Shown here: one piece after another, positions 1-64,000 of the stretch | How positions within the stretch are numbered: position 1 is the stretch's first letter | How the letters are laid out: every line of letters begins with the position of its first letter | Assembly: GCA_965207225.1 (NCBI GenBank) | Contig: CBDBLV010000003.1 | Location: 128,001-192,000, forward strand | Length of the DNA: 64,000 nucleotides | Source of the DNA: Dehalococcoidia bacterium | GTDB taxonomy: Bacteria > Chloroflexota > Dehalococcoidia > Plut-88900 | Direction: 5' to 3' | Program-made: the position numbers and the translations under genes | Notes under the pieces: generated by a model | Seen by the model: only the letters and a program-made list of their open reading frames with translations | Told to the model about the DNA's origin: nothing | Databases searched by the model: none

Positions 1-63
1 CTATGATATCCTAAATGCGCTCCCTGTTTCCTGGATTACCTACCCATATATGGCGTTTTCGGC

Positions 64-2013
64 ATGGCAGTAGGGGCCATAAGCTTCCTGACAGGCAGGT
101 GGCGGCGCATAGGGACCAAGCTCTACTTGGCCCTGGGATTTGCCGTAGCCTTGACACTGATCTCGGGCGGAGTAGCGGTCTACTACTTCGAGCAAAGCGG
201 AGACCACAACTACGACCTGCAGTCCGAAACCGTTCCCGCCCTGGAGTCATCCTGGGTAGCCGCCCGGGAGGCTGAGAGGCTCAGAATCCTGGGCCTGGAA
301 GTGGCGGCAGATGCGGAGTCGGGGTTCCACCCGCAGGACAGCCAGACCCTCTCCACCACCCTCGGAAGACTGGAAGAAGCGCTGAATGTGGTAAGCGGCG
401 TGCCTGCCCTCGCAGAGGAAGCGCAGTCAGTGAGCGACGCCGCCTACGACCTTGCGGATGTCATCGATGACCTGGTTGTCGCCCGAGAGTCGCTCCTTAC
501 CACCGATACCTCAGTACAGGAAGTCAGACTCCGACTGGCCGCCATGTCCTCGGATGTAGGCGACTCAGAAGCGGCGCTATCATTGCTTCGCCAGGCCCTG
601 GAAGCCCGGGGAGAAGTCGAGCTCCAGGAAATGTTCGATGCATTCTCGGTGGTCCATGCCACCGGCATAGACCCGGAGGTATCGGCCCTCGGGGGAGGCA
701 CGGGTGTCTTCTACATTCGGGGACAGCAGCTTGTCCTGGAAGAGAACATCAGGGAGCTCGCTACGTCCTTCGATCTCTCGAGCGAAGAGCTGCAGTCTTC
801 GGTCACAACGCTCCTGGAGGCTTCCGGCGCCGAGTCCTCCGAAGCCCTCGGCCTCGCCATAAGCAGCTTCGACGAAGGCCGCACCTTGCTGGCAGGAATC
901 AGCGTAATCAGCGTAATAGCCGCCACGCTGGCCGCCTGGGTATGGGTCGGGAACGGCATGGTCCGCAGGCTGTCCCGCATGTCGGAACGGATGCGCAACA
1001 TGGCCGATGGAGACCTGGAGACGCCGGTCCCCGAAGTTGGTCGGGACGAAATTGGAGAGCTGGCCGGCGCCCTCGAAGTCTTTAGGCAGCAGGCGCTGGA
1101 AGTGCAGCGCCTGAACCTGGTGGAAAAGCTCTATGAAGACCTGCGTGTAGCCAACGAGGAGCTGAAGCGCCTCCAGGCGCGGCTTGTAGCCCAGGAGAAG
1201 CTGGCCGCCCTGGGTGAACTGGTGTCCGGGGTAGCCCACGAAATAAGCAACCCCCTGAACTTTGTCAACAACTTCTCCGAGGGCTCGCTGGAGCTTTATG
1301 GCGAACTCACAGAGATGCTGGATAACTACAGGGACAGGATGTCGGAGGACGACACTGCTCTGCTGGACGACATAACCGAGGAGATGAACACGAGCCTGAA
1401 ACGGGTGCTGTCCAACGGGGGGCGAGCCCTCGCCATCGTTGAAAGGATGAGAGGATTTGGCGTAATAGGCGGCGAGGCCGCCCCGGTGGAACTGAACGGG
1501 GCATTGAGAGAGGCCGTGCTCTCCGGCTGCAGTACCCTGAACTCGGAGTGGGAAGGATTCTCGATACAACCCGTCTTTGACATGGATCCCGAGGTTGGGG
1601 AGATGACATTGGTGGAGCGTGACTTCGATGAGGCGATACTGAACCTGGTGTCGAATTCATACTTCGCCATGCACGAAAAGAGCCGCGCATCCGAAGGCTA
1701 CGAACCTGCACTGTTCATTTCCACCCGGCGCATAGACGATACGGTCGAGATTCGAGTGCGGGACAATGGGCCGGGTATACCTGATGACATTGTTGGCCGT
1801 ATATTCAATCCTTTCTTCTCCACCCGAGACGGCGCAGTGGGGGCCGGACTGGGACTTCCTTTGGCGGCGGACGTGGCCCGCAGATACGGCGGCGACCTAT
1901 CTGTGGATACGGTTCACGGGGAGTACGCGGAGTTCCTGATGACCCTCCAGCTAACCGGGGAAGACGCCGTCGAACCCGCCGACCAGGGCGCCCTCGTCCA
2001 GGAGCCGGCTTAG
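64..2013 (+). CDS. Membrane sensor histidine kinase (2 TM, extracytoplasmic domain, HAMP, HisKA, HATPase)
   Basis: Two TM segments, HAMP (GRDEIGELA), H-box GVAHEISNPL, N-box NLVSN, DNGPGIP, FNPFFST, GAGLGL. Confidence 0.93.
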   Translation: MAVGAISFLTGRWRRIGTKLYLALGFAVALTLISGGVAVYYFEQSGDHNYDLQSETVPALESSWVAAREAERLRILGLEVAADAESGFHPQDSQTLSTTLGRLEEALNVVSGVPALAEEAQSVSDAAYDLADVIDDLVVARESLLTTDTSVQEVRLRLAAMSSDVGDSEAALSLLRQALEARGEVELQEMFDAFSVVHATGIDPEVSALGGGTGVFYIRGQQLVLEENIRELATSFDLSSEELQSSVTTLLEASGAESSEALGLAISSFDEGRTLLAGISVISVIAATLAAWVWVGNGMVRRLSRMSERMRNMADGDLETPVPEVGRDEIGELAGALEVFRQQALEVQRLNLVEKLYEDLRVANEELKRLQARLVAQEKLAALGELVSGVAHEISNPLNFVNNFSEGSLELYGELTEMLDNYRDRMSEDDTALLDDITEEMNTSLKRVLSNGGRALAIVERMRGFGVIGGEAAPVELNGALREAVLSGCSTLNSEWEGFSIQPVFDMDPEVGEMTLVERDFDEAILNLVSNSYFAMHEKSRASEGYEPALFISTRRIDDTVEIRVRDNGPGIPDDIVGRIFNPFFSTRDGAVGAGLGLPLAADVARRYGGDLSVDTVHGEYAEFLMTLQLTGEDAVEPADQGALVQEPA

Positions 2014-2060
2014 ATCAGGGCCCATCCAATACCTCCCGTAATTCCCAGGCTGGCCTTGTC

Positions 2061-3023
2061 CTAGCGTCTCCTGAATATCAGGTAGGAGAACACCCCCGCG
2101 GCGAAGGCGCTGGTCGCCGCCTGAATCACAATTAGGGTCGTGCGCCTGCGCGGAGAGGATGCTATTCCTCCCAGCGTATTCCGGATCCGCGGCAGTGCAT
2201 CCCCGATTACCGGCACCGCCGGCTCCTCCAGTTCCGAGGTCCCAGACCCCGAGGTCGGTGCTGCCGTGGTGACTGGTGCAGGCCCTGGGGTGAAGGTAGA
2301 CGCAGGAGTTGAAGTCGGGGCAGGCGTGGCAGTCGGGATGGGTACGGGCGTGGGCACAGGAGTAGGGGTCGGGGTGGGAGTGGGGGTTGGGGTGGGAGTG
2401 GGGGTTGGGGTGGGTGTAGGTGTTGGCGTAGGAGTAGGTGTTGGCGTAGGAGTAGGTGTTGGTGTGGGCGTGGGAGTGGGCGTTGGGATAGGTGTAGGGG
2501 TAGAGGTCGGCACAGGCGTCGCCGTGGGTGGGGGAGGGGGAGTTGGGGTCGCCTCTACTTCGCGCGTTGGAATAGGAGTGGGTGTTGGGGTAGGTGTGGA
2601 CGTGGGAGGCGGTGGCGGCGGGGGTGGAGGAGGCGGAGGTGGGGGTGGGGGGGGTTGCGCGGGACCGCTCTCAACTATGTCACACCAATCGCTGGGGTCG
2701 CTCCCGCAAGGGAACTGACATTCATGCCCACCAATGCTAACGGCGCAACTGGGATTATTGAGTGAAGTGGGAGGCGGCGGGGGAAGACCTCTGTTGTCGC
2801 AGGGGACGGTAGTACTGGTGGTATCCCCATTTTCGTCTTCGTAGTAGTAAGTGCACTGCAGACCGTCTTGGGCGTTTGCGCGTAGATCAAGCCCGACAGC
2901 TATGGCACCAAAGACCATAGCGACAATGAAGCCGCCCAGTGCAAACTTCAAACACCCCGATTTGGCAATTATCATCAGGAAGCTAGGTATCCGAGTCCGT
3001 CCCGCTTCAGCTTTTGGTCGCAA
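2061..3023 (-). CDS. Secreted/surface Pro-Thr-rich protein with small Cys-rich domain and C-terminal membrane anchor
   Basis: Signal-like hydrophobic stretch ending ANA-QD, six Cys, poly-Pro and (PT)n tract, C-terminal TM plus RRR; start uncertain. Confidence 0.7.
   Translation of the reverse strand: MRPKAEAGRTRIPSFLMIIAKSGCLKFALGGFIVAMVFGAIAVGLDLRANAQDGLQCTYYYEDENGDTTSTTVPCDNRGLPPPPPTSLNNPSCAVSIGGHECQFPCGSDPSDWCDIVESGPAQPPPPPPPPPPPPPPPPPTSTPTPTPTPIPTREVEATPTPPPPPTATPVPTSTPTPIPTPTPTPTPTPTPTPTPTPTPTPTPTPTPTPTPTPTPTPTPTPVPTPVPIPTATPAPTSTPASTFTPGPAPVTTAAPTSGSGTSELEEPAVPVIGDALPRIRNTLGGIASSPRRRTTLIVIQAATSAFAAGVFSYLIFRRR
2340..2655. repeat. Low-complexity hexamer/trimer repeat encoding (PT)n and poly-Pro
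   Basis: GGNGTN repeats on the + strand inside the 2061-3023 CDS. Confidence 0.85.
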
Positions 3024-3396
3024 GTCAGTCTGCCCCTACCTCACTCCCCCGAGAACATAGGCTACAAGCATATCGACTTTGCTCAGCTCAGATGAGACTG
3101 GCCATAGGTCGAGAAGTTGACCCGTCAGCTTGACAAGGTTCAAAACCCTGCCTTAACCCAATTATATGCCCACCTTTAATATCCACACAGCTAATATAGC
3201 CACCCGTGCTTTATTATTCTCAACCCGCTCCTCGTCATAGGCCGGGCGGTTGATTCGGCGCTTTTGCACTGCCTTCCCGCGCTCCACGCACCCTTGACCA
3301 TTTGTATCCCCTCCCCTCTATTCGAAGTTCAGGTTAGACCGCCGTGAGAAGTCGGTGTCTATCATCCGCCAGACATGCAATCTACCTTCGTTTCCA

Positions 3397-3425
3397 TTGA
3401 CACTATGACCCGTCGGGACTAGAAT
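3397..3425 (+). promoter_or_regulatory. sigma70/sigmaA-type promoter
   Basis: TTGACA (3397-3402) - 17 nt - TAGAAT (3420-3425). Confidence 0.85.
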
Positions 3426-3434
3426 TTCTCAGGT

Positions 3435-3461
3435 TTAGCACTCGTATTGGCGGAGTGCTAA
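3435..3461 (+). promoter_or_regulatory. CIRCE element (HrcA operator)
   Basis: Exact consensus TTAGCACTC-N9-GAGTGCTAA between the promoter and the GGAGG RBS. Confidence 0.95.
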
Positions 3462-3480
3462 ACGTATCTCGGAGGACCGA

Positions 3481-3810
3481 ATGCCTTTATACGACTACGA
3501 ATGCCTGACCTGCAGCCGCCGCTTCGAGGTGCGCCAGAGTGTCAGCGAGGTTGGCAACGCACCTTGCCCCACCTGCGCATCCGATTCCCGCCGTGTCTTC
3601 CACTCCGTCCCCATCCTCTTCAAGGGCTCCGGCTTCTACTCCACCGACCACCGCAAAGGCCAGGCCAGCTCAACTGCCAACGGCAAGGAGGAGTCTTCCG
3701 ATTCTTCCTCCGAGTCCAAATCCGACTCCAAGCCCAAGTCCGAGTCCTCCTCTTCCGACAAGTCCTCAGAGAAGAGCGCCGACAAGGTAGCCTCCACCTC
3801 CGACACCTAA
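3481..3810 (+). CDS. FmdB-family zinc-ribbon protein with Ser/Lys-rich tail
   Basis: MPLYDYECxxC...CPxC...FKGSGFYSTD signature, GGAGG RBS. Confidence 0.9.
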   Translation: MPLYDYECLTCSRRFEVRQSVSEVGNAPCPTCASDSRRVFHSVPILFKGSGFYSTDHRKGQASSTANGKEESSDSSSESKSDSKPKSESSSSDKSSEKSADKVASTSDT

Positions 3811-3816
3811 GTCCAC

Positions 3817-4284
3817 TTGAAGGCTCTCCTCCAAAGAGTCTCCCGCGCTTCCGTCACCGTTGATGGCGACTCCGTAGGAAGCATCGACACGGGCCTTTGC
3901 CTTTTCCTCTGTGTCAAGCAGGACGATACCCGTGAAGACGCCGACTACCTGAAGGAAAAGACTCTCCACCTCAGGATCTTCCCCGACAACGCCGGACGCT
4001 TTGACAGGTCCGTTCTCGATATCTCAGGCGGCCTCCTCGTCATCAGCCAGTTCACATTGGCAGCGGACACCAGGAGGGGTCGGAGGCCAGGTTTCACTCG
4101 GGCCGCTCAGCCGGACGTCGCCGAGCCGATGCTCGAATATTTCCTAGGGCAGTGCCGGGCTTCGGGCCTCAACGTGGAAACCGGCCGTTTCGGGGCCCAC
4201 ATGCAGGTCGACCTCTGCAACGACGGCCCGGTCACAATCTGGCTCGACAGCCGGGACAGGCACACTTCCCGCCGAAATTCCTAA
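3817..4284 (+). CDS. dtd: D-aminoacyl-tRNA deacylase
   Basis: QRVSRASV, LRIF, SQFTL, GRRPGF, NDGPVT motifs. Confidence 0.95.
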   Translation: MKALLQRVSRASVTVDGDSVGSIDTGLCLFLCVKQDDTREDADYLKEKTLHLRIFPDNAGRFDRSVLDISGGLLVISQFTLAADTRRGRRPGFTRAAQPDVAEPMLEYFLGQCRASGLNVETGRFGAHMQVDLCNDGPVTIWLDSRDRHTSRRNS

Positions 4285-4289
4285 CCCTT

Positions 4290-5594
4290 CTACCCCACAA
4301 AATTCCTCGGTGGGCTTATCGGGACCCCTTCCGCGAAGCGGCTCGGCCTGAATGCGCTGATGTCTATCGACGTCTTCCCGTCCACAATCAGCTCCGATAT
4401 CAGCTTCCCGCTCATTGGCCCCATAGCAAACCCGTGCCCCGAGAACCCCGCCGCCACTACGTAACCCTTTGGCCTGCCCACCTCCCCGAATACCGGCAGC
4501 ATGTCGGGTGTCAGGTCAATCAGCCCCGCCCACGCCCTCTCCTCGCGCACACCCTCAAGCCACGGAATGGTCTTGACCAGCCACTTCAGCCCCTCGTCAA
4601 CCGTCTTCCGGTTCACCCTGGGCTCGACATCCGAACGCAGCGGCCACGGCCTTCCTATCCGATTTACCAGCGGCAGTCTGGCGTGAACACTCCGAGGCAG
4701 CGCCCGACCCACGTGGAACTTGACCAGTTTGTGGTGCCGGACAATCTGTGGCAGCCACACACGGATATTGTCGAAGGTCTCCCGGGTCACGTCGTAGTCC
4801 CGGGGGTGGTTGTAGCCCCGGGTGAAGAGGATCCCGCCCCCCGGTTCCTGCCTGAACCCCGAATTCGGGCCCCGCACGAAGGGCATTATCCTCTTCGATA
4901 CAGGCTCCGTGATGGCCTGCGTCTGCCGGATGATTCTCACCGGAAACCGCTGCCCCACCTTCCTCCCAACGTGGTTGGCCCACACCCCCGCCGCATTTAC
5001 CACCCAGCCCGTATCAATCCTGCCCAGGTCCGTCTTCACTGATGTCACCCGGCCGTCCCGGGTCTCAATGTCTAACGCAGCGCAATTTGTGAGTACCTCC
5101 ACCCCCGATTCCCTCGCCGCCATCTCGAAAGCCTTGGTGCTTCTCGTTGGGTCCGCATGCCCGTCCGACGGTGAATAGAGCGACCCGATTACCGGGGCCG
5201 TTAGGCCGGGCACCAGCTCCCGGGTCTCCTCGGGGCTGATGATATAGGAGTCGACCCTGTGCTCCTTGGCCAGCCGCGCCCCCCGCTCTATCTCCTTCAT
5301 GTCAGCCTCGTTCTCCACGTAGAGCAGGTTCCCACCCGAAACATACCCGATGTCTGCGTTCAGCTCCTTCTCCAGACTCTCCCACATCTTGATGCACTCC
5401 AGCATGAACGGGAACTCCGTCGGGTTCCGACCCTGCACCCGCACCCCTCCCGTGTTCCGCCCCGACGCCTCCCCAGCCGTATCGCCCTTCTCCACCACCG
5501 TGACCCGCTTGCCCTTCTTCGCCAGGTAATAGGCTGCGGCGCATCCCGTTATCCCCCCACCGATGATTACCACATCCGTTTCTCTGCTCTTCAT
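4290..5594 (-). CDS. FAD-dependent oxidoreductase (DadA/sarcosine oxidase beta family)
   Basis: GGGITG Rossmann motif, ASGRNTG, TPDMLP, GFSGHGF; TGATG coupling with the upstream PAS gene. Confidence 0.9.
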   Translation of the reverse strand: MKSRETDVVIIGGGITGCAAAYYLAKKGKRVTVVEKGDTAGEASGRNTGGVRVQGRNPTEFPFMLECIKMWESLEKELNADIGYVSGGNLLYVENEADMKEIERGARLAKEHRVDSYIISPEETRELVPGLTAPVIGSLYSPSDGHADPTRSTKAFEMAARESGVEVLTNCAALDIETRDGRVTSVKTDLGRIDTGWVVNAAGVWANHVGRKVGQRFPVRIIRQTQAITEPVSKRIMPFVRGPNSGFRQEPGGGILFTRGYNHPRDYDVTRETFDNIRVWLPQIVRHHKLVKFHVGRALPRSVHARLPLVNRIGRPWPLRSDVEPRVNRKTVDEGLKWLVKTIPWLEGVREERAWAGLIDLTPDMLPVFGEVGRPKGYVVAAGFSGHGFAMGPMSGKLISELIVDGKTSIDISAFRPSRFAEGVPISPPRNFVG

Positions 5595-6103
5595 CAATCT
5601 ACGCCCTCCCCCAACCTTTTCTCCAATTCCCCCACGCGCTGCTTCAACTCGCGTTCTCTCTGCCAGCCCTCAGTTGAATCCCTGACTATCGCAGCCACGC
5701 CCTCCGCCACGCCGTCTTCGGACTTTATCAGGCACACGGTAAACTCCAGCGAGATTCTGCTGCCGTCCCTCCCCATGCCTGGGACGGAAAGAAGCTGGTC
5801 GCCATATCGAGTCTCCCCCGTTTCCATCACCCGACGATAGCCCTCCCAGTGCCTCTCCCTGAACCGCTCCGGTACTATCAGGTCAAGCGTCGACCCCACC
5901 GCTTCCGACTCCCCGTACCCGAAAATCCGCTCCGCCCCCCTGTTCCACAACCGGATGATTCCTTCCCCATCTGCGAAGATGATCCCATCGCTGGACCCAT
6001 CGAATATCTGCTTTAATACTCGGGCCGTGTCCGGTTGCGTTTTCAAGCCGTACCCACCGAATAATGTGCGCCCGATGTTCCCCCCATTTCCGACCATTGT
6101 CAA
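5594..6103 (-). CDS. Stand-alone PAS domain protein
   Basis: DGIIFADGEGIIRLWNRGAERIFGY PAS S-box; start uncertain. Confidence 0.85.
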   Translation of the reverse strand: MTMVGNGGNIGRTLFGGYGLKTQPDTARVLKQIFDGSSDGIIFADGEGIIRLWNRGAERIFGYGESEAVGSTLDLIVPERFRERHWEGYRRVMETGETRYGDQLLSVPGMGRDGSRISLEFTVCLIKSEDGVAEGVAAIVRDSTEGWQRERELKQRVGELEKRLGEGVD

Positions 6104-6145
6104 ACCACCATCAACCCTTCCAGAACCTCCCCAAGGAGCCCCGAC

Positions 6146-6664
6146 ATGCCTGGTGAATTCCGCTATTGCCCCATGTGCCGCTCGACCCTTGGCTCAAAGG
6201 TTAGAGGCGGTAGGCCCCGACCCCAATGCCCGCAATGCGGCTTCGTCCAATACCGTAACCCGGTAGCCGGCGTGGCAGTCATCTGCGCGGGCGAAGAAGG
6301 GGTGCTTATGGGGCGTCGGGCAAAGGGACAGACCCGTGAAGGCCAATGGTGTATCCCCTGCGGCTACGTCGAGTGGGGAGAGGACATCAGGGATGCGGCC
6401 AGGCGTGAGCTGCGGGAAGAGACCGGCTTGGAAATAGAGGTTGGACCCGTCTACGACGTCCACTCCAACTTCCACGATCCCAACTCATTGACGGTCGGCG
6501 TCTGGTTCCTCGGAAAGGTCATCGGCGGCGCCATGAACGCCGCCGATGATGTTGACCTTATCGATTTCTTCCCCCCTCACCACCCCCCGGAACCCCTCGC
6601 CTTTCCCACCGATAAGCTGATCCTCGATAGATTGGCGAGAGAGGGCTTCCCCGACTGGCCTTAG
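6146..6664 (+). CDS. NUDIX hydrolase with N-terminal zinc ribbon
   Basis: YCPMC...CPQC and Nudix box GYVEWGEDIRDAARRELREETG. Confidence 0.92.
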   Translation: MPGEFRYCPMCRSTLGSKVRGGRPRPQCPQCGFVQYRNPVAGVAVICAGEEGVLMGRRAKGQTREGQWCIPCGYVEWGEDIRDAARRELREETGLEIEVGPVYDVHSNFHDPNSLTVGVWFLGKVIGGAMNAADDVDLIDFFPPHHPPEPLAFPTDKLILDRLAREGFPDWP

Positions 6665-8049
6665 CCCGACACCCCCAGCTCCAACTCCAGTTCAGTCAGC
6701 GACCGGTCGACCGCATCCAGGATGTCGTCCACCTGCTCCTTGGTGGCTATCAACGCCGGAGCGATGAACATGGGGAGCCCCCGGTTCAGGTTCTGCGGGC
6801 GTCTCGGGCCCCAGAGACTCGAGTAAAGCGCCAGCCCGTTCTTCAGGGCTATGGACTGGAACACCTCTTCCGCGTTGACCTCGGGTGGGAAGAACTCCAG
6901 CGTCTCCTTGTTGCTGACCAGCTCGGGCACTAGCAGCATGCCCTGGCCCCGGATATCGGCAATGGTCGGGTGGTCAAGCAAAGCTTTGGCCTTGTCGTGC
7001 ATGTATGCCCCTACCTCCGCCGCCTGGTCGACCAGCCCGTCCTTCTCGATGATGTCTATCACCTCAAGCCCGACCGCACAGGCCACCGCGTGCCCCGAGT
7101 AGGTGTACCCGTGCACGAAGTGCCCGCCGTTCTTCACGAAAGTGTCGTTGATTTCGTCCGAAACGGTCACCGCCGCCAGGGGTGCGTAGCAGCTCCCGAT
7201 TCCCTTGGCCGTGACCATCACGTCCGCCTCGACGTCATAGTGCTCCATCCCGAACCACTTGCCCGTCCGGCCCCACCCGGTGATCACTTCGTCGGCTATC
7301 AGTAAAATGTCGTAACGGTCGCATATTTCCCGGATGGTCTGCCAGTATTCGGGAGGCGGGGCCAGCCCGTAGTCCCGACCCTGCGCCAGGGGTGTGGCCA
7401 GAAACGCTGCCACGTGCTGAGGCCCGGCGTAGTAGATCGCCTCTTCCAGCTCCTGGGCGCACTGGATTGCGAAGTCCTTGGGGTCCATGCGGGGTGGGGT
7501 CTCCCTCACGCTGTGCTGGTGTACGTGGGGCCACCTGGTCAGCATGGGCGTAAAGTCCGTCTGGTTCCCCGCCATCCCAGCCACCGACAATGCCCCCAGG
7601 CTCATGCCGTGATAGCTTTCGTAACGGGAAATAACTATGTGCTTCTCGGAGTTGCCCCGCTCCAGGTGGTACTGCCGGGCGACCTTTATCGCCGTCTCCA
7701 CCGCCTCAGAACCCCCCGACGCCAGGAAGGTAGTATTCAAACTCCCCGGCGCCTTCTGGCTGATCCGCTCACACAGCTCCGCCCGAGGCCTGTTCGAAAG
7801 TACCGGGTGGCAATAGGCGAACTTCTCCGCCTGCTTGGTCATTGCCTCGATGACGCGCCGGTCACCGTGGCCCAGGTTCACCGCCATCGGCCCCCCCGAC
7901 ACATCGATGTACCGGTTGCCGTCCTCGTCGTACAGGTAGATCCCCTCGGCCCTCTCCAGCACCGGCGAGAAGGGGTGATAGGAAAAGGCGCGGGCCCAAA
8001 CTCCATCCGGCTCCCTGGTCCCGGGTCTCGGGTTTTCCGTTAGCGTCAT
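6661..8049 (-). CDS. Class III PLP-dependent aminotransferase
   Basis: SGGSEAVE, SYHG, LIADEVITGWGRTG, TAKG, HGYTYSGH. Confidence 0.93.
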   Translation of the reverse strand: MTLTENPRPGTREPDGVWARAFSYHPFSPVLERAEGIYLYDEDGNRYIDVSGGPMAVNLGHGDRRVIEAMTKQAEKFAYCHPVLSNRPRAELCERISQKAPGSLNTTFLASGGSEAVETAIKVARQYHLERGNSEKHIVISRYESYHGMSLGALSVAGMAGNQTDFTPMLTRWPHVHQHSVRETPPRMDPKDFAIQCAQELEEAIYYAGPQHVAAFLATPLAQGRDYGLAPPPEYWQTIREICDRYDILLIADEVITGWGRTGKWFGMEHYDVEADVMVTAKGIGSCYAPLAAVTVSDEINDTFVKNGGHFVHGYTYSGHAVACAVGLEVIDIIEKDGLVDQAAEVGAYMHDKAKALLDHPTIADIRGQGMLLVPELVSNKETLEFFPPEVNAEEVFQSIALKNGLALYSSLWGPRRPQNLNRGLPMFIAPALIATKEQVDDILDAVDRSLTELELELGVSG

Positions 8050-8118
8050 TTCTTCGTCCTCCTGTCTCGGTGGGTGGGCTTCGGTCCTACAAGTCCCCGG
8101 CGATATTCCAATAGAGTT

Positions 8119-8549
8119 CTAGCCTGATGGCGGCGGCTCATCGAAGGCTTGCCCTTGCCGCTCGGCCTCCACCCTACGTTCGTTCCAGGCCTGCCACAGA
8201 GCCGAAATTTCGTCACGCGCCTCTGTCACAGCCTCCGCTATCTGTCTCTGCTTCCTCTTTTCGAACCATTCTTCCAGTCGCTCTGCCAGTACCAAACCGT
8301 TCCTCCAGACCTCGGTGACTATCAACGCACCAGCCACCGACGGTGGTATCAGCCTCCCAACCCCCACCACGCTGCCAGTACCGTGTCCAATATCCCATCG
8401 GCCTTGACAACGCGGACTTCCTCATATGTTACCAGCCCGGCGCCAATCAGCACCAGAGCTATGAAGACCATGAAATAGAGACTCTTCGTCTCCCTGTCGA
8501 CGCTCCATATCGACTCCCTTTCACTCTCTTCTTTGTTGCTTAGCATCAT
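8119..8549 (-). pseudogene. Small membrane protein apparently split by a 1-nt frameshift near 8370 (ORFs 8349-8549 and 8119-8370)
   Basis: Overlapping ORFs in adjacent frames join into a coherent 2-TM protein with a charged tail ending DEPPP. Confidence 0.5.
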
Positions 8550-8715
8550 TCAATCAGTTTAGTCGGTGTGCTGATGCATTAACGTGATTACATAGGACTA
8601 TAGCGCACTCCAACTGTACCCTGTGCTGTCAAGCAAACCCTCACCCCCCACACCTGACACCCCCACCCCCTTGGCAGTATCATTCCCCCAACTCCCCTTC
8701 GCCGGAGGCCGTCAC

Positions 8716-9927
8716 ATGGAACCGCCCCTGAAAGGCATCCGAGTCCTCGAGGTCGCCAACTGGCTCGCCATACCCTCCTGCGGCGCCATGATGGCCGACA
8801 TGGGCGCCGACGTTATAAAGGTCGAGGCCCTCCAGGGCGATACATTCCGCACCGAGATACGGGACGCAGACTTCGGCACGCCTTTCCCCATCAGCTACGC
8901 CTTCGAGATGGACAACCGCGGCAAGCGCTCCATGGCCCTCGACCTCTCCCGACCCGGGGCCCAGGAGGCCGTCCACAAGCTCGCCGCCAGGGCTGACGTC
9001 TTTACCACCAACCTCATACCCCGACGCCAGGAAGCCTTCCACCTTACCTACGAGGAGCTTTCCAAAGATCACCCCCGACTCATCTACCTCTCCTTCAACG
9101 GCTACGGGAACAAAGGCCCCGAAAAGGACCGCACCGGTTTCGACTACACAGCCTTCTGGACCCGCTCCGGCGCCATGTCCCTCTTCAGCCGACCCGGCGA
9201 AGACCCCGTCAACCTCCGCTCCGGTTTCGGCGACCATACCAGCGCCACGGCGCTTTTGGCAGGTGTGATGACCGCGCTTTGGGTCAGGGAGAGGACGGGC
9301 CGGGGGCAGACGGTCTCTACTTCCCTGCTCAACATGGGACTCTGGGTCGTTGGCGGCGATCTGTCCCGCTCTCTCTACGCTCGACAACACCCCTTCCAGT
9401 GGAGGCGTGAGGAGTCGCCTAACCCCCTCCAGAACACCTATCAGACCAGGGACGGCAAGTGGATAAACGTCGTCTCGCCCAATACCAACGAGAAATGGGC
9501 CGGGTTCTGCAAGGCCATTGGCCGAGAAGATCTCACCACCGACGCAAAGTCCTCTGAGCCCCTCGCCCGACGCGAAAACGCCCTCGAACTCATCCCCGAC
9601 CTCGACTCCACCCTCGCTCGCTTCACCCTGGCTGAGCTCCGCCCGCGCCTCGACGCCAATGGCGTTATCTGGGCCCCCATGCAGGACCTCATGGAGTCCA
9701 TGCACGACCCCCAGGTCCGCGCCAACGACTTCATCGTCACCGTCGACCACCCCACCCACGGCCCCTACGAGACCTTGGCCACCCCCCTGAAGTTCAGCGA
9801 AAGCGAGGTTAAACCCCGCGGCGCCGCCCCCGAGATGGGCCAGCACACCGAGCAAGTCCTCGTTGACGAACTCGGTTACTCCTGGGAAGAAATCGAGTCC
9901 CTCCGCGAAGACGGCGCCATCAACTAA
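8716..9927 (+). CDS. Family III CoA-transferase (CaiB/BaiF)
   Basis: PLKGIRVLE, ADMGADVIKVE, NRGKRS, catalytic-position GD, APEMGQHT; GGAGG RBS before ATG 8716. Confidence 0.93.
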   Translation: MEPPLKGIRVLEVANWLAIPSCGAMMADMGADVIKVEALQGDTFRTEIRDADFGTPFPISYAFEMDNRGKRSMALDLSRPGAQEAVHKLAARADVFTTNLIPRRQEAFHLTYEELSKDHPRLIYLSFNGYGNKGPEKDRTGFDYTAFWTRSGAMSLFSRPGEDPVNLRSGFGDHTSATALLAGVMTALWVRERTGRGQTVSTSLLNMGLWVVGGDLSRSLYARQHPFQWRREESPNPLQNTYQTRDGKWINVVSPNTNEKWAGFCKAIGREDLTTDAKSSEPLARRENALELIPDLDSTLARFTLAELRPRLDANGVIWAPMQDLMESMHDPQVRANDFIVTVDHPTHGPYETLATPLKFSESEVKPRGAAPEMGQHTEQVLVDELGYSWEEIESLREDGAIN

Positions 9928-9991
9928 CCCCCTTCCTACTCTCCCTTTCCCCGTAGCGGCATCCCTCGTGGGCGCCCTCCCCTGGGCGGCG

Positions 9992-10029
9992 GGGCCGCTC
10001 GTGCTGAGGCACTCGAAGTGCGAGCGGGG
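9992..10029. repeat. REP-like palindrome CCCGCTCATACTTCGAGxxCCTCAGCACGAGCGGCCC (other copies near 40082-40120, 41409-41445, 62596-62632)
   Basis: Four related intergenic copies in both orientations. Confidence 0.75.
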
Positions 10030-10101
10030 GGGTGGCCCACGCACTGCCGACCCCTCACCTTGGCCTCCCACCACCCCCCACTGAGTTATAATCCCCCCAC
10101 C

Positions 10102-11091
10102 ATGGCCATCTCCATCGCTAGACCCTCCCGACTCCGCCTCCGACGCCCCAGCGCCGAGGCTTTCGTCTGGCTCCTGACCGTCACCCTCCTTATCACCGGC
10201 TCCCTCACCCCCGACCCCAACCCCGACATGCTCCGAAACGTCGGCTGGGGCATCCTCAAGATCCTGCCCGTTCTTGCCATCGCCTCCCTTCTCGCTGGCG
10301 CCTTGACTCTCGGCAACTGGGCCGACCGGGCCCTTTCCTTGCTCAAAGGCGGGACCCTGCGTTCCATATTTATCGCCAGCTTGATCGGCGCAATCACCCC
10401 TGTATGCGGCCTTGGCGTCCTGCCCCTCATCGCCTCCCTTCTCCGCCGCGGCGTACCCCTGGCCCCCATCATGGCCTTCTGGGTCTCTTCTCCCGTCACC
10501 GACCCCAGCATGATGCTCGTCACCGGCGGCATCATCGGCGCCGACTTCGCCATTGCCAAGACCGTCGCCGCCTTTTTCATTGGCCTGTTCGCCGGCCTCG
10601 TCACAGCAGCCATACCCGGTTTCCGAGGCTCGGTCCAGGACATGATGCGCACCGACGCCCTCGAAAATTGCGGTACCTGCGAACCCGACCGCTCCCGCTT
10701 CTGGCCCGAGGTCATTGCCAACTCCCGACTCGCCCTCCGCTGGCTCTCCCTCGCCCTCGTCCTGGAGGTCTTCCTGCAGCGCCTCGTCCCCGACGAATGG
10801 ATCATGTCCCTCTTCGGCGCCGACGCCGGGGCCTCCGTCCCCCTTGCCGTCGTAGTCGGCGCCCCCATGTACCTCGACGGCTACGCCTCCCTCCCACTCG
10901 TCCGCGGCCTCCTCGAAATGGGCATGAGCTTCGGTGCGGCCCTCGCCCTCATGGTCTCCGGCGCAGCCATCAGCCTCTACGCCGCCGTCGCCGTAGTCTC
11001 CGTAGTCCGCACCCGCGTCTTCGCCCTCTACGTCATCCTCGCCCTAATCGGCGCAACAATGGTCGGCTACGCCGCCAACCTCGTCGTCTAA
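10102..11091 (+). CDS. Predicted permease (DUF318/ArsP-like)
   Basis: Multi-TM; GAITPVCGLG, GVPLAPIMAFWVSSP, GAPMY motifs. Confidence 0.85.
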   Translation: MAISIARPSRLRLRRPSAEAFVWLLTVTLLITGSLTPDPNPDMLRNVGWGILKILPVLAIASLLAGALTLGNWADRALSLLKGGTLRSIFIASLIGAITPVCGLGVLPLIASLLRRGVPLAPIMAFWVSSPVTDPSMMLVTGGIIGADFAIAKTVAAFFIGLFAGLVTAAIPGFRGSVQDMMRTDALENCGTCEPDRSRFWPEVIANSRLALRWLSLALVLEVFLQRLVPDEWIMSLFGADAGASVPLAVVVGAPMYLDGYASLPLVRGLLEMGMSFGAALALMVSGAAISLYAAVAVVSVVRTRVFALYVILALIGATMVGYAANLVV

Positions 11092-11303
11092 CCACCCTTC
11101 TCCTCCCCGTCATTCCCGACTCCTCGGGAATCCATCCCTCCGAAACAACCACCCTTCACCCCTCCCAACCCTCACCACCCTCCCCCCTTGATAAAGACAT
11201 ATCAAAAATGCAGTGCATTTTTTGTGTGTCAATATAACAGGGCGGGTGGGTGGGAACTGATTAACTCCCGGGTGGTCGGGGGTATCCCCTCCCCCCACCA
11301 CCA

Positions 11304-11436
11304 AACTAGAGGGATGCACCTGCGCCCTAGCGCCGGTGCATCCCTCTGTTTTTCCCTCCCTCTTAGGACCCGACCCCTAAGGGAGAGGGGGATCAGGGGG
11401 TGAGGCTTCCCCCGTGGGACCGGGGGCGTCCCCCCT
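11304..11436 (+). repeat. Composite repeat ACTAGAGG-[variable hairpin]-CCTCTGTT...GGGAGAGGGGGA (other copies 13164-13322, 13945-14057, 39000-39131 minus; partial near 39885-39965)
   Basis: Conserved flanks with a different hairpin in each copy. Confidence 0.8.
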
Positions 11437-11549
11437 TCAACAAATCAAATCCTGTACCTCAGATACCATGTCCCGTAATGACCGGATGACGCCTGAAATT
11501 ATTCAAGCTCGTCAGGTTCGGGGCACGGGCTCGTACGGTCGGATCTCCA

Positions 11550-12968
11550 TCAGGGCTCGAGTCGGGTGTGCCAGACGAACTCATGCTCGGGTAGCAACTC
11601 CGGGTGGAACGCGCTGACTAAGTCTCGCAACAGGATGTCCACGCGGAAGCTCTGCCCGGTCGCGAAGATGTCGGTCCCGCGGGCGAACTGATGGATGGCT
11701 TGCCCCTCGCTCAGCGCCTTAAATGAGGCGTTGAGCGGCTGGTAGGAGAGGGAGCCGGCTACGGTATCACCCAACCGGGTGTCCGCGAAGTAGGTTGTGT
11801 CGATCCAGATGTCGGCGTCCGCGGCCAGATCGATTACTCGTTCCAGCGATAGCGGCGAGTTCAGCGGTACGTCAGTGATCTCGCGCTGCAGGATCGGGAT
11901 TCCACCGGCATCTTCGATCAGCCGGATATCGATCCGGTTGGCTGGCTTAGTCGCCCAGAGGCCCTGCCTGTTGATCGCACCGAAGAGCACGGTCGGCGCC
12001 TCCGTCGCGGAGTCGGCGACCTGTTGTCGGAGGGCCTGGTAGTTCGCAATCACCGGCTCGAGTACCTCGTTCGCCCGTGCTTCAGCGTTGAAGAAGAGCG
12101 ACACGAACTTGATCTCCTCGGCGCTGCCAAGCGGCGGCTCCCAGAAGGAGTTGTAGGCGACGCCGTTGAGGCCCAACTCCCGGGCCTGATCGGTCAGGTC
12201 ATAGCTGAACGCCACGTGAAAGAGCTCCGGCGCAGCCTCCAGGATGGGTTCGAAGCTGTTCGACGCACGCGCGGGGATGGCTAGCCCGTCTTCGAAGCGG
12301 CGGTTGATGTTCGGCAGGTACTCGAGCCCGGCGGCCCGAACGTTCGCACCGAGCACGGTGTCGGAGAGGCCAAGGGTCTCGAGGGCCACGAACCACCCGC
12401 TGCCGGAGGCGGTCCAGAAGGTGCCTGCCGGGATCGGGATGACGTGCGCGCCTGCGAGATCACCGGAGAGGTCAGGTGTTGGCGCACCGCATTGGACAAG
12501 GACGTACGTATCCTGCCTGGCGTTCTGGACGTAGGGGACGGGTTCGATCGTGAGGACCTTGTAGTGCCCTTGGTAGCGCACACTCCATCCCTCGGCGTAG
12601 ATCGCCTCGACCTTGTCCGGGAAGTAGTCAACACCCGGCTGGAAGTCGCTCAAGCAATCCCGGGGATTGCTGGTGATGGGCGGAGCAGTCGGCGTCGCAG
12701 TTGGGACCGCAGTGGGCGGAGTAGCCGGAATCGTGGTTGGGATCGCTGTGGGCGGAGTCGTCGGAATCGTAGTCGGGACCACTGCGGGCGCAGTAGTCGG
12801 CGTCGCAGTTGGGATCGCTGTGGGCGCAGTCGTCGGAATCGCAGTTGGGACCGCTGTGGGCGCAGTAGTCGGCGTCGGCTCTGAGTCACTGCAAGCCACA
12901 GCGATGCACAAGATCGCTAAAGCCAGCAGCCAAATCGCACCTCTGCGGATTGAAAATTCCTTCAGCAT
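11550..12968 (-). CDS. ABC substrate-binding lipoprotein, iron-siderophore/cobalamin (TroA-like) class, with PT-rich linker
   Basis: Lipobox AVAC, PTxxPTxx repeats, DYFPDK...EPPLGSAEEIKFVSLFFNAE; GGAGG RBS before ATG 12968. Confidence 0.85.
   Translation of the reverse strand: MLKEFSIRRGAIWLLALAILCIAVACSDSEPTPTTAPTAVPTAIPTTAPTAIPTATPTTAPAVVPTTIPTTPPTAIPTTIPATPPTAVPTATPTAPPITSNPRDCLSDFQPGVDYFPDKVEAIYAEGWSVRYQGHYKVLTIEPVPYVQNARQDTYVLVQCGAPTPDLSGDLAGAHVIPIPAGTFWTASGSGWFVALETLGLSDTVLGANVRAAGLEYLPNINRRFEDGLAIPARASNSFEPILEAAPELFHVAFSYDLTDQARELGLNGVAYNSFWEPPLGSAEEIKFVSLFFNAEARANEVLEPVIANYQALRQQVADSATEAPTVLFGAINRQGLWATKPANRIDIRLIEDAGGIPILQREITDVPLNSPLSLERVIDLAADADIWIDTTYFADTRLGDTVAGSLSYQPLNASFKALSEGQAIHQFARGTDIFATGQSFRVDILLRDLVSAFHPELLPEHEFVWHTRLEP
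12676..12878. repeat. 24-nt (8-aa PTTAPTAI-type) tandem repeat within the SBP gene
   Basis: About eight degenerate units visible in DNA and protein. Confidence 0.8.
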
Positions 12969-12987
12969 CAAGTCCTCCAAAGTTATC

Positions 12988-13015
12988 GATATTTATTATC
13001 ATTACTCTAATGATA
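12988..13015 (-). promoter_or_regulatory. Fur-box-like operator upstream of the SBP gene
   Basis: Minus strand AGTAATGATAATAAATATC (12988-13006) matches GATAATGATAATCATTATC at 15/19; overlapping palindrome TATCATTA-CTC-TAATGATA. Confidence 0.6.
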
Positions 13016-13342
13016 TTAGCACTTATTGTATTGTATTAGGTATCCAAAGTCCATTGATATAGTGTATCTATTAATGATACTTCCTCTCTTTACAGTTCTT
13101 CGCTTCAATAAATCACAGTTCAGACAAACTCCCCCCCACCCATCCCCCTCCTCCCTAGTACTGAACTAGAGGCCGACGTGGGTGCGATGCGCCCACGTCG
13201 GCCTCTGTTCTTCTCTCCCCCTCTCCCTTAAAGACCCTAAGAGCCTGCCCCGAGTCCCTCGAGAGGGAGAGGGGGACCAAGGGGGTGAGGGTTCCCCTGG
13301 GGCCCCGGGGGGATATTCCCCCTCAAAGCCGCACATTTGCTC

Positions 13343-13371
13343 TTGACACACCTGTCCGACCGTACTATCAT
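13343..13371 (+). promoter_or_regulatory. sigma70-type promoter of composite element copy 1
   Basis: TTGACA-17-TATCAT, nearly identical to 33642-33670. Confidence 0.75.
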
Positions 13372-13560
13372 ATCCTGCGTTCGAACAAATATCTGATAAT
13401 CCAAGGAGGAACCACAACCCCTAGGGAAGCCCCGAGACCCGACCCAGGGGGCTCAACGCCCGGCCCACCCCAAAGGCCCTCGCGCAGGCCCGAGGCCCAA
13501 GCCAGAGACGTTGTCCCCTCACCACCGGGCCCCGTGCCCCTTCCCTACCTTACCCATCCA

Positions 13561-13870
13561 GGCGATGGAAGGTCCACAACATTAAGCGGCACGCTCCTCA
13601 TATAGGACCCTGCCGAAAAACCTCGGGCTATTACGCCCTTGGAAAAATCTCCCCCGTCGTTCCCCTCGGAGATTCCCCTTAACCCAGCGACGGCAGTGAG
13701 AAAACGTGTTCCCCGCCCCTCCGAGTGGGTCGAGCCAAACTGAAAAACTGGTGGTAGAGACGCCCTCTGGCGAGAACTCCTCGCTTGTCTGCCACGTCAC
13801 AACAGAAACACGGGGCTGAACCAGGCTGGCCTCCCGCCCCCTGAAACTGAGTCCCGGACCTTCCATCGCC
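13561..13870 (+). ncRNA. Putative structured RNA cassette, copy 1
   Basis: 15-bp perfect terminal IR GGCGATGGAAGGTCC/GGACCTTCCATCGCC, internal hairpins, core homologous to 39328-39681; no credible ORF. Confidence 0.55.
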
Positions 13871-14070
13871 GACCCAAAACCCAACAAACACAATGCAAAC
13901 CCAGACCCCACATCCGCATAACTCCTTCCTCCTCTCCAGTATTGAACTAGAGGCAGAGGTTGGCGCTGAAGCGCCCACCTCTGCCTCTGTTCTTCTCTCC
14001 CCCTCTCCCTTGAAGGCCCTAAGGGAGAGGGGGATCGAGGGGGAGAGGGTTTCCCTCCGTTTTTCCCTTT

Positions 14071-14130
14071 AGGCGTCATTCAATCAAAACAGCTACGAGT
14101 TCAATCAACGTTCAATCAATGTTCAATCAA
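14071..14130 (+). repeat. TTCAATCAA direct-repeat block (other copies 34547-34626, 38871-38932 minus)
   Basis: AGGCGTCxTTCAATCAAAxCAGCTACGAG(TTCAATCAAxG)n conserved at three loci. Confidence 0.85.
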
Positions 14131-14226
14131 AACTTCACCCCCCACCGATGCCCTTGACACTCGTTTCCCCTGACAATAACCTTGCCCCACACTTACACGC
14201 ATAACGACGCCCAGGAGCAACTAATC

Positions 14227-15435
14227 ATGCCCATGGTCCTTGAAGGTTTAACCGTCATCGAGCTGTCCACCGGTCAGCAGGGGCCCGTGGCCGGCGCCCT
14301 CCTCGCCGACATGGGCGCCGACGTCATCAAGATCGAGGACAAGGACCACGGCGACCCCGGCCGCAGCGTCCGCACCGAGACCCCCGGACAGGAGCCCTTC
14401 CCCCTCTCCTATTACTTCGAGAACAACAACCGCAACAAGCGCGGCGTCGCCATCGACTACTCCGGCGATGCGGGCATCGAAGTCCTTCGCAAGCTCGTCT
14501 CCAACGCCGACATCTTCCTGTCCAACTTCCCCATAGCCACCCTCGCCGAAATGGGCCTCGACTATCCAAGGCTCTCCGCCGCCAACGAAAAGCTCATCTA
14601 CGCCGTCGCCACCGGCATGGGCCCCACCGGCCCCGACCGCGACAAACCCTTCAATGACATCACAGCCCAGCTTTACGGAGGTATTCAGAGCCACGGCAAC
14701 AGCGACGGCCCCGTCCCCTTCTGGGGCGGCATGGCCAACCAGGAGGACGCCATCCTTCTCGCCTTCGGTATCGTCAACGCCCTCATCGCCCGTGAACGCC
14801 ACGGCGTCGGCCAGGAGGTCTACTCGGCGCTCCTGGGCAGCCAGATTAACTGGGCTGCCCTCAACGTTCAGAGCAACATCTTCAACAAGCGGGAGCCCTG
14901 GGGCATGAAGCGGGAGGCCCCCCTCAGCCCCTTCTGGAACTACTACCAGACCAGGGATGACAGGTGGCTGTGCCTCGGCTTCCTGCAGGAGAATCGCGAC
15001 TGGCACACCCTCTGTCAGGTCCTGGAACGTGAAGACCTGGAGTTCGACCCTCGCTTCGACTCCAATCCCAAGCGCACCAAGATTAACAACCAGGTCCTCA
15101 TCCCCATCATGCGGGAGTGCTTCCTCCAGAAGACCCTCGATGAGTGGGTCGAGATACTGGGCAGGCACGACCTCGGCTGGTCCATTCTCAACGACTACGA
15201 AATGCTCACCGAAGACCCCCAGGTAGTCGCCAATGACTATGTTGTAGACTTTGATCATCCCAAGGTTGGGCCCGTCCAGATGGTCGGTATTCCCGTCCGG
15301 CTTAAGAAGACCCCCGGCTCCCTGCGTTCCCCGGCCCCCGAGCTCGGGGAACACACCGACGAAGTCCTTGGCGCAATAGGTGGTTTTGACGACCAGGCCC
15401 TGCAAGACCTGAGAGACCGGGGCGTCATCAACTAG
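14227..15435 (+). CDS. Family III CoA-transferase, Asn at the catalytic Asp position
   Basis: LADMGADVIKIE, NRNKR, GGMANQED, APELGEHT. Confidence 0.92.
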   Translation: MPMVLEGLTVIELSTGQQGPVAGALLADMGADVIKIEDKDHGDPGRSVRTETPGQEPFPLSYYFENNNRNKRGVAIDYSGDAGIEVLRKLVSNADIFLSNFPIATLAEMGLDYPRLSAANEKLIYAVATGMGPTGPDRDKPFNDITAQLYGGIQSHGNSDGPVPFWGGMANQEDAILLAFGIVNALIARERHGVGQEVYSALLGSQINWAALNVQSNIFNKREPWGMKREAPLSPFWNYYQTRDDRWLCLGFLQENRDWHTLCQVLEREDLEFDPRFDSNPKRTKINNQVLIPIMRECFLQKTLDEWVEILGRHDLGWSILNDYEMLTEDPQVVANDYVVDFDHPKVGPVQMVGIPVRLKKTPGSLRSPAPELGEHTDEVLGAIGGFDDQALQDLRDRGVIN

Positions 15436-15451
15436 CGAGGAGGAGCGGAAA

Positions 15452-16666
15452 ATGGTAATGGCACTGGAAGGCATCCGCGTGGTCGATATGACCGTCTGGC
15501 ATCACGGCCCCGGCGGCGGCACTTTCCTCGCCGACATGGGCGCCGAGGTCATCAAGGTCGAAGAACGCCTCTCAGGCGACCCAGGCAGGCACGGCGGCTC
15601 CCTCGGCGGCGTCGAGAACGAGTACGGCCTCTCATACTATTTCGAGAACAACAACCGCGACAAGAAGAGCTTGGCCATCAACCTCAAGACCGAAAGGGGC
15701 CACGAGGTCATCACCCGGCTCCTCAAGAAGTCCGACATCTTCCTCTCCAACATGCGCAAGAGCGGCCTCGGGCGGCTGGGCCTCAGCTATGAAGAGGTCA
15801 AGGAGATCAACCCCGACATCATATACGCCCACGGCTCGGGCCAGGGCGACCAGGGCCCCCTGCTGAACCGTCAGTCCAACGACATCATCGGCCAGTTCTG
15901 GGGCGGCTACGTCAGCTACGGCTCCGCCGAGGGCCCCATGTCCATCTGGTCCGACTTCGCCGACCGGGGCGGTGCGGTCATGCTCGCCTACGGCGCTGCC
16001 CTCGCCCTCCTCGGCAGGGAGCGGCACGGCATCTCCCAGGAGGTCAACACCTCCCTGCTCGGAGGCCAGGTGCACTTGGGCGCGATCAACTTCCAGCAGC
16101 AGCTCTTCGAAGGCAAGGCCGTCAGCCCCCTCTCCAACGGCGACGGCCACCTCTCCAACCCCTTCTACAACATCTACCAGGACAGGGATGGCGCCTGGCT
16201 CTGCATCGGCGCCGAGGGCACCGACGAAGACTGGGGCGCCCTTTGTGAAGTTCTCGGCACCCCCGGCCTGGAATCCGACCCCCGCTTCGACTCCCAGGCC
16301 AAGCGCACCAACGGCAGCGGCCCCGCCCTCTACGAGTTAATCCGGGACCGCTTCGCCCAAGAGACCATCGACCACTGGCGGTCCGCCCTCGACTCGACCT
16401 CCATCCCCTGGGCGCCCCTCCGCAACTACAATGAAGTCCTCAGCGATCCCCACGTCCTGGAGAACGAGTTCGTCGCAGACCTTGAACACCCTAATAAGGG
16501 CACACTCAAGTACGTCGGGCTTCCGGTGAGGCTCAGCAAGACCCCCGGCAAGCTCCGAATGCCCGCCCCCGACCTCGGCCAGCACACCGAGGAGATCCTC
16601 ACAGAGATCTGTGACTACTCCTGGGACGAGGTCATAGAAATGAAAATCGCCGAGGTGGTCAACTAA
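15452..16666 (+). CDS. Family III CoA-transferase
   Basis: LEGIRVVD, LADMGAEVIKVE, NRDKKS, FADRGG, APDLGQHT; strong RBS. Confidence 0.93.
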   Translation: MVMALEGIRVVDMTVWHHGPGGGTFLADMGAEVIKVEERLSGDPGRHGGSLGGVENEYGLSYYFENNNRDKKSLAINLKTERGHEVITRLLKKSDIFLSNMRKSGLGRLGLSYEEVKEINPDIIYAHGSGQGDQGPLLNRQSNDIIGQFWGGYVSYGSAEGPMSIWSDFADRGGAVMLAYGAALALLGRERHGISQEVNTSLLGGQVHLGAINFQQQLFEGKAVSPLSNGDGHLSNPFYNIYQDRDGAWLCIGAEGTDEDWGALCEVLGTPGLESDPRFDSQAKRTNGSGPALYELIRDRFAQETIDHWRSALDSTSIPWAPLRNYNEVLSDPHVLENEFVADLEHPNKGTLKYVGLPVRLSKTPGKLRMPAPDLGQHTEEILTEICDYSWDEVIEMKIAEVVN

Positions 16667-16691
16667 CCCGACGCAAAATCCCGAATGTGTG

Positions 16692-16733
16692 AACTGGGGT
16701 GAGGTCTTGATATGACCTCACCCCAGTTTTTTT
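16692..16733 (+). terminator. Intrinsic terminator
   Basis: AACTGGGGTGAGGTC/GACCTCACCCCAGTT stem followed by a T-run, after the CoA-transferase pair. Confidence 0.85.
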
Positions 16734-16774
16734 GCGCCAAAACCGTCCCATGCCACCGAGGCTATAATCCCCTC

Positions 16775-17800
16775 ATGCGCTACCCCTGGGCCAACATCCT
16801 CCTCCTCATCTTCATCCTCGCCGACATGGTCTCCGGCTTCTTCGGCCTTATCTCCGGCTCCGAGGACCGTGCCATCTACATCCAGCTCCATCGTGTCTCA
16901 GGTTACGGCATTCTCGCCGTCCTGGCCTGGAAAGTGGCCAACATCATCCGCTCCTTCAAGTGGCCCAAGAAAAAGCCGGTCCGCATCGCCTCCCTTGCCC
17001 TCGCAGTTGTCCTCGTCGTCACCCTTGTCCTTGGATTCGTCTGGTCCATCTTCGGCGACTTCAGCTGGTGGATGTTCAGCGGCGTCAGCTGGCACATCTA
17101 CGCGGGCGTAGTCTTGCTGCCAATACTCCTCTGGCATGCCTGGTACATGTTCCGAGGCCCGCCCATCTCCTTCTGGGCCGAGCGTCGGTCAGTCCTTAGG
17201 GTCGGTGGTATTGCCATAGCTGGGTTCCTCGCATGGCAGCTCACTGAGGCCGTCGCCCGCGCCGCCCCCCTCCCCGGCTCCACCCGGCGCTTCACAGGCT
17301 CCTACGAAAAAGGCAGCTTCGCCGGCAACGACTACCCGGTCGTATCCTGGCTAAACGACAGGCCTGCACCCATCAACGTAGAAGATTGGTCACTGAAGGT
17401 CTCAGGTGAAGTGGAAAGAGAGCTAACCCTGACTTTTGACGACCTCACCCAACTCTCCGAGAAAACCGCCACCATCGACTGCACCGGCGGCTGGTTCTCA
17501 AAGCAGCGCTGGGAAGGCGTCCCCCTCGCCCGAGTCCTGCATGAGGCCCGTCCCTCCGAGACCACCCGCAGCGTCCTCGTTCGCTCAGTCACTGGATACT
17601 ACAGGCGCTTCCCTCTCGACGACGCCCAGGACTTCCTGCTCGCCACTCATGTCACCGGCCAGCGGTTGTCCCACGGCCACGGATTCCCCGTTCGCCTGGT
17701 CGCCCCCGACCGGCGCGGCTTCGAATGGGTCAAGTGGGTCACGGAAATCGAAATCACCGAGACCCCGTCCTGGTGGCAACCACCCCTCCCCACCCAATAA
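16775..17800 (+). CDS. Membrane-anchored molybdopterin-dependent oxidoreductase (sulfite oxidase family)
   Basis: N-terminal TMs with His residues; IDCTGGW, WEGV, HGFPVRLVAP...KWV. Confidence 0.88.
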   Translation: MRYPWANILLLIFILADMVSGFFGLISGSEDRAIYIQLHRVSGYGILAVLAWKVANIIRSFKWPKKKPVRIASLALAVVLVVTLVLGFVWSIFGDFSWWMFSGVSWHIYAGVVLLPILLWHAWYMFRGPPISFWAERRSVLRVGGIAIAGFLAWQLTEAVARAAPLPGSTRRFTGSYEKGSFAGNDYPVVSWLNDRPAPINVEDWSLKVSGEVERELTLTFDDLTQLSEKTATIDCTGGWFSKQRWEGVPLARVLHEARPSETTRSVLVRSVTGYYRRFPLDDAQDFLLATHVTGQRLSHGHGFPVRLVAPDRRGFEWVKWVTEIEITETPSWWQPPLPTQ

Positions 17801-17851
17801 TATCGGCCTCTCCGTTCGCGTGAACAGTGCCACTCAGGAGCGTGGTAAAGC

Positions 17852-18922
17852 TCAAGTCAGCAGCCGTGTCAGGTTCCCCCCGAGCACAAGCTCCCGGTCC
17901 CCATCAGTCATGTACGGCGTGTGGAGACGAATGAGGTCCAGGTTCTGCTGGTAAGTGCACGTCCGGTAGCACCACGGAAGGTCCGACCCCCACACCAGCT
18001 TCGGCCCGAAACGCTTGTACACCTCTTGCATGATCTGGTTGTGGCGCCGGTATGGATACAAAGCGTCGGGGCCCCAGATGCGCTGGTCTTCGTAGGCCAG
18101 CACGTACCCGACTTCCAGGTAAAACTGGCCCGTATCCAGCAGCGGAAACAGCTCGGTCGGTGTCTCTACATACTCGGGATTGGAAGGATGGAGCAGGTTC
18201 CCCCCGACGTGTGAGTCGATCACATCGAGGTCCGGGTACCGGTCCAGCACAGCCTTGAGACCCCTGAGCTGTTCCAGATACTGCGCCCTGGAGTGGAACC
18301 CCGTATTCACGTAAGCCGGAACACCGAGACGGATAGCCTCTCGCCAAAGACGGTCGCACCGAGGGTCGTCCAGAGGGTCTGGAATAGCCTCCCCTCCGAG
18401 GAACAACGCCCGGAACCCGTAATCTTCCACAGCGTGGGTCAGGTTCGCTATCTGGCCCTGCAGAAACTCATCCGACCGGGAAAGCCGATAGTCCACCGCC
18501 GCCGTTGCAAAGAACCGGTCGGGCCGAGTCCTAACGGCATCCAGGAAAAAGCCCTCACGGCCGGTGTCGAACTCAACATAGTCAAAATCAGCCTGGATAA
18601 CGGCCATGTCCACGCCTGCGGCATCCATGTGAGCAATAATCTGCTCGGGGGTGGACTCCATTCGGTCCATGAAGGCCGGCCCGCGTTGCAGCCAGCAGCC
18701 CTCGCCGTGCTTACGCCAGTAGTACCGGCCATGCCTCCCGACAGTAAACCCTACGTCCTCCCCGGGCTCGGGTATGAACTTGGGATCGGTATGACTGGAG
18801 ACCATGCGTCCCCAAAAGTTGGCTACGCTATTTTGTAACTGTGCGACATGATTCGCTGGGTCGGGCCCGACTTCCGGACCGCCCTGGTCGGGGAAAATAT
18901 GAATATGGTTGTCGATAATCAT
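17852..18922 (-). CDS. Amidohydrolase family protein
   Basis: IIDNHIH, SHVGG, VWGSDLPW, VLGGN. Confidence 0.88.
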   Translation of the reverse strand: MIIDNHIHIFPDQGGPEVGPDPANHVAQLQNSVANFWGRMVSSHTDPKFIPEPGEDVGFTVGRHGRYYWRKHGEGCWLQRGPAFMDRMESTPEQIIAHMDAAGVDMAVIQADFDYVEFDTGREGFFLDAVRTRPDRFFATAAVDYRLSRSDEFLQGQIANLTHAVEDYGFRALFLGGEAIPDPLDDPRCDRLWREAIRLGVPAYVNTGFHSRAQYLEQLRGLKAVLDRYPDLDVIDSHVGGNLLHPSNPEYVETPTELFPLLDTGQFYLEVGYVLAYEDQRIWGPDALYPYRRHNQIMQEVYKRFGPKLVWGSDLPWCYRTCTYQQNLDLIRLHTPYMTDGDRELVLGGNLTRLLT

Positions 18923-18941
18923 CTCCGCCCCTTCAGACAGA

Positions 18942-19754
18942 CTATTCATCCCAAAAGGCGTGAAAGTGGTTCAGAGGGCCGTGCCCTTGGCCCACCGGAT
19001 ACGCCGCTTCTATTGACGCCGACACATATTCCTTGGCTTGTGACACTGCCTTTTCAACGGAACATCCCCGGGCCAGGTGCGCCGCTATGGCCGAGGCGAA
19101 AGTACATCCCGTCCCATGCGTATTCTTCGATTTTATACGCTCAGATACGAACTCGTGTACCGCCTCTTCCGAATACAGGATGTCCTTTACGGGCCCCTCC
19201 CGATGCCCGCCCTTGATCACCACCCACTTTGTCCCCATCCCGGTTATGACCCTGGCGGCGCGTACCGCATCTTCGTCCGTCTCTATCGTCATGTCTGTCA
19301 ATGCCTCAGCTTCCGGGACGTTGGGCGTCACCACCAGCGCCCTGGGCAGCAGCCTCGACCTGTACGCATCAATCGCCTCTTCCCGAAGAAGTCGGTCTCC
19401 GCTCTTGGCCACCATTACCGGGTCCACCACCACGTTGGGCATGCCCAAGGCTTGAATCCGGTCGGCCACGGCATCGATTATCCCGCTGTGTGCCAGCATC
19501 CCCGTCTTCACCGCATCCGTCCCGATGTCCGACATCACCGTGTCTATCTGCGCAGCAACCATGTCCGCCGGTATCTCGGCTATCCCGTCTACCGACAGGG
19601 TGTTTTGTGCCGTTACCGCTGTTATCACCGAGGTCCCGTACACACCCAGGGCCGCAAAGGTCTTCAGGTCAGCCTGTATCCCCGCCCCTCCCCCCGAGTC
19701 CGAACCCGCTATCGTCATGGCCCGGGCCACCCGCTTTACTGACGAATGGCTCAT
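18942..19754 (-). CDS. thiD: Hydroxymethylpyrimidine/phosphomethylpyrimidine kinase
   Basis: [49 protein letters not shown]. Confidence 0.96.
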
Positions 19755-20623
19755 GCTATGGCTAGCGGGTTCCACGGAGAACCGGTCCCGTGTGTGATCC
19801 GCAAGGGCGTCCCGACGAACAGGAACTCGTACACCCTGTCCCGGGCCAGATCTTGAAGGTCCAGGTTCTCCAGCAGGTAGACCCCCAGGTCCCGGAGCCC
19901 GTGCCGATGCAAGGGCATCTCCACGGGGGACTCAATATTCTCGAAGAGCTCGCATGTTGGGTGGTCCGTCCCTATGGCGACCACATCGTGCTCCTTGAGC
20001 CATGCCAGCACCGAGCCGTCGGGCCCGGGAAACGACCGTGACCAGCTCTCCCTGTCGGAGTGGAACAAGTTGTACCAGCCAGTCCGCACCAGTACCACGT
20101 CCCCGGGTTTCAACTCGATTCCCTGGGCGGCAGCGACGTTATCCAGGTCGGTGGCAGTGACGGACTCGGCAGCGGCAAGGTGCTCGACGCCCTTGTAAGC
20201 CGCTATATCAAGCATGACGCCTCGCCCGAATATGTGGCGCACGTTCTCAATGCCCACGCGCTCGACTCCACGGCTGCTTGCATATTTCTCCGACGAAAAC
20301 CCGTTGTATAGCTGGCCGTCGTGCCACGAATGCCCTATCCCGTCTATGTGCGTGCCGGAATGAGTCTCCATTGCGATCACGTCGTCGATAATGTCAAGCT
20401 CGGGGCCGTACAGGTGCTGCCAATGCGACACCCGCCACGTCTTATGGAATAGAGGGAACTGCGGCCCGTCTTTCTCCAACGGGACCGCCAGGCTGTAGAT
20501 ATCCCCCTTCTTCACTAGCTTTATCGCTTCCAGCACGGACGCTTGGTTCTGGATGAGGTTCAGGACACCTATCTGGTCGTCGGGGCCCCACCGACCCCAG
20601 TTGGACAGCTTTTCATTACTCAT
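19751..20623 (-). CDS. Cyclase family metal-dependent hydrolase (kynurenine formamidase-like)
   Basis: [35 protein letters not shown]; ATGA overlap with thiD. Confidence 0.92.
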
Positions 20624-20635
20624 GTTGTGCCCTTC

Positions 20636-21511
20636 CTATATGATCGCCAGTGGATTCCAGGGAGAGCCCGTGGCATGGGTCAGCCGCAGCGGCGCCCCTA
20701 TGAAAAGAAACTCGTAGACCTTGTCCCGGGCCAACTCCTCCAGGTCAAGGTTCTCTAGTATGTACACCCCCAGGTCCCGAAGGGCATACCGGTGAAGTGG
20801 AAGCCCCCCCTCCGGGCTCCCGACCTTGATCCTCAGCTCGCAAGTCGGGTGGTCCGTGCCGATGGCGCATACGTCGTGCTCCTTCAGCCACGGCAGCACC
20901 GAGGCATTTGGTCCCGGAAAAGATGTGGCCCACCTTGCCCTGTCCTTCTCGAACAGCGTGTACCACCCGGTGCGGATCATTACCACGTCACCCGGTTCAA
21001 GCGAGATGCCCTGCGCCCGTGCCGCCCCATCCAGGTCCTCGGGGGTTATGGCCTCGGCCTCCTGGAGGTGATCGACACCCCTATACGCCGCAACGTCCAG
21101 CATCACCCCCCGACCCACTATGTGCCGTACATTCTCGATACCCGTCCGCTCGACTCCACGGCTGCCGGCGTACTCATCCGAGGAGAAGCCGTTATAGAAC
21201 TGGCCGTCGGCCCACACGTGCCCAATAGCATCAATATGCGTGCCGGAATGGGTCTCCATGATGATGACGTCGTCGATGATGGACTGGTCGGGGTCCTTGC
21301 GTTCCGCCACATGCGAGACGCGCCAGGTCTTGTGGAAGGTCGGCATCTGCGGCCCGTCCTTCTCAAGCGGCACCGCCAGGCTGTAAATCTTCCCCTCCCT
21401 GACCATGCTGAACGCCTTGAGCACCTGCTCCCGACCCTGCAGCAAGTTGAGAACGCCTATCTGGTCGTCCGGGCCCCACCGGCCCCAGTTGGAAAGGTTC
21501 GTATCCGTCAT
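20636..21511 (-). CDS. Cyclase family metal-dependent hydrolase, tandem paralog
   Basis: Same motifs, highly similar to the adjacent cyclase. Confidence 0.92.
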   Translation of the reverse strand: MTDTNLSNWGRWGPDDQIGVLNLLQGREQVLKAFSMVREGKIYSLAVPLEKDGPQMPTFHKTWRVSHVAERKDPDQSIIDDVIIMETHSGTHIDAIGHVWADGQFYNGFSSDEYAGSRGVERTGIENVRHIVGRGVMLDVAAYRGVDHLQEAEAITPEDLDGAARAQGISLEPGDVVMIRTGWYTLFEKDRARWATSFPGPNASVLPWLKEHDVCAIGTDHPTCELRIKVGSPEGGLPLHRYALRDLGVYILENLDLEELARDKVYEFLFIGAPLRLTHATGSPWNPLAII

Positions 21512-21623
21512 GGCTTCCTCCGGTAACTGGCTGTGAGTCGACTAACGGCCTGATTATACGGGTTTTGGGGGGTTGGGTGGGTTATAATTGACCCACAGGC
21601 CCTATCCCAAAGGAGGACCGAGG

Positions 21624-22055
21624 TTGAAGAAGAAGACTTTCGAGCAGGCCCTGAAGGGCGCCGTCAAGATGTCCGAAAAGTACGTCGAGAAGGGCCCCTA
21701 CGAGTTCTACTCCGACCCCGAGATCGTCGACGAGGTCCAGAAGGGTCTCGCCAAGAACGAGGTCAAGTGGGGATACCGATACTGTCCCTGAATGATCGTA
21801 GAAGGCGACCCGGAGCGGGATCGCATGAAGATCTGCCCCTGCGAGAGGCACCACGAGGACATAGCTCGGGATGGCTTCTGTATATGAATGTTCTTCGTAA
21901 GCGAAGAGTTTCTTCGCAAGATGGAGCAGGGCGAGGAGCCCATGAGCACCCTGGCCGGAGAGGGCGGTGCCCCCGGTGAGGAGCTGTTCCCCGACGACAA
22001 GTACACCGGCGCCCCCAAGAAGTCGGCCCGGGGCCCGGCCAGCCGTAAGAAATAG
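21624..22055 (+). CDS. Ferredoxin:thioredoxin reductase catalytic subunit-like selenoprotein with two Sec (U56, U88), 143 aa
   Basis: AGGAGG RBS plus TTG start; GLAKNEVKWGYRYCP-TGA...KICPC...DGFCI-TGA-MFFV; frame continues to TAG 22053-22055; SECIS-like hairpins after both TGAs. Confidence 0.88.
21805..21824 (+). promoter_or_regulatory. Putative bacterial SECIS element 1
   Basis: GCGA-CCCG-GAG-CGGG-A-TCGC hairpin starting 13 nt after TGA 21789-21791. Confidence 0.7.
21901..21917 (+). promoter_or_regulatory. Putative bacterial SECIS element 2
   Basis: GCGAAGA-GTT-TCTTCGC hairpin starting 13 nt after TGA 21885-21887. Confidence 0.72.
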
Positions 22056-22200
22056 CCCAACGACCTTTTTTGCATGTGGAATAATGGGAAACTGCTGAGC
22101 AGTTTCCCATTATCATGTACGGAGGAAACGCAACCTCAGACCCCTGCTTGCGTTATCTATTGCAAGGCCCGCATTTCACGATTACGACCTCAAGACATAG

Positions 22201-23577
22201 GTGGAAATGATTAAGCTCAAGTTACTGGCCGTGGCCCTTATCGCTTTATTGGTCGCGGCCGCATGCGGAGGCGGAGTAGACGCAACTGCCACCACCGAGG
22301 CCGGGGCCCTGACCCCCCAGGCCCGGGATACCACCGGCACCCCGACTCCCACGGCCACCACCCCCATCCCCACCGCCACCCCCATACCCGCTCCCGGCGT
22401 GGTAATTCCCACCCCCGTCTCCTTCATCCCCGACCTGGGGGACATCGCCTATGGTTATGTCGAGACCATCGTAAGCAGGTTCGGAGAACGGGATTCCGCC
22501 ACAGACGGCGAACTGGCGGCGGCCGAATACATCGCCGGCGAATTCCAGTCCTTTGGATACGATGCCGAGCTCCGCAGCTTTGACCTCCAGGTGATTGACG
22601 ACTCGGAGCCCTGGCTAAGGGTAACCAGCGATGGAGACCGGGAAATCGAGGCCTTGTTCATGTTCCGCACGGGCTTCGGAGACGTGGAAGGGACTCTGGT
22701 GAACGTTGGGCTTGGCCTCGAGGACGACTTCCCGGATGAGGGCCTTGACGGGGCCGTTGCCCTCATCGAACGGGGTGGAGCCGACTTTGAAGTCAAGTTC
22801 CAAAACGCCGTGGCCGCCGGGGCCTCTGCAGTCATCATCTACAACAATGAACCGGACAACTTCTCCGGCACCCTCCAGTCTCAGGGCCAGGTACCGGTCC
22901 TCTCCTTGAGCCAGGAAGACGGCCAGGCCCTCGCTTCGATGATAGAGTCCGGCGAAGTAAGCGTCCGCGTCCGTGTCATAACCCTCGACCGGGAGAGCCG
23001 CAACGTAGTGGCCGTCAAGGAGGGGTCCGACCCCAACGCCCTCGGCATCGTGGTCGGCGCCCACTTTGATGGCGACGCCGAATCGGTCGGAGCCAACGAC
23101 AACGCATCCGGGACTGCAGCTCTCCTCGCCGTGGCCGATGCCTTGAAGGACGACACCTTCGCTGCGGACGTCACTTTCGTCGCTTTCGGCGCCTCGGGCC
23201 TCGGCCTTATCGGCGCCCAGAGCTTTGCCAGCGGCCTGCTGGACGAAGGTGCCCCGACCGTCGGTCTGATGATTAACATGGACGTGGTTGGAAGCGGCGA
23301 GAGAGCAGTCGTGGCGGGGGACCCCGTCACACAGCTTGAAACCCTTCGGCTGGGCACGGAGCTCGGGGCGGTAGTTTCGCCCGGCAACACACCCGACGGA
23401 GTCTTTAGTGATCACATGGTCTTCCAGGCCCTGGACATTCCCACCGCCTTCTTCTTCACAGATGACCTTTCCAGGGTCAACACCCCTGAGGACACCCTGG
23501 AATTCGTAGACGCGGCTTTGCTGGGCGATGTCGTGAATTTGGTCGTTGCCCTGGTCCGCAGTGGTGCAGGTCAGTAG
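22201..23577 (+). CDS. M28 aminopeptidase-like lipoprotein with PA domain, probably catalytically degenerate
   Basis: Lipobox AAAC; PA domain (ALIERG, GASAVIIYN); GAHFD, GANDNASG, SDH; EE replaced by SG and YHT by VNT. Confidence 0.88.
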   Translation: MEMIKLKLLAVALIALLVAAACGGGVDATATTEAGALTPQARDTTGTPTPTATTPIPTATPIPAPGVVIPTPVSFIPDLGDIAYGYVETIVSRFGERDSATDGELAAAEYIAGEFQSFGYDAELRSFDLQVIDDSEPWLRVTSDGDREIEALFMFRTGFGDVEGTLVNVGLGLEDDFPDEGLDGAVALIERGGADFEVKFQNAVAAGASAVIIYNNEPDNFSGTLQSQGQVPVLSLSQEDGQALASMIESGEVSVRVRVITLDRESRNVVAVKEGSDPNALGIVVGAHFDGDAESVGANDNASGTAALLAVADALKDDTFAADVTFVAFGASGLGLIGAQSFASGLLDEGAPTVGLMINMDVVGSGERAVVAGDPVTQLETLRLGTELGAVVSPGNTPDGVFSDHMVFQALDIPTAFFFTDDLSRVNTPEDTLEFVDAALLGDVVNLVVALVRSGAGQ

Positions 23578-23597
23578 TGCACGGGCTTAACTGACAG

Positions 23598-24974
23598 ATG
23601 ACTCTTAAGCAATACCTACCGTGGCGCGTTGCCACCGCCGTGGCGTTGTTGATCGCCGCGGTAGCGCTCTGGGCCGCCCTGTTGGTCGGCGCTTCCGCGG
23701 ACAACGACTGGATCGAGTTCGGAGACCAGTCCGCCGTCATCAACTTCCCCGACGACATGGTCTTCACCCTGGAGTTCACCACCGACAGACCCGTGGCCCG
23801 CGCCAACCTCTCCTTCAACATCGTCGGGCAGGACTCAGGCCGCATCGAACCAGCCGATATCAAGGCAGGTGACCCGTCAACAGCCGAGTTCACCCTCAGG
23901 ACCCGGGGCGGGAGCAGCACTTTCATCCCCCCTGGCGCTGTTATGACCTACCGGTGGATCATCGAAGACGAGGATGGAAACTCCGCGGAAACAGAGTCCA
24001 CCCAACTGATGTACACGGACACCCGCTTCGAATGGAATACCGTCTCCCGTGACAACATTTACGTGCACTACAACGGCCCCACCAGGACCCGCGCCGAGAC
24101 CATACTGGACGCCTCTGCCATTACCCTGAACAACATGGGCAGGCTTCTCAACGCCGAGTTGACCAGGGACGTCAACGTGGTCATGTACAACAATCCCCTC
24201 CAGATGAAGGACGCCCTTCCCTTCATCAGCCAGGCTAGCTCCAGCGGGCTGGTGACCCAGGGCCAGGCATACGGTAAGGAGGGGGTGCTGTTGATAAACG
24301 GCTTCGATAGCCAGATTGAGGGCATCGTATCCCACGAAGTTACCCACCTGCTGGTAGCTCAGGCAGGAGAAGGCCCCGGCAAACGGGTCCCGGACTGGCT
24401 CAACGAAGGTCTGGCAGAATACGGCAACATCCAGCCCGGCGTCTCCTACGATCTCGCCGTCCTGCGCGCCGTGCGCACCGACACCCTATATCCCCTCGTA
24501 CAGCTTGCCAACCGACCCGGAGAACCCGAGGCCGTCATCGTCTTCTACGGCCATTCCCGCCAGGTCGTCGACTTCATGATCGAAACCTTTGGCCCCGACA
24601 AGATGAGTCAGCTACTGCGGGAATTCCGGGACGGCGACTTAAACTTCGAAGACACCCTTGAGAAGGTCTACGGCCACACCCTCACGGAGATAGACAACAT
24701 GTGGCGGGACAGCCTGGGTCTTCCTCACGTCTCGACAGAGAGAATAGGTAACAGGCCGAGTTCCGCCGCCCCCACCCCCCGACCCACCCTACCTCCGCTG
24801 GGAGCTCCCACTGCCACGCCTTTGCCGACTGCCCCTCCACCTCCCACCTCTACCCCCCTTCCGGCACTCGCCCCCGACTCGTCGGGAGCAGGGAGCGGAT
24901 ATCTCTGGCTTCTACTGCTATTGCTGCTGATTCCGGCGTCGGCAATAGGGCTATTTCTCTTGCGTCGGCGGTAG
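23598..24974 (+). CDS. Secreted, C-terminally anchored peptidase MA-like (gluzincin) protein
   Basis: Signal peptide, HEVTH, WLNEGLAEY, Pro-rich linker, SSGAGS-TM-RRR tail. Confidence 0.85.
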   Translation: MTLKQYLPWRVATAVALLIAAVALWAALLVGASADNDWIEFGDQSAVINFPDDMVFTLEFTTDRPVARANLSFNIVGQDSGRIEPADIKAGDPSTAEFTLRTRGGSSTFIPPGAVMTYRWIIEDEDGNSAETESTQLMYTDTRFEWNTVSRDNIYVHYNGPTRTRAETILDASAITLNNMGRLLNAELTRDVNVVMYNNPLQMKDALPFISQASSSGLVTQGQAYGKEGVLLINGFDSQIEGIVSHEVTHLLVAQAGEGPGKRVPDWLNEGLAEYGNIQPGVSYDLAVLRAVRTDTLYPLVQLANRPGEPEAVIVFYGHSRQVVDFMIETFGPDKMSQLLREFRDGDLNFEDTLEKVYGHTLTEIDNMWRDSLGLPHVSTERIGNRPSSAAPTPRPTLPPLGAPTATPLPTAPPPPTSTPLPALAPDSSGAGSGYLWLLLLLLLIPASAIGLFLLRRR

Positions 24975-25240
24975 AGGTGCGCCCTTCCGTACATACGCCC
25001 ATCCCCCGGACGTGCTGCGATTTTCGGAAAGCGGTTCGTGGTCACTGATTTTGATTAGCGCCGCCACCGACCCCGGCAGCCTGGCAACCCTGGCCTCCTC
25101 CATCCTGGAAATCACCCCTTCCTAAAAGCACGGGCTTACGGTCTACAGGGTCGGACTTGCAGATGCATCGCAAGATGACGTGGATTTGATTGCATCCAGT
25201 CCGGCGACGGTGAATCTATAGGCTTTCAGGCCACTAACCG

Positions 25241-27274
25241 CTATCGCGTCCTCGGGTTCAGCACGTCATTCAGTCCGTCCCCCAGCAGGTTCCAGGCGTA
25301 GATGAGTATGGCTATTGTCGCGGCCGGAACTAGGAGCAGGTGTGGATCATCCCGCAATATCGACAGGTTGGATATTCCGAAGTTCTCCAGGATCATCCGC
25401 CCGAGACTCGGGTTAGGGGGTTGTATCCCAATCCCGAACCAGCTCAGCACAACCTCAGACCCCGCCACCGCCCCCATCCCCACTGACACCGAGACAATAA
25501 CCGGGCTCAGGGCATTCGGAAGCAGGTGCCGGAATATGATGCGCATGTTGGAGGCGCCCATCGCCCTTGCCGCCTCCACATACTGGCTCTCTTTCAGCCA
25601 CAGGAGTTGGCCCCTGACCAGCCGGGCCATCCCCACCCAGCTGAACAGCGTCAGTGATGCAAACACCACGAAATAGTCCACCCCGCCCGACCGCACGATC
25701 CCGTCTATCCCGGACCAGTCCTCGAAGGCCCTGACCCACTCCACGACCCTCGGCTTCACCGTCGCCGCTATCAGGATGATCAGCAATATGCCGGGGAAGG
25801 CCAGGAATATATCGCCGGTGCGCATTATCACCGTGTCCACCCGCCTCCCGAAGTAACCCGCCGCCGCCCCCATGAATACCCCTATCAGCAGCGACCCCGT
25901 GAGCACCGAAGCCAGGGTGATGATTACGGTAGTCCGAATTCCGTAAATCACCCGGCTCAGCAGGTCCCGCCCGATCCTGTCCGTACCCAGCGGGTGCTCA
26001 AGACTCGGGGGCCACTTGAAGATAGACGGGCCCTCGATGAGGTCCGTGGAGGCCAGCTCGCTCCAGGTGTCCCCGCCGTTGGTGGTTATAAACAACCCGC
26101 CGTCCACGGTCCCGGCAAATAGGGTGCCGTCATTGCCGAAGTCAGGGGAAATTGCCAGGCCCTCGGCCTTCGTTATGCTTAGACCAGCAGTCGCCGTCAC
26201 CCAACTGGCGCCCTCATCCACCGACCGAAAGATCCCCAGGCTGCCCGTGTTCGCGAATATGGTCCGGTCCGACTCGTAGCCCGGGGAAGTCAGCAGGGCG
26301 AGCACCTGCTGGCTGTTCAGCCTTGCATCCATCAATTCCCATGTCGACCCCCTGTCCCGAGACCTCAGCAACCCCTCGGACGAGGTAACGTACAGGGTGC
26401 CGTCCCGCCCGAACCCCGGCGATATCGCCATGGTCGCCTCACGGGACACGCCGGCACTGGCCTCGTAGACCGGCGCCCAGGATATGCCTGCATCCGTAGA
26501 GCGATACACCTCTTCCACCGTCCGAAATGACCCGGTCTTCCTCTCGGTGACCGTTGCGAAGACCGTGTTGTCGGAGGCAAAGTCGGGGGAGAACACGACG
26601 TGAGAGGCGGCTGGGGCCTCGCTCTGAAATCCGCTGTTGACGTTGGCCCAGCTAGAACCCCGGTCACCGCTCCGGTACAGACCCCCAGACAGCGCCGCAA
26701 TGGCGATACCATCTGAGCCAAAGGTGGGGGACGCGGCCAGGTGCTTTACGCCGCGATTTGCAGGGAGGCCTTCGCTGGCCTCTTCCCATGTCGAGGCCCC
26801 GTCCCGGGACACGAATATCCCCTGCGGGGTCCCCGCAAAGACCACGTTATTGTCCCCCTCAATCGAGACCGGTGCCAGCACGTCAACGTTCACCGCCCCC
26901 AGCCCCGTGTTCACCTGCTCCCAGGACCCGCCCGCATTCTCCGACCTGAACACCCCGATGGGGGTGTAGTTGTACAGGGTTGAGTCTTCAGTCCAGCGCG
27001 GAGAGATGACTAGCCCCTGGAAACCGGGTAAATCCTCCAGGTTGGTCGACGGTGTCTCCCTATAGTCCCGGGGAGCGGTCCAGGGGGCCAGGGCGCCGCC
27101 CACATAGAGAATTACTATCAGGATCAGCGCCCCGAAAGCCACCTTCTTGCGCCGGAGTCGCGCCCAGGCCTGCGCCCAGGGTCCGCCCCGCATCTGCGCA
27201 TCGTCGGAAGAGTCCCGTCGGCCCCTCCGGAAGAGACCCCACACCCGACCCAGCACCTGTAGAAGGCTAGTCAT
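25241..27274 (-). CDS. Opp/Dpp ABC permease (OppC-like) with inserted BNR/Asp-box beta-propeller
   Basis: OppC N-terminus, about seven SxDxGxxW repeats, then HPLGTDRIGRDLLSR, YVEAARAMGA, HLLPN, GDGLNDVLNP. Confidence 0.9.
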   Translation of the reverse strand: MTSLLQVLGRVWGLFRRGRRDSSDDAQMRGGPWAQAWARLRRKKVAFGALILIVILYVGGALAPWTAPRDYRETPSTNLEDLPGFQGLVISPRWTEDSTLYNYTPIGVFRSENAGGSWEQVNTGLGAVNVDVLAPVSIEGDNNVVFAGTPQGIFVSRDGASTWEEASEGLPANRGVKHLAASPTFGSDGIAIAALSGGLYRSGDRGSSWANVNSGFQSEAPAASHVVFSPDFASDNTVFATVTERKTGSFRTVEEVYRSTDAGISWAPVYEASAGVSREATMAISPGFGRDGTLYVTSSEGLLRSRDRGSTWELMDARLNSQQVLALLTSPGYESDRTIFANTGSLGIFRSVDEGASWVTATAGLSITKAEGLAISPDFGNDGTLFAGTVDGGLFITTNGGDTWSELASTDLIEGPSIFKWPPSLEHPLGTDRIGRDLLSRVIYGIRTTVIITLASVLTGSLLIGVFMGAAAGYFGRRVDTVIMRTGDIFLAFPGILLIILIAATVKPRVVEWVRAFEDWSGIDGIVRSGGVDYFVVFASLTLFSWVGMARLVRGQLLWLKESQYVEAARAMGASNMRIIFRHLLPNALSPVIVSVSVGMGAVAGSEVVLSWFGIGIQPPNPSLGRMILENFGISNLSILRDDPHLLLVPAATIAILIYAWNLLGDGLNDVLNPRTR

Positions 27275-28196
27275 ACTTGATCCTCGGGTCCAGGAACGCG
27301 TAGAGGACGTCGACGAGGAGGTTGGCCAAAACGAAGGAAACGGATATCAACAGAACAAGCGCCATGATTACCGGAAAGTCCCGATTGAATATCGAATCAA
27401 CAGCCAGCCTTCCTATCCCCGGGATCCCGTAAAGTTGCTCCGTAATAAACGCCCCCGTCACCAGGTCTCCAAGCGAAAGCCCGACAACCGTGACTATGGG
27501 AATGATGGAGTTACGTGCAATGTGCCGGCGACGCACCGTCCACTCTTTCAGCCCCTTGGCCCGAGCCGTGCGGATGTAGTCCTGGCCCAGGACGTCCAGC
27601 GTGCTCGCCCTCATCAGCCGGGTTAGGACCGCTATGCCCGGCACCCCCATCACCAGGGCCGGCATCAGGATCCGCATATCGAAAAAGCCCCCCCACCCCC
27701 CGCTGGGAAGGACGTCCAGCCAGACCACGAATATCAGCGCCAGGATAGGCGCGGTCACCAGCACGGGAATCGATACAAAAAAGAGCGTGGTCGCCACTAT
27801 TACGGGGTCGACCCACCTCCCCTGGTTCAGCGCTGCAATGAGCCCTAGCGGCACCCCTCCCATCACCGAGACTATCATCGCCGCCAGCCCCAACTGCGCC
27901 GACACCCAAATCTTGCCCGCGATCAGGCTGGACACCCGCTCTCCGCGGAAGGTGAAGCTCTCGCCCAGGTCTCCCTGTACCGCATTCCAAACGTACCTGC
28001 CGTACTGCACGAAGAACGGGTCGTCCAGGCCGCGTTGCTCCTTGATTCGGGCAATGACTTCCGGGTCTCGGTGCTGGCCCGCCAGGACCGACACCGGGTC
28101 CCCCGGCCCGTAGGTGCCCAGCGCGAACGTGACGAAGGAAACTACAAGTAATACAACGGGCACCCAAAGCATCCTTCGAAGGATGTAGGCCTTCAT
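27267..28196 (-). CDS. Opp/Dpp ABC permease (OppB-like)
   Basis: PGDP, GLDDPFFVQY, DYIRTARAKGL, YAFLDPRI. Confidence 0.95.
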   Translation of the reverse strand: MKAYILRRMLWVPVVLLVVSFVTFALGTYGPGDPVSVLAGQHRDPEVIARIKEQRGLDDPFFVQYGRYVWNAVQGDLGESFTFRGERVSSLIAGKIWVSAQLGLAAMIVSVMGGVPLGLIAALNQGRWVDPVIVATTLFFVSIPVLVTAPILALIFVVWLDVLPSGGWGGFFDMRILMPALVMGVPGIAVLTRLMRASTLDVLGQDYIRTARAKGLKEWTVRRRHIARNSIIPIVTVVGLSLGDLVTGAFITEQLYGIPGIGRLAVDSIFNRDFPVIMALVLLISVSFVLANLLVDVLYAFLDPRIKYD

Positions 28197-28268
28197 CTAC
28201 GCCTCCGGTAGTTGGATAGTGCCCTCCTACCGAACACCGAATAACCGATGTCTACCTTAGATGAGATC

Positions 28269-28676
28269 TTAGACCTCGCGCCAACCCGAGCCTCTCGCGA
28301 GGTCTAGAGCGTACTGCTTCTGCTTTTCCCTATCATTAGCAACACTGGCGGGTAGAACAATGTCCGCGTGATAGGGGTTCTCATCGCCAATGGGGGAAGC
28401 AACTACTGTACGGCCTTTTTTACTGACTGCTTCGGCCGTTACGGTCGCCCATCCGCAAAACTCACCTTCCCGGTTTGCAGCCCGCCTCCGGGCTATTGCA
28501 ATGGCTTCATCTGGTGGAGCAACACTCAATCTATCGACCGAAATGCTCGTCTGTCCTATCGGGGGTAGAAAAACACTGTAAGGCACACGACCTTTGCTCG
28601 CCCGCCTGGCTGCTCTTGCTGAATAGATGCCCCGACCCAACTCTTCCCACTCGGCAACAATGTCAGGGACTGGCAT
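28269..28676 (-). CDS. Hypothetical protein, possible ART/RES-like toxin fold
   Basis: 135-aa ORF with R...F...SVDR...NPYHADI pattern, lower GC. Confidence 0.65.
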   Translation of the reverse strand: MPVPDIVAEWEELGRGIYSARAARRASKGRVPYSVFLPPIGQTSISVDRLSVAPPDEAIAIARRRAANREGEFCGWATVTAEAVSKKGRTVVASPIGDENPYHADIVLPASVANDREKQKQYALDLARGSGWREV

Positions 28677-28681
28677 ATAAG

Positions 28682-29089
28682 CTAGCCGGGCGCCTGCTCC
28701 AGAGAGTAAAACTCTTTAACCAGGGATTCGTCCGGGAGATCTTCGGTTGACGGGTACCTGCGGATGCGTTGCTCGTCATTAATGTGTACCAGGCAGAGGA
28801 CCTCGCCCGCAGGCTCGCACAGGACCAACACCGCAGACCCTCGGTCATTTCGTGCATCGATAGCGACTTCGCCATCTGGGTTAGGATACACCTCAAAGCG
28901 ATGAGGCCAGACAACGTAAAGTTTTCTCAAGAGCTGCTCGGACCTATCAAGCAATTCCTGGTCGGGTATGGGGAACCCGTCCTCCCGAGCCTCTTCACAC
29001 GCGTCCGCAAGGTCCGCTAGCGCATCCGCGAGGTCCTGTGGAGTGCCGTTGGAATCTTCCCCTACGTTCTGTATTGTACGCTCGCGCAT
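28682..29089 (-). CDS. Hypothetical acidic protein, partner of the downstream ORF
   Basis: 135 aa, GGAG RBS, 5-nt gap to the next ORF. Confidence 0.65.
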   Translation of the reverse strand: MRERTIQNVGEDSNGTPQDLADALADLADACEEAREDGFPIPDQELLDRSEQLLRKLYVVWPHRFEVYPNPDGEVAIDARNDRGSAVLVLCEPAGEVLCLVHINDEQRIRRYPSTEDLPDESLVKEFYSLEQAPG

Positions 29090-29170
29090 GACGTCTCCAG
29101 CGCTGTAGCCCGACCCCTTCAGGAATCGGACTACAGCTTACCACACGCCCCCGATTCAACCTTGTCGCGC

Positions 29171-30937
29171 CTACTCCGACTCTATGTGTATAAACCTCAG
29201 CTTCGATATCGGAAGCGGCGAGAGCACGTAGCCCTTGATGTGCGGCTTTATCAGCACGTACCGGTCACCTTCGTACCAGCGGGGGATCCAGGGCACGTCG
29301 CTGACTATCAGCTGCTCGGCTTCCTGGTAGAGCGCTATCCGGGTCTCGACGTCCTTCTCCGTCCGCGCCTGCTCTAGCAAACCGTCCACCTGTGAGTTGG
29401 AGTAGCCCGTATGGTTGTTGGCGCTCTCCGAATGGAACAGGATGTCCAGGAAGTTCTGCGGGTCCGGGTAGTCCGCCACCCACCCGAGGGTGAACATCTG
29501 GTACCGACGCCTGTCAACGTCGTTCAGGAACGTCGCAAACTCCGACTGCTGCACCTCCACGTTTACCCCCAGCAGCTCCTGCCACACGGCCAGGATGACC
29601 TCCGTGTCGAGACCCACCGCCCCTCCGCCCCCCGGCACCGACAGAATAATGGTCGGCAGTTCGGCCGCGGCCAGCCTCGAGGCCTCTGCGAGCGCAATCA
29701 GCCGGCTCTCGTCGTCCGTTGCTGCATCAGCCTGGGCAACGAAGCCCGCTACCTCGGGGATCGCCCGACCATAGCTCGAATCCGCCAGCGACCTCATGGC
29801 CGTCTCGATATCGTATCGAAGTCCCAGTAGGTTCTGGTTGTGGCCCGGGAACCCCGGCGGCAGGATGCCGTAAGCCGGCACCACCAGGTTCGAGAGCACG
29901 GCCTCCGCTATCAACTCCTTGTTGATGGCCAGAGCCAGTGCCTGCCGCACCTTTGGATCGTCGAATGGCGCCATCTGGGTGTTGAATCCGAAATAGCTGA
30001 CGCTGTAGTCCGGCGGCGCGATCTGGAGGTCCCGGTTGATGGGCTCGGTCGGGTCCAGGACTCGGTCGATGTCCGCAAGCCCCACGCCCGTGAAATCTAT
30101 CTCATCGTTCTCGTACATCGTCATCCCGACTCCCCCGCTCAGGATCAGGTTGACGGCGTTCAGGTGGGCCGGCTCCCGGTAGTAGAGGTCGTTCCTCTCC
30201 AGCCGGATCCTCTCCCCAATCTCCCATTCCGTCAGCCGGAACGGGCCCGTGGCGTTGGGTCTCGACGTCCAGTCGGCCCCCGACTCCACATTCTCCTGGT
30301 CAACCACGAATGCCGTCGGATACGTGAGCTTGGCCAGGAAATAAGGCTTCGGAGCATCGATGGTGATTTCCAGGGTGTAGTCGTCCAGCACCCGTATGCC
30401 GGTTACATTGTCGGCGGCGCCCCTCAGCTTCGCCGAAGCCCCGACTATGTCGTTCAAATAGAGGTCCGCAACCGTCGACTCCGTCCTCGGGTCCAGGGCC
30501 CGCTCCATGGAGTACTTGAAGTCGTGGGCCGTAACGTCCTTGCCGTCGTGGAACTTGACATCCTGTCGGAGATAGAACGTGAAAGTCCGTTCGTCGTTGC
30601 TGATGTCCCACCTCTCGGCGATGTCCGGGACGATATTGAGGTCCGGATCAATGGTCACTAGACCGCTGAACACCTCTATCACGACAAAAGCGGAACTGGT
30701 GTCCGAGGTCAGGGCAGGGTCGAGGGTCGGTGGATCTGAAAACAGACGCGTAAATTCGCCCCCCGACCCCGTGGAAGCGGAGTCGGTGGATTCCGCCGGA
30801 GCTTCGGATGGGGTGGTGGGGACTGGGGTGGGGGTCGGCTGGAGGGTGGGGCCCTCGTCACCGCCTCCGCAAGCGACTGCTACCAGCAGGGCAACAAGTG
30901 CAAGGGCCAGTGTTAACAATATGGTATTTCGACGCAT
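29171..30937 (-). CDS. Peptide ABC substrate-binding lipoprotein (OppA-like)
   Basis: Lipobox AVAC, DPPTLDP, KFHDG..VTAHDFKYS, PFDDPKVRQA, GWVADYPDP; AGGAG RBS before ATG 30937. Confidence 0.95.
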   Translation of the reverse strand: MRRNTILLTLALALVALLVAVACGGGDEGPTLQPTPTPVPTTPSEAPAESTDSASTGSGGEFTRLFSDPPTLDPALTSDTSSAFVVIEVFSGLVTIDPDLNIVPDIAERWDISNDERTFTFYLRQDVKFHDGKDVTAHDFKYSMERALDPRTESTVADLYLNDIVGASAKLRGAADNVTGIRVLDDYTLEITIDAPKPYFLAKLTYPTAFVVDQENVESGADWTSRPNATGPFRLTEWEIGERIRLERNDLYYREPAHLNAVNLILSGGVGMTMYENDEIDFTGVGLADIDRVLDPTEPINRDLQIAPPDYSVSYFGFNTQMAPFDDPKVRQALALAINKELIAEAVLSNLVVPAYGILPPGFPGHNQNLLGLRYDIETAMRSLADSSYGRAIPEVAGFVAQADAATDDESRLIALAEASRLAAAELPTIILSVPGGGGAVGLDTEVILAVWQELLGVNVEVQQSEFATFLNDVDRRRYQMFTLGWVADYPDPQNFLDILFHSESANNHTGYSNSQVDGLLEQARTEKDVETRIALYQEAEQLIVSDVPWIPRWYEGDRYVLIKPHIKGYVLSPLPISKLRFIHIESE

Positions 30938-31119
30938 TACTCTCCTCATCACGTCAAGCACGAGACTGGGGGTCCCGCTGTTTGGCTATAGTAGCCACAA
31001 GGATATTCGGTATCAAGGTTAGTGGCTTCAAGTAAATAAACGCACAACGCCAGGGAAAGTTACCTCGACTGTAGAGGTAGAACGAACCCCCTTAACCACC
31101 CTACCCCCCGACCCCCCTC

Positions 31120-31312
31120 CCATTCCGATGCCCCGCGAGGAATCTAACGCGCCAGCCCACCAAGCACCCCCATCATCCCCGCCCACCCTATGCCGTCATT
31201 CCTGCGGAGGCAGGAATCCATCCCTCCTGAATAATCACCTCCAACTCCGCAACTCACCCCACCCCCGACTCCACACATTCCCACTCCGAGACCCCGCGAG
31301 GAATCTAAGGCG
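31120..31312. repeat. REP-like palindromes (ATTCC...GGAATC type)
   Basis: Related palindromes near 11110, 34298-34432, 39166-39312, 39997-40022, 40220-40270. Confidence 0.65.
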
Positions 31313-31330
31313 TCTCTGCCACTAAGCGCT

Positions 31331-31681
31331 CTAGTCCAAGATCAGAGCTATGATCTGAACGATGACACTCGCGAAGGCAAGCACACCCGTGATCGTGGCT
31401 ATGGATACTGCGAACCAGTTTTTCTTAAGCCAGACTCTCTTAGGATATTTGAGCTGCTCTAAATAATTAAGCCCTTTAAGAGTTGTACGGGCATTGTCTG
31501 GGTCTACATATCCTGCGCGGCTCAAGAGATAGAAGGCATACTCATGCTGGAATCGCACAAAGGCCTTGAAATGCACCTCTGTCGCAGCGTCCAGAACCTT
31601 TATCATCTCCTCTTTAAGCTGGTTATTTATACCGCTCACCCGCAACATTCTCCACTCAATTTTCTGGCCAATGTGAATCAA
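31331..31681 (-). CDS. Hypothetical protein with C-terminal TM helix
   Basis: Low-GC ORF downstream of the MTase; start uncertain. Confidence 0.5.
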   Translation of the reverse strand: MIHIGQKIEWRMLRVSGINNQLKEEMIKVLDAATEVHFKAFVRFQHEYAFYLLSRAGYVDPDNARTTLKGLNYLEQLKYPKRVWLKKNWFAVSIATITGVLAFASVIVQIIALILD

Positions 31682-32081
31682 GATTTTGAACTACCGCGCG
31701 AAAACCCTCTAACGCGTCGTTTTTCTTGGAAGACTCCTCAGCAGAGTCATTCCTGGCTTCACCTATTTCAGTATCTTGAAATATTGACACAAGGAATAAT
31801 GTGGTCTCAGCCTCGCGAAGTTTAGGTAGCACGAAACTCCTAACCCCTGCACCTGTAACCTTATCTAAAGTTTGCAGAGAGTAAGTCAAGGCCATCATCA
31901 ATGCCGTGACTTGCCCATCCAAATACCCTATACGGTCCAAGTTATCGGCCGTTGACTTAACCAGCATTTTATTTGTTTCTATGAGTTTCCTTATGACTTC
32001 CTCAGTATCAGATAATGCTACCTTGTTTTCCAAAGTCATCTTCTTGGTTTCTAGTAGCTCTAGACGGTCATTCATATCCAT
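31656..32081 (-). CDS. Hypothetical coiled-coil protein
   Basis: AAGGAG RBS, low GC, directly after the MTase-HNH gene. Confidence 0.6.
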   Translation of the reverse strand: MDMNDRLELLETKKMTLENKVALSDTEEVIRKLIETNKMLVKSTADNLDRIGYLDGQVTALMMALTYSLQTLDKVTGAGVRSFVLPKLREAETTLFLVSIFQDTEIGEARNDSAEESSKKNDALEGFRAVVQNLDSHWPEN

Positions 32082-32096
32082 GATTTCTCCTTATTC

Positions 32097-33479
32097 CTAG
32101 CCCCCCAACCTCGCCACCAGATAAGCCATATCCCGATCCCCCTTGATCCGGTTGCAATTCGGGCACAATAGCTGCAGATTGTCCGGGTGGTCCGACCCCC
32201 CACGACTCCTCGGCACCACGTGGTCCACCTCCATGATCCTGAACAGAAACTCCACCTTGCACCCCGCACACCTCCCCTCCTGCCGACCAAACAGCACGTG
32301 CTTCTGCTTCCGATACGGTATCGGCGCATCGATATCCGTCCGACGCGGGATGTCCGTCCGGGCCGTCACCAGCCGTTCATGGAACAGGTCTCCCATGAAC
32401 TCCCGCAGCCGCATGTTCACCAATTCGACAGCCTTCTCTGAGATATCGATCCCCACCCACTTCCTCCCCAGCTTCTCCGCCGCTACGCAAGCCGTCGCAC
32501 ACCCGCAAAACGGGTCCAGCACCACATCCCCCTCATTCGACGATGCTGAGATGATACGCTCCAACAGGGCGAGCGGCTTCTGGGTAGGGTAGCCTGTTCG
32601 CTCTTTTGCGTGGGGTTGGACAGGCCTTATATCTGTCCACTGATCTTGTAGAGGGACTCCGGGCATTTCATCGAGATACCGTTTGTATTGAGGCACAGCA
32701 CCTGGTTTAGTTTGGACTATGCGGCCCTCCTTAATGAGTTGTGCCATCCGTTCTTCACTGTATCGCCAATATCTGGTAACTCCCATTACCTCATATATGG
32801 GGTTGCCCTTTGCGGCCCCACCTGGCCCCGTTAAATCCCCTAACCGATATCTTCTGCCAGTTTCAGGCTCTACGTGACGATAGAAACGGTCTACATAGTC
32901 CTCGTCGTATTCGGTATAGAGTGGGTTCCACGTCCAGTTATTGCCATTAGAGTAGAAGAGCAGCGAGTCGCGTATGCGTCCGTGTTGTCGTCGGCCTTGC
33001 TTGGTGTCACTGTGGGCACTACTCCGTTTCCAAGATATGTCACTCAGGAAGTTCCTCATCCCAAATATCGAATCCATCAACAACTTCAGGTAGTGCCCCG
33101 CTGTAGGGTCGCAGTGCAGGTATATCGACCCCGTACCTTTCAACACCCGGCGCATCTCCAGCAGCCGCACCGCCATCATGCACAGGTAGGACTGCATCCC
33201 CTTTCCGTGCGTCAGCCTCGCCGTCTCTATCACCTTGTACATCGCCGGCTGCTCATCCGCTATCAGCCCCATCCACGCCGTGTCCAGGTCCGACAGCGTC
33301 CACGTGTCCTTGAACGCCGCCCCCGCCGCCCGCGACCCGACCGGCGCAGCATAGTTCCGGTTCGAATTGAACGGCGGATCGAGATATATCAAATCCACCG
33401 ACTCGGAGTTCAACCCCCTCAAAATATCGAGGTTGTCCCCCGTCCAGATCGTCTTGTCCACAAAATTCGCTTCAGCCAT
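32097..33479 (-). CDS. N6/N4 DNA methyltransferase (beta class) fused to C-terminal HNH endonuclease
   Basis: LIYLDPPF, YPTQKP, LDPFCGC; CxxC...DHVVPRSRGG...NLQLLCPNCNRIK. Confidence 0.92.
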   Translation of the reverse strand: MAEANFVDKTIWTGDNLDILRGLNSESVDLIYLDPPFNSNRNYAAPVGSRAAGAAFKDTWTLSDLDTAWMGLIADEQPAMYKVIETARLTHGKGMQSYLCMMAVRLLEMRRVLKGTGSIYLHCDPTAGHYLKLLMDSIFGMRNFLSDISWKRSSAHSDTKQGRRQHGRIRDSLLFYSNGNNWTWNPLYTEYDEDYVDRFYRHVEPETGRRYRLGDLTGPGGAAKGNPIYEVMGVTRYWRYSEERMAQLIKEGRIVQTKPGAVPQYKRYLDEMPGVPLQDQWTDIRPVQPHAKERTGYPTQKPLALLERIISASSNEGDVVLDPFCGCATACVAAEKLGRKWVGIDISEKAVELVNMRLREFMGDLFHERLVTARTDIPRRTDIDAPIPYRKQKHVLFGRQEGRCAGCKVEFLFRIMEVDHVVPRSRGGSDHPDNLQLLCPNCNRIKGDRDMAYLVARLGG

Positions 33480-33641
33480 GCCGTCCAGTTTACTGAAACA
33501 AGGCTATACCCTCAAAGCCCCTACCTCCCATCTTCCCCACCCCCGACCTGGAATCCATCCCTCCCTTCAAGAAATCAAAGTAATCCCTTAATCCCATAAA
33601 TCACAGTTCAGACATTCCCCAAAAAAGCCGCACATTTGCTC

Positions 33642-33670
33642 TTGACACACCTGTCCGATCGTACTATCAT
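33642..33670 (+). promoter_or_regulatory. sigma70-type promoter of composite element copy 2
   Basis: TTGACA-17-TATCAT. Confidence 0.75.
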
Positions 33671-33899
33671 ATCCTGCGTTCGATCGAACACTAACTCACA
33701 TCATCAAAGGAGGAACCAAAAACCCAGGGAAGCCCCGAGACCCGACCGAGGACTCAACGCCCTAGCCCATCCCAAGACCTCTCCCCTCTCTTGCAGGGGC
33801 GACCGGCCAATCGCCCCCCTCGCGAGACAGGCAGGTTGCGGCACAAGCGAACAGCGCCATCTCCTCACCACAGGCCCCGTGCCCCTTCCCTGACACCCA

Positions 33900-34204
33900 G
33901 GCGATGGAAAGACGTTCTGGCCTAAGCTGTTCCCGTTAGGCCTAACCCCGCATTAGCGGGCCCAGGCCTTGCCCCAGGCGCGTTGGTGGCGCGCCAAGTG
34001 GGCCGGCGCCGATATGGCGTCCGGCGGCAGTAACCTTTCGTTCCTGCTCACCACAGGAGCAGGTATGGCCGTGACCCAATTAAACACGGCTGATAGCATT
34101 TCATTCCTTCGGCCCCTGGGCCGGTGCGCCTCCCCTGGGCGCATGTCTAAAATCTGCCCGAATGGGAACAGGGGCACAGCCTCCGGCCAGCGTCTTCCAT
34201 CGCC
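33900..34204 (+). ncRNA. Putative structured RNA cassette, copy 2
   Basis: Long closing stem GGCGATGGAAAGACG..CTGGCC / GGCCAGCGTCTTCCATCGCC plus about seven internal hairpins. Confidence 0.55.
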
Positions 34205-34726
34205 GACCCAGAACCCAGTAGCCAGAACAAAATGAATACCCAACCCCCACAAACCAACAACCCAAAATCCCTCACCACCATTCCCGCTCTTTATATCGTC
34301 ATTCCCGAGGAAAGCCTGCCCCCGAGAAGTCGGGGGGGAATCCATCCCTCCGAAACAATCACCCACAACCCCGCAGTTCACCCCATCCCCTCCCTTCCTT
34401 ATCCGTCATTCCGGCCCCCGAGCCGGAATCCATCCCCGGTGCATGGGGTGAGGGTTCCGCCCTCCCGTTCCTTAAACAATCAAAGCCGTGCCTGAAACTG
34501 CAAAACAATCAAAGACCCGCCACGCGAAATCCCCAGAAATCCCTTCAGGCGTCATTCAATCAAAACAGCTACGAGTTCAATCAATGTTCAATCAAACTCA
34601 ATCATATTCAATCCACCTTCAATCATCTTTCCCGGTGGCAGGTCGGGCCCGTTCCCTCACGTTGACACCCGACACGGCGGAGCGATAGCATAGGCTCCTA
34701 CTCGATCCCCACCCACACCCACGGAG

Positions 34727-35143
34727 GTGGCCCCATTGGCGGATACTAATCGACCCCTGCCCACACCTACCCCCGAGACCAAGCCCTACTGGGACGCCCT
34801 CAGGGAGCACAAGCTCCTCATCCAGCGCTGCAAGGACTGCGACAAGGCCTATTTCTACCCTCGTCCCTTCTGCCCCACCTACCTCTGCAAGGACGTCGAG
34901 TGGTTCGAGGCCAGCGGTAAGGGCACCCTTTACTCCTTCGTCATCAACCACAGGCCGGCCCCTGGCTTCGGCCCCGACCCCTACGTCATCGCCGTCGTCG
35001 AGCTTGAAGAGGGCCCCAGGATGATGACCAACCTGGTAGGCATCGATCCCGACCCCGACAAGATCCACTGCGACATGCCCGTCGTGATCGAATACCTGGA
35101 CGTCACCGACGAGGTGACCCTCCCCCAGTTCCGGCCCGCATGA
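34727..35143 (+). CDS. DUF35 Zn-ribbon/OB-fold protein (thiolase partner)
   Basis: PYWDA, QRCKDC..YPRPFCP, SGKGTLYSF, VELEEGPRM; start may be TTG 34736. Confidence 0.92.
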   Translation: MAPLADTNRPLPTPTPETKPYWDALREHKLLIQRCKDCDKAYFYPRPFCPTYLCKDVEWFEASGKGTLYSFVINHRPAPGFGPDPYVIAVVELEEGPRMMTNLVGIDPDPDKIHCDMPVVIEYLDVTDEVTLPQFRPA

Positions 35144-35170
35144 GCCCATTGACGCAACAAGGAGACTGAC

Positions 35171-36340
35171 ATGGCCCCGAAAGATTTACGCGGAAAGATC
35201 GCCATAGTCGGAGCTTCAGAGTCCGACGAGATGGGCAAGCTCCCCGATAAGTCCGTCCTCACCCTCCACTCCGAGGCCATCCGCAACGCCCTCGACGATG
35301 CCGGCCTCTCCCCCTCCGATGTCGACGGCCTCTTCGTCGCCGGCGGCTCCACCGAGACCTCCGTCAACGACCTGGTCGAATACCTGGGCATCGTGCCCCG
35401 GTACGTGGACAGCACGATAGTCGGGGGGTGCTCCTTCATCATGCATGTGGAGCACGCCATGCTGGCCCTGTCTGCGGGTGTAATCAACACCGCCGTCATA
35501 AGCCACGGCGAGAGCGGCCGGTCGAGGGTCGGGCTGCCCGGCTTCGCCGATGAGAGCGCAACCCACAACGGCCAGTTCGAAGACCCCTTCGGCACCTTCG
35601 GCCCAACCACCACCTTCTCGATTCCCGTGACCCGGCACATGCACAAGTACGGCACAACCCGGGAGCAGCTGGCCGAGGTGTCGGTGGCGACCCGGAAGTG
35701 GGCGATGATGCACCCCATGGCCCGCATGAAAGACCCCATCACCATCCAGGACGTGATGGAGGCCCGAATGATCTGCTGGCCCTTCACCCTCCTGATGTGC
35801 TGCCTCGTCACCGACGCCGGGGGCTCCATCGTCCTCACTACCGCCGACCGGGCCAAGGACCTGAAGCACAGGCCGGTCTATGTGCTCGGCACCGGCGAGG
35901 CCGTCTCCCACGAGCGGGTAAGCAGCATGAGGGACATGACCACATCCGACTGTGCCCGGAAGTCGGGGCAGGCGGCGTTCGAGATGGCCGGCGTGAAGCA
36001 CTCGGACATCGACGTGGCGGAGCTCTACGACGCCTTCTCCTTCACCCCGATGCTGGCGCTGGAGGACCTGGGGTTTGTCGGGCCTGGGGAGAGCGGGCCC
36101 TTCGTTGAGGGGCAAAGGACCGCGCCCGGCGGCGAGTTTCCGATGAACACCAACGGCGGAGGCTTGTCCTACACGCACTCGGGGATGTACGGGATGTTCA
36201 CGCTGATCGAGCTCACCCGACAGCTCCGCGGCGACCAGGGCGAGCGCCAGGTCAAGGACGCCAAGATCGGCATAGCCCACGGGCCGGGCGGCATGTTCGC
36301 CGCCGCCAGCACCCTCATCGCCGGCAACGAAATCCCGTAA
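35171..36340 (+). CDS. SCP2-like thiolase-family protein
   Basis: AIVGA, GGCS, CCLVTDAGG, ELYDAFS, NTNGGGLSYTH. Confidence 0.92.
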   Translation: MAPKDLRGKIAIVGASESDEMGKLPDKSVLTLHSEAIRNALDDAGLSPSDVDGLFVAGGSTETSVNDLVEYLGIVPRYVDSTIVGGCSFIMHVEHAMLALSAGVINTAVISHGESGRSRVGLPGFADESATHNGQFEDPFGTFGPTTTFSIPVTRHMHKYGTTREQLAEVSVATRKWAMMHPMARMKDPITIQDVMEARMICWPFTLLMCCLVTDAGGSIVLTTADRAKDLKHRPVYVLGTGEAVSHERVSSMRDMTTSDCARKSGQAAFEMAGVKHSDIDVAELYDAFSFTPMLALEDLGFVGPGESGPFVEGQRTAPGGEFPMNTNGGGLSYTHSGMYGMFTLIELTRQLRGDQGERQVKDAKIGIAHGPGGMFAAASTLIAGNEIP

Positions 36341-36352
36341 CGGAGGTTCTGC

Positions 36353-37096
36353 CTAAGGCGGCGTGACCAGGGCTATCACGCGCTCCCCAATCGGCTGGAC
36401 GGGCCGGTTGTTGGGCCCTCCAGTCAGGCCGAGCAAGGCATCCATCTGAGCTTTGGATACAGTCATCGACTGGCGTAGGACATACCAGTCCACGGGCTCA
36501 TCGCAGGGCGGGGTGGTTTTGGAGCCATCGTAGCGGTAGTAGGAGAGGTCTGGGGGTAGGGTGGCGAGGAGGGGAATGCGAGCATCCGAAGACTCACCCA
36601 GGGGTGGAGCAGCGTCGAGAATTGACTGCGCTACCGGATTAGCGTCTCCAAGCTCGAACAGCACGCCCACCACTGCAAGGTTCTCTGAGGAGTCGGCGTG
36701 GACTAGGTGAAGCTCGGCGGCGAAGCTCCGGCCATCAACGAGGTGCTCCGACGGCGAGTGGAAGTGGGCCGACTCCAGGTGAAAGTTCCTCCCCCGGAGC
36801 TCCGACACATTCCCTGGCCCGAATTCAGCCCTCACCTGCCTGCCGTCATTGTGGAGCGTGGCGTCCGCCTCTCTGAAGGCAAACGAGATAGCCTCAAGCT
36901 CCCCCGACTCATAGCCCGTGATGTCGATGGGGGACTGCTGCTTGCCGTTGGCGCAGGCGGAGAAGTCGGGGGAGAGGGAGGCCCAGTTCTCGGGGCCCCC
37001 AGGGCCTGAGTAGGCCCAGTCAACGAGGGTGTCTTGACTGCAAGCTGCCACGATAGCCTATAGCGAAACTACCAGGGCGACTGAGCATTTGGGCAT
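36353..37096 (-). pseudogene. Alpha-class carbonic anhydrase lipoprotein with in-frame TAG in the signal peptide
   Basis: QSPIDI, HFHSPSEH, ELHLVH, GSKTTPPC, NNRPVQP; N-terminus MPKCSVALVVSL*AIVAAC with TAG at 37058-37060. Confidence 0.75.
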
Positions 37097-37172
37097 GCCA
37101 GTGGGCACTCTATAATGCCGACCCGAAGCCGACACACTAGAGCGCCCACCGTATAAAGCCCTGCGTGATCGC

Positions 37173-37583
37173 CTAGCAGGGGTACATGGTCCTGGGATCG
37201 TCGACGAAGGCGTGGTCCTCGTGGCCTTCGGGGGTGGCGGTCAGGACGGTGACACCCTTCTCGGAGCGGAGCCTGTGCCACGTGCCCTGGGGCATAACGA
37301 ACAGGTCGCCAGGGCCGAAGTGGACGGTCTGATTCTCTCCGTTGACCAGCATGGTGATGTCAACTTCGCCGGAGACTACATGGACGATCTCGTCACCCTG
37401 GGAGTGACGCTCCCATCCGGCGTCGCCGTCGAAGGTGCCGAGATTGATGGCCGCATGGCGGAAGTCGCCGCGGCCGAGGATTTCGAAGCCTGCGACTACC
37501 ACGTCTTCAGGGGTGTCGGGGCCCCGGTCGGCTATGGGGGTCAGGTTCTCTATGGCCTTGTGTACGTTGTGAATCTCTACCAT
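37173..37583 (-). CDS. Cupin domain protein
   Basis: WERHSQGDEIVHVVSGEV...GDLFVMPQGTWHR. Confidence 0.9.
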   Translation of the reverse strand: MVEIHNVHKAIENLTPIADRGPDTPEDVVVAGFEILGRGDFRHAAINLGTFDGDAGWERHSQGDEIVHVVSGEVDITMLVNGENQTVHFGPGDLFVMPQGTWHRLRSEKGVTVLTATPEGHEDHAFVDDPRTMYPC

Positions 37584-37708
37584 CTTTCGGTCCTTTCCGT
37601 TGTGCTTCTGTACCCGAGTTCACCGGTTACGAACATTATAAATGCAATCTATTGCTGTTGCAAGTACTTGCAATAAGGCTTTTCCTGCCCTGCTTTACTC
37701 TTTGATTG

Positions 37709-38818
37709 TTAAAGGCCGTATAGCTCCACAGCCGTGTCGCCGAGGACTTTCCAGCGGTCTTCCTGGGAGAGGGGTTCGAGGATGTCGGTGAGAAGCCGGA
37801 CGGGTTCGGCGACGGAGTCGGTGTGGGGGTAGTCGGCGGCCCACATGAACTTGTCTACGCCGATGAAGTCCATGGTCTCGGGGACCATCTCTTCGCTGGG
37901 TTCGAAGGAGATCCAGCACTGGCGCTTGAAGTACTCGGTGGGTTTCATGGACAGCGAGGTCGCGTAGGTGAATATCTCGGTGTACTCGTCCATCCGGTCC
38001 AGCCAGTAGGGGAGCCACCCCGACCCCGCCTCCAGCACCACCAGCCGGAAGTCCGGGAACCTTTCGAAAACCGCTCCCTGGAACAGGGTGGTCAGCCCGA
38101 TAATCACCTCCAGCCCGAGGGTCACAAAGCCCCACCAGGCGATGTTGGGGCTGGTGTCGGGATACATGTCATAGCCGAGGTGCCGGGGGTATCCCATGAC
38201 GTGGAGGGCAAGGGGCATACGGGCCTCCGACGCCCGGGCCCAAAGCAGATCGTAGTAGGGGTCGCCGTAGGGGATGCCATTGATGGGCCGGCCGCTGAGC
38301 ATCCCGCCCCGGGCCCCCAGCCCCGCCGCCCGCTCCAGTTCCGCCGCGCCTTCTTCGACATCGGATGCGACGACGTGGGCCACGGGGACCAGCCTGTCCG
38401 AGTGGGGCCGGCAGAGGTCTGTAATCCAGGTGTTGTAGGCCCGGGCGTGGGCGGCTGCGAGCTTATAGTCCTCGAACTCGGGCTCCCACTGGATGCCGAG
38501 GGTTGGGTAGAGGAGGGTGATGTCTATGCCTTCGTTGTCGAGGAGCTGGACGCGGTCGAGGCCGTTGGCTGCACCAAGGGACGAGGTCACCCGGTCCTCG
38601 AAGGCCTGGCCTCCGGGGAGCCGGGGGCTGCCCATCCAGCCGTTGCGGAGCATGAACTGTCGGGCGGGCTTGCCATCGACGATCATGACTTCGCGGCCGT
38701 TCTCGTCGGTTCCCCAGCGTATGGCCCGGTCCCTGAGCTCGGGCTCCAGGCCCTCATGCCAGATGGACATGGGCTCAAGAACATGGCTATCCGCGTCGAC
38801 GATGGGGTGCTGTTTCAT
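37709..38818 (-). CDS. Amidohydrolase family protein (LigY/ACMSD-like)
   Basis: VDADSHVLE, LYPT, LALH, LEAGSGW, WAADYPH; GGAGG RBS before ATG 38818. Confidence 0.92.
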   Translation of the reverse strand: MKQHPIVDADSHVLEPMSIWHEGLEPELRDRAIRWGTDENGREVMIVDGKPARQFMLRNGWMGSPRLPGGQAFEDRVTSSLGAANGLDRVQLLDNEGIDITLLYPTLGIQWEPEFEDYKLAAAHARAYNTWITDLCRPHSDRLVPVAHVVASDVEEGAAELERAAGLGARGGMLSGRPINGIPYGDPYYDLLWARASEARMPLALHVMGYPRHLGYDMYPDTSPNIAWWGFVTLGLEVIIGLTTLFQGAVFERFPDFRLVVLEAGSGWLPYWLDRMDEYTEIFTYATSLSMKPTEYFKRQCWISFEPSEEMVPETMDFIGVDKFMWAADYPHTDSVAEPVRLLTDILEPLSQEDRWKVLGDTAVELYGL

Positions 38819-39327
38819 GGTCGGGGACCTCCTCCCTAGGGAGGGATTATACATGGGGTGGCTGTGGGGATTTTGATTGAATGTTGATTGAACATTGATT
38901 GAACTCGTAGCTGGTTTGATTGAACGACGCCTAGAGGGGTTTCTGGGGATTTCGCGTGTCACAGGGGGGAGGGCGACCCGCCGGTCGCCCCTACGGAGAG
39001 GGGATACCCCCAGCCCCACAGGGGAACCCTCTCCCCCTTGGTCCCCCTCTCCCTTAGGGCCTTTAAGGGAGAGGGGGAGAGAAAAACAGAGGGAGCCGTT
39101 GGCGCGCCTGCGCCAACGGCTCCCTCTAGTTTCATTACTGGGGAGAGGGAACAGGACACCACCCCAGATTCCTCGCAGGGCATCGGAATGACAGTGTGAG
39201 GGGCGTTGGTTGGTGGTTGCAGCACTGCGCCGTTCCGCTCTTGAGACCCTTCGACTACGCTCAGGGCGAGCGGAACCCCCACCCATAGGTTCCCGATCGG
39301 GGTCGGGAATGACGGGAAGGGGGTGTA

Positions 39328-39681
39328 GGCGATGGAAGGACCATGACCAGGGCGCAGGGGCCGGGGGGCCAAGCTGCGCCAGACCCGCAAGTCGGCAGGG
39401 CGAGAGGGAGTATCCCCTTGCGGCCTGTCCGTATGCGGGAAGCGCTCCATCATTCGGAGGGATGGGAGCGCAGACTCTTTACCGTCTCTGGGTGAATGGG
39501 AATCTCCGAGAGGAGAGACAGCGGAGTAGTCCCGGGGCGCGATGCCCTCGGGGGACCCGACAAAGTCGGGGTAGAGCCCCTCGCACATGGCGGGAGCTAG
39601 ACGCCCTGATGAGGGGGCGCAGCCGCGGGGTAGACCTGGAAGACAGGTGTGCCGCGGAGAGTCGATGGACCTTCCATCGCC
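39328..39681 (-). ncRNA. Putative structured RNA cassette, copy 3
   Basis: Terminal IR GGCGATGGAAGG(T/A)CCAT, core homologous to copy 1, downstream of a minus-strand promoter. Confidence 0.55.
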
Positions 39682-39840
39682 TGGAGGAAAGGGTGAGGGG
39701 AGGAGGCGCGTGTCGTAGGCCGGGCGGTCGCGCAGCGCCCGGGTGCGACGTGAGTTGATCAGGCTGGTGCGGCTCATAAACTCCTTATTCCTTTCCTGTG
39801 TGATGGGCTCCGAGGTACGAGGTCGGTGGCCCTGGGGAGT

Positions 39841-39869
39841 AGTATAGCACGGGGGTTCAGGTAGAGCAA
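39841..39869 (-). promoter_or_regulatory. Promoter of composite element copy 3
   Basis: Minus strand TTGCTC-17-TATACT with extended TG; shares GCACATTTGCTC with copies 1 and 2. Confidence 0.6.
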
Positions 39870-40297
39870 ATGTGCAGGTTTGGGGGGGATGCCCCTCAAC
39901 CCCACAGGGGAGCCCTCACTCCCTTGATCCCCTTCTCCTTTAAGGCCTATAAGGGAGAGGGGGAGGGAGGTAAAGGGCATGAGTGGGCAAATCCTAGATT
40001 CCTCGCGGGGCATCGGAATGACAGTGCAATGCGTGGGTTGGTAGAAGGCAGACGTGACAGGTTGGAGGGATGTGGGCCACCCCTCGCTCATACTTCGAGT
40101 AACCTCAGCATGAGCGGTCCCGCGCCGGGGAGGGCGACCACATAAGTTCATCCCTACAGTGGATTGTGACCCCGGCGGCCCCGCACCTGGGGAAGGGAAT
40201 CACCCACCCCACCACCCCGGGATTCCCGAGTAGTCGGGGATGACGAAGTGCAAAGGATGGATTCCGGGTCGGGAGCGGGATAACAGAGTAGGGAGGG

Positions 40298-41293
40298 TTA
40301 TGTGGGAAGGACGGTGACTTTGATGGCGCCGGTGGACTTGTCGAGGGCAGTGTCGAAGGCTCGGGTGATATCGGTGAGGGGGAACTGGTGGGTCTGCATG
40401 AAGGCGACTTCGGAGGAGTAGCGGGCGAGGGAGTCTATGGTGGAGGCGAACTCCCGACCATGCACACCCACGCCGTACATACTGGAGCCGACTATGTCCA
40501 CCTCCTTCGCCACGAGCATCAGCCCGTCGACCTGAGAGTTGGCGGTGAAGATGCCCAGGATGACGATGCGGGCCTCGGGCTGGGCAGCTTTTATGGCATC
40601 GTTGATGGTATCCGCGGCACCCCCGACGGTTTCGATGACGACGTCGGGCTGGCGGTCCCGGGCCCAGTCCTCCCACTCGGTCTCGCTGAGGGGTGTCAGG
40701 CCGAGCCTCCGGGCGGCGTCGAACTGCTGGGGATGCCGGGCGGTGATGGCGACCTCGGCGGCGCGGTCCCGGGCGAGGAGGCCGGCGAAGAGGCCGATGG
40801 TCCCCGCCCCAAGAACCAATACCCGGCTTTCGATCTTCAATCGTCCCAAAGCGACGCCCCGGTAGGAGCAGGCCATGGGCTCGACGAGGGAAGCCAAGAG
40901 CGGGGGGAGGGAGTCGGGGACAGGGTGGACGGTGTGGGCGGGGACATCGATAAACTCGGCGAGGCCGCCGGGCTCGTCGATACCGATGAACTTCATGTCG
41001 GGGCAGATGTTGGTGGCGCCAGCCGCGCAGTAGTGGCAATCCAGGCAGGCGTCCAGGGGCTCGATGGCGTATAGAGAGTCGGGGAGACCTGCGCCGCCGT
41101 CGATTATGGTGCCGACAATCTCGTGGCCCATGACGAGGTTGTTGTGCCTGGTACTGCGGCCTGCGTAGACGTGGAGGTCGGAGCCGCAGATGCCGCAGGC
41201 GGTGACGGAAACCCGGACGCGGCCCGGGGCAAGGGGGCCGGGGTCGACGTCTTCGATGACCATGCCCTGGGAAGTCCACATTGAGCGCAGCAT
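40298..41293 (-). CDS. Zn-dependent alcohol dehydrogenase (MDR family)
   Basis: GICGSDLH, GHE, CxxCxxC...C, GAGTIG. Confidence 0.93.
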   Translation of the reverse strand: MLRSMWTSQGMVIEDVDPGPLAPGRVRVSVTACGICGSDLHVYAGRSTRHNNLVMGHEIVGTIIDGGAGLPDSLYAIEPLDACLDCHYCAAGATNICPDMKFIGIDEPGGLAEFIDVPAHTVHPVPDSLPPLLASLVEPMACSYRGVALGRLKIESRVLVLGAGTIGLFAGLLARDRAAEVAITARHPQQFDAARRLGLTPLSETEWEDWARDRQPDVVIETVGGAADTINDAIKAAQPEARIVILGIFTANSQVDGLMLVAKEVDIVGSSMYGVGVHGREFASTIDSLARYSSEVAFMQTHQFPLTDITRAFDTALDKSTGAIKVTVLPT

Positions 41294-41496
41294 ATGCTTG
41301 CCTCCGGGGGTGATGGGGGGAAGTTTACATGGGCCACGGGGGCCCGTCCACGAGGTGGGTGAGCTTTGGGGAGCGGCAGAGGCGACGTATAGACAATGCG
41401 GCGCCACCCCCGCTCATACTTCGAGAGCCTCAGCACGAGCGGCCCCACCACCTGCAGGACAAGTTATGACGGATCCCCTCAAGGAATAGGGGCTGC

Positions 41497-42243
41497 TTAG
41501 AGCGCAGCCAGGGCTTCGGGCAGCTCTGAGAGGGTTGCTACACAGGCGTCGGGGGTAACGGGAACGTGGTCCCAGCCTGCGCCGCCGATGAGGACGGCTT
41601 TCATACCAACGCGCTGGGCGCCGAGGATGTCGGTCTCCGGTCTGTCGCCCACGTGGGCCGACTCCCGGGCCTCGGCCCCGATGGCATCCAGGGTGTCCAG
41701 GAACAGGCTGGGGGCAGGCTTGGCGATGCGCTCCTCGTCGGAGAAGGTGAGGTGCAGGAGGTACCGGGCTATGCCAATGTCGGCGAGGAATTTGCGGGCC
41801 AGGCTCCCGGGTGTAGTGCCGGAGTTGCAGATCAGGCCGATCCTGTAGCCTTCGTCGGTGAGTGTTGAAAGGGTCTCGAGAACGCCGGGCATCAGGGCGG
41901 GGGGGTGCTCCAGGAAGGCATTCAGGTGCCTCTCGGAGACGCGCTCCTTGCCTTCAGGGTCAAGGGAGGTGGACAGGCCCGGGTGTATGGAGTCCAGGAA
42001 GTCGTCCAGCTGAGTTTCGAAGTCGGTATCGAGGCCACGGGTGCGGACGGTCTCGAACTTCTGCTGGGAGTCCCAGTAGACCTCGGCGACGTGCTCCCTG
42101 GTACATCGCACGCCGCACTCGGAGAGGATCCTGGTGGTCGCATCGATGCGTTTTTTCGCCCTGACCATGCCGTTCCCCGGGACGTCTCTTATCAGCGTGT
42201 TCCACAGGTCAAAGGTGATGCCCTGTATTGAGTCGTTTCTCAT
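41497..42243 (-). CDS. HAD-family hydrolase
   Basis: FDLWNTL, KP, HVGDRPETDILGA. Confidence 0.9.
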   Translation of the reverse strand: MRNDSIQGITFDLWNTLIRDVPGNGMVRAKKRIDATTRILSECGVRCTREHVAEVYWDSQQKFETVRTRGLDTDFETQLDDFLDSIHPGLSTSLDPEGKERVSERHLNAFLEHPPALMPGVLETLSTLTDEGYRIGLICNSGTTPGSLARKFLADIGIARYLLHLTFSDEERIAKPAPSLFLDTLDAIGAEARESAHVGDRPETDILGAQRVGMKAVLIGGAGWDHVPVTPDACVATLSELPEALAAL

Positions 42244-42324
42244 TTCCGCATTCCGAAGGTCTTTGCTTGCCGTTATGCTGAATTGTGCTTTCAAATGAAT
42301 CAGGGGCGGGTGATTTCCCGCCCC

Positions 42325-42837
42325 TTAGAATTCGATGACGGTTGTTATGGGATAGCCCTTGATGCGGTCTCTGCCTCCCAAGTCGGTGAGCTCCACCAAG
42401 AACGCGAGCCCGGCCACCACCCCGCCCAGCTCCTCCACCAGCTTCACTGTGGCCTCAGCTGTGCCGCCAGTGGCCAGCAGGTCGTCTACGACCAGGACTC
42501 GCTCTCCGTTGGACAGCGCGTCCCGGTGCAGCTCCATTGCGTTGGAGCCGTACTCCAAGTCGTAGCTGACCTTGACCGCCTCTCGGGGCAGCTTGCCCTC
42601 TTTCCTGACCGGAAGGAGGGGCTTGCCTAGTTCCAGGGCGAGGGGGGCAGCGATGAGGAAGCCCCGGGCGTCGATGGCGGCAAAGGAGTCGATGTGGTCA
42701 TCGACGATGCCCCGCTTGATGAGGTCCAGGGCGTGACGGAAGGCGGGCGGGGACTGGAGGAGGGGTGTGATGTCTCTGAACAGGATGCCGGGCTTGGGGA
42801 AGTCGGGGACGTTGGCTATGTAGTCTTTGAGGTCCAT
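42325..42837 (-). CDS. apt: Adenine phosphoribosyltransferase
   Basis: PDFPKPGILFRDITP, DARGF, YDLEYG, VDDLLATGGT. Confidence 0.97.
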   Translation of the reverse strand: MDLKDYIANVPDFPKPGILFRDITPLLQSPPAFRHALDLIKRGIVDDHIDSFAAIDARGFLIAAPLALELGKPLLPVRKEGKLPREAVKVSYDLEYGSNAMELHRDALSNGERVLVVDDLLATGGTAEATVKLVEELGGVVAGLAFLVELTDLGGRDRIKGYPITTVIEF

Positions 42838-42977
42838 TTGGGATGGTCTCTGGATAAATTCGTAATGCGCAATAACTTTAACGGATTTGAGTAGGGCAAT
42901 CAAAGGTCGGGGGTAGGGGGGGACAGAACCTCCATAAATGCAGTGCAGGTGAACCGCGATGCTGTCATAATACGTTC

Positions 42978-43214
42978 ATGTCTGTGACGATAACCATAGG
43001 GAACGTTCCCGAAGAGGTGCGCGACAAATTGAAGCAGCTTGCCGCAGAGCAAGGACTGTCTTTGCAGAAGTTCCTGCTGAGAGAGCTTCAGCAAATCGCG
43101 TCCCGTACATCCAATGCCGAATGGGTCAGGAACGTGGAAAGAATAAAGCGAGCCCAAGGCACTAAGATACCGATATCCGCAATCCTAGAAGCGAAGGATG
43201 CGGACAAAAGATGA
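42978..43214 (+). CDS. Ribbon-helix-helix antitoxin (FitA/VapB-like), orphan
   Basis: TITIGNVPEEVRDKLKQLAAEQGLSLQKFL; no PIN toxin follows. Confidence 0.75.
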   Translation: MSVTITIGNVPEEVRDKLKQLAAEQGLSLQKFLLRELQQIASRTSNAEWVRNVERIKRAQGTKIPISAILEAKDADKR

Positions 43215-43285
43215 CACGGGTTACATCGCCCAAACCACGACCGCTATAATCCCCCCACACCACCCCCTATCCGAGAGGCCTTCCT

Positions 43286-44236
43286 ATGACCAGCAAGCCC
43301 CGTATGAAGTTCGGCGTGTCCCTGGGACAGGAGCGCGTTACGTGGCCCGAGATCGAGGAAGCGGCGCTTCTCGTGGAGGAGCTGGGCTTTGACTCTCTCT
43401 GGTCTCACGACCACCTGATACCCTCCGATCCCAGGCGAAACGAGGGGCCGTGCCTCGAAGCGTGGGCGATTCTCGGGGCGCTTGCGAGGATGACGAAGAG
43501 CGTGACCATCGGGCCGATGGTAGCGGGGAACACGTACCGCAACCCGGTGCTTCTAGCCAAGTCGGCCACTACCGTGGACATCATAAGCGGGGGTCGGCTG
43601 ATATTCGGGATCGGGGCGGGGTGGTTCGAGATGGAGCACACGGCCTACGATTTTCCCTTCTATACGGTCGGGGAGAGGATTCGCAGGCTGGACGAGGCCG
43701 TCGAGCTCATCAAGAAACTCTGGACCAACGACGGTCCCGTGGACTTTGCAGGCAAGTACTACAACCTGAGGAGCGCACCCTTCGACCCCCGGCCGATCCA
43801 GCAGCCCCATCCCCCTATCCTTATAGCCGGCGGCGGAGAGAAGCGTACGCTGCGGGTCACGGCAAAGTGGGGGGACATGATGAATATCAACGGCCACGCT
43901 CAGATTGCGGCCCATAAATACCGGGTACTGGAAGAACACTGCCAGGCTGTCGGGAGGGACCCCGCCGAGATAGTTAAGACCGCCAACGGGGCCTTTGTGC
44001 CCCCCGAGAAGATGGACGACTGGAACCGCTGGATGGACCATCTCGCCGAGACCATGCCCGATCAAAGGAAATCACGGGGTGAGGGCGGGGTGGTGGGAGA
44101 CATGGATGCGATCAGGGACTGGGTGAGGGGTCACGTGGAGGTCGGCACCCAGCAGGTAATCTTCACCATGCGCTCTCCGTACCCCCTGGAGTCGCTGAGG
44201 ACATTTGCGAAGAAAGTGATGCCGGAATTCAGATAG
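43286..44236 (+). CDS. LLM class flavin/F420-dependent oxidoreductase
   Basis: GFDSLWSHDH, YRNPVLLAK, SGGRLIFGIGAGW, AGGGEK. Confidence 0.94.
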   Translation: MTSKPRMKFGVSLGQERVTWPEIEEAALLVEELGFDSLWSHDHLIPSDPRRNEGPCLEAWAILGALARMTKSVTIGPMVAGNTYRNPVLLAKSATTVDIISGGRLIFGIGAGWFEMEHTAYDFPFYTVGERIRRLDEAVELIKKLWTNDGPVDFAGKYYNLRSAPFDPRPIQQPHPPILIAGGGEKRTLRVTAKWGDMMNINGHAQIAAHKYRVLEEHCQAVGRDPAEIVKTANGAFVPPEKMDDWNRWMDHLAETMPDQRKSRGEGGVVGDMDAIRDWVRGHVEVGTQQVIFTMRSPYPLESLRTFAKKVMPEFR

Positions 44237-44246
44237 GAGAAGCGAC

Positions 44247-45410
44247 ATGGCAGCGCCAAGGGACATTCCCTTCCCCATAGAGGAGTACAGGGCCCGACTC
44301 TCGGGCGTCCAGGAGCGGATGCGCTCCCGGGACATTGATCTTCTGCTGGCGTACACGCCGGAGAACATCAACTACCTGACCGGCTACAACACCACGGGAT
44401 ATTATGTCTACCAGTGCCTGATGGTGCCCGCCGACCGGGACCCGATCATGGTGACCCGGGAACTGGAGAAGGATAACGTCACCATGGGCACGTGGCTCGA
44501 GGACTACCGCATCTTCGGGGACTCCGAGGACCCAGTGGCAACAACCTGCGACGCCATCAAAGAGTTCGGGTATGCGGAGAAGCGGATCGGCTTTGAGTCC
44601 ACGTCCTGGTTCCTGCAGCTGCGGGACTACCAGCAGACCGTGTCCCTCCTCCCGGATGCCGAGGTCAAGGATGGCGGCAACATCGTAGAGGAAAGCCGGG
44701 TCATCAAGTCGCCTCGGGAAATTGCGTGCATAAGGGAGGCCGCGCGGATAGTTGCCAAGGGGATGCAATCGGGGATTGACGCTTCGAGGCCGGGGGTCAC
44801 CGACAACTACGTGGCCGGAGAGCTTACCCGCACCCTCTACGCCGAGGGCAGCATCTACTTTGCGGGGCAGCCATACGTGGCTTCCGGTAAGCGGACGGGG
44901 CGGGGCCACATCACCTTCGCCAACGTCATGCTGGAGCCCGGCGATCCCGTGTTTTTCGAGATCTCCGCCAACGTCAACCGGTACAGCGCCTCCCTTATGC
45001 GCACCATATCCCTCGGCCCACCCGACGACATGGTGAAGAGCCTCGCCGAAGCCTCCATCGCAGGCCTTACGGCCGCCGTTGAAAATATGGGCCCAGGCAT
45101 GACCTCCCATGACGCCGACGCATTCTGCCGTGACGCCATTACCAAGGCCGGGCACGGAGAGCTCTTCAATCACCGCACTGGCTATTCCATAGGGGTCGGG
45201 TATCCGCCGGGGTGGGGCGAGGGTCACATCATGGACATCAAACCCGGGGACCAACGGGTGCTCAAACCCGGCATGACCTTCCACCTCACACCCGCGATCA
45301 TTGTCCCCGGGGTAGCCGGGCCCGGTTTCAGCGAGACTATCTTGATCACCGATGACGGTGCGGAGGTCCTCACCAGTTTCCCCAGGGAGTTCCTTGTCAA
45401 AGAGGTCTAA
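44247..45410 (+). CDS. M24 Xaa-Pro peptidase family, creatinase/ectoine hydrolase-like
   Basis: EEYRARL, NINYLTGY, IKSPREI, HRTGYSIG, PGMTFH, SET. Confidence 0.88.
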   Translation: MAAPRDIPFPIEEYRARLSGVQERMRSRDIDLLLAYTPENINYLTGYNTTGYYVYQCLMVPADRDPIMVTRELEKDNVTMGTWLEDYRIFGDSEDPVATTCDAIKEFGYAEKRIGFESTSWFLQLRDYQQTVSLLPDAEVKDGGNIVEESRVIKSPREIACIREAARIVAKGMQSGIDASRPGVTDNYVAGELTRTLYAEGSIYFAGQPYVASGKRTGRGHITFANVMLEPGDPVFFEISANVNRYSASLMRTISLGPPDDMVKSLAEASIAGLTAAVENMGPGMTSHDADAFCRDAITKAGHGELFNHRTGYSIGVGYPPGWGEGHIMDIKPGDQRVLKPGMTFHLTPAIIVPGVAGPGFSETILITDDGAEVLTSFPREFLVKEV

Positions 45411-45440
45411 CCCCATCCCCGATACAGGGACTCCGACACC

Positions 45441-46391
45441 ATGATATCCAATCGACGTATGGAGTTCGGGGGGATGGTCAGCGCGGCAAACGTCTCCTGG
45501 CCCGAGTTCCGCAGCATGTGCGAGACAGTCGAGGCCGTGGGCTTCGACCACCTGTGGGTCGCAGACCTCCTGACTCCCTCGGAAGCTGACTGGTCGGACG
45601 GGCTCGTTCACGAATGCTGGAGCCTTTTGTCTGCCGCAGCTTCGTTTACGGACCGCATCCGCATCGGGCCCCTGGTCGTATCCAACACCTACCGACACCC
45701 GGTTGTATCGGCCAAGATCGCCGCCACTGTGGACATCATGAGCGAGGGCAGGCTGACCTACGGGGTCGGGGCGGGGTGGGCTCAAGAAGAGCACCGTTCC
45801 TACGGCATACCCTTCCAGCCCATCGGGGAACGCGTGGCCCGAGTCGAAGAAGCCATACAGCTGACCAAGCTCCTATGGCAGTCTCCCGACCCCGTAACGT
45901 TCCACGGACGCTACTACACCCTGGAAAACGCTCCGTTCAACCCCAAGCCCGTGCAGAAGCCTCACCCGCCCATCATGATCGCAGGCGGAGGGGAGAAGCT
46001 GACCCTCCGCGCCGTGGCCCGACACGCAGATGAGATGAACGTATACGGCAGCCCCGAGGAGGTTGCCCACAAGTTCGACGTTCTGCGGAAACACTGTAAG
46101 AACGAAGGCCGCGACTTCGATGAAATCAAGAAGACGGTGCTGGTGCAGATGGTGCCCCCGGAGCGACAGAAAGAATGGGACGAATTCCTGGCGAAAATTG
46201 CCGCCGAAGAACCCGAGCCGCTCAATCGGGGCCAGAGCCAGGCTATGACCGGAGACGTGGACGACTGGAAGGAGTGGGTGCAGGCAAGGGCTGAGGTGGG
46301 CGTCGACCAGGTGATAATCAACCTCTTTGCGCCCTATCTGCATGATGCGGTGGAACGCTTTGCTAAAGAGGTGATTCCGACTTTCCAGTAG
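45441..46391 (+). CDS. LLM class oxidoreductase
   Basis: GFDHLWVAD, YRHP, GRLTYGVGAGW, PKPVQKPHPP. Confidence 0.93.
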   Translation: MISNRRMEFGGMVSAANVSWPEFRSMCETVEAVGFDHLWVADLLTPSEADWSDGLVHECWSLLSAAASFTDRIRIGPLVVSNTYRHPVVSAKIAATVDIMSEGRLTYGVGAGWAQEEHRSYGIPFQPIGERVARVEEAIQLTKLLWQSPDPVTFHGRYYTLENAPFNPKPVQKPHPPIMIAGGGEKLTLRAVARHADEMNVYGSPEEVAHKFDVLRKHCKNEGRDFDEIKKTVLVQMVPPERQKEWDEFLAKIAAEEPEPLNRGQSQAMTGDVDDWKEWVQARAEVGVDQVIINLFAPYLHDAVERFAKEVIPTFQ

Positions 46392-46410
46392 AATGGGCTT
46401 CCTGCCTACG

Positions 46411-46434
46411 AGGGCGACCGGCGGGTCGCCCCTA
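46411..46434. repeat. REP-like palindrome GGGCGACCGGCGGGTCGCCCCTAC (also near 33797-33817 and 38971-38994)
   Basis: Three related palindromes in intergenic DNA. Confidence 0.7.
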
Positions 46435-46466
46435 CAAGTCCAGAAGGGATTCGGAGGAAACGACAC

Positions 46467-47396
46467 ATGACAAAGGTGAAGTTCGGGCCCATCTACACCC
46501 GCATCGAAGACCTGATGGGCCCCGTGGAGCTGGCGGAGAAATCCGAGTCCTGGGGCTACGATTCCTTCTGGGTCCCCGATTACATCCTCAAGCCCCGCCT
46601 CGACGCCCTAATCATCCTTGCCGCCGCGGCCCAGCGCACCTCCACGATAGAGCTGGGCACCGCCGTCATGGTGCTTCCCTACAAAGACCCCCTTGTCCTC
46701 TCCAAGTCGGCGCTTTCGGTGGACGTGCTTTCCAATGGGCGGCTGTTACTGGGGGTGGGGATCGGGGCCAACCCCCGGGAGTTTGATGTCCTAGGATTGG
46801 ATATCAAGTACAGAGGTCGGGTCTCCGACGAACGGCTGGACATCATGTCCCGCATCCTGAACGGCGAGACTGTAACTCACCACGGCCGCTTCCACTCCTT
46901 CGAGGACGTTGCCATAGGCCCGCCGTCAGTGAGCCAGCCCCGGATCCCGATATGGCTCGGGGCCCATTGCGGGGGCGGCTGGGCCGAGGGAGCGTTACGG
47001 CGCACGGGCCGGTACGGCGACGGGTTCATCCCGACCGAGGCCAGTATCGAGCAGTACAAGGACGCCATGGACCGCATCTCCCGCCATGCGGAGGAGGCGG
47101 GCCGAGACCCGACCCAGATCGAATGGGGCATCTTCATCTTCATCATCATGGAAGACTCCCGTGAGTACGCTGAGCGGAAGGGTTATGCGGAGCTGGCTGA
47201 CAGGCTGGACCGGGACTACCCGCTGGTGCACGGTCGGGCGGCGGCTGCGGGGACCGTCGACGAGTGCATAGAGGCTATCCAGGCTTACGTGGACATCGGG
47301 GTCACGCACTTCATCCTGGACTCGGCATCCCCAGCAGAGGAGATTGTCGAGCAGTACGAACGGGCGGCAAAGGAGATAGTGCCCCACTTCCGCTAG
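46467..47396 (+). CDS. LLM class oxidoreductase
   Basis: GYDSFWVPD, LGTAV, SNGRLLLGVGIG. Confidence 0.93.
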   Translation: MTKVKFGPIYTRIEDLMGPVELAEKSESWGYDSFWVPDYILKPRLDALIILAAAAQRTSTIELGTAVMVLPYKDPLVLSKSALSVDVLSNGRLLLGVGIGANPREFDVLGLDIKYRGRVSDERLDIMSRILNGETVTHHGRFHSFEDVAIGPPSVSQPRIPIWLGAHCGGGWAEGALRRTGRYGDGFIPTEASIEQYKDAMDRISRHAEEAGRDPTQIEWGIFIFIIMEDSREYAERKGYAELADRLDRDYPLVHGRAAAAGTVDECIEAIQAYVDIGVTHFILDSASPAEEIVEQYERAAKEIVPHFR

Positions 47397-47443
47397 GCCT
47401 ACAGAGGTCGCGCATTGCGGAATTCCCCAGGAGCCTGGGAGGA

Positions 47444-48379
47444 TCAGGCCGAGGGCTTGATCCCCCTCACCAAAGGCAAAACTTCCTGGGCGAACCGCTC
47501 ATACTGCTCCATCATCCGTTCAGGCATGATCCCCGCGTTCATCACGAAGTGCGTGACCCCAGCATCCACGTACTCCTGGATCCCTTCCGCACAGTCATCC
47601 GCCCGACCCGACACGTTCGCCTCCCCACGCACCGCCTTCGTATGACTCCTCCGACGGTTCGATTCCGCCTCCAGCGTTTCCCATGCCCTCTCGGCATCGT
47701 CGTCCAAGCAGAACCAGAGCACGGTGCCGAACTCGATGGCGTCGGGGTCCCGTCTCGCGCCCCGGGCGTAAACCTTCACCTTTTCCCGCACCGACTTGTA
47801 TTCTGATGCGGGGACCAGGGTTGGAACGAAACCATCCGCCATTCTGCCAGCCCTCACGATTGTTGACTCTACCAACCCGTTCTTCCACAGCGGGCCCGTC
47901 CAGATCGGGGGGTGTGGCTTCTGTGCGGTCTCCGGCCCGACATCTACTCCGTCGAATTGGTGGTACTTCCCCTTATGAGAGACCTTCTCCCCGGACAGGA
48001 GCTTCCGCAACAGCATGAGCTTTTCATCCGCCATCTTCCCGCGTTCATGGATGTCGAGGCCCAGGGCGTCGAACTCTCTCTTGTTGCTCCCCACCCCCAG
48101 CCCCAGGATGAGACGACCGTTGGTCAGTGCATCCACCGTCGCCGCCGCTTTGGCCAACAGCAGCGGATGCCTGTACGGGAGCACCATCACCGCGGTCCCG
48201 AGCAGAATGCGCTGCGTCCTCTGGGAGGCAGCAGCCAGAAGGGGCAAGGGGTCGGGGGAGTCTCCCAGGGCGAAGTCGGTCGTCCAGAAGGAATCGAAGC
48301 CTGAGGCCTCGGCGCGGACGGCCATGTCCACGGCCTCGGTCGGGTCGTTTATGTGGGAGTGCATTATCCCGAATTTCAT
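47444..48379 (-). CDS. LLM class oxidoreductase
   Basis: GFDSFWTTD, YRHPLLLAK, NGRLILGLGVG; start MKFG at 48379. Confidence 0.92.
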   Translation of the reverse strand: MKFGIMHSHINDPTEAVDMAVRAEASGFDSFWTTDFALGDSPDPLPLLAAASQRTQRILLGTAVMVLPYRHPLLLAKAAATVDALTNGRLILGLGVGSNKREFDALGLDIHERGKMADEKLMLLRKLLSGEKVSHKGKYHQFDGVDVGPETAQKPHPPIWTGPLWKNGLVESTIVRAGRMADGFVPTLVPASEYKSVREKVKVYARGARRDPDAIEFGTVLWFCLDDDAERAWETLEAESNRRRSHTKAVRGEANVSGRADDCAEGIQEYVDAGVTHFVMNAGIMPERMMEQYERFAQEVLPLVRGIKPSA

Positions 48380-48407
48380 GTCAGCAGTGTCCCGTCCCAA
48401 AGAAAGA

Positions 48408-48438
48408 TAAAGGGTTGGCATCGAATGCCAACCCTTTA
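48408..48438 (-). terminator. Hairpin, probable intrinsic terminator after the aminotransferase
   Basis: TAAAGGGTTGGCAT-CGA-ATGCCAACCCTTTA with T-rich flank on the minus strand. Confidence 0.7.
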
Positions 48439-48479
48439 CTTCTTATCAGCAAATCTAAGCTATTTTCGGTCCTCTACCC

Positions 48480-49643
48480 CTACAGGTTCGCCACGAATTT
48501 TCGTATGCCCTCGACACCCTTCTCCAGGTTCTCCATGCTTGTGGCGAAGGATATCCGTACGAACCCTTCGCCGTACGCCCCGAAGGAGATGCCCGGGAGC
48601 ACCGCCACCCCGTTTTCGTAGAGCAGCCGGTCGCCGAACTCCTGCGCCGAAAGCCCCAGGTCAGACACATTCGGGAACAGGTAGAAGGCGCCCTCGGGCT
48701 TGAAGCAGCGAATGCCGTCGATCTCGTTCAGGGCGTCGCAGGTCATGTCTCTGCGCCGTCGGAACTCGGCCACCATTGCCTGGGGCTCTTCCTTTGACCC
48801 CTCCAGGGCCGCAATCCCCGCCTTCTGCACAAAGGGGGCCGTACAGGAGACGCTGTTAACCATCAGCTTGGAAATATGGGGCACCAACTCCGAGGGGAAC
48901 ACCCCGTACCCGAGCCTCCAGCCCGTCATGGCATAGGTCTTGGAAAAACCGTCCAGTATTACGGAGTGTTCCAGCATCCCGGGCAGCTGGGCGATGCTGG
49001 TGTGGGTGCTGTCGTAGACGATGTCCCTGTACATCTCGTCGGAGAGGACCAGGATGTCGTTCTCCCTGGCCATTTCGGCGACGGCCTCCAGGTCCTCCCT
49101 GTCCATCATCCCTCCCGTCGGGTTGTGGGGAGAGTTGAGGATGATCAGCCGGGTGCGGGAAGTTATAGAGCGCCTCACCTCGTCGAGGTCGGGCTTGAAG
49201 CCTTCCTCTTCATACAGCCGCATGGGTACGGGCGTCGCCCCCGAGAATTTGATCATCGACTCATATATCGGGAACCCGGGGTTCGGGTATATGACCTCGT
49301 CGCCCTCTTCGACCAGAGCAGTGAGGAGGAAGTACATAATCGGCTTGGCGCCGGGAGTGACGATAATAGAGTCGGGGGAAACGTCGATGCCGCGGGTCTC
49401 GGATGTGTGTTTCGCCACCGCCGCCCGGACGTCGGGGAGGCCGGCGGCGGGGCCGTAGTGAGTGAAGCCTCCGTCGAGAGCGTCCTTGGCTGCTCCGATG
49501 ATGTGGTCCGGCGTATCAAAGTCGGGTTCGCCCAGCTCCAGGTGCACGACATCGACACCTGTGGCGGCCAGCGCATTGGCCTTGACCAGGACCTCGAACG
49601 CGGTCTCTGTGCCCAGGTTGCTCATTCTCGAGGCCAGTTTCAT
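48480..49643 (-). CDS. Class I PLP-dependent aminotransferase (aspartate aminotransferase-like)
   Basis: [40 protein letters not shown]. Confidence 0.95.
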
Positions 49644-49776
49644 TTTCGGTGCTCCTCCCGGGACGCAATTGCCAGAAATTACAGGCGGTAATTATATCAC
49701 GGCCACGGTTACATCCATTCGGGCTTTCAGCTAGAATGAACCCCGACTCCCTACAGTACCCGAAGAGGTTTGCGCC

Positions 49777-50721
49777 ATGCCCAAAGTCGAATTCGGCCCC
49801 CTTTACACCACCATGGAGAAATACATCGGCCCGGTGGAGTTCGCCGAAAAGGCCGAAGCCTGGGGCTACGACTACTACTGGGTGCCCGACTACGTCACGC
49901 TTAGCCCGATGGACGCCTTTGTTCTGCTGTCGGCGGTGGGACAGAGGACCACGTCCATCAAGTTGGGTACCGCTGTTGTGGTCGTGCCGTTCAGGACGCC
50001 CTTCCAGCTGGCGAAGGCCTCGGCGACGGTGGACGTGTTGTCGGGAGGGCGGTTCACCCTGGGGGTGGGGATTGGGGGGGCCGTGCCCCGAGACTTTGAT
50101 GTCGCCCAGGTCGACATGCGAAAGCGCGGGCGCATCTCCAACGAGACCCTCCACATTACGCGACGCCTCCTCACCGAAGAGAACGTCAGCCACCGCGGCC
50201 ATTACTATTCATTCGACGACCTTACAATCGAGCCAAGGCCCGTCAGCGACACTGGCATCCCCATCTGGATCGGCTCAATCTGCAACAATGGCTTCCCCCA
50301 GGGCGTCGTGGACCGGGCTGCACGCTATGGCGACGGCTTCTACCCCACCGACACCCCAATCGAAGAGTTCAAGAAGGTCCAGGAGCGCATCCGGTCCAAG
50401 GCGAAGGAGATGGGTCGGGACCCGGACTCCATCCAGTGGGGGCTGCTGGCCTGGACTTGTGGTGGTGGTTCCAAGGAGGAGGCTCGGCAGACGGCGAGCC
50501 GTGAGATAAGCAAGCGGCTGGAGTCGGAGTGGGACGTCCAGGCGGAGAATGGCTACATCCTGGGCACCCCCGAGGAGATGGCCGAGACCCTGCAGGGCTA
50601 CGTCGATATCGGGGTCACCAATTTCGTCGTGGACCCGGCCTGTGCCCCCGAGGACATGCTCGAAATGTTCGAGGTCTTCGCGAAAGAGGTGGTGCCTCAC
50701 TTCAGGGGCGAAGACAGCTGA
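49777..50721 (+). CDS. LLM class oxidoreductase
   Basis: GYDYYWVPD, SGGRFTLGVGIG, PRPV..IPIWIG. Confidence 0.93.
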   Translation: MPKVEFGPLYTTMEKYIGPVEFAEKAEAWGYDYYWVPDYVTLSPMDAFVLLSAVGQRTTSIKLGTAVVVVPFRTPFQLAKASATVDVLSGGRFTLGVGIGGAVPRDFDVAQVDMRKRGRISNETLHITRRLLTEENVSHRGHYYSFDDLTIEPRPVSDTGIPIWIGSICNNGFPQGVVDRAARYGDGFYPTDTPIEEFKKVQERIRSKAKEMGRDPDSIQWGLLAWTCGGGSKEEARQTASREISKRLESEWDVQAENGYILGTPEEMAETLQGYVDIGVTNFVVDPACAPEDMLEMFEVFAKEVVPHFRGEDS

Positions 50722-51671
50722 TGAGCGAATTGGGATTCGGGGTCACCCTGTTCGACGCGAATGAACGGCCAGTCATCAAGCAGGGTGTCGATGCCGAGGC
50801 CTGGAACTACTCCATCTTCTGGGCCCCCGAGTTCCTAGGTATCCCCACCCTGGAGCCCTTTCCCGTCCTCTCAGCAGTAGCACAGCACACAACCAGCATC
50901 AGGCTCGGCACCGGAATAGCGGGGCTGTCCGTCCGCAGCCCCGTCCAGATGGCCAAGGCCGCCGTCACCACGGACATCCTTTCCAACGGTCGGTTTGTCC
51001 TGGGGCTGGGGTTGGGGGGCCTTATTCCCAAAGACCTGGAGGTGGAGAACGTACCCAGCCTGGGGGAACGAGGCCGCATCTCCAACGAACGGCTCGAAAT
51101 CCTTTACCGTCTCTTCACAGAGCGCACCATCTCCCATTCCGGCGACTACTACAACTTCAAGGACTACACGTTTGGGCCGGGGCCCGTGCAGAAGCCACGC
51201 ATACCAATCTGGCTCGGGGCACGGTACACGGGCAAGATCGCCGATGCCGCCATGAAGCGGGCCGGGACCTACGCCGACGTGTTCATCTTCCCCGCCGATA
51301 CCCCCACAACCTACTATCCCTACGCCAAGGACAAGGTCCGGGCCTACGCGGAGGCGGCGGGTCGGGACCCGGAGGCCATAGGGTTCGCCAGCACGATGTG
51401 GACGTGCCTAGGATCAACTCGGGAGCGGGCCATAGATGTGGCGAACCGTATAATCCCGGAGATGCTCAGCGTGCCCTGGAAGGTGCCAGACAACGCCTGT
51501 TACGGAATGGGTACGCCTGAAGACTGCATCGCGACGGCGGAGGAATTCAAAGACCTGGGAGTCTCCCACATCATCATGAACCCCTGCTGTGATTACGAAG
51601 AGGTCACAGCTCAGACCGAGCGGTTCGGGCGTGAGGTAGTCCCGCACTTCCAGACTAAAGGCGCTAGATGA
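50721..51671 (+). CDS. LLM class oxidoreductase
   Basis: Start MSELGFG coupled to the previous stop (TGATG); FWAPE, SNGRFVLGLG. Confidence 0.92.
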   Translation: MSELGFGVTLFDANERPVIKQGVDAEAWNYSIFWAPEFLGIPTLEPFPVLSAVAQHTTSIRLGTGIAGLSVRSPVQMAKAAVTTDILSNGRFVLGLGLGGLIPKDLEVENVPSLGERGRISNERLEILYRLFTERTISHSGDYYNFKDYTFGPGPVQKPRIPIWLGARYTGKIADAAMKRAGTYADVFIFPADTPTTYYPYAKDKVRAYAEAAGRDPEAIGFASTMWTCLGSTRERAIDVANRIIPEMLSVPWKVPDNACYGMGTPEDCIATAEEFKDLGVSHIIMNPCCDYEEVTAQTERFGREVVPHFQTKGAR

Positions 51672-52612
51672 GCCCAATGCAATTCGGCGTAACCCATACG
51701 AGGTCCGAGGAACGGACTGCTGTCCAGCAGGGTGTCGATGCCGAGAATTGGGGGTTCTCCATATTCTGGGCCCCGGAGTTCCTCGCCATCCCCACACTGG
51801 AGCCCTTCGCCGTTCTTTCCGCGGTAGCACAGCACACCGCCTCCATCAGGTTAGGCACCGGGGTGGCAGGGCTGGCCCTCAGAAGCCCCTTCCAGCTGGC
51901 CAAGGCCGCCATCACCACCGACATTCTTTCCAACGGACGGTTGGTGCTGGGGCTCGGTCTCGGAGGCGTGCATCCCAAGGACCTGGAAGTCGAGGGCATA
52001 CCGAACCTGCGGGAGCGGGGCCGCATCTCCGACGAACGTCTCGAAATCCTCTACCGGCTTTTCACTGAGAAGAACGTCTCCCACTCCGACGAGTACTACC
52101 AGTTCGAGGACTTCACCCTCACCCCCGACCCCGTGCAGAAACCCCACGTGCCCATCTGGGTCGGGGCACGGTGGTCGGGCAAGATCTTCGACGCCGCCCT
52201 GAAGCGCGCCGGGACCTACGCCGATGTCTTCATCTTCCCCGCCGACACCCCAACGGACTACTACCCGGGCGCCAAGGAGAAAATCAGCAAGTACGCCGAA
52301 GCTGCAGGCCGGGACCCGGGCGATATCCGTTACGCCTCGACTATCTGGACATGCCTCGCCTCATCGCGGGAAGAAGCAAAGGCCATTGCCAACCGTGAGA
52401 TTACCCGTTCGCTGCAAGTCCCCTGGGTGGTCCCCGACAACGCCTGCTACGGGCTCGGCACGCCGGAGGACTGCATAGCCACCGTGGAGGAATTCGCAGA
52501 CCTCGGCGTATCCCACCTACTCCTGGCGCCCTGCTGTGAACCCGCAGAAACCACGGCACAGACCGAGCAGTTCGGCCGCGAAGTCGTATCCCATTTCAAA
52601 GGTGTTGAGTAA
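51668..52612 (+). CDS. LLM class oxidoreductase, close paralog of the preceding gene
   Basis: FWAPE, SNGRLVLGLG, PVQKPHVPIW; ATGA overlap. Confidence 0.93.
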   Translation: MSPMQFGVTHTRSEERTAVQQGVDAENWGFSIFWAPEFLAIPTLEPFAVLSAVAQHTASIRLGTGVAGLALRSPFQLAKAAITTDILSNGRLVLGLGLGGVHPKDLEVEGIPNLRERGRISDERLEILYRLFTEKNVSHSDEYYQFEDFTLTPDPVQKPHVPIWVGARWSGKIFDAALKRAGTYADVFIFPADTPTDYYPGAKEKISKYAEAAGRDPGDIRYASTIWTCLASSREEAKAIANREITRSLQVPWVVPDNACYGLGTPEDCIATVEEFADLGVSHLLLAPCCEPAETTAQTEQFGREVVSHFKGVE

Positions 52613-53541
52613 TGAGCAAACTGCAGTTCGGACCCCTCTTTTTCCCCACCGAAGAAGGCCCCGAGGCCCTGGAACTCGCCAAAATGGCCGACGATCTCGG
52701 CTACGACTACTTCTGGGTGCCTGACTACGTGACCCTCCCTTATTTGGACGCCTTCGTGCTCCTGGCTGCCGCGGCCCGGGAGACCAAGAATGTGAGACTT
52801 GGGACAGCGGTGACCCTGGCCCCGTTCCGGTCGCCCTTCCAGATGTTCAAGGATGCGGCCTCGGTTGACGTGCTTTCGGACGGGAGGCTGACGCTGGGCG
52901 TGGGTATCGGCGCAGTGGCCCGAGACTTTGAGATCGCCCAGGTCGACTTCCGTAAGCGGGGCCGCATCTCTGACGAGTACATCGACATCACCCGACGTCT
53001 TCTCGCCGAGGAGCACGTGGACTACGACGGCGAGTTTTACAGCTTCCGCGACCTGACCATGGGCCCCAGGCCCGTGCAGAAGCCCGTCCCCATCTGGATT
53101 GGCGCGAATGGCCAGAACGGCTTTCCCCCGGGCGTGCTGCGCAGGGCCGGACGGCTGGGCGACGGCTTTTTCCCCACAGAGACTCCGGTCAAGACCTTCA
53201 CGGAGGCCCAAGCCAGCATCCAGGAGCACGCCGAGGCCGTGGGTCGGGACCCCGACGCCATCGGCTGGGGACTGCTCACCTGGAGCGCCCTGGCCGACAA
53301 CCGGGAAGAGGGGGTCAGGACAGCTGAAAGGGAGATCGGGGCCCGGCTGAACAAGGTACACACGGTGAACCCGGATGCCGGGTACGCCGTCGGGCGGCCG
53401 GAGGACATGATCGAGACCATCGAGTCCTTCGCCGAAATTGGCGTGACCAACTTTGTCATAGACCCTGGCTGCCACCCCCGCGACATCCGCACCCTTGTCG
53501 AGACCTTCGCCAAAGAGGTCATGCCCCATTTCCGCGACTAG
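52612..53541 (+). CDS. LLM class oxidoreductase
   Basis: GYDYFWVPD, SDGRLTLGVGIG; TAATG overlap. Confidence 0.93.
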   Translation: MSKLQFGPLFFPTEEGPEALELAKMADDLGYDYFWVPDYVTLPYLDAFVLLAAAARETKNVRLGTAVTLAPFRSPFQMFKDAASVDVLSDGRLTLGVGIGAVARDFEIAQVDFRKRGRISDEYIDITRRLLAEEHVDYDGEFYSFRDLTMGPRPVQKPVPIWIGANGQNGFPPGVLRRAGRLGDGFFPTETPVKTFTEAQASIQEHAEAVGRDPDAIGWGLLTWSALADNREEGVRTAEREIGARLNKVHTVNPDAGYAVGRPEDMIETIESFAEIGVTNFVIDPGCHPRDIRTLVETFAKEVMPHFRD

Positions 53542-54442
53542 GCCGATGATTCGAGCCAAAGGAGACTGACATGGCCCTGAAAATAGGCATCCACGCTGGT
53601 CCGCAGGACTGCTCCTACGAAGACCTGAAACGGCTGTGGCACATGGCCGACTCCTCGGGGTTTTACTGGGTCTCGGTCTGGGACCACTTCTACGAGACCC
53701 CGGTTATCGACGGCAAGGGCCCCTGCTTCGAGGCCGTGTCCATCATGACCGCCCTGGCTGCAGAGACCAAGAACGTACGGGTAGGGTGCCTGGTATTCTG
53801 CGTCGGGACCCGGAACCCGGGCTTGCTGGCTAAAGCTGCAGTCACTATCGACCACGTCAGCAACGGGCGGCTGGAGCTGGGCATCGGGTACGGGCCCTGG
53901 GGTCCGGAATACGTTGCCTACGGGCTCGACCTACCCACCATGAAGACCCAGATGGACATCCTAGAGGAATCTGCGCAGATCACCCGCTCCATGCTCCACA
54001 ACGGGACAACCAGTTTCCAAGGTAAGCACTTCCAGATCGAGAACGCCCACGTATACCCCCGACCCGTCCAGGACCCCCCGAGGCTCTGGATAGCGGGCAT
54101 AGGTGAAAGGCGCATTCTGCCGATGGTCGCTCGCTACGCCGACGGCTGGAACGCCACATACATCCCCGACGCCGCCTTCAAGTCCAAGAACGAACTCTTG
54201 AACAGGCTTTGCGAAGAAGGGGGTCGGGACCCGGCGGAGATCGCCCGTACCTGCAACGTCGGCTTCTACATGGGCGCCGACCAGAAGGCCGCTGAGCGAA
54301 AGCGTCGGGAGTTCGAGGAGAAGTGGGGTAGGGGGGAGGCGGGACCCGACGACGCGAAATACGACAAGGACCGGGACTACCTCTCGGAATTCGAACAGGG
54401 GATGATCTTCGGCACTGCCCAGAACGCCATAGAGCGGCTCGG

Positions 54443-56330
54443 CCCAAATCCACCGCCTAATTGAATGAGAATACCTCGTTGGAGTCGGCTGCAAAGCTGA
54501 CTAAGATGGTAAGTGACAATCCCAAACCATCACCAACGAGGTGCAGTTATTATGCAACATGGAGTCCTACCGTTCCAGTACAGGGCAGAGAACCGCATCG
54601 GGGGCATGACGGCGCTATCGGGGTTGGCAGTCTACCTGGAGATGGCCGAGGCAATCGGCCTTGGCGAGTCGATCAGACGCCACGTGAGGGTCAGAGAGGG
54701 AGGCCAGGGTTGGACGGACCGTCAGATGGTCACCTCACTGACGCTGTTGAACCTGGCGGGCGGCGAAGGGGTGGACGACCTTCGCGTGCTGGAGGCGGAC
54801 GAGGGCCTTGGCCGGATGTTGGGAAGGGTGGAGACCCACCGGCAGCGAGCTTCGGAGCGCAGGGCGGTGCGCAACCGGTGGCGGCGTGACCGACACCGCT
54901 ATGTGCCGTCTCCATCGGCGGTGTTCCGGTATCTGAGCCAGTTCCACGACGCATCCCAGGAGGAGGCGAGGCAGCCTCATACGGCGTTCATACCCCAGGC
55001 CAACGACGCGCTGGACGGACTTGGGAAGGTCAACGCCGAGATGGTGGGCTTTGTCCAGGGCCACGTCGGGCATAGGCAGGCGACACTGGATATGGACGCG
55101 ACGCTGGTCGAGACTCACAAGCAGGAGGCGCTCTACTGCTACAAGGGATTCAAAGCCTATCAGCCGCTAACGACATACTGGGCCGAGGCGGACCTGGTCG
55201 TCCACTCGGAGTTCAGAGACGGCAACGTTCCTGCGGGATTTGAGCAGCTACGAGTGTTGCGAGACGCGTTGGAGTGCGTACCCGAGGGAGTGGAGCGGGT
55301 GATGCTGCGGTCCGACACGGCAGGCTACCAGAACGATCTTCTGGAGTACTGCGCCGAGGGGAGAGACGAACGGTTCGGAGTGATCGAGTTCGCGATTGGG
55401 GTACGCGTCACGGACGAGTTCAAGCATGAGGCGGCGCTGGTGGAAGAGAGCGAGTGGCGTCAGTTGCCCCGGATGATGGGGGAGTTCGAGGTGGAGACGG
55501 GGCAGGAGTGGGCCGAGGTGGGCTTCATGTCCAGTCGATTAGGTCGCTACAAGGAGGGTCCCGCCTACCGTTTCATAGCCGTCAGAGAACCTCTGAGGCG
55601 ACCGCCGCTACCGGGCATGGAGAGTGAGTTTGAGCTGTCGGTTCCGGTCATGCAGATGCCGAACCACGGCTGGTACAAGATCAGCGGGATAGTGACGAAC
55701 CGGGAGCTTCCGGGAGACGAGGTTGTGCGGTGGTACCGTGAGAGATGCGGGAAAGGCGAGGAGGTCCATAGTGTGCTGAAGGAGGACCTGGCGGGCGGGA
55801 GACTGCCGTCGGGACAGTTCGGAGCCAACGCAGCGTGGTGGGCGATAACGGTGCTGGCGTTCAACCTGAACTCGGCGGTCAAGCAGTTGGCGCTGGGTGA
55901 TGAGTGGGTGACCAAGCGGCTCAAGGCGGTGCGCTTCGCTCTGATCGACCTTGCCGGTCGAGTGGTCTACCATGCCAGGAAGCTGCTGATCCGACTGGCG
56001 CGAGGTCATCCATCGTTCCCGCTGCTGGTCGGGGCACACCGGAGAATAGCGGCGCTGGCTCACGGCCCTCCCTGAATCTGAGACGGTCCGCGCCACAGCC
56101 TATCGGTCAAGCGACGTGGATAACCGTCGTAGGGACGCTGCGTCCTCCTACGAGGCCAAACGGCTCAAAATCGACGCAAAACATCGTAAAGCAGCACCCC
56201 AAGACCCTCATACGTCCACCATCGGCCCCGCCAAACCACTGCTAACCCTGTCAGTAGCCAATCGACGCCCCCACCGGCCCAACCGAAAGGTCAGAAAATC
56301 AGATTCCTACCTTTAGGCGGTGGATTTGGG
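54443..56330 (+). mobile_element. IS1380-family insertion sequence, 1888 bp
   Basis: 18-bp perfect TIR CCCAAATCCACCGCCTAA / TTAGGCGGTGGATTTGGG; 4-bp target duplication TCGG. Confidence 0.93.
54513..56075 (+). CDS. IS1380-family DDE transposase
   Basis: LDMDAT, FRDGN, RSDTAGY, YRERCGKGEE..K, F.ANAAW; start may be ATG 54552. Confidence 0.9.
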   Translation: MTIPNHHQRGAVIMQHGVLPFQYRAENRIGGMTALSGLAVYLEMAEAIGLGESIRRHVRVREGGQGWTDRQMVTSLTLLNLAGGEGVDDLRVLEADEGLGRMLGRVETHRQRASERRAVRNRWRRDRHRYVPSPSAVFRYLSQFHDASQEEARQPHTAFIPQANDALDGLGKVNAEMVGFVQGHVGHRQATLDMDATLVETHKQEALYCYKGFKAYQPLTTYWAEADLVVHSEFRDGNVPAGFEQLRVLRDALECVPEGVERVMLRSDTAGYQNDLLEYCAEGRDERFGVIEFAIGVRVTDEFKHEAALVEESEWRQLPRMMGEFEVETGQEWAEVGFMSSRLGRYKEGPAYRFIAVREPLRRPPLPGMESEFELSVPVMQMPNHGWYKISGIVTNRELPGDEVVRWYRERCGKGEEVHSVLKEDLAGGRLPSGQFGANAAWWAITVLAFNLNSAVKQLALGDEWVTKRLKAVRFALIDLAGRVVYHARKLLIRLARGHPSFPLLVGAHRRIAALAHGPP

Positions 56331-56471
56331 TCGGGAGCCTGCAGGAGTCGGGGGCGGACCAGGTCAACATCTCCGTCCGCGCCCCCTTCGACTGGGAGGG
56401 GCTGCAGGCTTTTACGGAGGAGGTCATTCCGGCGTTCAAATAGCCGCACCTACCCATAGGCACGGTCCAAC

Positions 56472-57812
56472 TTACTCCCCCGTCACCCGATCAACAAACT
56501 CCTTAGCCAGCCCGAGATACGAGTCCGGGTCCAGCAGGCCGTCTATCTCCGCCTCCGATAGGACGCTGGTAACCCTTTCATCCTCCATCAGCAGTTCTTT
56601 GAGCCACCGACCTTCCTCGAACGCCTTTTGCGCCGCCTCGTAGACCACATCGTGGGCCGTGAACCGGCCCAGGGTTTCTGCCAACCCGATCATCACCGCC
56701 TCGGACATTATCAGTCCTCGGCTGTGGTCCAGGTTCCGGCGCATGGCCTCGGGCTTCACCTGCAGGTTCTCGAATATCCCGATGGACAGGTTGAGTAAGC
56801 CCGCGCTCAAGATGCACCCTTCCGATACGAAGTGCCATTCGCTGTGCCACACTGCCGAGTCCCGCTCGTCCTCATGCTCCAGCCCCTCCAGCGCCGCCCC
56901 GGCCAGCGCTCGGATGGTCCGGGCCACGGCGATCACCTGCTCAGACCAGGTCGGGTTTCGCTTCTGGGGCATCGTGCTGCTCCCGACCTGCCCCGCCCCG
57001 AACTTCTCCTCAAGCTCGCCCATTTCAGTCCGCTGCATCAGCACTACTTCGTGGGTCATCTTGGCCAGACTGCCCGCAATCATCGAAAGCACCGTGATGA
57101 ACTCAACAAGGTTGTCCCGGGCCGAGTGCCACGTAATGACCGGGTTCCCGAGCCCCAGGTCCTCCATCAGGGCGTCCCGCACCTCCGAGGCCCTGTCACC
57201 CAACGACGAGAGCGTTCCAGCTCCTCCGCTGAACTGCCCTACCAAAAGCCTGGGCTCGCACTGCTCCATCCGCTCGATGTGTCGGCCCATCTCCGCCGCC
57301 CACACCGCCACCTTGTAACCGAAGGTGATCGGCAATGCCTGCTGCCCATGCGTCCTACCCGCCATCAGAGTCCCCCGGTGCTCCTTTGCCAGGTCGATGA
57401 GCGTCTGGTGCACTCGCCGCAGGTCCCGGGTCAGGATCGACAGGGCCTGCCTCAGCTGCAGCACCATCCCCGTGTCCATGATGTCCTGCGTCGTCGCGCC
57501 CCAGTGGATGTACTCCCCCGAGTCCCCCGGACAGTGCCGTTCCAGCTCCTCGATGACCGGTACGATCGGGTGCCGGGTCACGTCCATGTCCCGCTTGATC
57601 GCTTCGATGCTCATTTCGTCGGCGTTGCAGTGGACGACTATGGCATCGGCGGCTTCCTGTGGGACTACGCCCAGGCGACCTTCGACTCGGGCCAGGGCTG
57701 CTTCCACATCGAGCCAGCTCTGCAGCTGGTTCCGCTCCTCGAAAACGGCCCGCATCTCGTCGGTGCCGAACAGGTCCTTGAAAAACGCCGAGTCCAGGGG
57801 TGTCGATCCCAT
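56472..57812 (-). CDS. Adenylosuccinate lyase family protein (PurB/PcaB-like)
   Basis: HWGATTQD, GRTHGQ, GSSTMPQKRNP, HEDER; AAGGA RBS before ATG 57812. Confidence 0.9.
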   Translation of the reverse strand: MGSTPLDSAFFKDLFGTDEMRAVFEERNQLQSWLDVEAALARVEGRLGVVPQEAADAIVVHCNADEMSIEAIKRDMDVTRHPIVPVIEELERHCPGDSGEYIHWGATTQDIMDTGMVLQLRQALSILTRDLRRVHQTLIDLAKEHRGTLMAGRTHGQQALPITFGYKVAVWAAEMGRHIERMEQCEPRLLVGQFSGGAGTLSSLGDRASEVRDALMEDLGLGNPVITWHSARDNLVEFITVLSMIAGSLAKMTHEVVLMQRTEMGELEEKFGAGQVGSSTMPQKRNPTWSEQVIAVARTIRALAGAALEGLEHEDERDSAVWHSEWHFVSEGCILSAGLLNLSIGIFENLQVKPEAMRRNLDHSRGLIMSEAVMIGLAETLGRFTAHDVVYEAAQKAFEEGRWLKELLMEDERVTSVLSEAEIDGLLDPDSYLGLAKEFVDRVTGE

Positions 57813-57992
57813 GTGTGATGTTCCTTTCGGGAGTTGAAGATACTCGCGACAAACAAGCCTAATGCTCGCTGTCGGGTATGGCAACAAATCATAATTCTTT
57901 TCCATTTGCCTAAACGCCAAGTGATCAACCCTGCATTCTAGTCATGTATAATGATGTATCCCAAATGGGGACCTAATGCATAGGGGTGTGTG

Positions 57993-58256
57993 ATGGCGAA
58001 GACTGCAATGGTTCGTGCGCGGGTAGAGCCGGAATTGAAGCGCCAGGCCGAAGAACTATTTTCGGAGCTTGGACTATCAGCAACGGAGGCAATTACGCTC
58101 TTCTACAAGCAGGTCGCAATACATCGCGGCTTACCTTTCTCTGTGCGAATTCCCAATAAAAAGACCATGGAGGCCATGAGACAAGCTGAGAATCGAGAAG
58201 ACCTCCTCGAATATTCCAGTATCGAAGACTTCAGGGAAGACCTCGAGCGCGCATAA
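57993..58256 (+). CDS. RelB/DinJ-family antitoxin
   Basis: VRARVEPELK..AE.LF..LGLS..EAI.LF...GLPF. Confidence 0.92.
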   Translation: MAKTAMVRARVEPELKRQAEELFSELGLSATEAITLFYKQVAIHRGLPFSVRIPNKKTMEAMRQAENREDLLEYSSIEDFREDLERA

Positions 58257-58523
58257 ATGCGGCTCCGCACAACCAGGCAGTTTAGGAGAGATGCAGGTAG
58301 GGCGAAGAGACGTGGCAAGTCACTCGACAAACTCTGCGCAGTAGTAGAACTGTTATTGTCGGGCGAGCCCCTCCCTGAAAGATACCGACCTCACCGCTTG
58401 TCAGGTCAGTGGTCTCACTATTGGGAATGCCACATCGAACCCGATTGGCTTCTGGTTTGGAGCCGAGAGAATGGTGACTTGATCCTGATACGCACCGGTA
58501 CGCACTCAGACCTTTTCAATTGA
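58257..58523 (+). CDS. YafQ-family mRNA interferase toxin
   Basis: F.RD, H.LSG.W, ECHIEPDWLL, RTGTHSDLF. Confidence 0.94.
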   Translation: MRLRTTRQFRRDAGRAKRRGKSLDKLCAVVELLLSGEPLPERYRPHRLSGQWSHYWECHIEPDWLLVWSRENGDLILIRTGTHSDLFN

Positions 58524-58585
58524 CCAGTTCCTATACCCACCCCGCGCTATAATGTCCCCACCCCACCCCGAGGAGGAACCCCGAC

Positions 58586-58987
58586 ATGGAGAAGGAAGTA
58601 GTCAATTCACCGAAGATAGGCAAGGCTTTTTCGAGCACCACCTGTCACGCTACCAAGGCCGGCGGATTCCTGTTCATAACGGGACAGGTCGCCAACCCGC
58701 CGGATGTCGGCGGCGACCCCCACTCCACCCCCGAGATGGGCACCATAGAGCAGCAGGCCACCCAGGTCATGGAGAACCTCAAGGCCATACTTGAGGAGGC
58801 CGGCACTAACTTCGACAACGTGATCAAGCGCAACGTCTACCTCACCCACATCAACGATTTCGACCCCGTCTACAAGGTCATGGAGAACTATCTCTCCTCG
58901 CCGATGGCCAGCACGGGCGTCCTCGCAGGGCTGATTCCCCCCAGCGCCCGACTCGAAATCGAGCTCATCGCCGTCATCCCAGACTAA
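58586..58987 (+). CDS. RidA/YjgF family protein
   Basis: LFITGQ, QVMENLKAILEEAG, VYL, LEIELIA. Confidence 0.9.
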   Translation: MEKEVVNSPKIGKAFSSTTCHATKAGGFLFITGQVANPPDVGGDPHSTPEMGTIEQQATQVMENLKAILEEAGTNFDNVIKRNVYLTHINDFDPVYKVMENYLSSPMASTGVLAGLIPPSARLEIELIAVIPD

Positions 58988-59015
58988 TCCCGCCCAACAT
59001 TAGGAGAATCTCCCC

Positions 59016-59441
59016 ATGTTCATCCGCCTCCACCACGTCGGACTCCTGGTCAAGGACCTCAACGAGACCAGGCGCCTCTACTGCGACCACTACGGCCTTA
59101 GACCGGGCCGGGAGTTCGATCTGGTTGAAGAAGACGTTCGCATTCTCAACATACCTATCGGTGACAGCATGATTGAGGTCAACCAGGTAATCAATCACGA
59201 CAGCGGCGTGGGACGCTACCTGGAGAAGAACGGCGACGGCTTGCACCACATCTGCCTGGAGTCCGACAACCTGGACGCCGACTTGGCGATGCTCAAGCCA
59301 CTGGGCTACGACCTCATCAAGCCTATAGGGTCAAACGACTACGGCTTTCGGGTCGGGTGGATACACCCGAAGCAGGCGCAGGGCGTCCTGATCGAGCTCT
59401 GGGAGAATCCCAAGGGCAAGCCCGACATCTCCCGCTCCTAG
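59016..59441 (+). CDS. VOC family protein (methylmalonyl-CoA epimerase-like)
   Basis: LHHVG, IE, GLHHIC, WIHPK..GVLIEL. Confidence 0.88.
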   Translation: MFIRLHHVGLLVKDLNETRRLYCDHYGLRPGREFDLVEEDVRILNIPIGDSMIEVNQVINHDSGVGRYLEKNGDGLHHICLESDNLDADLAMLKPLGYDLIKPIGSNDYGFRVGWIHPKQAQGVLIELWENPKGKPDISRS

Positions 59442-59503
59442 CCTTCTTCCTGTCCTACCCAGCCCCCGTCTTTCCCATGAAATCGGGAGTCCGGAGAGAG
59501 CCC

Positions 59504-60739
59504 CTAGTCCTGGGGACGTCGGTCCCATTCGGAGGAGAGGAAGAGGGCGCCGACGCTGAGGGTCAGACCAGCCATGCCTACTATGGTGAGGGCGAGGCGT
59601 CGGTCATCAGTGAGTTCGTGGAGGACGCCTGCCACTACGGGGCCGCCCATGGCACCGATCATCAAGGCCGACCTCAGAAATCCCATGGCCACGGCGATTT
59701 CCCGGGTGCGTATGCCTTTCAGCTGGAAGGGTATGGTGAAAATCACGGGGAAAAAGGTGAAGCTCAGGCCATGGAGCAGGGAGATGATCACCAGCAGGGG
59801 GAAAGAGCCGGAATAGAGCAGGGCAATTGTCGTCACGGATATCAAGATTCCGCCCATGCGCAGGGCCGTCCTGCGCCTTCCGGTCTTGTTGATCAGAAGG
59901 TTGATTCCCAGGCCCGACGGCCCGGCAACCATCCCGCCGATCGCCCAGATTAGGGCGGAGGTCTGTATGTCGATGCCATAGGTGTCCTTCATGTGGCTGG
60001 GCCAGAAGGTGAGGTAGGAAGCGAATGTCATCTCCACACCCACTAACCCGAAGGCCAGGAGCCACAGCTCCTTGTAGCGCAAGGTCCTCCTGATGGATAC
60101 CGGCTCCTTGATTTCGCTTTCGGTCTCTGCGTCGGGTAGGGGGCGCTCTCTCCCGACCAGCACCCAGACTACGGCAATTGCGATAGTGACGAAGCCAAGC
60201 ACTTGCATAGTCCTGCGCCAATCTCCGTCCAGGGCCTTCAGGATTACCGGCACCAGCATGAAGAATGCCGCCCCGATGCCCCAGAGAAGCTCAATGGACG
60301 CGTTGGCAATCAGGATCTGTCGGGGCTTGATCCACATCCTGAGGAGGAGGGTGCGGGCGGGCTCCCTGATGGTTATGGACAGCCCGTATAGCGCCCTGGC
60401 GAGGAGCAGGAAGCCGTAGACCGGGGCCCAGGCCTGCATGAAGATGACCAGTATGGCGCCGACAATGGAGGCCAGCGTGACCCACTTAGGAGAAAAGCGG
60501 GAAAGCCACAGGCCAAAGGGTATGGACAGCAGCAGGATGGTGAATTGCGGCGCAGCCCCGAGAAGCCCTTCAAGTATGGGGGTTAGGCTGAGTTCCTCGC
60601 GCATGCTGGGCAGGAAGAGCCCGAGGGTCTCCATGACCAGGTATCCCCACATGTGGATGGCCATCCAGGTGAGGATGACGACCCAACCGTAGGTGGGGCT
60701 GCTGCCGGTGTTGGATGCTTGCTGGACTGCCTGCGCCAT
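59504..60739 (-). CDS. MFS transporter
   Basis: About 12 TM helices; paralog of the adjacent gene. Confidence 0.88.
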   Translation of the reverse strand: MAQAVQQASNTGSSPTYGWVVILTWMAIHMWGYLVMETLGLFLPSMREELSLTPILEGLLGAAPQFTILLLSIPFGLWLSRFSPKWVTLASIVGAILVIFMQAWAPVYGFLLLARALYGLSITIREPARTLLLRMWIKPRQILIANASIELLWGIGAAFFMLVPVILKALDGDWRRTMQVLGFVTIAIAVVWVLVGRERPLPDAETESEIKEPVSIRRTLRYKELWLLAFGLVGVEMTFASYLTFWPSHMKDTYGIDIQTSALIWAIGGMVAGPSGLGINLLINKTGRRRTALRMGGILISVTTIALLYSGSFPLLVIISLLHGLSFTFFPVIFTIPFQLKGIRTREIAVAMGFLRSALMIGAMGGPVVAGVLHELTDDRRLALTIVGMAGLTLSVGALFLSSEWDRRPQD

Positions 60740-60823
60740 AATGCGGGCAATCCTATCACCAAAAGGGACGGAGGCAACGTCCTGGAGGTATGGGAAACGA
60801 ATCGATGGAGGATCGAGGACAGC

Positions 60824-62056
60824 CTAGTCGGCGTTGCGGTCCCACTCGGCCGACAGGAACAGGGCGCCGAGGGTCAACAGGACGCCCGCCAGCCCGGTTA
60901 TGGTGAGGGCGAGCCTCTGGTCTCCCGATGCCTCGTGGAGCAGCCCCGCCACCACGGGCCCCGACACCGAACCCACCATCATTGCCGCATTGAGAAAACC
61001 TGCTGCGGTGGCGATCTCCCGGGTGCGAATACCCTTCAGCTGGAAGGGTATGGTCATCACCACGGGGAAGAAGGTGACACTCAGGCCGTTCAACAGCGAA
61101 AGGACTACCAGCACGGGAAAGGACCCGGAGTAGAGCAGGGCAACGGTGGTGGCCGAGACGAATATCCCGCCCACCCGCAGCGCTGTCCTTCGCTTGCCGG
61201 TCCTGTTCACCAGCAGGCTGATGCCGAGCGCGGCGGGTCCGGCAACCATCCCCGCAATGGCCCACAGCAGGGCGGTAGTCTTAATCGGGATGTCGTACCT
61301 GTCGAGCATGAGGCTGGGCCAGAAGGTGCCAAAGGATGAAAATGTAAGCTCGATCCCCAGGACCCCCAAGGCCAGTAGCCAGAGTTCGGGATAACGCAGG
61401 GCGCTCCGAACGGAAACTGGACCCCTGGCCTCGGCCTCCTTGTCGGCGGGGGGCATCGGCCTCTCCCTGCCGACCAGCAGCCAGAGGAGCGCAAAACCGA
61501 TGGTTGCGTACCCGAAGACCTGCATCGTCCTTCGCCAGTCACCGTCCAGGGCCTCCAGGACGAGGGGAACAACGATGAAGAAAGCCGAGCCCACGCCCCA
61601 TAGCAACTCGACGGAGGCGTTGGCAATGAGTATCCGTCGGGGAGATATCCACATCCTGATTAGCAGGGTCTGGGCCGGCTCCCGAGCGACTATGGTCAGG
61701 CCATACAGGAATCGGGCAACCAGCACGAGTGCGTAAACGGGCGCCCACGCCTGGAAGAAGATCACGGCTATGGCGCCGACTATCGAAGCGAGGGTGAGGA
61801 GCCTGGGAGAGAAGCGGGACAGGTAGAGGCCGAAGGGGACCGACAGGACGAGGATTGTGAGCTGGGGCGCCGCTCCGAGGAGCCCTTCGCGCACGGGGGT
61901 GAGGGCCAGCTCGCCCCTCATGCTGGGAAGGAACAGTCCCAGGGTCTCCATGACCAGGAACCCCCACATGTGGACCAGCATCCAGGTGAGGATGACGACC
62001 CAACCGTAGGCGGGGCTACTTCCTATTCGGGAAACTCCACCGAGCGCACGTAACAT
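60824..62056 (-). CDS. MFS transporter, tandem paralog
   Basis: About 12 TM helices; shares YGWVVILTWM and IPFQLKGIRTREIA with its neighbour. Confidence 0.88.
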   Translation of the reverse strand: MLRALGGVSRIGSSPAYGWVVILTWMLVHMWGFLVMETLGLFLPSMRGELALTPVREGLLGAAPQLTILVLSVPFGLYLSRFSPRLLTLASIVGAIAVIFFQAWAPVYALVLVARFLYGLTIVAREPAQTLLIRMWISPRRILIANASVELLWGVGSAFFIVVPLVLEALDGDWRRTMQVFGYATIGFALLWLLVGRERPMPPADKEAEARGPVSVRSALRYPELWLLALGVLGIELTFSSFGTFWPSLMLDRYDIPIKTTALLWAIAGMVAGPAALGISLLVNRTGKRRTALRVGGIFVSATTVALLYSGSFPVLVVLSLLNGLSVTFFPVVMTIPFQLKGIRTREIATAAGFLNAAMMVGSVSGPVVAGLLHEASGDQRLALTITGLAGVLLTLGALFLSAEWDRNAD

Positions 62057-62120
62057 GGCGGGCGCAATCCTAGCACCCTTTTAGGCGAGGATGCGGCCCT
62101 AATCACTAAGGGAGAAAAAG

Positions 62121-62153
62121 AACCCCGGGAATGCTCAGCAGGTTCCCGGGGTT
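62121..62153. terminator. Hairpin, possible terminator after HigA
   Basis: AACCCCGGGAA...TTCCCGGGGTT with T-rich flank on the minus strand. Confidence 0.55.
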
Positions 62154-62177
62154 GGGTGACGATGGCGTGAGGAGAGG

Positions 62178-62498
62178 CTAATCCGTAGAGGAGTGATCGT
62201 TAAGCGGGCCAATCTCATCGATTAAGGCGAGAGGACATCCTAGCTCAAGCGCCAGCCGGTATCGGCCCTCAAGCCCAACCCAAACATGGGCAGGGATCCC
62301 CAGAACCTTCTCAAGCTGCACAGCCGTCCTTGGGGTAAGTGCCCTTTTGCCCAGTACAATTTCGTTGATGACGTGAAGGGGTCGCTTCATCTCGGATGCT
62401 AGACGGCGCTGGCTCATTCCGCGTGCTTCAAGCTCATCCCTGATCATCAGGCCTGGAGGCATGGCGATTGTCGGTCTTCCCAGAGAACTAACTGGCAA
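62178..62498 (-). CDS. HigA-family HTH antitoxin, orphan
   Basis: PPG...LEARGMSQRRLA...INEI..GKR..T...A..LEKVLGI...W. Confidence 0.85.
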   Translation of the reverse strand: MPVSSLGRPTIAMPPGLMIRDELEARGMSQRRLASEMKRPLHVINEIVLGKRALTPRTAVQLEKVLGIPAHVWVGLEGRYRLALELGCPLALIDEIGPLNDHSSTD

Positions 62499-62687
62499 TG
62501 CACCTCTCCTCGAATATGAATATTTAGCTTTGGAAACGACTAATGCGCGTCAATGCAGATACCTTACACTGAATGCCCAAATGCGCTGCCGCCTCCCCGC
62601 TCATACTTTGAGGGCCTCAGCACGAGCGGCCCCACATCCCCACCTGAGTCTATGTAGGCACCATTCTTGGTGAAGAGTTGGAAGGGC

Positions 62688-63974
62688 CTACCGGCCGTTA
62701 CGCGCCCACTGCCGGACCATTGAGGGGTCTGGCTCTTGCTTGAGGCAGCCCCGAGCACCGCCGAGACGCTGGAAGTCCCGGGATCGCTTTGCCAGGTTAC
62801 GGCGGAAGAGTATCAGGCCCCGGTCCAACAGCCCGAGCTTCTGCGGCCGCTCCAGGTTGATGTGCTCGTTCTTGAAGACTATCAGGTCTTCCTTTTCGTT
62901 GATGGCTATGACCCGAGCGGGCTTGTTCCAGAAGTAGTACCAGACGTCCATCCACAGCTTGCCGAAGACGGTCCTCGGGGTCTTGCAGATGGTGAACGTC
63001 CAGACCCGGGTGTTCTCCTCGTCGACTGGTACACCCCAGCGCAGGTGCACCAGGCTCCCGATGCAGACCCTGATCTTCGTGGGCAGTTGGAGGTTGTGGT
63101 TGTAGGTGGCCCACGCCTTTTCGCCCGTGGCCGTGGCTATCATGCCGGCGTTTGGAGTCTTGGGTGCCGGGAGCTTGCGCCACCAAGTCTTGCGGGGCCA
63201 CTTCCCCAGGCCCGGGTACTCCGCATGCCCGAACTTGGCCTCCGCGGTTTTGACCCAGATGTTGTCCTCTCCCTCGGATACTATCTCCGTGCCGCCGGTG
63301 GAAACCGACTTGGGCCGCCAGAAGGGGAACCGCCAGTCCACGAAGCGCCAAAAGTTGAGGCCCCGGTGCAGGTAGAACTCATGGTAGTCGATGCCCTGGT
63401 TCATGGGCTCGGTCCAGTTTGTTTCCCACATCTTGACCCTGGTGTACTTGCGGCCCGTGAGCGTGGAGTCGGAGAACTCGTAGGGGAGGTCTTCTTCGAA
63501 GGGAACAGGGTCGGTCTCTCCCATCCACACGAGGACTATGCCGTTCCACTCGGCGGTGGGGTAGACCCGGGTGCGCATCTTGCCGACCAGCGGGGAGTCC
63601 GTGCTCTCTATCAGTCCGGCGACGCAGTTGCCCGACTCGTCAAACGTATAGCCGTGGTAAGGACAAGTGACCGTGCCCTCGAACTCGCAGAAACCCCGGG
63701 AGAGCCGGGCCCCGCGGTGAGGGCACCACTCGTTAAGCGCGACGACGTTGCCCTTCTTGCCCCGGAACAGCACCAGCTCCTCCCCGAGCATCTTGATGTT
63801 CTTCGGCTTCCGCCCGACCTCCTTCGACCAGACGCACGGGTACCAGTACTCCCGGAACCCGACCTTCGGCACGTAGTCGAACGGGCCAATCTGCGTAGCG
63901 CCGTAGGCCTCGTCCTGGACATCCGGTCTTTGGGTTGTAAGAGTTTCGATATCCCTCTTGGTCGTGACTACCAT
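62688..63974 (-). CDS. Rieske non-heme iron oxygenase alpha subunit
   Basis: EYWYP, CPHRG...CPYHG, NW...D.H....H, ED. Confidence 0.92.
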   Translation of the reverse strand: MVVTTKRDIETLTTQRPDVQDEAYGATQIGPFDYVPKVGFREYWYPCVWSKEVGRKPKNIKMLGEELVLFRGKKGNVVALNEWCPHRGARLSRGFCEFEGTVTCPYHGYTFDESGNCVAGLIESTDSPLVGKMRTRVYPTAEWNGIVLVWMGETDPVPFEEDLPYEFSDSTLTGRKYTRVKMWETNWTEPMNQGIDYHEFYLHRGLNFWRFVDWRFPFWRPKSVSTGGTEIVSEGEDNIWVKTAEAKFGHAEYPGLGKWPRKTWWRKLPAPKTPNAGMIATATGEKAWATYNHNLQLPTKIRVCIGSLVHLRWGVPVDEENTRVWTFTICKTPRTVFGKLWMDVWYYFWNKPARVIAINEKEDLIVFKNEHINLERPQKLGLLDRGLILFRRNLAKRSRDFQRLGGARGCLKQEPDPSMVRQWARNGR

Positions 63975-64000
63975 AGCGCCTCACCCCTCGCTGACGGTCT

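Follow-up and report, generated by a model that had tools for sequence, protein, structure and literature searches.

A multi-copy, genus-restricted family of unannotated intergenic units with sigma70-like promoters and stem-closed, folded cassettes

Several described systems combine promoters, leaders and folded RNA in ways that resemble the elements reported here. In rRNA operons, a promoter and a leader precede a long helix around a structured RNA, followed by a trailer, and RNase III frees the 16S and 23S precursors. In the cry3A gene of Bacillus thuringiensis, STAB-SD is an SD-like 5' mRNA stabiliser. The CREE of Neisseria are true MITEs of ~100-155 bp with target duplication, present at many unrelated sites. 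CREE are described as closed by inverted repeats and able to supply promoters, with RNase III binding or cutting the RNA hairpin and thereby altering expression of the adjacent gene (PMC2649163). Putative mobile promoters (PMPs) are similar stretches of non-coding DNA found upstream of unrelated genes, their means of movement being unknown (Matus-Garcia, Nijveen & van Passel 2012; commentary PMC3575422).

The literature search found no paper on the family described below, an unannotated, multi-copy and genus-restricted family of intergenic units present in all eight genomes of the genus, whose members are uncultured bacteria, and in none of 32 genomes outside it. A Chloroflexota cluster of a 2026 preprint was considered as the same element and rejected, being a period-8 tandem array.

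Anatomy and copy number of the units

Three copies lie in the window, i.e. the whole 64-kb stretch of DNA analysed. The sequence-only reading, an earlier interpretation of this DNA, had placed the same three motifs at three sites. Their positions were borne out, at frequencies far above chance: GGCGATGGAA formed three inverted pairs in the window (13561/13861, 33900/34195 and 39328/39672), i.e. six occurrences where 0.23 would be expected, a number that none of 100 shuffles attained; GCACATTTGCTC occurred three times (13331 and 33630 on the + strand, 39864 on the - strand; 0.19 expected), and TTCAATCAA 11 times in three blocks (0.19 expected). The same reading gave cassettes of 305-354 nt closed by an inverted repeat, and lengths of 310, 305 and 354 nt were found for copies 1, 2 and 3, respectively.

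The promoter of copy 1 (type P1; 13331..13371, + strand), rightly read as sigma70-like at GCACATTTGCTC, comprises GCACATTTGCTC and TTGACA, a 17-nt spacer and TATCAT, with 11/12 consensus positions. It is followed by a C-rich leader (13372..13560, +) that ends in ...CCCTTCCC..CCATCCA and carries at 13403-13413 the SD-like box AAGGAGGAACC, which no start codon follows. The multi-hairpin cassette, a member of the A subfamily (13561..13870, +), is closed by a 15-bp stem and passes into a C/A-rich, G-poor tail of ~50 nt (13871..13921, +; GACCCAAAACCCAAC...CCCCAC...), whose end at window position 13921 is C3:141921. Beyond it lie a REP-like element (13936..14060, +), composed of a GC hairpin with a T-rich run and a second, CCCTCTCCC/GGGAGAGGG hairpin, and a TTCAATCAA block (14061..14135, +; four repeats at a spacing of 11 or 21 nt) directly upstream of the own promoter of a CoA-transferase gene (14227..15435, +; family III, PF02515, E 1.2e-89). 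A second REP-like copy is located upstream of the copy 1 promoter (13150-13325), and its portion at 13167-13207 scored as terminator-like. Contigs of four DNA runs at this region (window 12500-15500) were short fragments broken at repeats.

Copy 2 possesses a P1 promoter (33630..33670, +), a leader with AAGGAGGAACC at 33707-33717 and no start codon after it (33671..33899, +), a cassette closed by a class II stem, GGCGATGGAA-A-GACG.../...CGTC-TTCCATCGCC (33900..34204, +), and a tail (34205..34252, +) ending at C3:162252. Its cassette has a single sister in the genome (C1:69717-70023; 95.8% identity). The unit precedes the gene for a ChsH2-like OB-fold/zinc-ribbon protein (34727..35143, +), itself followed by a thiolase-like gene (35171-36340).

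Copy 3, on the - strand, has a promoter of type P4 (39841..39875, -), in which GCACATTTGCTC gives a -35 box TTGCTC, then 17 nt and TATACT; these boxes were read from the sequence, in a region outside the promoter scan. Unlike those of copies 1 and 2, its leader (39682..39786, -) contains a real SD and ATG (AAGGAG at 39786-39781, ATG at 39777-39775) where a reading frame begins, and this frame stays open throughout the cassette (39328..39681, -), which is a shortened version, specific to G000, of a type of ~460 nt. The gene after copy 3 encodes an amidohydrolase (37712..38818, -; Amidohydro_2, PF04909, E 7.3e-29). The claim that all three sites carry the same parts thus stands for the shared plan; it fails for the promoter and leader type of copy 3 and for the cassettes, which belong to three different subfamilies.

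Many more copies had been expected genome-wide, and they were found. A profile search of the genome recovered 48 element 5' junctions and 43 canonical 3' tails (43 paired), and 36 exact inverted pairs of cassette ends were counted. The junction and tail counts were taken from the profile search as loose regex pairing of the ends was too noisy. For 10 of the 48 cassettes, the 3' end called automatically was wrong. Among these are C1:91119, C2:324360, C3:161900, C5:737824, C5:783499 and C5:1229211, and also three whose called ends ran into REP (C4:634763, C5:1120164 and C5:1357111) and which were excluded from the search for a coding source. Units of the family run from a sigma70-like promoter through a C-rich leader with an SD-like box and a multi-hairpin cassette of 200-550 nt to the ~50-nt tail. 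They measure 0.6-0.9 kb, the promoter standing 150-380 nt upstream of, and outside, the 15-21 bp closing stem with its ends GGCGATGGAA and TTCCATCGCC; 48 such units make up about 1% of the genome.

The cassettes fall into at least 10 subfamilies with unrelated cores, which have only the closing stem and flanks in common. Promoters are of at least four interchangeable types: P1 precedes cassettes of 305, 308-311, 330, 399-405 and 461 nt, and P2 those of 307-310, 459, 461-462 and 538-553 nt. A TTGACA-type promoter was found upstream of 25 of the 36 copies, with further types visible in the rest of the set, and the leader of copy 1 is common to 17-26 of the 35 other copies. The exact box AAGGAGGAACC is present in 24 of the 36, with ATG, GTG and TTG absent at start distance. 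This perfect SD-like box in a leader without a start codon is reminiscent of STAB-SD, as a sequence feature; it differs in its position, lying 70-310 nt upstream of a large folded domain, with the gene hundreds of nt away.

The REP-like hairpins and TTCAATCAA blocks are repeat families separate from the unit. They had been included in a module of ~1 kb, of which promoter, leader and cassette hold together as a unit whereas REP and TTCAATCAA proved to be independent. Both accompany all three window copies; genome-wide, the tail is followed directly by unique DNA and then a gene in 21 of the 36 copies, and a TTCAATCAA block lies within 330 nt in only about 5 of the 36. The REP-like element has 85 near-full copies in the genome (195-247 matches) and the TTCAATCAA block 38, and at one locus of genome G000 a TTCAATCAA block occupies the slot where genome G001 has the element. 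As regards RAYT, PF01797 (Y1 transposase) had no match in the genome, which is 92% complete. Together, the units and the REP and TTCAATCAA families account for most of the long 'empty' intergenic regions in these genomes.

Folding and coding status of the cassettes

The three window cassettes fold stably, with minimum free energies of -120 kcal/mol (z -5.64), -160.7 kcal/mol (z -6.08) and -183.9 kcal/mol (z -8.27) for copies 1, 2 and 3, respectively. At the gathering threshold, Rfam gave no match in the 64-kb window or in 14 loci with other subfamilies; at E up to 5, the stretch 13000-14250 gave only microRNA-type noise, on the REP hairpins. The sequence-only reading of an unannotated structured family is upheld by this stem-closed fold, the units' own promoters and the lack of an Rfam match. 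With 300-550 nt, a complex multi-stem fold and no known function, the elements resemble OLE, GOLLD, ROOL, HEARO/omega RNA and raiA, from which they differ by ~48 paralogs per genome, unrelated cores, restriction to one genus and no associated protein gene.

The A subfamily counts 14 copies in the genome, with a mean column identity of 94%. Among 50 A-type copies from eight genomes, 99.0% of pair cells stay paired, and double-change cells number 31 against 4.1 in shuffles (0/500 reach 31). The covariation score is 0.073 against 0.061 when shuffled (0/500) and 0.006-0.033 with partners slid, while pairs with double changes number 4, a value matched by 14 of 500 shuffles. These values point to modest covariation inside the subfamily. 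The counts depend on a MAFFT alignment in which at least one hairpin is mis-registered (columns 32-51 of A3), so that compensatory changes are understated. G.U variants occur at 28 pairs and A.C variants at 14 (p = 0.044), or in 196 against 25 cells; the strand carrying the promoter is thus favoured, as G-U type pairs had suggested in the sequence-only reading. In the closing stem, the inner pairs differ by class and are fully compensated (GGTCC/GGACC vs AGACG/CGTCT). The outer 10 bp are invariant across all subfamilies, an invariance no less compatible with a site for a protein or for recombination than with an RNA helix. In the full-transcript fold of copy 1, the SD-like box pairs with a CU-rich run (13926-13935); this pairing was dropped as a general feature because the run lies outside the conserved tail.

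A likeness to retron msr-msd or to guide-RNA scaffolds had been suggested from the terminal inverted repeat that encloses a multi-hairpin body, and four RT ORFs do occur in the genome. They are located at C2:158087, C5:1548409, C5:1553608 and C5:1671488, none at an element locus or beside any copy, in agreement with the earlier remark that no reverse transcriptase or transposase is adjacent. Rfam returned no retron or omega-RNA match and the genome no TnpB domain, and ~48 copies with differing cores would be ill-suited to one RT. The likeness went no further than the terminal stem, and this origin is hardly credible.

The modules had been described as non-coding. This holds for copies 1 and 2, which like most subfamilies have stops in all frames, and among A-type copies every one of the six frames of every copy contains a stop. 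It fails in part for the subfamily of copy 3, where a protein-coding signal was detected. In this P4 branch, 16 of 17 copies from five genomes have an SD and ATG, and the frame from the ATG has no stop in 16/16 copies, compared with 2-5 and 0-3 stops in the other two frames. Over the first 30 codons, third positions are the most variable (11, 11 and 20 variable sites at first, second and third positions, respectively), and gene callers predict 10 homologous ORFs of 197-249 aa in public protein sets. Such features could suggest that the units represent a small protein gene, intact or in decay, whose coding sequence is or was the cassette. Against this, the P4 cassette itself shows no codon-position pattern (39/31/32), its first ~45 codons are in differing frames between copies, and the ORFs end at random, from 207 to >500 aa. 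The 10 homologues have neither a domain nor a name, and neither Pfam (best E 0.079, DUF2141) nor PHROG matched any of 55 frames translated from 13 representatives of the subfamilies. A phage DNA search with the elements also gave no match, and the DNA search for a coding source in the own genome returned only matches of 74, 97 and 32 nt. With stops in all A-type frames and no start after the SD-like box of copies 1 and 2, a small-protein origin is very improbable for the family.

Within the P4 branch, a short peptide start is conserved, from which ribosomes are probably meant to read through the cassette. The open frame in 16/16 copies is consistent with selection for ribosomes to pass along an RNA that is C-rich and prone to Rho, and Rho is encoded in the genome. 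With a frame kept open while the protein is not conserved, this branch would lend itself naturally to testing whether translation as such is under selection, e.g. for shielding C-rich RNA from Rho. In annotation, the units give spurious ORF calls, such as the 10 already in public protein sets.

Mobility and exchange of parts

The possibility of a non-autonomous mobile element had also been raised, i.e. selfish MITE-like DNA in which GGCGATGGAA...TTCCATCGCC would be the terminal repeats for a transposase encoded elsewhere, with promoter and fold incidental. Several properties would suit such DNA: terminal inverted repeats of 15-21 bp are present, with outer ends invariant across otherwise unrelated subfamilies; many cassette copies within the genome are 92-97% identical; presence and absence differ between relatives; and paired ends would co-vary too if one transposase bound both. 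However, cassettes were never found outside the leader/tail frame, which argues against a free MITE. Of 37 leader-tail matches, 34 continued into a cassette and the other three were unrelated, no empty leader being seen, and the 105 exact end 10-mers comprised 77 in junctions, four ends of the 354 type and 24 without an extended stem. No target-site duplication was found at the stem, where the flanks are conserved in nearly all copies (CCATCCA on the left, GACCC on the right). In a transposase search confined to the Y1_Tnp and TnpB TNB domains, the genome, 92% complete, contained neither, nor were cassette ends seen to pair over a distance of 1-3 kb. The strand-specific G.U bias is, moreover, not predicted by a constraint at the DNA level.

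The locus of copy 1 is filled in genomes G005, G007 and G001, and of 14 loci of G001, six carry a unit in G000 as well, the cassette length differing between the two genomes at every one of the six. Such partial conservation of loci between species counts against a free mobile element. The comparison with an empty site, proposed as a check by the sequence-only reading, did not yield a pre-insertion site: the copy 1 site that is empty in G008, the sole empty site studied, consists of a chimeric REP produced by recombination of the two flanking REP copies, i.e. a REP-REP deletion. On this evidence, transposition of MITE-like DNA is a distinctly improbable explanation.

The pattern of relatedness is that of concerted evolution within genomes. 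The nearest neighbour was in the own genome for 35 of the 50 A-type copies, and G005_L005, an ortholog by position, was closest to a paralog in G005. Spread and homogenisation may proceed by recombination or gene conversion via the conserved leader and tail, and loss by recombination between flanking REP repeats.

Placement upstream of genes and relation to known systems

The genes downstream of the window copies (CoA-transferase, ChsH2-like and amidohydrolase) are unrelated, and no neighbouring protein gene conserved across copies was seen. According to crude ORF calls, 29 of 36 copies share the orientation of the gene downstream, and 17 of 36 that of the gene upstream; one of the seven misses is a false gene call, and co-orientation therefore reaches at least 30/36. 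For 29 of the 43 tails, an ORF of 120 aa or more in the same orientation begins within 300 nt, with a terminator-like hairpin between tail and gene in only four of these 29 cases and none in the other 25. The gene is further off in the remaining 14, nine of which have terminator-like REP hairpins in between; the three window copies are among these nine. Whether or not an element is present, the host gene retains a promoter of its own, and the element stands upstream of that promoter.

These units, self-promoted, dispersed and intergenic, upstream of and co-oriented with unrelated host genes, may well act in cis, each giving the gene that follows an additional upstream promoter and a long folded 5' leader, as a large form of 'mobile promoter' module; we put this reading only a little short of an even chance. 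RNA would start at a strong sigma70-type promoter, pass through leader, cassette and tail and read into the next gene, as there is usually no intrinsic terminator between unit and gene. The closing stem is a plausible processing site for a double-strand RNase of the RNase III type, and in the P4 branch ribosomes would read through the cassette from the conserved short peptide start. Whereas anatomy, copy number, range, orientation, fold conservation, concerted evolution and coding status were observed directly, we infer from sequence that the units are transcribed, that transcripts extend into the gene and are processed, and that expression may be affected. Two observations sit less easily with a cis role. 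In being rich in C and poor in G, both leader and tail resemble Rho loading sites; these would tend to end the transcript ahead of the gene and so to yield a separate RNA. The host genes, for their part, have promoters of their own, so that an extra one is not obviously needed.

The same observations would suit independent genes whose products are large structured RNAs with a role in trans, ended by Rho or by REP hairpins, the cassette perhaps being cut out at the closing stem and working with a partner protein encoded elsewhere. Placement beside genes would then be a by-product of tolerated insertion sites. Each unit has its own strong predicted promoter and a stable, conserved fold with a strand-specific G.U bias, Rho is available for the C-rich, G-poor tails, terminator-like REP hairpins follow all three window copies, and the invariant outer stem is as expected of a protein-recognition or processing site. 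Nevertheless, ~48 paralogs with at least 10 unrelated cores would be odd for one trans function, and a pure RNA gene would not account for the P4 open frame. Nor did a conserved protein gene turn up beside the copies, and co-orientation in at least 30/36 copies together with the lack of a terminator in 25/29 near cases fits a cis role better. We therefore regard trans-acting RNA genes as rather unlikely, if worth keeping in mind.

A bolder version, which we consider unlikely, is a new class of multi-copy RNA genes, in which ~50 precursors per genome would release swappable folded RNAs acting via a helix-binding protein. The invariant GGCGATGGAA/TTCCATCGCC helix would serve both as processing stem and for protein recognition, with cassettes swapped by gene conversion; one branch would also need ribosome read-through. 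If true, this would amount to a new RNA-based regulatory or defence layer and not to mere promoter hitch-hiking.

Under the preferred reading of cis-acting upstream promoters, and provided that transcription takes place as predicted, housekeeping and catabolic genes alike would be preceded by a strong promoter and a large folded RNA, with parts exchanged between loci. Promoter reuse would then be unusually large and modular, and many new structured RNAs would be added in a poorly known soil lineage.

In layout, the units correspond to the processing stems of rRNA operons, having the same parts in the same arrangement. They bear no sequence or Rfam relation to these operons, the enclosed RNAs are small and hypervariable, and processing is putative here. 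The units are also like CREE in being intergenic, closed by an inverted repeat and promoter-bearing. They differ from CREE in that the stem-closed part reaches 200-550 nt, is bound to a leader/tail frame, shows no duplication and leaves the promoter outside the stem.

The closest likeness to PMPs lies in promoter-bearing sequence with identity well above 80% over >50 nt upstream of non-paralogous genes, without ties to a known IS: at a threshold of at least 80% over at least 50 nt, the 60-nt promoter piece of copy 1 has 18 near-full copies in the genome, with a median identity of 96.6%, upstream of non-paralogous genes. In contrast to PMPs, which span about 100 nt, the units measure 0.6-0.9 kb and include a large folded RNA domain, are mosaics of swappable promoter and cassette types, and sit upstream of the gene's own promoter instead of taking its place.

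Modular units in the window and across the genome

The motifs singled out by the sequence-only reading are real and non-random. Across the window there are six copies of GGCGATGGAA, the 10-mer at the cassette ends, forming three inverted pairs spaced 305-354 nt (0.23 expected; 0/100 shuffles of the window reached six), three of GCACATTTGCTC (0.19 expected) and 11 of TTCAATCAA, grouped in three blocks (0.19 expected). The pairs close the cassettes of copy 1 (13561-13870, +), copy 2 (33900-34204, +) and copy 3 (39328-39681, -). At copy 1, GCACATTTGCTC adjoins TTGACA-17-TATCAT, matching 11 of the 12 sigma70 consensus positions, in agreement with the sigma70-like promoter proposed there. A co-oriented gene lies ahead of all three copies, encoding a family III CoA-transferase (copy 1), a ChsH2-like protein (copy 2; a thiolase-like gene comes next) and an Amidohydro_2 protein (copy 3). 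Divergent from copy 2 is a 460-aa ORF for a fused N6/N4 DNA methylase and HNH endonuclease (32097-33479, -). Another ORF (476 aa; 11550-12980, -) has a signal-like start followed by a long Pro/Thr/Ala-rich repeat, gave no match in a Pfam search, and is preceded upstream by a low-GC, AT-rich stretch (12980-13100; 61% GC in the genome).

The assembly of the genome under study (G000; 4.03 Mb in five contigs, C1-C5, with the window on C3) contained 105 exact 10-mers, and the genome-wide search for inverted pairs suggested earlier returned 36 exact pairs 305-553 nt apart. Profiles built from both junctions (leader/cassette and tail) recovered 48 leader/cassette junctions and 43 canonical tails, with 43 paired; the five unpaired junctions belonged to copy 3's subfamily, which has a different 3' flank. 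At least four putative promoter types were present, including the one already described (P1), two with other -35/-10 contexts (P2, P3) and P4, the type of copy 3's branch, whose -35 (TTGCTC) lies inside GCACATTTGCTC itself. The C-rich leader (70-310 nt) ends in ...CCCTTCCC...CCA and carries an exact AAGGAGGAACC in 24/36 copies, with no start codon downstream of it; its hairpin inserts, among them small CCCCGAG..CGGGG hairpins, are small and optional. By length and sequence, the cassettes sorted into ten or more classes (305-311, 330, 348-354, 367-386, 399-405, 428, 446, 456-467 and 538-553 nt, those of 456-467 nt comprising several unrelated types), with identities of 84-97% within a class. 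Different classes have no more in common than the closing stem, sometimes together with a few islands, and beyond the cassettes their copies stay alike outward on both sides. The tail, ~50 nt 3' of the cassette, is C/A-rich, nearly devoid of G, and ends in ...CCCCACAACTGAATA. The unit is a mosaic, since promoter types are paired with cassette classes in many different ways.

The three copies had been described as a ~1-kb module, which holds only in part: all three window copies happen to carry both extra repeats, hence the impression of a module, but the REP-like hairpins (85 near-full copies in G000) and the TTCAATCAA block (38) are families apart from the unit, and in 21/36 copies the tail is followed directly by unique DNA and the start of a gene. 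The REP-like element (~125-175 nt; 13150-13325, 13936-14060, 38990-39135) consists of a GC hairpin, a T-rich run and a CCCTCTCCC/GGGAGAGGG hairpin, is terminator-like, has the same orientation as the elements in the window, and yields about 200-250 hits. A search of G000 for a RAYT (Y1 transposase) found none. The TTCAATCAA blocks (14061-14135, 34540-34630, 38873-38960 and C4:~291980-292030; 150 exact 9-mers in the genome) lie directly 5' of the next gene's -35 and, with repeats at intervals of 11 or 21 nt, equal to one or two helical turns, look like arrays of predicted transcription-factor binding sites. Small GTCATTCC...GGAATC hairpins, such as GTCATTCCGATGCCCCGCGAGGAATC, are dispersed in the same intergenic regions (39990-40030, 39175-39215, 34290-34345 and many genome sites). 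In several copies, a semi-conserved palindrome, GAGTACACC / GGTGTACACC, stands 3' of the tail and directly 5' of the downstream gene's -35 (e.g. C1:91631, C4:403834, C4:509036, C3:345656, C5:68250), and could mark an operator or the point where the element really ends.

Cassette mobility and evolutionary history

The possibility that the cassette is a free mobile element is contradicted by its context. Among 37 leader-end matches in G000, 34 had a cassette within 7-15 nt, the other three being unrelated sequence, and none was an empty leader; the stem flanks are conserved and showed no target duplication. The 105 10-mers comprised 77 in junctions, four at the 3' ends of the 354-nt class, 18 isolated ones without an extended stem, and six within an identical 70-nt stretch, unrelated to the elements, that lies in long ORFs (≥200 aa; G000:C2:8242, C5:162895, C5:1833632, C5:1983186, C5:2023561, C5:2070161). 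This stretch is probably part of a multi-copy mobile gene, e.g. an IS or intron ORF, in which the 10-mer probably occurs by chance. The absence of adjacent transposase or reverse transcriptase (RT) genes, noted from the window, was upheld genome-wide for the Y1, TnpB and RT families searched: neither a Y1 transposase nor a TnpB domain was found in G000, and none of its four RT ORFs lies at an element locus. Two of these (586 aa, identical scores; G000:C2:158087-158773 and C5:1548409-1549095) and two of about 641-652 aa probably belong to group II introns or other retroelements.

DNA searches detected the family in all eight other genomes of the genus, and in none of three genomes from other genera of the same family or 29 from other families of the class. 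At the site orthologous to copy 1, one relative (G005) has an element of the same cassette class and two (G007, G001) carry elements whose cassette differs. No element is present in the closest relative (G008; flanks 95-97% identical). An empty-site comparison had been proposed, but this site is not a pre-insertion state: its single REP resembles the REP left of the G000 element in its left half and the right REP in its right half, a sequence signature of deletion by recombination between two direct REP copies. Fifteen element loci were retrieved from G001, and for 14 the downstream gene had an ortholog in G000. Six of these carried an element in G000 too, each with a different cassette length; at one of the eight lacking it, a TTCAATCAA block occupies the same slot, and both genomes retain the host gene's own -35/-10.

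Sequence relationships indicate concerted evolution of the family within each genome. The nearest neighbour was in the same genome for 35/50 cassettes of the A class (that of copy 1; eight genomes), A-class identity averaged 0.93 within G000 and, against G001, 0.78 without ever exceeding 0.81, and the positional ortholog in G005 had a G005 paralog as its closest relative. This could stem from gene conversion, or from repeated replacement by way of the common leader and tail.

Fold and coding status

The three cassettes were more stably folded than dinucleotide shuffles (z = -5.64, -6.08 and -8.27), as was the antisense of the copy 1 cassette (z = -4.18). In 50 A-class sequences (RNAalifold consensus, 71 pairs), 99.0% of cells held standard pairs, and both-side changes affected 31 cells compared to 4.1 in shuffles (0/500 reaching 31). 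The covariation score was 0.073 against 0.061 in shuffles (0/500) and 0.006-0.033 with slid partners; only four pairs had double changes, a count reached by 14/500 shuffles. Covariation support from this well-conserved class is thus real but modest. The reported bias of G-U pairs towards the promoter strand was also recovered, G.U variants, which keep pairing on that strand only, affecting 28 pairs (196 cells) and the mirror A.C variants 14 pairs (25 cells; p = 0.044 by pairs; cells are not independent). Of the inner five pairs, three differ between the two stem classes and are fully compensated (GGTCC/GGACC versus AGACG/CGTCT). The outer ten never vary, suggesting that the sequence is itself recognised or that it acts as a recombination boundary.

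The claim that the copies are non-coding stands for copies 1 and 2: every frame of every A-class copy contains stops, as in most other classes. Copy 3's branch departs from this: AAGGAG and ATG are kept in 16/17 copies from five genomes and the ATG frame is stop-free to the cassette end in 16/16 (other frames: 2-5 and 0-3 stops). Variable sites by codon position were codon-like over the first 30 codons (11/11/20) and not inside the cassette (39/31/32), the frame used over the first ~45 cassette codons differs between copies, and frame ends are scattered (207 to >500 codons). We read this pattern as a conserved short N-terminal peptide followed by selection merely against stops, which would favour ribosome passage rather than a protein product. 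No Pfam (best E 0.079) or PHROGs match was obtained for 55 translated frames (13 representatives), a search of phage DNA gave no match to the family, and the ten database homologues of the copy 3 frame all lack a domain and a name. These searches lent no support to a phage-terminase origin of the frames.

Proposed role and comparison with known systems

Tentatively, and at somewhat under even odds, the unit would act in cis as an add-on promoter and supply the next gene with a structured leader. The strong co-orientation with the downstream gene counts for this role (29/36 by crude gene calls, at least one miss being a false call; 17/36 for the upstream gene), as does the scarcity of terminator-like hairpins between the tail and a close gene (4/29). 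Other features speak against it: the C-rich, G-poor tail resembles a Rho loading site, host genes carry promoters of their own, and terminator-like REP hairpins follow all three window copies. These same features make a separate trans-acting RNA a serious rival, although we consider it rather unlikely. A further point in favour of the cis-acting role is the P4 open frame, which would make sense if transcription must survive Rho, encoded by G000, on C-rich RNA.

A literature search found no description of the family. Its architecture recalls rRNA processing stems, where leader and trailer likewise flank a folded RNA enclosed by a long perfect stem, and the closing stem resembles the hairpins of Correia elements, reported to be RNase III-sensitive (PMC2649163); by analogy, we infer that the unit may be processed at this stem. 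Among described systems, the closest concept is the putative mobile promoter (PMC3575422) and the closest elements are intergenic repeats of the Correia/ERIC/REPIN type. The unit differs from these in its size, promoter-by-cassette modularity, large conserved fold and confinement to a fixed frame.

What the first reader, a model, noticed from the sequence alone, without database searches (positions are those of the whole stretch)
21624..22055. Hidden ferredoxin:thioredoxin reductase homolog with selenocysteine at both active-site positions (predicted diselenide centre)
Seen: the ORF track stops at TGA 21789, but reading through TGA 21789-21791 and TGA 21885-21887 gives a 143-aa protein (RBS AGGAGG, TTG start, TAG stop 22053-22055) with C54-P-U56 ... 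C71-P-C73 ... C86-I-U88-MFFV. Established: FTR catalytic subunits use CPC/CPC/CHC motifs; four Cys ligate the [4Fe-4S] cluster, and the second Cys of the first CPC plus the last Cys of CHC form the redox-active disulfide. Both TGAs fall exactly on those two redox residues, all four cluster ligands stay Cys, and the CHC His is replaced by Ile. Inference: a selenoenzyme with an Se-Se centre next to an Fe-S cluster, where the low pKa of Sec may make the His dispensable. Sec-containing FTR-like proteins are known from selenoproteome surveys; I cannot check whether a double-Sec form has been described.
Basis: partly seen in the sequence, partly recalled or inferred. Interest (0 to 1): 0.92.

Follow-up and report, generated by a model that had tools for sequence, protein, structure and literature searches.

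The report
Known double-selenocysteine FtrB-family reductase gene
This is a real gene for a small iron-sulfur disulfide reductase that carries the rare amino acid selenocysteine at both of its reactive positions, but the family has been described since 2008 and already has a curated database model, so this copy is an ordinary member.

Summary
Window 21624-22055 (+) reads through TGA 21789 and TGA 21885 into a 143-aa protein with C54-P-U56, C71-P-C73 and C86-I-U88. It matches Pfam PF02943. It also passes NCBIfam NF041072, "FtrB family double-selenoprotein", at 213.7 bits against a cut-off of 160.

The genome holds tRNA-Sec, selA, selB and selD. TGA is also a common stop there. All 80 related loci examined, 55-97% identical and nearly all labelled Dehalococcoidia or Chloroflexota, keep both TGAs and the Ile between C86 and U88. 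A hairpin starts 13 nt after each TGA, and synonymous codons are constrained inside both stems.

A double-Sec FTR homolog was reported in 2008 (PMC2398784). A 2026 review lists it as "predicted with high confidence", with 2 Sec. The finding is therefore correct but already known.

Sec insertion and the Se-Se centre remain untested.

The parts
21611..21616 (+). Shine-Dalgarno-like AGGAGG, 7 nt before the TTG start
   Evidence: Read directly.
21624..22055 (+). Coding sequence of the FtrB-family double-selenoprotein. It has 143 codons plus a TAG stop and two in-frame TGA codons.
   Evidence: Translation. PF02943 at 76.6 bits. NF041072 at 213.7 bits against a cut-off of 160. Six-frame match of 203.4 bits with 2 TGA inside.
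21783..21785 (+). Cys54 codon, the first Cys of C-P-U. Inferred [4Fe-4S] ligand.
   Evidence: Aligns with the first Cys of the CPC motif of 4tpu, 7pwe and 1dj7. Invariant in alignments A2 and A4. The ligand role is recalled from FTR structures.
21789..21791 (+). TGA 1, read as Sec56. It is equivalent to the exposed redox-active Cys of FTR.
   Evidence: TGA at this codon in 80 of 80 related loci. Aligns with Cys in solved chains.
21805..21824 (+). Hairpin 1, a candidate SECIS for TGA 1. The stem starts 13 nt after the TGA.
   Evidence: Fold: -16.7 kcal/mol for the 60-nt stretch, z -0.5, so weak on its own. The seven stem pairs are formed in 93.9% of cells across 80 distinct sequences. Codon choice in the stem is constrained. 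The same hairpin forms in L067, L090 and L115.
21834..21842 (+). C71-P-C73. Inferred [4Fe-4S] ligands.
   Evidence: Invariant. Aligns with the second CPC of solved FTR/FDR chains.
21879..21884 (+). Cys86 (inferred cluster ligand) and Ile87, which sits where classical FTR has His.
   Evidence: C-I-U in 80 of 80 loci. Ile was never seen at this place in the 135 relatives parsed.
21885..21887 (+). TGA 2, read as Sec88. It is equivalent to the cluster-interacting redox-active Cys of FTR.
   Evidence: TGA in 80 of 80 loci. Aligns with Cys in solved chains.
21901..21917 (+). Hairpin 2, a candidate SECIS for TGA 2. It has a 7-bp stem and a GUU loop, and the stem starts 13 nt after the TGA.
   Evidence: Fold: -22.8 kcal/mol, z -3.33, 0 of 200 shuffles as good. 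94.3% of cells are paired. G and U of the loop are invariant. Four relatives have a hairpin of different sequence at the same place. Codon choice is constrained.
21948..22052 (+). C-terminal tail, residues 109-143. It is poorly conserved, basic at the end and predicted disordered.
   Evidence: pLDDT below 50 for residues 109-143. Low conservation.
22071..22119 (+). Long hairpin just after the stop codon. It may be a terminator, but no T run follows it.
   Evidence: Fold: -26.6 kcal/mol, z -5.83. The terminator scan did not call it.

Best explanation
The gene encodes a stand-alone member of the FtrB family of double-selenoproteins (NCBIfam NF041072). This family is a branch of the ferredoxin:thioredoxin reductase catalytic-subunit superfamily. 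Its closest solved relatives are the ferredoxin-dependent disulfide reductases (FDR).

Each of the two UGA codons is decoded as selenocysteine by SelB and tRNA-Sec, directed by its own hairpin that starts 13 nt downstream. I put this part at about 0.93.

By homology, Cys54, Cys71, Cys73 and Cys86 hold a [4Fe-4S] cluster, and Sec56 and Sec88 lie beside it as the redox-active pair. The most likely chemistry follows FTR:
- The pair closes to a diselenide.
- One electron from a low-potential donor such as ferredoxin opens it through the cluster, with Sec88 bonding to a cluster iron.
- Sec56 attacks the disulfide of a substrate protein.
- A second electron resolves the mixed bond.

I put this mechanistic part at about 0.55. 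It is inferred, not shown. The donor and the substrate are unknown.
For: Identity:
- PF02943 at 1.8e-21.
- NF041072 equivalog at 4.3e-64, 213.7 bits against a cut-off of 160.
- It is the only PF02943 gene found in the genome.
- The AlphaFold model has pLDDT of about 88-96 for residues 1-100. Its only clear fold matches are 7pwe, 4tpu and FTR chains.

Sec decoding:
- tRNA-Sec with anticodon tca is present.
- selA scores 556 bits, selB 359 bits, and selD 387 bits with its own in-frame TGA.
- TGA ends 906 of 2592 long frames in the genome, so it is not reassigned globally.

Conservation:
- 80 of 80 loci kept from 170 relatives have TGA at both sites, at 55-97% identity and with conservation continuing past both TGAs.
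- 9 of 17 database homologs are full length with W at both sites, which means TGA read under another code. Six more stop at site 1, and two have Cys at site 1 and stop at site 2.

SECIS:
- Both hairpins start at the same offset from their TGA.
- 94.1% of stem cells are paired, against 22.9-55.5% when the partner is slid.
- Asp is GAT in 62/80 and 69/80 sequences inside stem 1, but GAC in 39/44, 71/80 and 53/80 outside the stems.
- Leu is CTT in 76/78 inside stem 2. Arg is CGC in 77/80 and 65/80 inside the stems, against about 2.2 bits of codon entropy outside.
- Four relatives have a hairpin of different sequence at the same place.

Independent data: contigs from three other studies cover both codons with no change listed. 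A contig of a relative from an RNA library spans both TGAs.

Literature: PMC2398784 (passages), PMC13188914 (Table 1) and PMC9312934 (table row).
Against: - There is no direct evidence of selenium in the protein. The 2026 review files the family under "predicted", not "experimentally verified".
- No base pair shows a change on both sides in register. The covariation score is reached by 119 of 500 shuffles, so RNA support rests on conservation, codon bias and four shifted variants.
- Hairpin 1 of the window alone is unremarkable: z -0.5, with 58 of 200 shuffles folding as well. One relative's lowest-energy fold prefers a competing hairpin (L067).
- No Rfam family matched.
- The diselenide, the Fe-Se intermediate and the cluster itself are inferred from homology only.
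- No ferredoxin, thioredoxin, glutaredoxin or rubredoxin gene lies nearby. No FTR variable chain was found in the genome, which is 92.3% complete. The classical FTR partnership therefore cannot be assumed.
Confidence: 0.85

Rival explanations
1. Both Sec are inserted, but the pair does not cycle as a diselenide that reduces a thioredoxin-like protein. The selenols would do something else, for example bind a metal or the cluster permanently, reduce small molecules such as peroxides or sulfur and selenium compounds, or serve a dedicated partner such as the small Cys-rich protein encoded upstream in many relatives.
For: - No Trx, Grx or Fdx gene is linked to the locus.
- No FTR variable chain was found.
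- The middle residue is an invariant Ile, seen in none of the 135 relatives parsed, which hints at a changed active-site environment.
- A conserved small ORF with a C-x-C ... C-x-x-H pattern lies directly upstream in 39 of 80 loci.
Against: - The six Cys/Sec positions map one to one onto the FTR/FDR active site.
- The fold matches only FTR/FDR chains.
- The upstream ORF is absent from the window's locus, and its homolog in this genome is weak and lies elsewhere.
Confidence: 0.1
2. The TGAs are read, but not as Sec. They would be read as Trp, Cys or Gly, either by near-cognate read-through or under a changed genetic code.
For: Gene callers gave W at both sites in 9 database homologs. There are no direct selenium data.
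Against: - TGA ends 906 of 2592 long frames in this genome.
- The full Sec machinery is present.
- Both sites align with catalytic Cys.
- A conserved hairpin follows each TGA.
- The W calls come from short contigs (longest 570-1735 bases). That such contigs are easily read under code 4 is my assumption; no call shows which code was used.
Confidence: 0.03
3. It is a broken gene or an assembly error. Only the 55-aa N-terminal piece, or nothing, is made.
For: Under table 11 the frame is cut into pieces.
Against: - 80 of 80 relatives, down to 55% identity, have the same two TGAs and no other disruption, and the most conserved stretches lie after the first TGA.
- Contigs of three other studies agree.
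- The sequence passes a curated equivalog model built for this layout.
Confidence: 0.01

Closest known systems
NCBIfam NF041072, FtrB_double_U (FtrB family double-selenoprotein)
   Same: Full-length match above the curated cut-off (213.7 against 160 bits, residues 2-123 on model positions 1-121), with two in-frame TGAs inside the match.
   Different: Nothing found. The window's copy has a 20-residue basic, disordered tail beyond the model. In a sample of 401 genomes of its phylum it was the only one over the cut-off.
FTR catalytic-subunit selenoprotein from the Global Ocean Sampling metagenome (Zhang and Gladyshev 2008, PMC2398784)
   Same: [quoted passage not shown]
   Different: I could not compare sequences, because the paper's datasets are supplements and were closed. 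That paper had 2 selenoprotein sequences. Here 80 genome loci from Chloroflexota were examined.
Ferredoxin-dependent disulfide reductases: 4TPU (Methanosarcina acetivorans) and 7PWE (glutaredoxin/FDR fusion, Desulfotalea psychrophila)
   Same: These are the best sequence matches (6.9e-13 and 1.2e-12) and the best fold matches (rmsd 1.8-2.4 A over 88-98 columns). Neither has His in the C-x-C motif, and neither uses an FTR variable chain (the latter is recalled).
   Different: Both are all-Cys enzymes with C-Y-C, and both are fused to a further domain: 4TPU is deposited as "Rubredoxin" and 7PWE as a glutaredoxin fusion. The window's protein stands alone, has Sec at both redox positions and has C-I-U.
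Classical ferredoxin:thioredoxin reductase catalytic chain of cyanobacteria and chloroplasts (1DJ7, 2PVD, 7BZK)
   Same: Same fold and the same CPC ... CPC ... C-x-C spacing of six Cys/Sec positions.
   Different: The match is weaker (3e-4). His is replaced by Ile. No variable chain (PF02941) was found in the genome. The host is a non-photosynthetic Dehalococcoidia lineage (record titles).
Selenoprotein L, a family with a diselenide in a UxxU motif (Shchedrina et al. 2007; seen only as a title in the reference list)
   Same: Two Sec are proposed to form a diselenide redox centre.
   Different: Selenoprotein L is a thioredoxin-fold protein with the two Sec three residues apart and no Fe-S cluster. 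Here the Sec are 32 residues apart and would be brought together by the fold next to a cluster.

Membership tests
NCBIfam NF041072 FtrB family double-selenoprotein | Score above the curated equivalog cut-off over the whole model | tested here: met
   213.7 bits against 160, model positions 1-121 of 121. 203.4 bits in the six-frame genome search.
NCBIfam NF041072 FtrB family double-selenoprotein | Two in-frame UGA codons at the two redox-active positions | tested here: met
   U56 and U88. Both align with Cys of solved FTR/FDR chains. 80 of 80 relatives share them.
NCBIfam NF041072 FtrB family double-selenoprotein | The host can make and insert Sec (selA, selB, selC, selD) | tested here: met
   tRNA-Sec at 66.4 bits, also called by ARAGORN. 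selA at 556 bits, selB at 359 bits, selD at 387 bits.
NCBIfam NF041072 FtrB family double-selenoprotein | A bacterial SECIS hairpin shortly after each UGA | tested here: met
   Both hairpins start 13 nt after their UGA and have G in the apical loop. 94.1% of stem cells are paired across 80 sequences. Synonymous codons are constrained in the stems. The weak points are that there is no in-register compensatory pair and that hairpin 1 has z -0.5 in the window alone.
NCBIfam NF041072 FtrB family double-selenoprotein | Selenium actually present at both residues | not testable with these tools
   Needs 75Se labelling or mass spectrometry. The family is listed as predicted only.
FTR catalytic subunit superfamily (Pfam PF02943) | Pfam model above the gathering score, and the FTR fold | tested here: met
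   76.6 bits against 22. Foldseek probability 1.00 to 7pwe, 4tpu, 1dj7 and others.
FTR catalytic subunit superfamily (Pfam PF02943) | Four Cys ligands for a [4Fe-4S] cluster, plus a redox-active pair | tested here: met
   C54, C71, C73 and C86 are kept and invariant. The pair is U56/U88. Which positions are ligands is recalled from the FTR structures. The cluster itself is not testable here.
Classical heterodimeric FTR (cyanobacteria, chloroplasts) | C-H-C motif with the catalytic His | tested here: not met
   C-I-U in the window and in 80 of 80 relatives.
Classical heterodimeric FTR (cyanobacteria, chloroplasts) | Variable chain (PF02941) encoded in the genome | tested here: not met
   No match in G000, which is 92.3% complete. 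The control genome Synechococcus gave a match.
Ferredoxin-dependent disulfide reductase (FDR; 4TPU and 7PWE type) | Closest sequence and fold, no His, no variable chain | tested here: met
Ferredoxin-dependent disulfide reductase (FDR; 4TPU and 7PWE type) | Fused rubredoxin or glutaredoxin domain | tested here: not met
   The 143-aa protein has a single PF02943 domain and a disordered tail. No such motif lies within 3 kb.
Ferredoxin-dependent disulfide reductase (FDR; 4TPU and 7PWE type) | Ferredoxin-dependent reduction of a disulfide substrate | not testable with these tools
   Needs an enzyme assay.

The most novel reading that the evidence does not exclude
The two Sec form a true diselenide that the adjacent [4Fe-4S] cluster opens one electron at a time through an Fe-Se bonded intermediate. 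The invariant Ile, never seen at that place in the Cys relatives parsed, would be a specific adaptation to this selenium chemistry. In about half of the clade the small Cys-rich protein encoded directly upstream would be the enzyme's dedicated substrate or partner. That would make this a natural iron-sulfur/diselenide redox centre with its own client, something no experiment has yet described in the papers I could search.
Probability: 0.25. Interest if true: 0.55.

Novelty: already known. Interest (0 to 1): 0.25.

Why it matters
The family is a rare natural case of two selenocysteines placed to form a diselenide beside an iron-sulfur cluster. It is also a rare case of two bacterial SECIS elements only 96 nt apart inside one short gene. 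Every source I saw treats it as predicted, so biochemistry on it would be new. As a genome-scan finding, however, it adds only one more member.

- The clade is widespread in Dehalococcoidia/Chloroflexota assemblies.
- Both TGAs and the Ile are invariant in the 80 loci examined.
- Both hairpins sit at the same offset and constrain codon choice.
- Single-Sec forms exist at either site.
- His is not general in the Cys relatives.

Practically, standard gene callers split or truncate this gene, or mis-read it with Trp.

Tried and rejected
- **Compensatory base pairs in register.** None of the 14 pairs changes on both sides, and the covariation score is reached by 119 of 500 shuffles. RNAalifold also found none. 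I therefore rest the SECIS case on conservation, codon bias and four shifted variants.
- **Rfam.** No relevant family matched at E up to 10.
- **Promoter and terminator scan.** It found no sites. A TATAAT at 21583-21588 and the hairpin at 22071-22119 are my own reading only.
- **Linked redox partner.** The window's neighbours are two cyclase-family genes, a peptidase M28 and others. Clustering ORFs from 81 loci gave no Trx, Grx, Fdx or rubredoxin. The sporadic motif hits lie in frames read through TGA and look spurious.
- **FTR variable chain.** Not found in the genome.
- **Cys/Cys member of the same clade.** None seen. The best full-length Cys/Cys proteins are 49-50% identical. That library is clustered at 50% identity, so closer ones could be hidden.
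- **Papers on 4TPU and 7PWE.** Not found in the library, so what I say about their biochemistry is recalled or taken from PDB titles.
- **Expression.** RNA-library runs held only small shares of the stretch. One RNA-library contig of a relative spans both TGAs, but DNA can be present in such libraries, so I do not claim transcription. The depth figures sum many relatives and were not used.
- **Supplements.** The supplementary datasets of PMC2398784, which hold the GOS sequences, could not be seen. I therefore cannot say whether the 2008 read belongs to this same clade.

Full report
**1. The observation**

AGGAGG lies at 21611-21616 and TTG at 21624. In-frame TGA codons lie at 21789-21791 and 21885-21887, and TAG at 22053-22055. 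With TGA read as U, the frame gives 143 residues with C54-P-U56, C71-P-C73 and C86-I-U88-MFFV. Under table 11 the frame appears only as fragments, 21588..21791 and 21888..22055.

**2. What the protein is**

Pfam places it in PF02943, the FTR catalytic beta chain (1.8e-21, 76.6 bits). NCBIfam places it in NF041072, "FtrB_double_U, FtrB family double-selenoprotein". This is an equivalog model, matched at 4.3e-64 and 213.7 bits against a curated cut-off of 160, over model positions 1-121 of 121. The same model run over the whole genome finds this one place, with "2 TGA" inside the match. PF02943 finds no second copy.

Among solved structures the nearest by sequence are:
- 4tpu, at 6.9e-13;
- 7pwe, at 1.2e-12;
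- the classical FTR chains such as 1dj7, at 3e-4.

In those alignments U56 and U88 fall on Cys, and the other four Cys are matched.

An AlphaFold model was built on 54 sequences. Its pLDDT is about 88-96 for residues 1-100, 66 for residues 101-110 and below 50 for residues 109-143. Its only clear fold matches are:
- the glutaredoxin/ferredoxin disulfide reductase fusion of Desulfotalea (7pwe, E 3e-6, rmsd 2.4 A over 98 columns);
- the ferredoxin-dependent disulfide reductase of Methanosarcina acetivorans (4tpu, rmsd 1.8 A);
- FTR catalytic chains.

No FTR variable chain (PF02941) is found in the genome, which is 92.3% complete. The protein is therefore closer to the stand-alone FDR type than to the classical heterodimeric FTR.

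**3. Whether the TGAs are Sec codons**

The genome has one tRNA-Sec with anticodon tca (Rfam 66.4 bits; ARAGORN). It also has selA (556 bits), selB (359 bits summed) and selD (387 bits, itself with one in-frame TGA).

TGA is not reassigned. It ends 906 of 2592 stop-to-stop frames of 300 aa or more in the genome, and 18 of 64 frames of 250 aa or more in the window.

In the 90%-clustered protein collection, 18 proteins matched and I aligned 17 of them:
- 9 are full length with W at both sites, which means the callers read TGA under another code;
- 6 end at Y-C-P, immediately before site 1;
- 2 (P0011 and P0012) have Cys at site 1 and end at F-C-I, immediately before site 2.

A scan of one genome per species found 170 relatives, and the best 80 were kept. 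They are 55-97% identical. 79 of the 80 record titles name Dehalococcoidia, Dehalococcoidales, Chloroflexia, Chloroflexi or Chloroflexota. All 80 have TGA at both sites and C-I-U (60 by a strict pattern, the other 20 by a looser one). The patterns used to find these loci did not include the Sec codons.

In a sample of 401 genomes of the window's phylum, only the window's own genome passes the NF041072 cut-off. 32 others have weaker, mostly all-Cys relatives.

Contigs from three other studies cover the two codons: X6 covers 21535-21967, X10 covers 21500-21892, and X5 covers 21594-21865 and later pieces. No other letter is listed at either TGA, although 18 rows of that table were not shown. A broken gene and an assembly error are therefore excluded for practical purposes.

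**4. The SECIS hairpins**

Each TGA is followed, after 13 nt, by a hairpin that begins G-C-G-A.
- Hairpin 1 spans 21805-21824. The 60-nt fold around it is -16.7 kcal/mol, z -0.5.
- Hairpin 2 spans 21901-21917. It has a 7-bp stem and a GUU loop; the fold is -22.8 kcal/mol, z -3.33, and 0 of 200 shuffles fold as well.

I aligned 81 sequences, 80 of them distinct. Across them the 14 stem pairs are formed in 94.1% of cells, against 22.9-55.5% when the 3' partner is slid by 1-3 columns.

There is no compensatory change in register. No pair changes on both sides, and 119 of 500 shuffles reach the covariation score. However, four sequences carry a hairpin of different sequence at the same place, shifted by one base and with loop AGUU (L090, L125, L115 and L130). 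In two of them the change costs amino-acid replacements (SSEFARK in place of SEEFLRK).

Codon choice gives the clearer signal:

| Residue | Inside the stems | Outside the stems |
|---|---|---|
| Asp | GAT in 62/80 and 69/80 (stem 1) | GAC in 39/44, 71/80 and 53/80 |
| Leu | CTT in 76/78 (stem 2) | mostly CTC or CTG |
| Arg | CGC in 77/80 and 65/80 | about 2.2 bits of codon entropy |
| Gly | GGC in 75/79 | 1.2-1.7 bits |
| Glu, Phe | shifted to GAA and TTT (stem 2) | GAG and TTC |

This is the pattern expected if the RNA structure is under selection. No Rfam family matched.

**5. Mechanism**

Shown here:
- the fold and family;
- the six conserved Cys/Sec positions;
- the Sec machinery and the hairpins.

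Inferred from the FTR literature (recalled: Dai et al. 2000 and 2007; the latter appears as a citation):
- C54, C71, C73 and C86 bind a [4Fe-4S] cluster.
- U56 corresponds to the exposed nucleophile that attacks the substrate disulfide.
- U88 corresponds to the residue that bonds to a cluster iron in the one-electron intermediate and later resolves the mixed bond.
- In the resting oxidised state the pair would be a diselenide.

The donor and acceptor are unknown. No ferredoxin, thioredoxin, glutaredoxin or rubredoxin gene lies within 3 kb in the window or in the 80 relatives. The gene appears to stand alone between a divergent cyclase-family gene and a peptidase gene.

**6.

The Ile is real and invariant in the clade (80 of 80). 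But His is not the rule in the Cys relatives. I parsed 135 of the best 150 representatives, and 128 of them are Cys/Cys. Their middle residue is H in 43, Y in 26, E in 14, F in 14, L in 8 and others in the rest, and never I. The two closest solved enzymes have C-Y-C, and Chloroflexota Cys forms have C-Y/F-C.

Loss of His therefore does not need Sec to explain it. The invariant Ile may still be a clade-specific adaptation.

Single-Sec forms exist at either site:
- L026 has C-P-U with C-R-C.
- L049 has C-Y-U and L052 has C-H-U.
- P0011 and P0012 have Cys at site 1 and a stop at site 2.

**7. What is already known**

- Zhang and Gladyshev 2008 (PMC2398784; passages read) reported FTR catalytic-subunit homologs as a new selenoprotein family in the Global Ocean Sampling data. 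[quoted passage not shown]
- A 2022 review lists the family (PMC9312934; one table row seen).
- A 2026 review lists [quoted passage not shown] under "Predicted with high confidence", not under "Experimentally verified" (PMC13188914; Table 1 read, reference checked).

Searches for FtrB with selenoprotein, for NF041072, and for diselenide with selenoprotein and FTR returned nothing experimental. The word "diselenide" occurs in the 2008 paper only in its reference list. These searches cover open-access papers and bioRxiv only.

**8. Verdict**

The finding is real and correctly read, but it is a member of a family that is already described and curated. The increments here are:
- the taxonomic home of the clade;
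- the invariance of both TGAs and of the Ile;
- the equal offset and codon constraint of two SECIS hairpins 96 nt apart;
- the existence of single-Sec forms;
- a small conserved Cys-rich ORF upstream in 39 of 80 relatives.

Novelty: already known. Interest: 0.25. The open question is biochemical: whether a diselenide next to an Fe-S cluster really forms, and what it reduces.

Noticed in passing
L074:2563-2907 (+), L069:2556-2909 (+) and 37 other related loci; weak homolog at G000:C4:468995-469288 (L135): A small conserved ORF with a core of about 95 aa and a C-x-C ... C-x-x-H pattern lies directly upstream, on the same strand, of the double-Sec gene in 39 of 80 related loci. It has no Pfam or NCBIfam match. 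It is not present at the window's locus. The only homolog in the window's genome is weak (24% identity, E 1.4e-6) and lies elsewhere. It could be a partner or substrate.
   Followed up: partly
L026, L049 and L052 (loci from the phylum sample); P0011 and P0012: Single-Sec forms of FTR-like proteins exist at either site. L026 has C-P-U with C-R-C. L049 has C-Y-U and L052 has C-H-U. P0011 and P0012, 63-65% identical to the window's protein, have Cys at site 1 and stop at site 2.
   Followed up: partly
window 21853-21862 with 21888-21898 (alignment A3, columns 65-74 with 100-110): RNAalifold proposes a conserved 10-bp helix that encloses TGA 2 in its loop. All variation in it is one-sided, at synonymous sites. 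It may be chance, given the conserved HEDI and MFFV codons.
   Followed up: no
window 22071-22119: A long near-perfect hairpin lies just after the stop codon (-26.6 kcal/mol, z -5.83). No T run follows it, and the terminator scan did not call it.
   Followed up: partly
G000:C5:649975-650898 (L021): The genome's selD has one in-frame TGA, so it is itself a likely selenoprotein.
   Followed up: no
G000:C2:390271-390356 (L003): A second Rfam tRNA-Sec match lies just over the gathering score (47.1 bits against 47). ARAGORN does not call it tRNA-Sec and lists only one. It is probably another tRNA with a long variable arm.
   Followed up: no
window 19751-20623 (-) and 20636-21511 (-): Two adjacent genes of the putative cyclase family PF04199, 290 and 291 aa with near-identical domain coordinates, look like a tandem duplication. 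They run divergently from the selenoprotein gene.
   Followed up: no
window 25241-27274 (-): A 677-aa ORF combines an OppC-type N-terminal transmembrane segment and a C-terminal ABC permease domain (PF00528) with BNR/sortilin-Vps10 repeat matches in between. This is an unusual architecture for a transport permease.
   Followed up: no
window 21500-22200, coded runs: The stretch or close relatives of it is held by runs of 13 studies, among them sponge, coral and marine metagenomes. Contigs of three of these were laid and agree with the window.
   Followed up: partly

Follow-up and report, generated by a model that had tools for sequence, protein, structure and literature searches.

Among dispersed bacterial repeats built from modules, the closest described systems are BOX elements, which follow a boxA-boxB(n)-boxC layout, and the BIME/REP mosaics of enterobacteria. 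The cassettes described here come from a Dehalococcoidia genome, and three copies of them lie in the stretch of DNA that was analysed, which is 64 kb long and is referred to as the window. Set against the account of BOX elements in Streptococcus pneumoniae (PMC3049150), they resemble BOX and BIME in being dispersed, mostly intergenic, restricted to a species group, variable in their module combinations and strongly folded if transcribed. They differ in scale and content. BOX and BIME units measure roughly 100–300 nt, draw on a few fixed module types and have no promoter of their own, whereas the cassettes are 600–900 nt long, start from a near-consensus promoter and hold at least 15 unrelated cores of 200–550 nt within one invariant helix.

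Integron gene cassettes are exchangeable payloads whose attC sites are conserved and imperfectly palindromic. Exchangeable payloads and a conserved boundary also characterise the present elements. Unlike integron cassettes, however, they are dispersed singly rather than arrayed beside an integrase, their payloads are non-coding, their boundary is a 10-bp inverted repeat and their break points vary. A third comparison is with promoter-bearing MITEs, such as the Correia elements of Neisseria, and with REPINs, which are mobilised by RAYTs. The likeness here lies in terminal inverted repeats, high copy number and placement next to genes; the difference lies in the lack of target-site duplications, empty sites and a RAYT, and in the unrelated interiors found within the same ends.

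The processing stalks of rRNA operons, which are cut by RNase III, provide a parallel at the RNA level. Both systems combine a promoter, a leader and a long-range helix joining the flanks of a large structured RNA, which in the cassettes is predicted. In contrast to rRNA stalks, the cassettes number about 50 copies with differing contents, and their frame appears by eye to be unrelated to the genome's own 16S promoter and leader. Derivation from an rRNA leader was rejected on this visual comparison, since the promoter of the 16S gene is of another kind and its leader is short and lacks GGCGATGGAA, the sequence that bounds the cassette cores. OLE, GOLLD, ROOL, HEARO/omega RNA and raiA are similar to the cores in length, at several hundred nucleotides, and in being densely packed with conserved hairpins while showing no coding signal, but each of these families has one fold, whereas in the cassettes a single frame takes folds that can be exchanged.

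No description of the family was found in the literature on repeats and structured RNAs of Dehalococcoidia and Chloroflexota. The Chloroflexota cluster of one preprint is a period-8 array, unlike the cassettes. Rfam 15 gave no match at the gathering score in the window, with sub-threshold chance matches around copies 1 and 2. Across 12 loci with other core classes, the only Rfam match at E ≤ 0.01 was a 24-bit match outside the cassette.

In general layout, a cassette starts with a sigma-70 promoter and an SD-like tag, continues with a leader hairpin that holds nested inserts and with a helix-closed multi-hairpin core, and ends in a CA-rich trailer. In copy 2, all of these lie on the plus strand. 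The promoter (33642..33670) consists of TTGACA, a 17-nt spacer and TATCAT, agrees with the consensus at 11 of 12 positions and belongs to a block that is 91% identical to positions 13312–13389 and has 18 copies in the genome. An AAGGAGG tag (33707..33713) resembles a Shine–Dalgarno sequence and has no start codon downstream. This tag is mostly unpaired in the fold predicted for the full transcript and is present in nearly all of the 60 listed promoter-bearing cassettes, a few of which have one base changed. The leader (33726..33891) is a hairpin closed by AGGGAAG/CTTCCCT that carries a long (‘X’) core insert, and it forms a separate domain in the predicted fold.

The core of copy 2 is enclosed by a helix whose 5' strand (33900..33922) joins the universal GGCGATGGAA to a class-specific extension, AGACGTTCTGGCC, and whose 3' strand (34185..34204) consists of GGCCAGCGTC and TTCCATCGCC. 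The enclosed core (33923..34184), assigned to class I6, has an inner stem, CTGTTCCCGT/ATGGGAACAG, and about eight hairpins. Downstream, the CA-rich trailer (34205..34262, beginning GACCCAGAACCCAG) is predicted to be nearly unstructured. The stalk feature was tested by folding: a 20-pair helix closes the core both in the single-sequence fold and in the alignment fold, where 100% of its cells are paired, and GGCGAUGGAA/UUCCAUCGCC are the strands of this putative processing stalk. The minimum-free-energy fold of positions 33897–34207 reaches −162.1 kcal/mol (z = −6.29, with none of 100 shuffles as good). All six hairpins that an earlier note on this DNA had listed for a multi-hairpin fold are present in it. 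For the whole unit of 586 nt, the predicted fold has two helix-closed domains, separate from each other, and leaves the 5' and 3' ends unpaired.

Pfam matches identify the genes beside copy 2 as a DNA methylase–HNH gene and a pair of ChsH2-like and thiolase-like genes. The latter pair, downstream of the cassette, has its own promoter (34662..34691, plus strand), which agrees with the consensus at 10 of 12 positions. An array of TTCAATCAA (34550..34630, plus strand) lies between the cassette and this promoter. There are 39 arrays of this type in the genome, 23 of them downstream of a cassette on the same strand.

The 10-mer GGCGATGGAA occurs at six exact sites in the window, which form three inverted pairs (13561/13861, 33900/34195 and 39328/39672), the reverse complement lying 305–354 nt on. 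Copy 1, on the plus strand, has a TTGACA ... TATCAT promoter (13343..13371), a leader domain with a short (‘Y’) core (13423..13546) and a 310-nt helix-closed core with a GGTCC/GGACC stem extension (13561..13870). This core belongs to class I1, which has 20 members, and folds with a z score of −4.75. Copies 1 and 2 align from about 13313 and 33613 as far as GGCGATGGAA, a stretch that takes in the promoter and both the 5' and the 3' part of the leader. The alignment resumes at TTCCATCGCCGACCCA for about 50 nt, with nothing convincing in between. The claim that these two copies have a common promoter, leader and trailer was thus right for the promoter, the ends of the leader, the 10-nt inverted repeat GGCGATGGAA/TTCCATCGCC and the trailer. 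It failed for the middle of the leader, which is a replaced segment (138 nt vs 174 nt in copies 1 and 2). The interior of copy 2 had also been described as dissimilar to that of copy 1, and profile HMMs of classes I1 and I6 indeed give no match at E ≤ 10 in either direction. The copy 2 interior is thus not a detectable diverged homolog of the copy 1 interior.

Copy 3, on the minus strand, had been said to carry the copy 1 interior. This is mostly wrong, as about a third of it aligns. Between the two cores, BLAST finds a 45-nt piece (82% identity), a 20-nt stem and a 63-nt 3' piece (71%) and nothing more. The 354-nt helix-closed core of copy 3 (39328..39681) belongs to a class of its own, I7, whose relation to class I1 is only partial (profile E values of 2e-11 to 2e-14), and it sits within an open frame (38959–39777) that has no family match. 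On the same strand, positions 39682..39875 hold a leader and a promoter-like region of a different type, ACATTTGC...TGCTATACT, picked out by eye, so that a promoter may be present in the upstream region of this copy as well.

Across the genome that holds the window (G000; 4.03 Mb in 5 contigs), 55 forward and 50 reverse sites of the 10-mer form 36 exact inverted pairs with a spacing of 305–553 nt, where less than one pair is expected by chance from the observed site counts. The use of junction profiles brings the number of cassettes to 48, in which the inverted repeat is perfect over its 10 nt in 36 and has one or two mismatches in the 12 others. They occur singly, dispersed over all five contigs. 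One cassette lies about 1.75 kb upstream of the 16S gene; the stretch read before the 16S contains a coding region.

The cassette family was found in 9 of the 41 genomes searched: G000 and all eight others of its genus. It had no matches in the three genomes of other genera of the same taxonomic family or in the 29 genomes from other families of the class. Copy 1, used as a query, gives about 20 matches in each of the eight other genus genomes, and one of these, G005, has 65 sites with the junction pattern vs 4 for a control pattern. Among the species genomes scanned, an exact 22-mer from the frame occurs at 39 places in five Dehalococcoidia MAG chromosomes and in no others, and a 26-mer from the copy 2 core occurs at five places in one record. 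Neither was present in the metagenome contigs scanned. The copy 2 core is found at high identity in contigs from three other sequencing runs.

The 94 cassettes analysed comprise all 48 from G000, 40 from G005 and 6 from G008. Those of G005 are distinct cassettes drawn from 47 loci, made up of 40 of the 65 pattern sites and seven further loci. The 94 fall into 15 core classes of 198–553 nt, which profile comparison gathers into four loose superfamilies whose common segments are only partial. Full-length cores of the copy 2 class, I6, are confined to G000 (two) and G005 (five) among the nine genus genomes. In the closing helix, a universal 10-bp part is followed by either a GGTCC... or an AGACG... 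extension, which tracks the core; the first 9 bp of the helix are invariant in sequence, with no covariation. The leader hairpin has a frame of 51–53 nt that grows to as much as 224 nt through nested inserts, several of which are small CCCCGAG..TCGGGG hairpins. The copy 2 class has no BLAST matches outside cassettes, and core classes were never seen without the frame.

Several observations bear on whether the cassettes act as RNA. The promoter is on the same strand as the cassette. In the copy 2 class, 17 of 200 paired alignment columns are variable, compared with 34 of 108 unpaired columns (Fisher p = 6e-7). Variable pairs remain paired in 13 of 17 cases on the plus strand, vs 8 of 18 in the fold predicted for the minus strand. 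Double compensatory changes are lacking in all 100 pairs of the copy 2 class alignment, for which the shuffle control was uninformative, and the single-sequence fold of copy 2 favours neither strand (z = −6.29 and −6.28). Because the pairing evidence is mixed and includes no double compensatory change, the case for a plus-strand RNA structure in the copy 2 class is suggestive rather than decisive.

A protein-coding origin was also considered and rejected. No open frame is consistent across the members of classes I1 and I6, to which copies 1 and 2 belong. The 39 stop-free frames of the three copies have no Pfam matches other than one chance match (E = 0.29), and no PHROGs matches; the open frame P0001 likewise had no match. 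The class of copy 3 does keep a long open frame, of 200–247 codons. A six-frame search of the whole genome with four terminase Pfam families gave no matches; as it missed even the real terminase, it is a weak test.

The modules of a cassette do not travel together. The earlier note had proposed a test for incongruent pairing of leaders and interiors, and such pairing is present: 11 of the 14 core classes with several members occur with at least two leader types. Leader types and core classes yield 44 four-gamete combinations. The seven cores of the copy 2 class are 90–100% identical, yet they are found with five leader types.

The promoters point the same way. The promoter test covered the 49 cassettes of the common promoter type (18 from G000 and 31 from G005) and left out the other 39 from these genomes, which have another promoter type or none recognised by the pattern. 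Promoters of cassettes that share a core class in different genomes have an identity of 0.715 (58 pairs), whereas those of different classes in the same genome have an identity of 0.869 (546 pairs). Promoters therefore group by genome and not by core class, and core class has no effect at the promoter. The cores themselves are well conserved between G000 and G005, at 0.82–0.91 identity within a class for the eight classes with at least three cross-genome pairs, except for I8 at 0.64.

A third line of evidence comes from fixed loci in related genomes. At the copy 2 locus, upstream of a gene of the thiolase operon, six of the nine genus genomes have a cassette, and these represent four core classes: I6 in G000, I5 in G008, I9 in G002, G003 and G004, and an I14-like core in G006. 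A cassette is also present in six of nine genomes at the copy 1 locus, where five classes occur. The same number applies at the copy 3 locus, with class I7 in G000, G008 and G001; the cores of G002, G003 and G004 are of another kind or have no match. Each of the three loci lacks a cassette in three of the nine genomes, and these differences in presence indicate that whole-cassette gain or loss also occurs.

The clearest pair at the copy 2 locus is G003 and G006. Their upstream promoter and leader are 99% covered at 87% identity and their downstream spacer is 99% covered at 94% identity. The collinear stretch takes in about 470 nt on the upstream side, with a leader of the same type, and all 202 nt on the downstream side, and there is no alignment between the cores. 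The two sequences cease to match 20 nt into the 5' helix strand, and the match returns for the last 15 nt of the 3' strand. This core-only replacement is seen in G003/G006, G002/G006 and G004/G006, which together represent one event, G006 against the rest. At the copy 3 locus, G003 and G004 similarly have collinear flanks and unalignable cores. Between G000 and G008, similarity carries on into the core for about 45 and 57 nt, and these outer 45 and 57 nt are common to the copy 2 class and I5. Core swapping is real, as evidenced by the non-co-segregation of modules, the grouping of promoters by genome and the presence of different cores at fixed loci.

With modular anatomy, incongruence between modules, the replacement of cores at fixed loci and a strand bias in the conservation of pairing all observed, the cassettes are probably a genus-restricted family of stand-alone structured non-coding RNA genes, in which a constant frame holds cores that are re-assorted, likely by homologous recombination or gene conversion. 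The frame consists of the sigma-70 promoter, the 5' SD-like tag, the leader hairpin, the invariant closing helix and the CA-rich trailer. It has two helix-closed variable slots, one for the leader core with its nested small hairpins and one for the core of 200–550 nt, of which there are at least 15 classes. Cores, leader cores and promoter variants are re-assorted among about 50 dispersed copies, probably by recombination or conversion with end points within the conserved frame, and such end points would make similarity break at the closing helix. The exchange may be of the RecA type. By analogy with rRNA operons, the helix may persist because the RNA depends on it, perhaps as a stalk that protects the ends or serves RNase III-type processing, and the SD-like tag may stabilise the 5' end of the RNA.

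The positions of the break points favour homologous recombination over a site-specific reaction, since they vary between events and flank–core linkage weakens with distance. The association between flank and stem superclass is 0.073 in the 10-nt linker, at positions −10 to −1 (none of 200 shuffles reaches this value), 0.042 at −30 to −11 (1 of 200) and 0.009 at −50 to −31 (8 of 200), as calculated from ungapped comparisons of 87 of the 94 cassettes, class I7 being left out, and with copies that are related and not independent. RecA is present in the genome. Counting against homologous exchange, the homology arms beside the core are short, at about 45 nt and 30 nt. These results also divide the proposal that GGCGATGGAA is a module boundary. 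They support the closing helix as the boundary of an exchangeable RNA module; they give no support to the 10-mer itself as a recombination or processing site, and the deeper break points in G000/G008 and the decay of linkage point to ordinary homologous exchange within the frame.

Site-specific mobility is the alternative that fares best, although it is unlikely. Cores would then be non-autonomous, MITE-like or hairpin-ended elements with a 10–15-bp terminal inverted repeat recognised by a trans-acting enzyme, and they would enter a fixed site in the frame or displace the core already there. The 10-nt repeat is perfect and conserved in sequence across classes and genomes while the cores it encloses are unrelated, as such a system would have it, and the sharp junctions in G003/G006 and the absence of core classes (the copy 2 class, by BLAST) from outside the frame agree with it. 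The invariance of the first 9 bp of the helix means that pairing alone is insufficient, and it fits a DNA-level site as well as a sequence-specific reader. Against these points, G000 contains no empty frames and no short inverted-repeat pairs, target-site duplications are lacking and the flanks are constant (...CCA and GAC...). The event-to-event variation in break points and the fall in flank–core linkage with distance speak against a fixed site too, and core classes have partial internal segments in common, which marks them as mosaics rather than discrete elements. A Y1/RAYT-type transposase was also sought: the Y1 (HUH) transposase profile PF01797 had no matches in the 12 genomes of the taxonomic family, while the control search matched 6 of 14 known genomes. 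The genome has four reverse transcriptase genes, and nothing ties them to the cassettes.

It is quite unlikely that there is no core-only exchange at all, and that whole cassettes are instead lost and re-inserted at the same gene promoters while frames are homogenised within each genome. Under such turnover, the three genomes in nine without a cassette at each locus would be expected, as would the two groups of cassette–gene distances (about 360–560 nt vs 93–270 nt) and the different upstream neighbours in G000 and G008. It is less easily reconciled with G003 and G006, which are collinear up to and including the leader type around cores that cannot be aligned, or with G003 and G004, which show the same at the copy 3 locus; different cores between matching flanks and leader inserts are thus seen once per clade. 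Moreover, homogenisation of frames would itself amount to recombination between frame and core.

Divergence in place, with cores as fast-evolving homologs inside a frame that is merely better conserved, is highly improbable. The partial profile matches within four loose superfamilies, and the outer 45 and 57 nt common to the copy 2 class and I5, could be taken as traces of such descent. However, same-class cores are 0.82–0.91 identical between G000 and G005 when promoters are only 0.715 identical, classes I1 and I6 have no profile match at E ≤ 10, and unalignable cores lie between flanks of 87–94% identity. An assembly artefact, in which repeated frames led assemblers to join cores to the wrong loci, is hardly credible: short-read contigs from four runs do all break within the frame, and none spans a cassette, but the assemblies of six genus genomes out of nine each consist of one contig of about 3.0–3.4 Mb, that of G000 has five contigs and several are labelled chromosome-level, which suggests long-read assemblies, and G002, G003 and G004 independently have the same class at the same locus.

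On the favoured reading of re-assorted non-coding RNA genes, about 1% of these genomes is taken up by some 50 strongly promoted genes for predicted large folded RNAs that belong to no described family. If the RNAs are made, they would represent a natural modular RNA architecture with insulating helices. The family would also provide a natural experiment on how domains are acquired, lost and swapped by structured RNAs, set in an abundant lineage of uncultured symbionts. Comparative data already supply datable swap events at fixed loci. A bolder and rather doubtful reading treats the frame as a chassis dedicated to expression and maturation, which a sequence-specific factor would read, with the approximately 15 cores as a shuffled library of functionally distinct RNAs. 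Such a factor is suggested because the sequence of the helix is invariant, beyond what mere pairing would call for. If this reading is true, the cassettes would do at the RNA level what gene-cassette systems do, and exchange at the helix might have a mechanism of its own.

The three cassettes of the window are each followed by a short array of the unit TTCAATCAA, repeated three to six times and lying between the cassette and the promoter of the next gene. These arrays occupy window positions 14070-14135 (copy 1), 34550-34630 (copy 2) and, on the minus strand, 38865-38925 (copy 3). Across the source genome (G000), 39 such arrays were found, of which 23 come after a cassette of the same orientation at a distance of no more than 1.6 kb; conversely, 23 of the 48 cassettes have an array after them. 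The arrays could be binding sites, acting at the level of either DNA or RNA.

Other repeats occur in and around the cassettes. Copy 1 is flanked on both sides (13160-13205 and 13946-13990) by a long GC-rich hairpin, followed by TGTTCTTCT and then a GGGAGAGGGGGA.. repeat, and these hairpins look like the terminators of yet another repeat family. Small CCCCGAG..TCGGGG hairpins, some of them nested, were observed both in free intergenic DNA, as at 34300-34345, and as inserts within cassette leaders. Their presence in both settings suggests that they form a small repeat family of their own, one that either targets the hairpin loops or is tolerated by them.

The gene divergent from copy 2 (32097-33479, minus strand) encodes an N6/N4 DNA methylase with a fused C-terminal HNH endonuclease domain, and is missing at the corresponding position in the same-genus relative G008. 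Elsewhere in the window, a run of paralogous genes (43500-54300), spaced at ~947 nt or ~3.3 kb, appears as the repeat families D1, D2 and D6-D9. Judged by eye, these paralogues look like luciferase-like oxidoreductases, which are expected in SAR202-type Dehalococcoidia. Beyond the window, the single 16S rRNA gene of the source genome (C4:510741-512337) has a cassette of core class I1, the class of copy 1, ~1.75 kb upstream on the same strand (G000:C4:508630-508984). Ahead of the 16S promoter, the sequence that was read has the look of a coding region.

Within the source genome, some cassettes of core classes I1 and I2 are headed by a second type of promoter and 5' region, …TTGAGCTTTATATTTGTTCTAAGTCTAGACCCGAC…AAGGAGG, as at C5:1035910(-), C1:175967(+) and C3:346060(-). 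The promoter itself is thus an exchangeable module. Class I2 cores of 538-553 nt (G000:C5:737824-738376 and C5:783499-784036) have an internal domain of ~85 nt repeated three times in tandem, where the 461-nt members of the class have it twice; cores therefore also grow via internal duplication.
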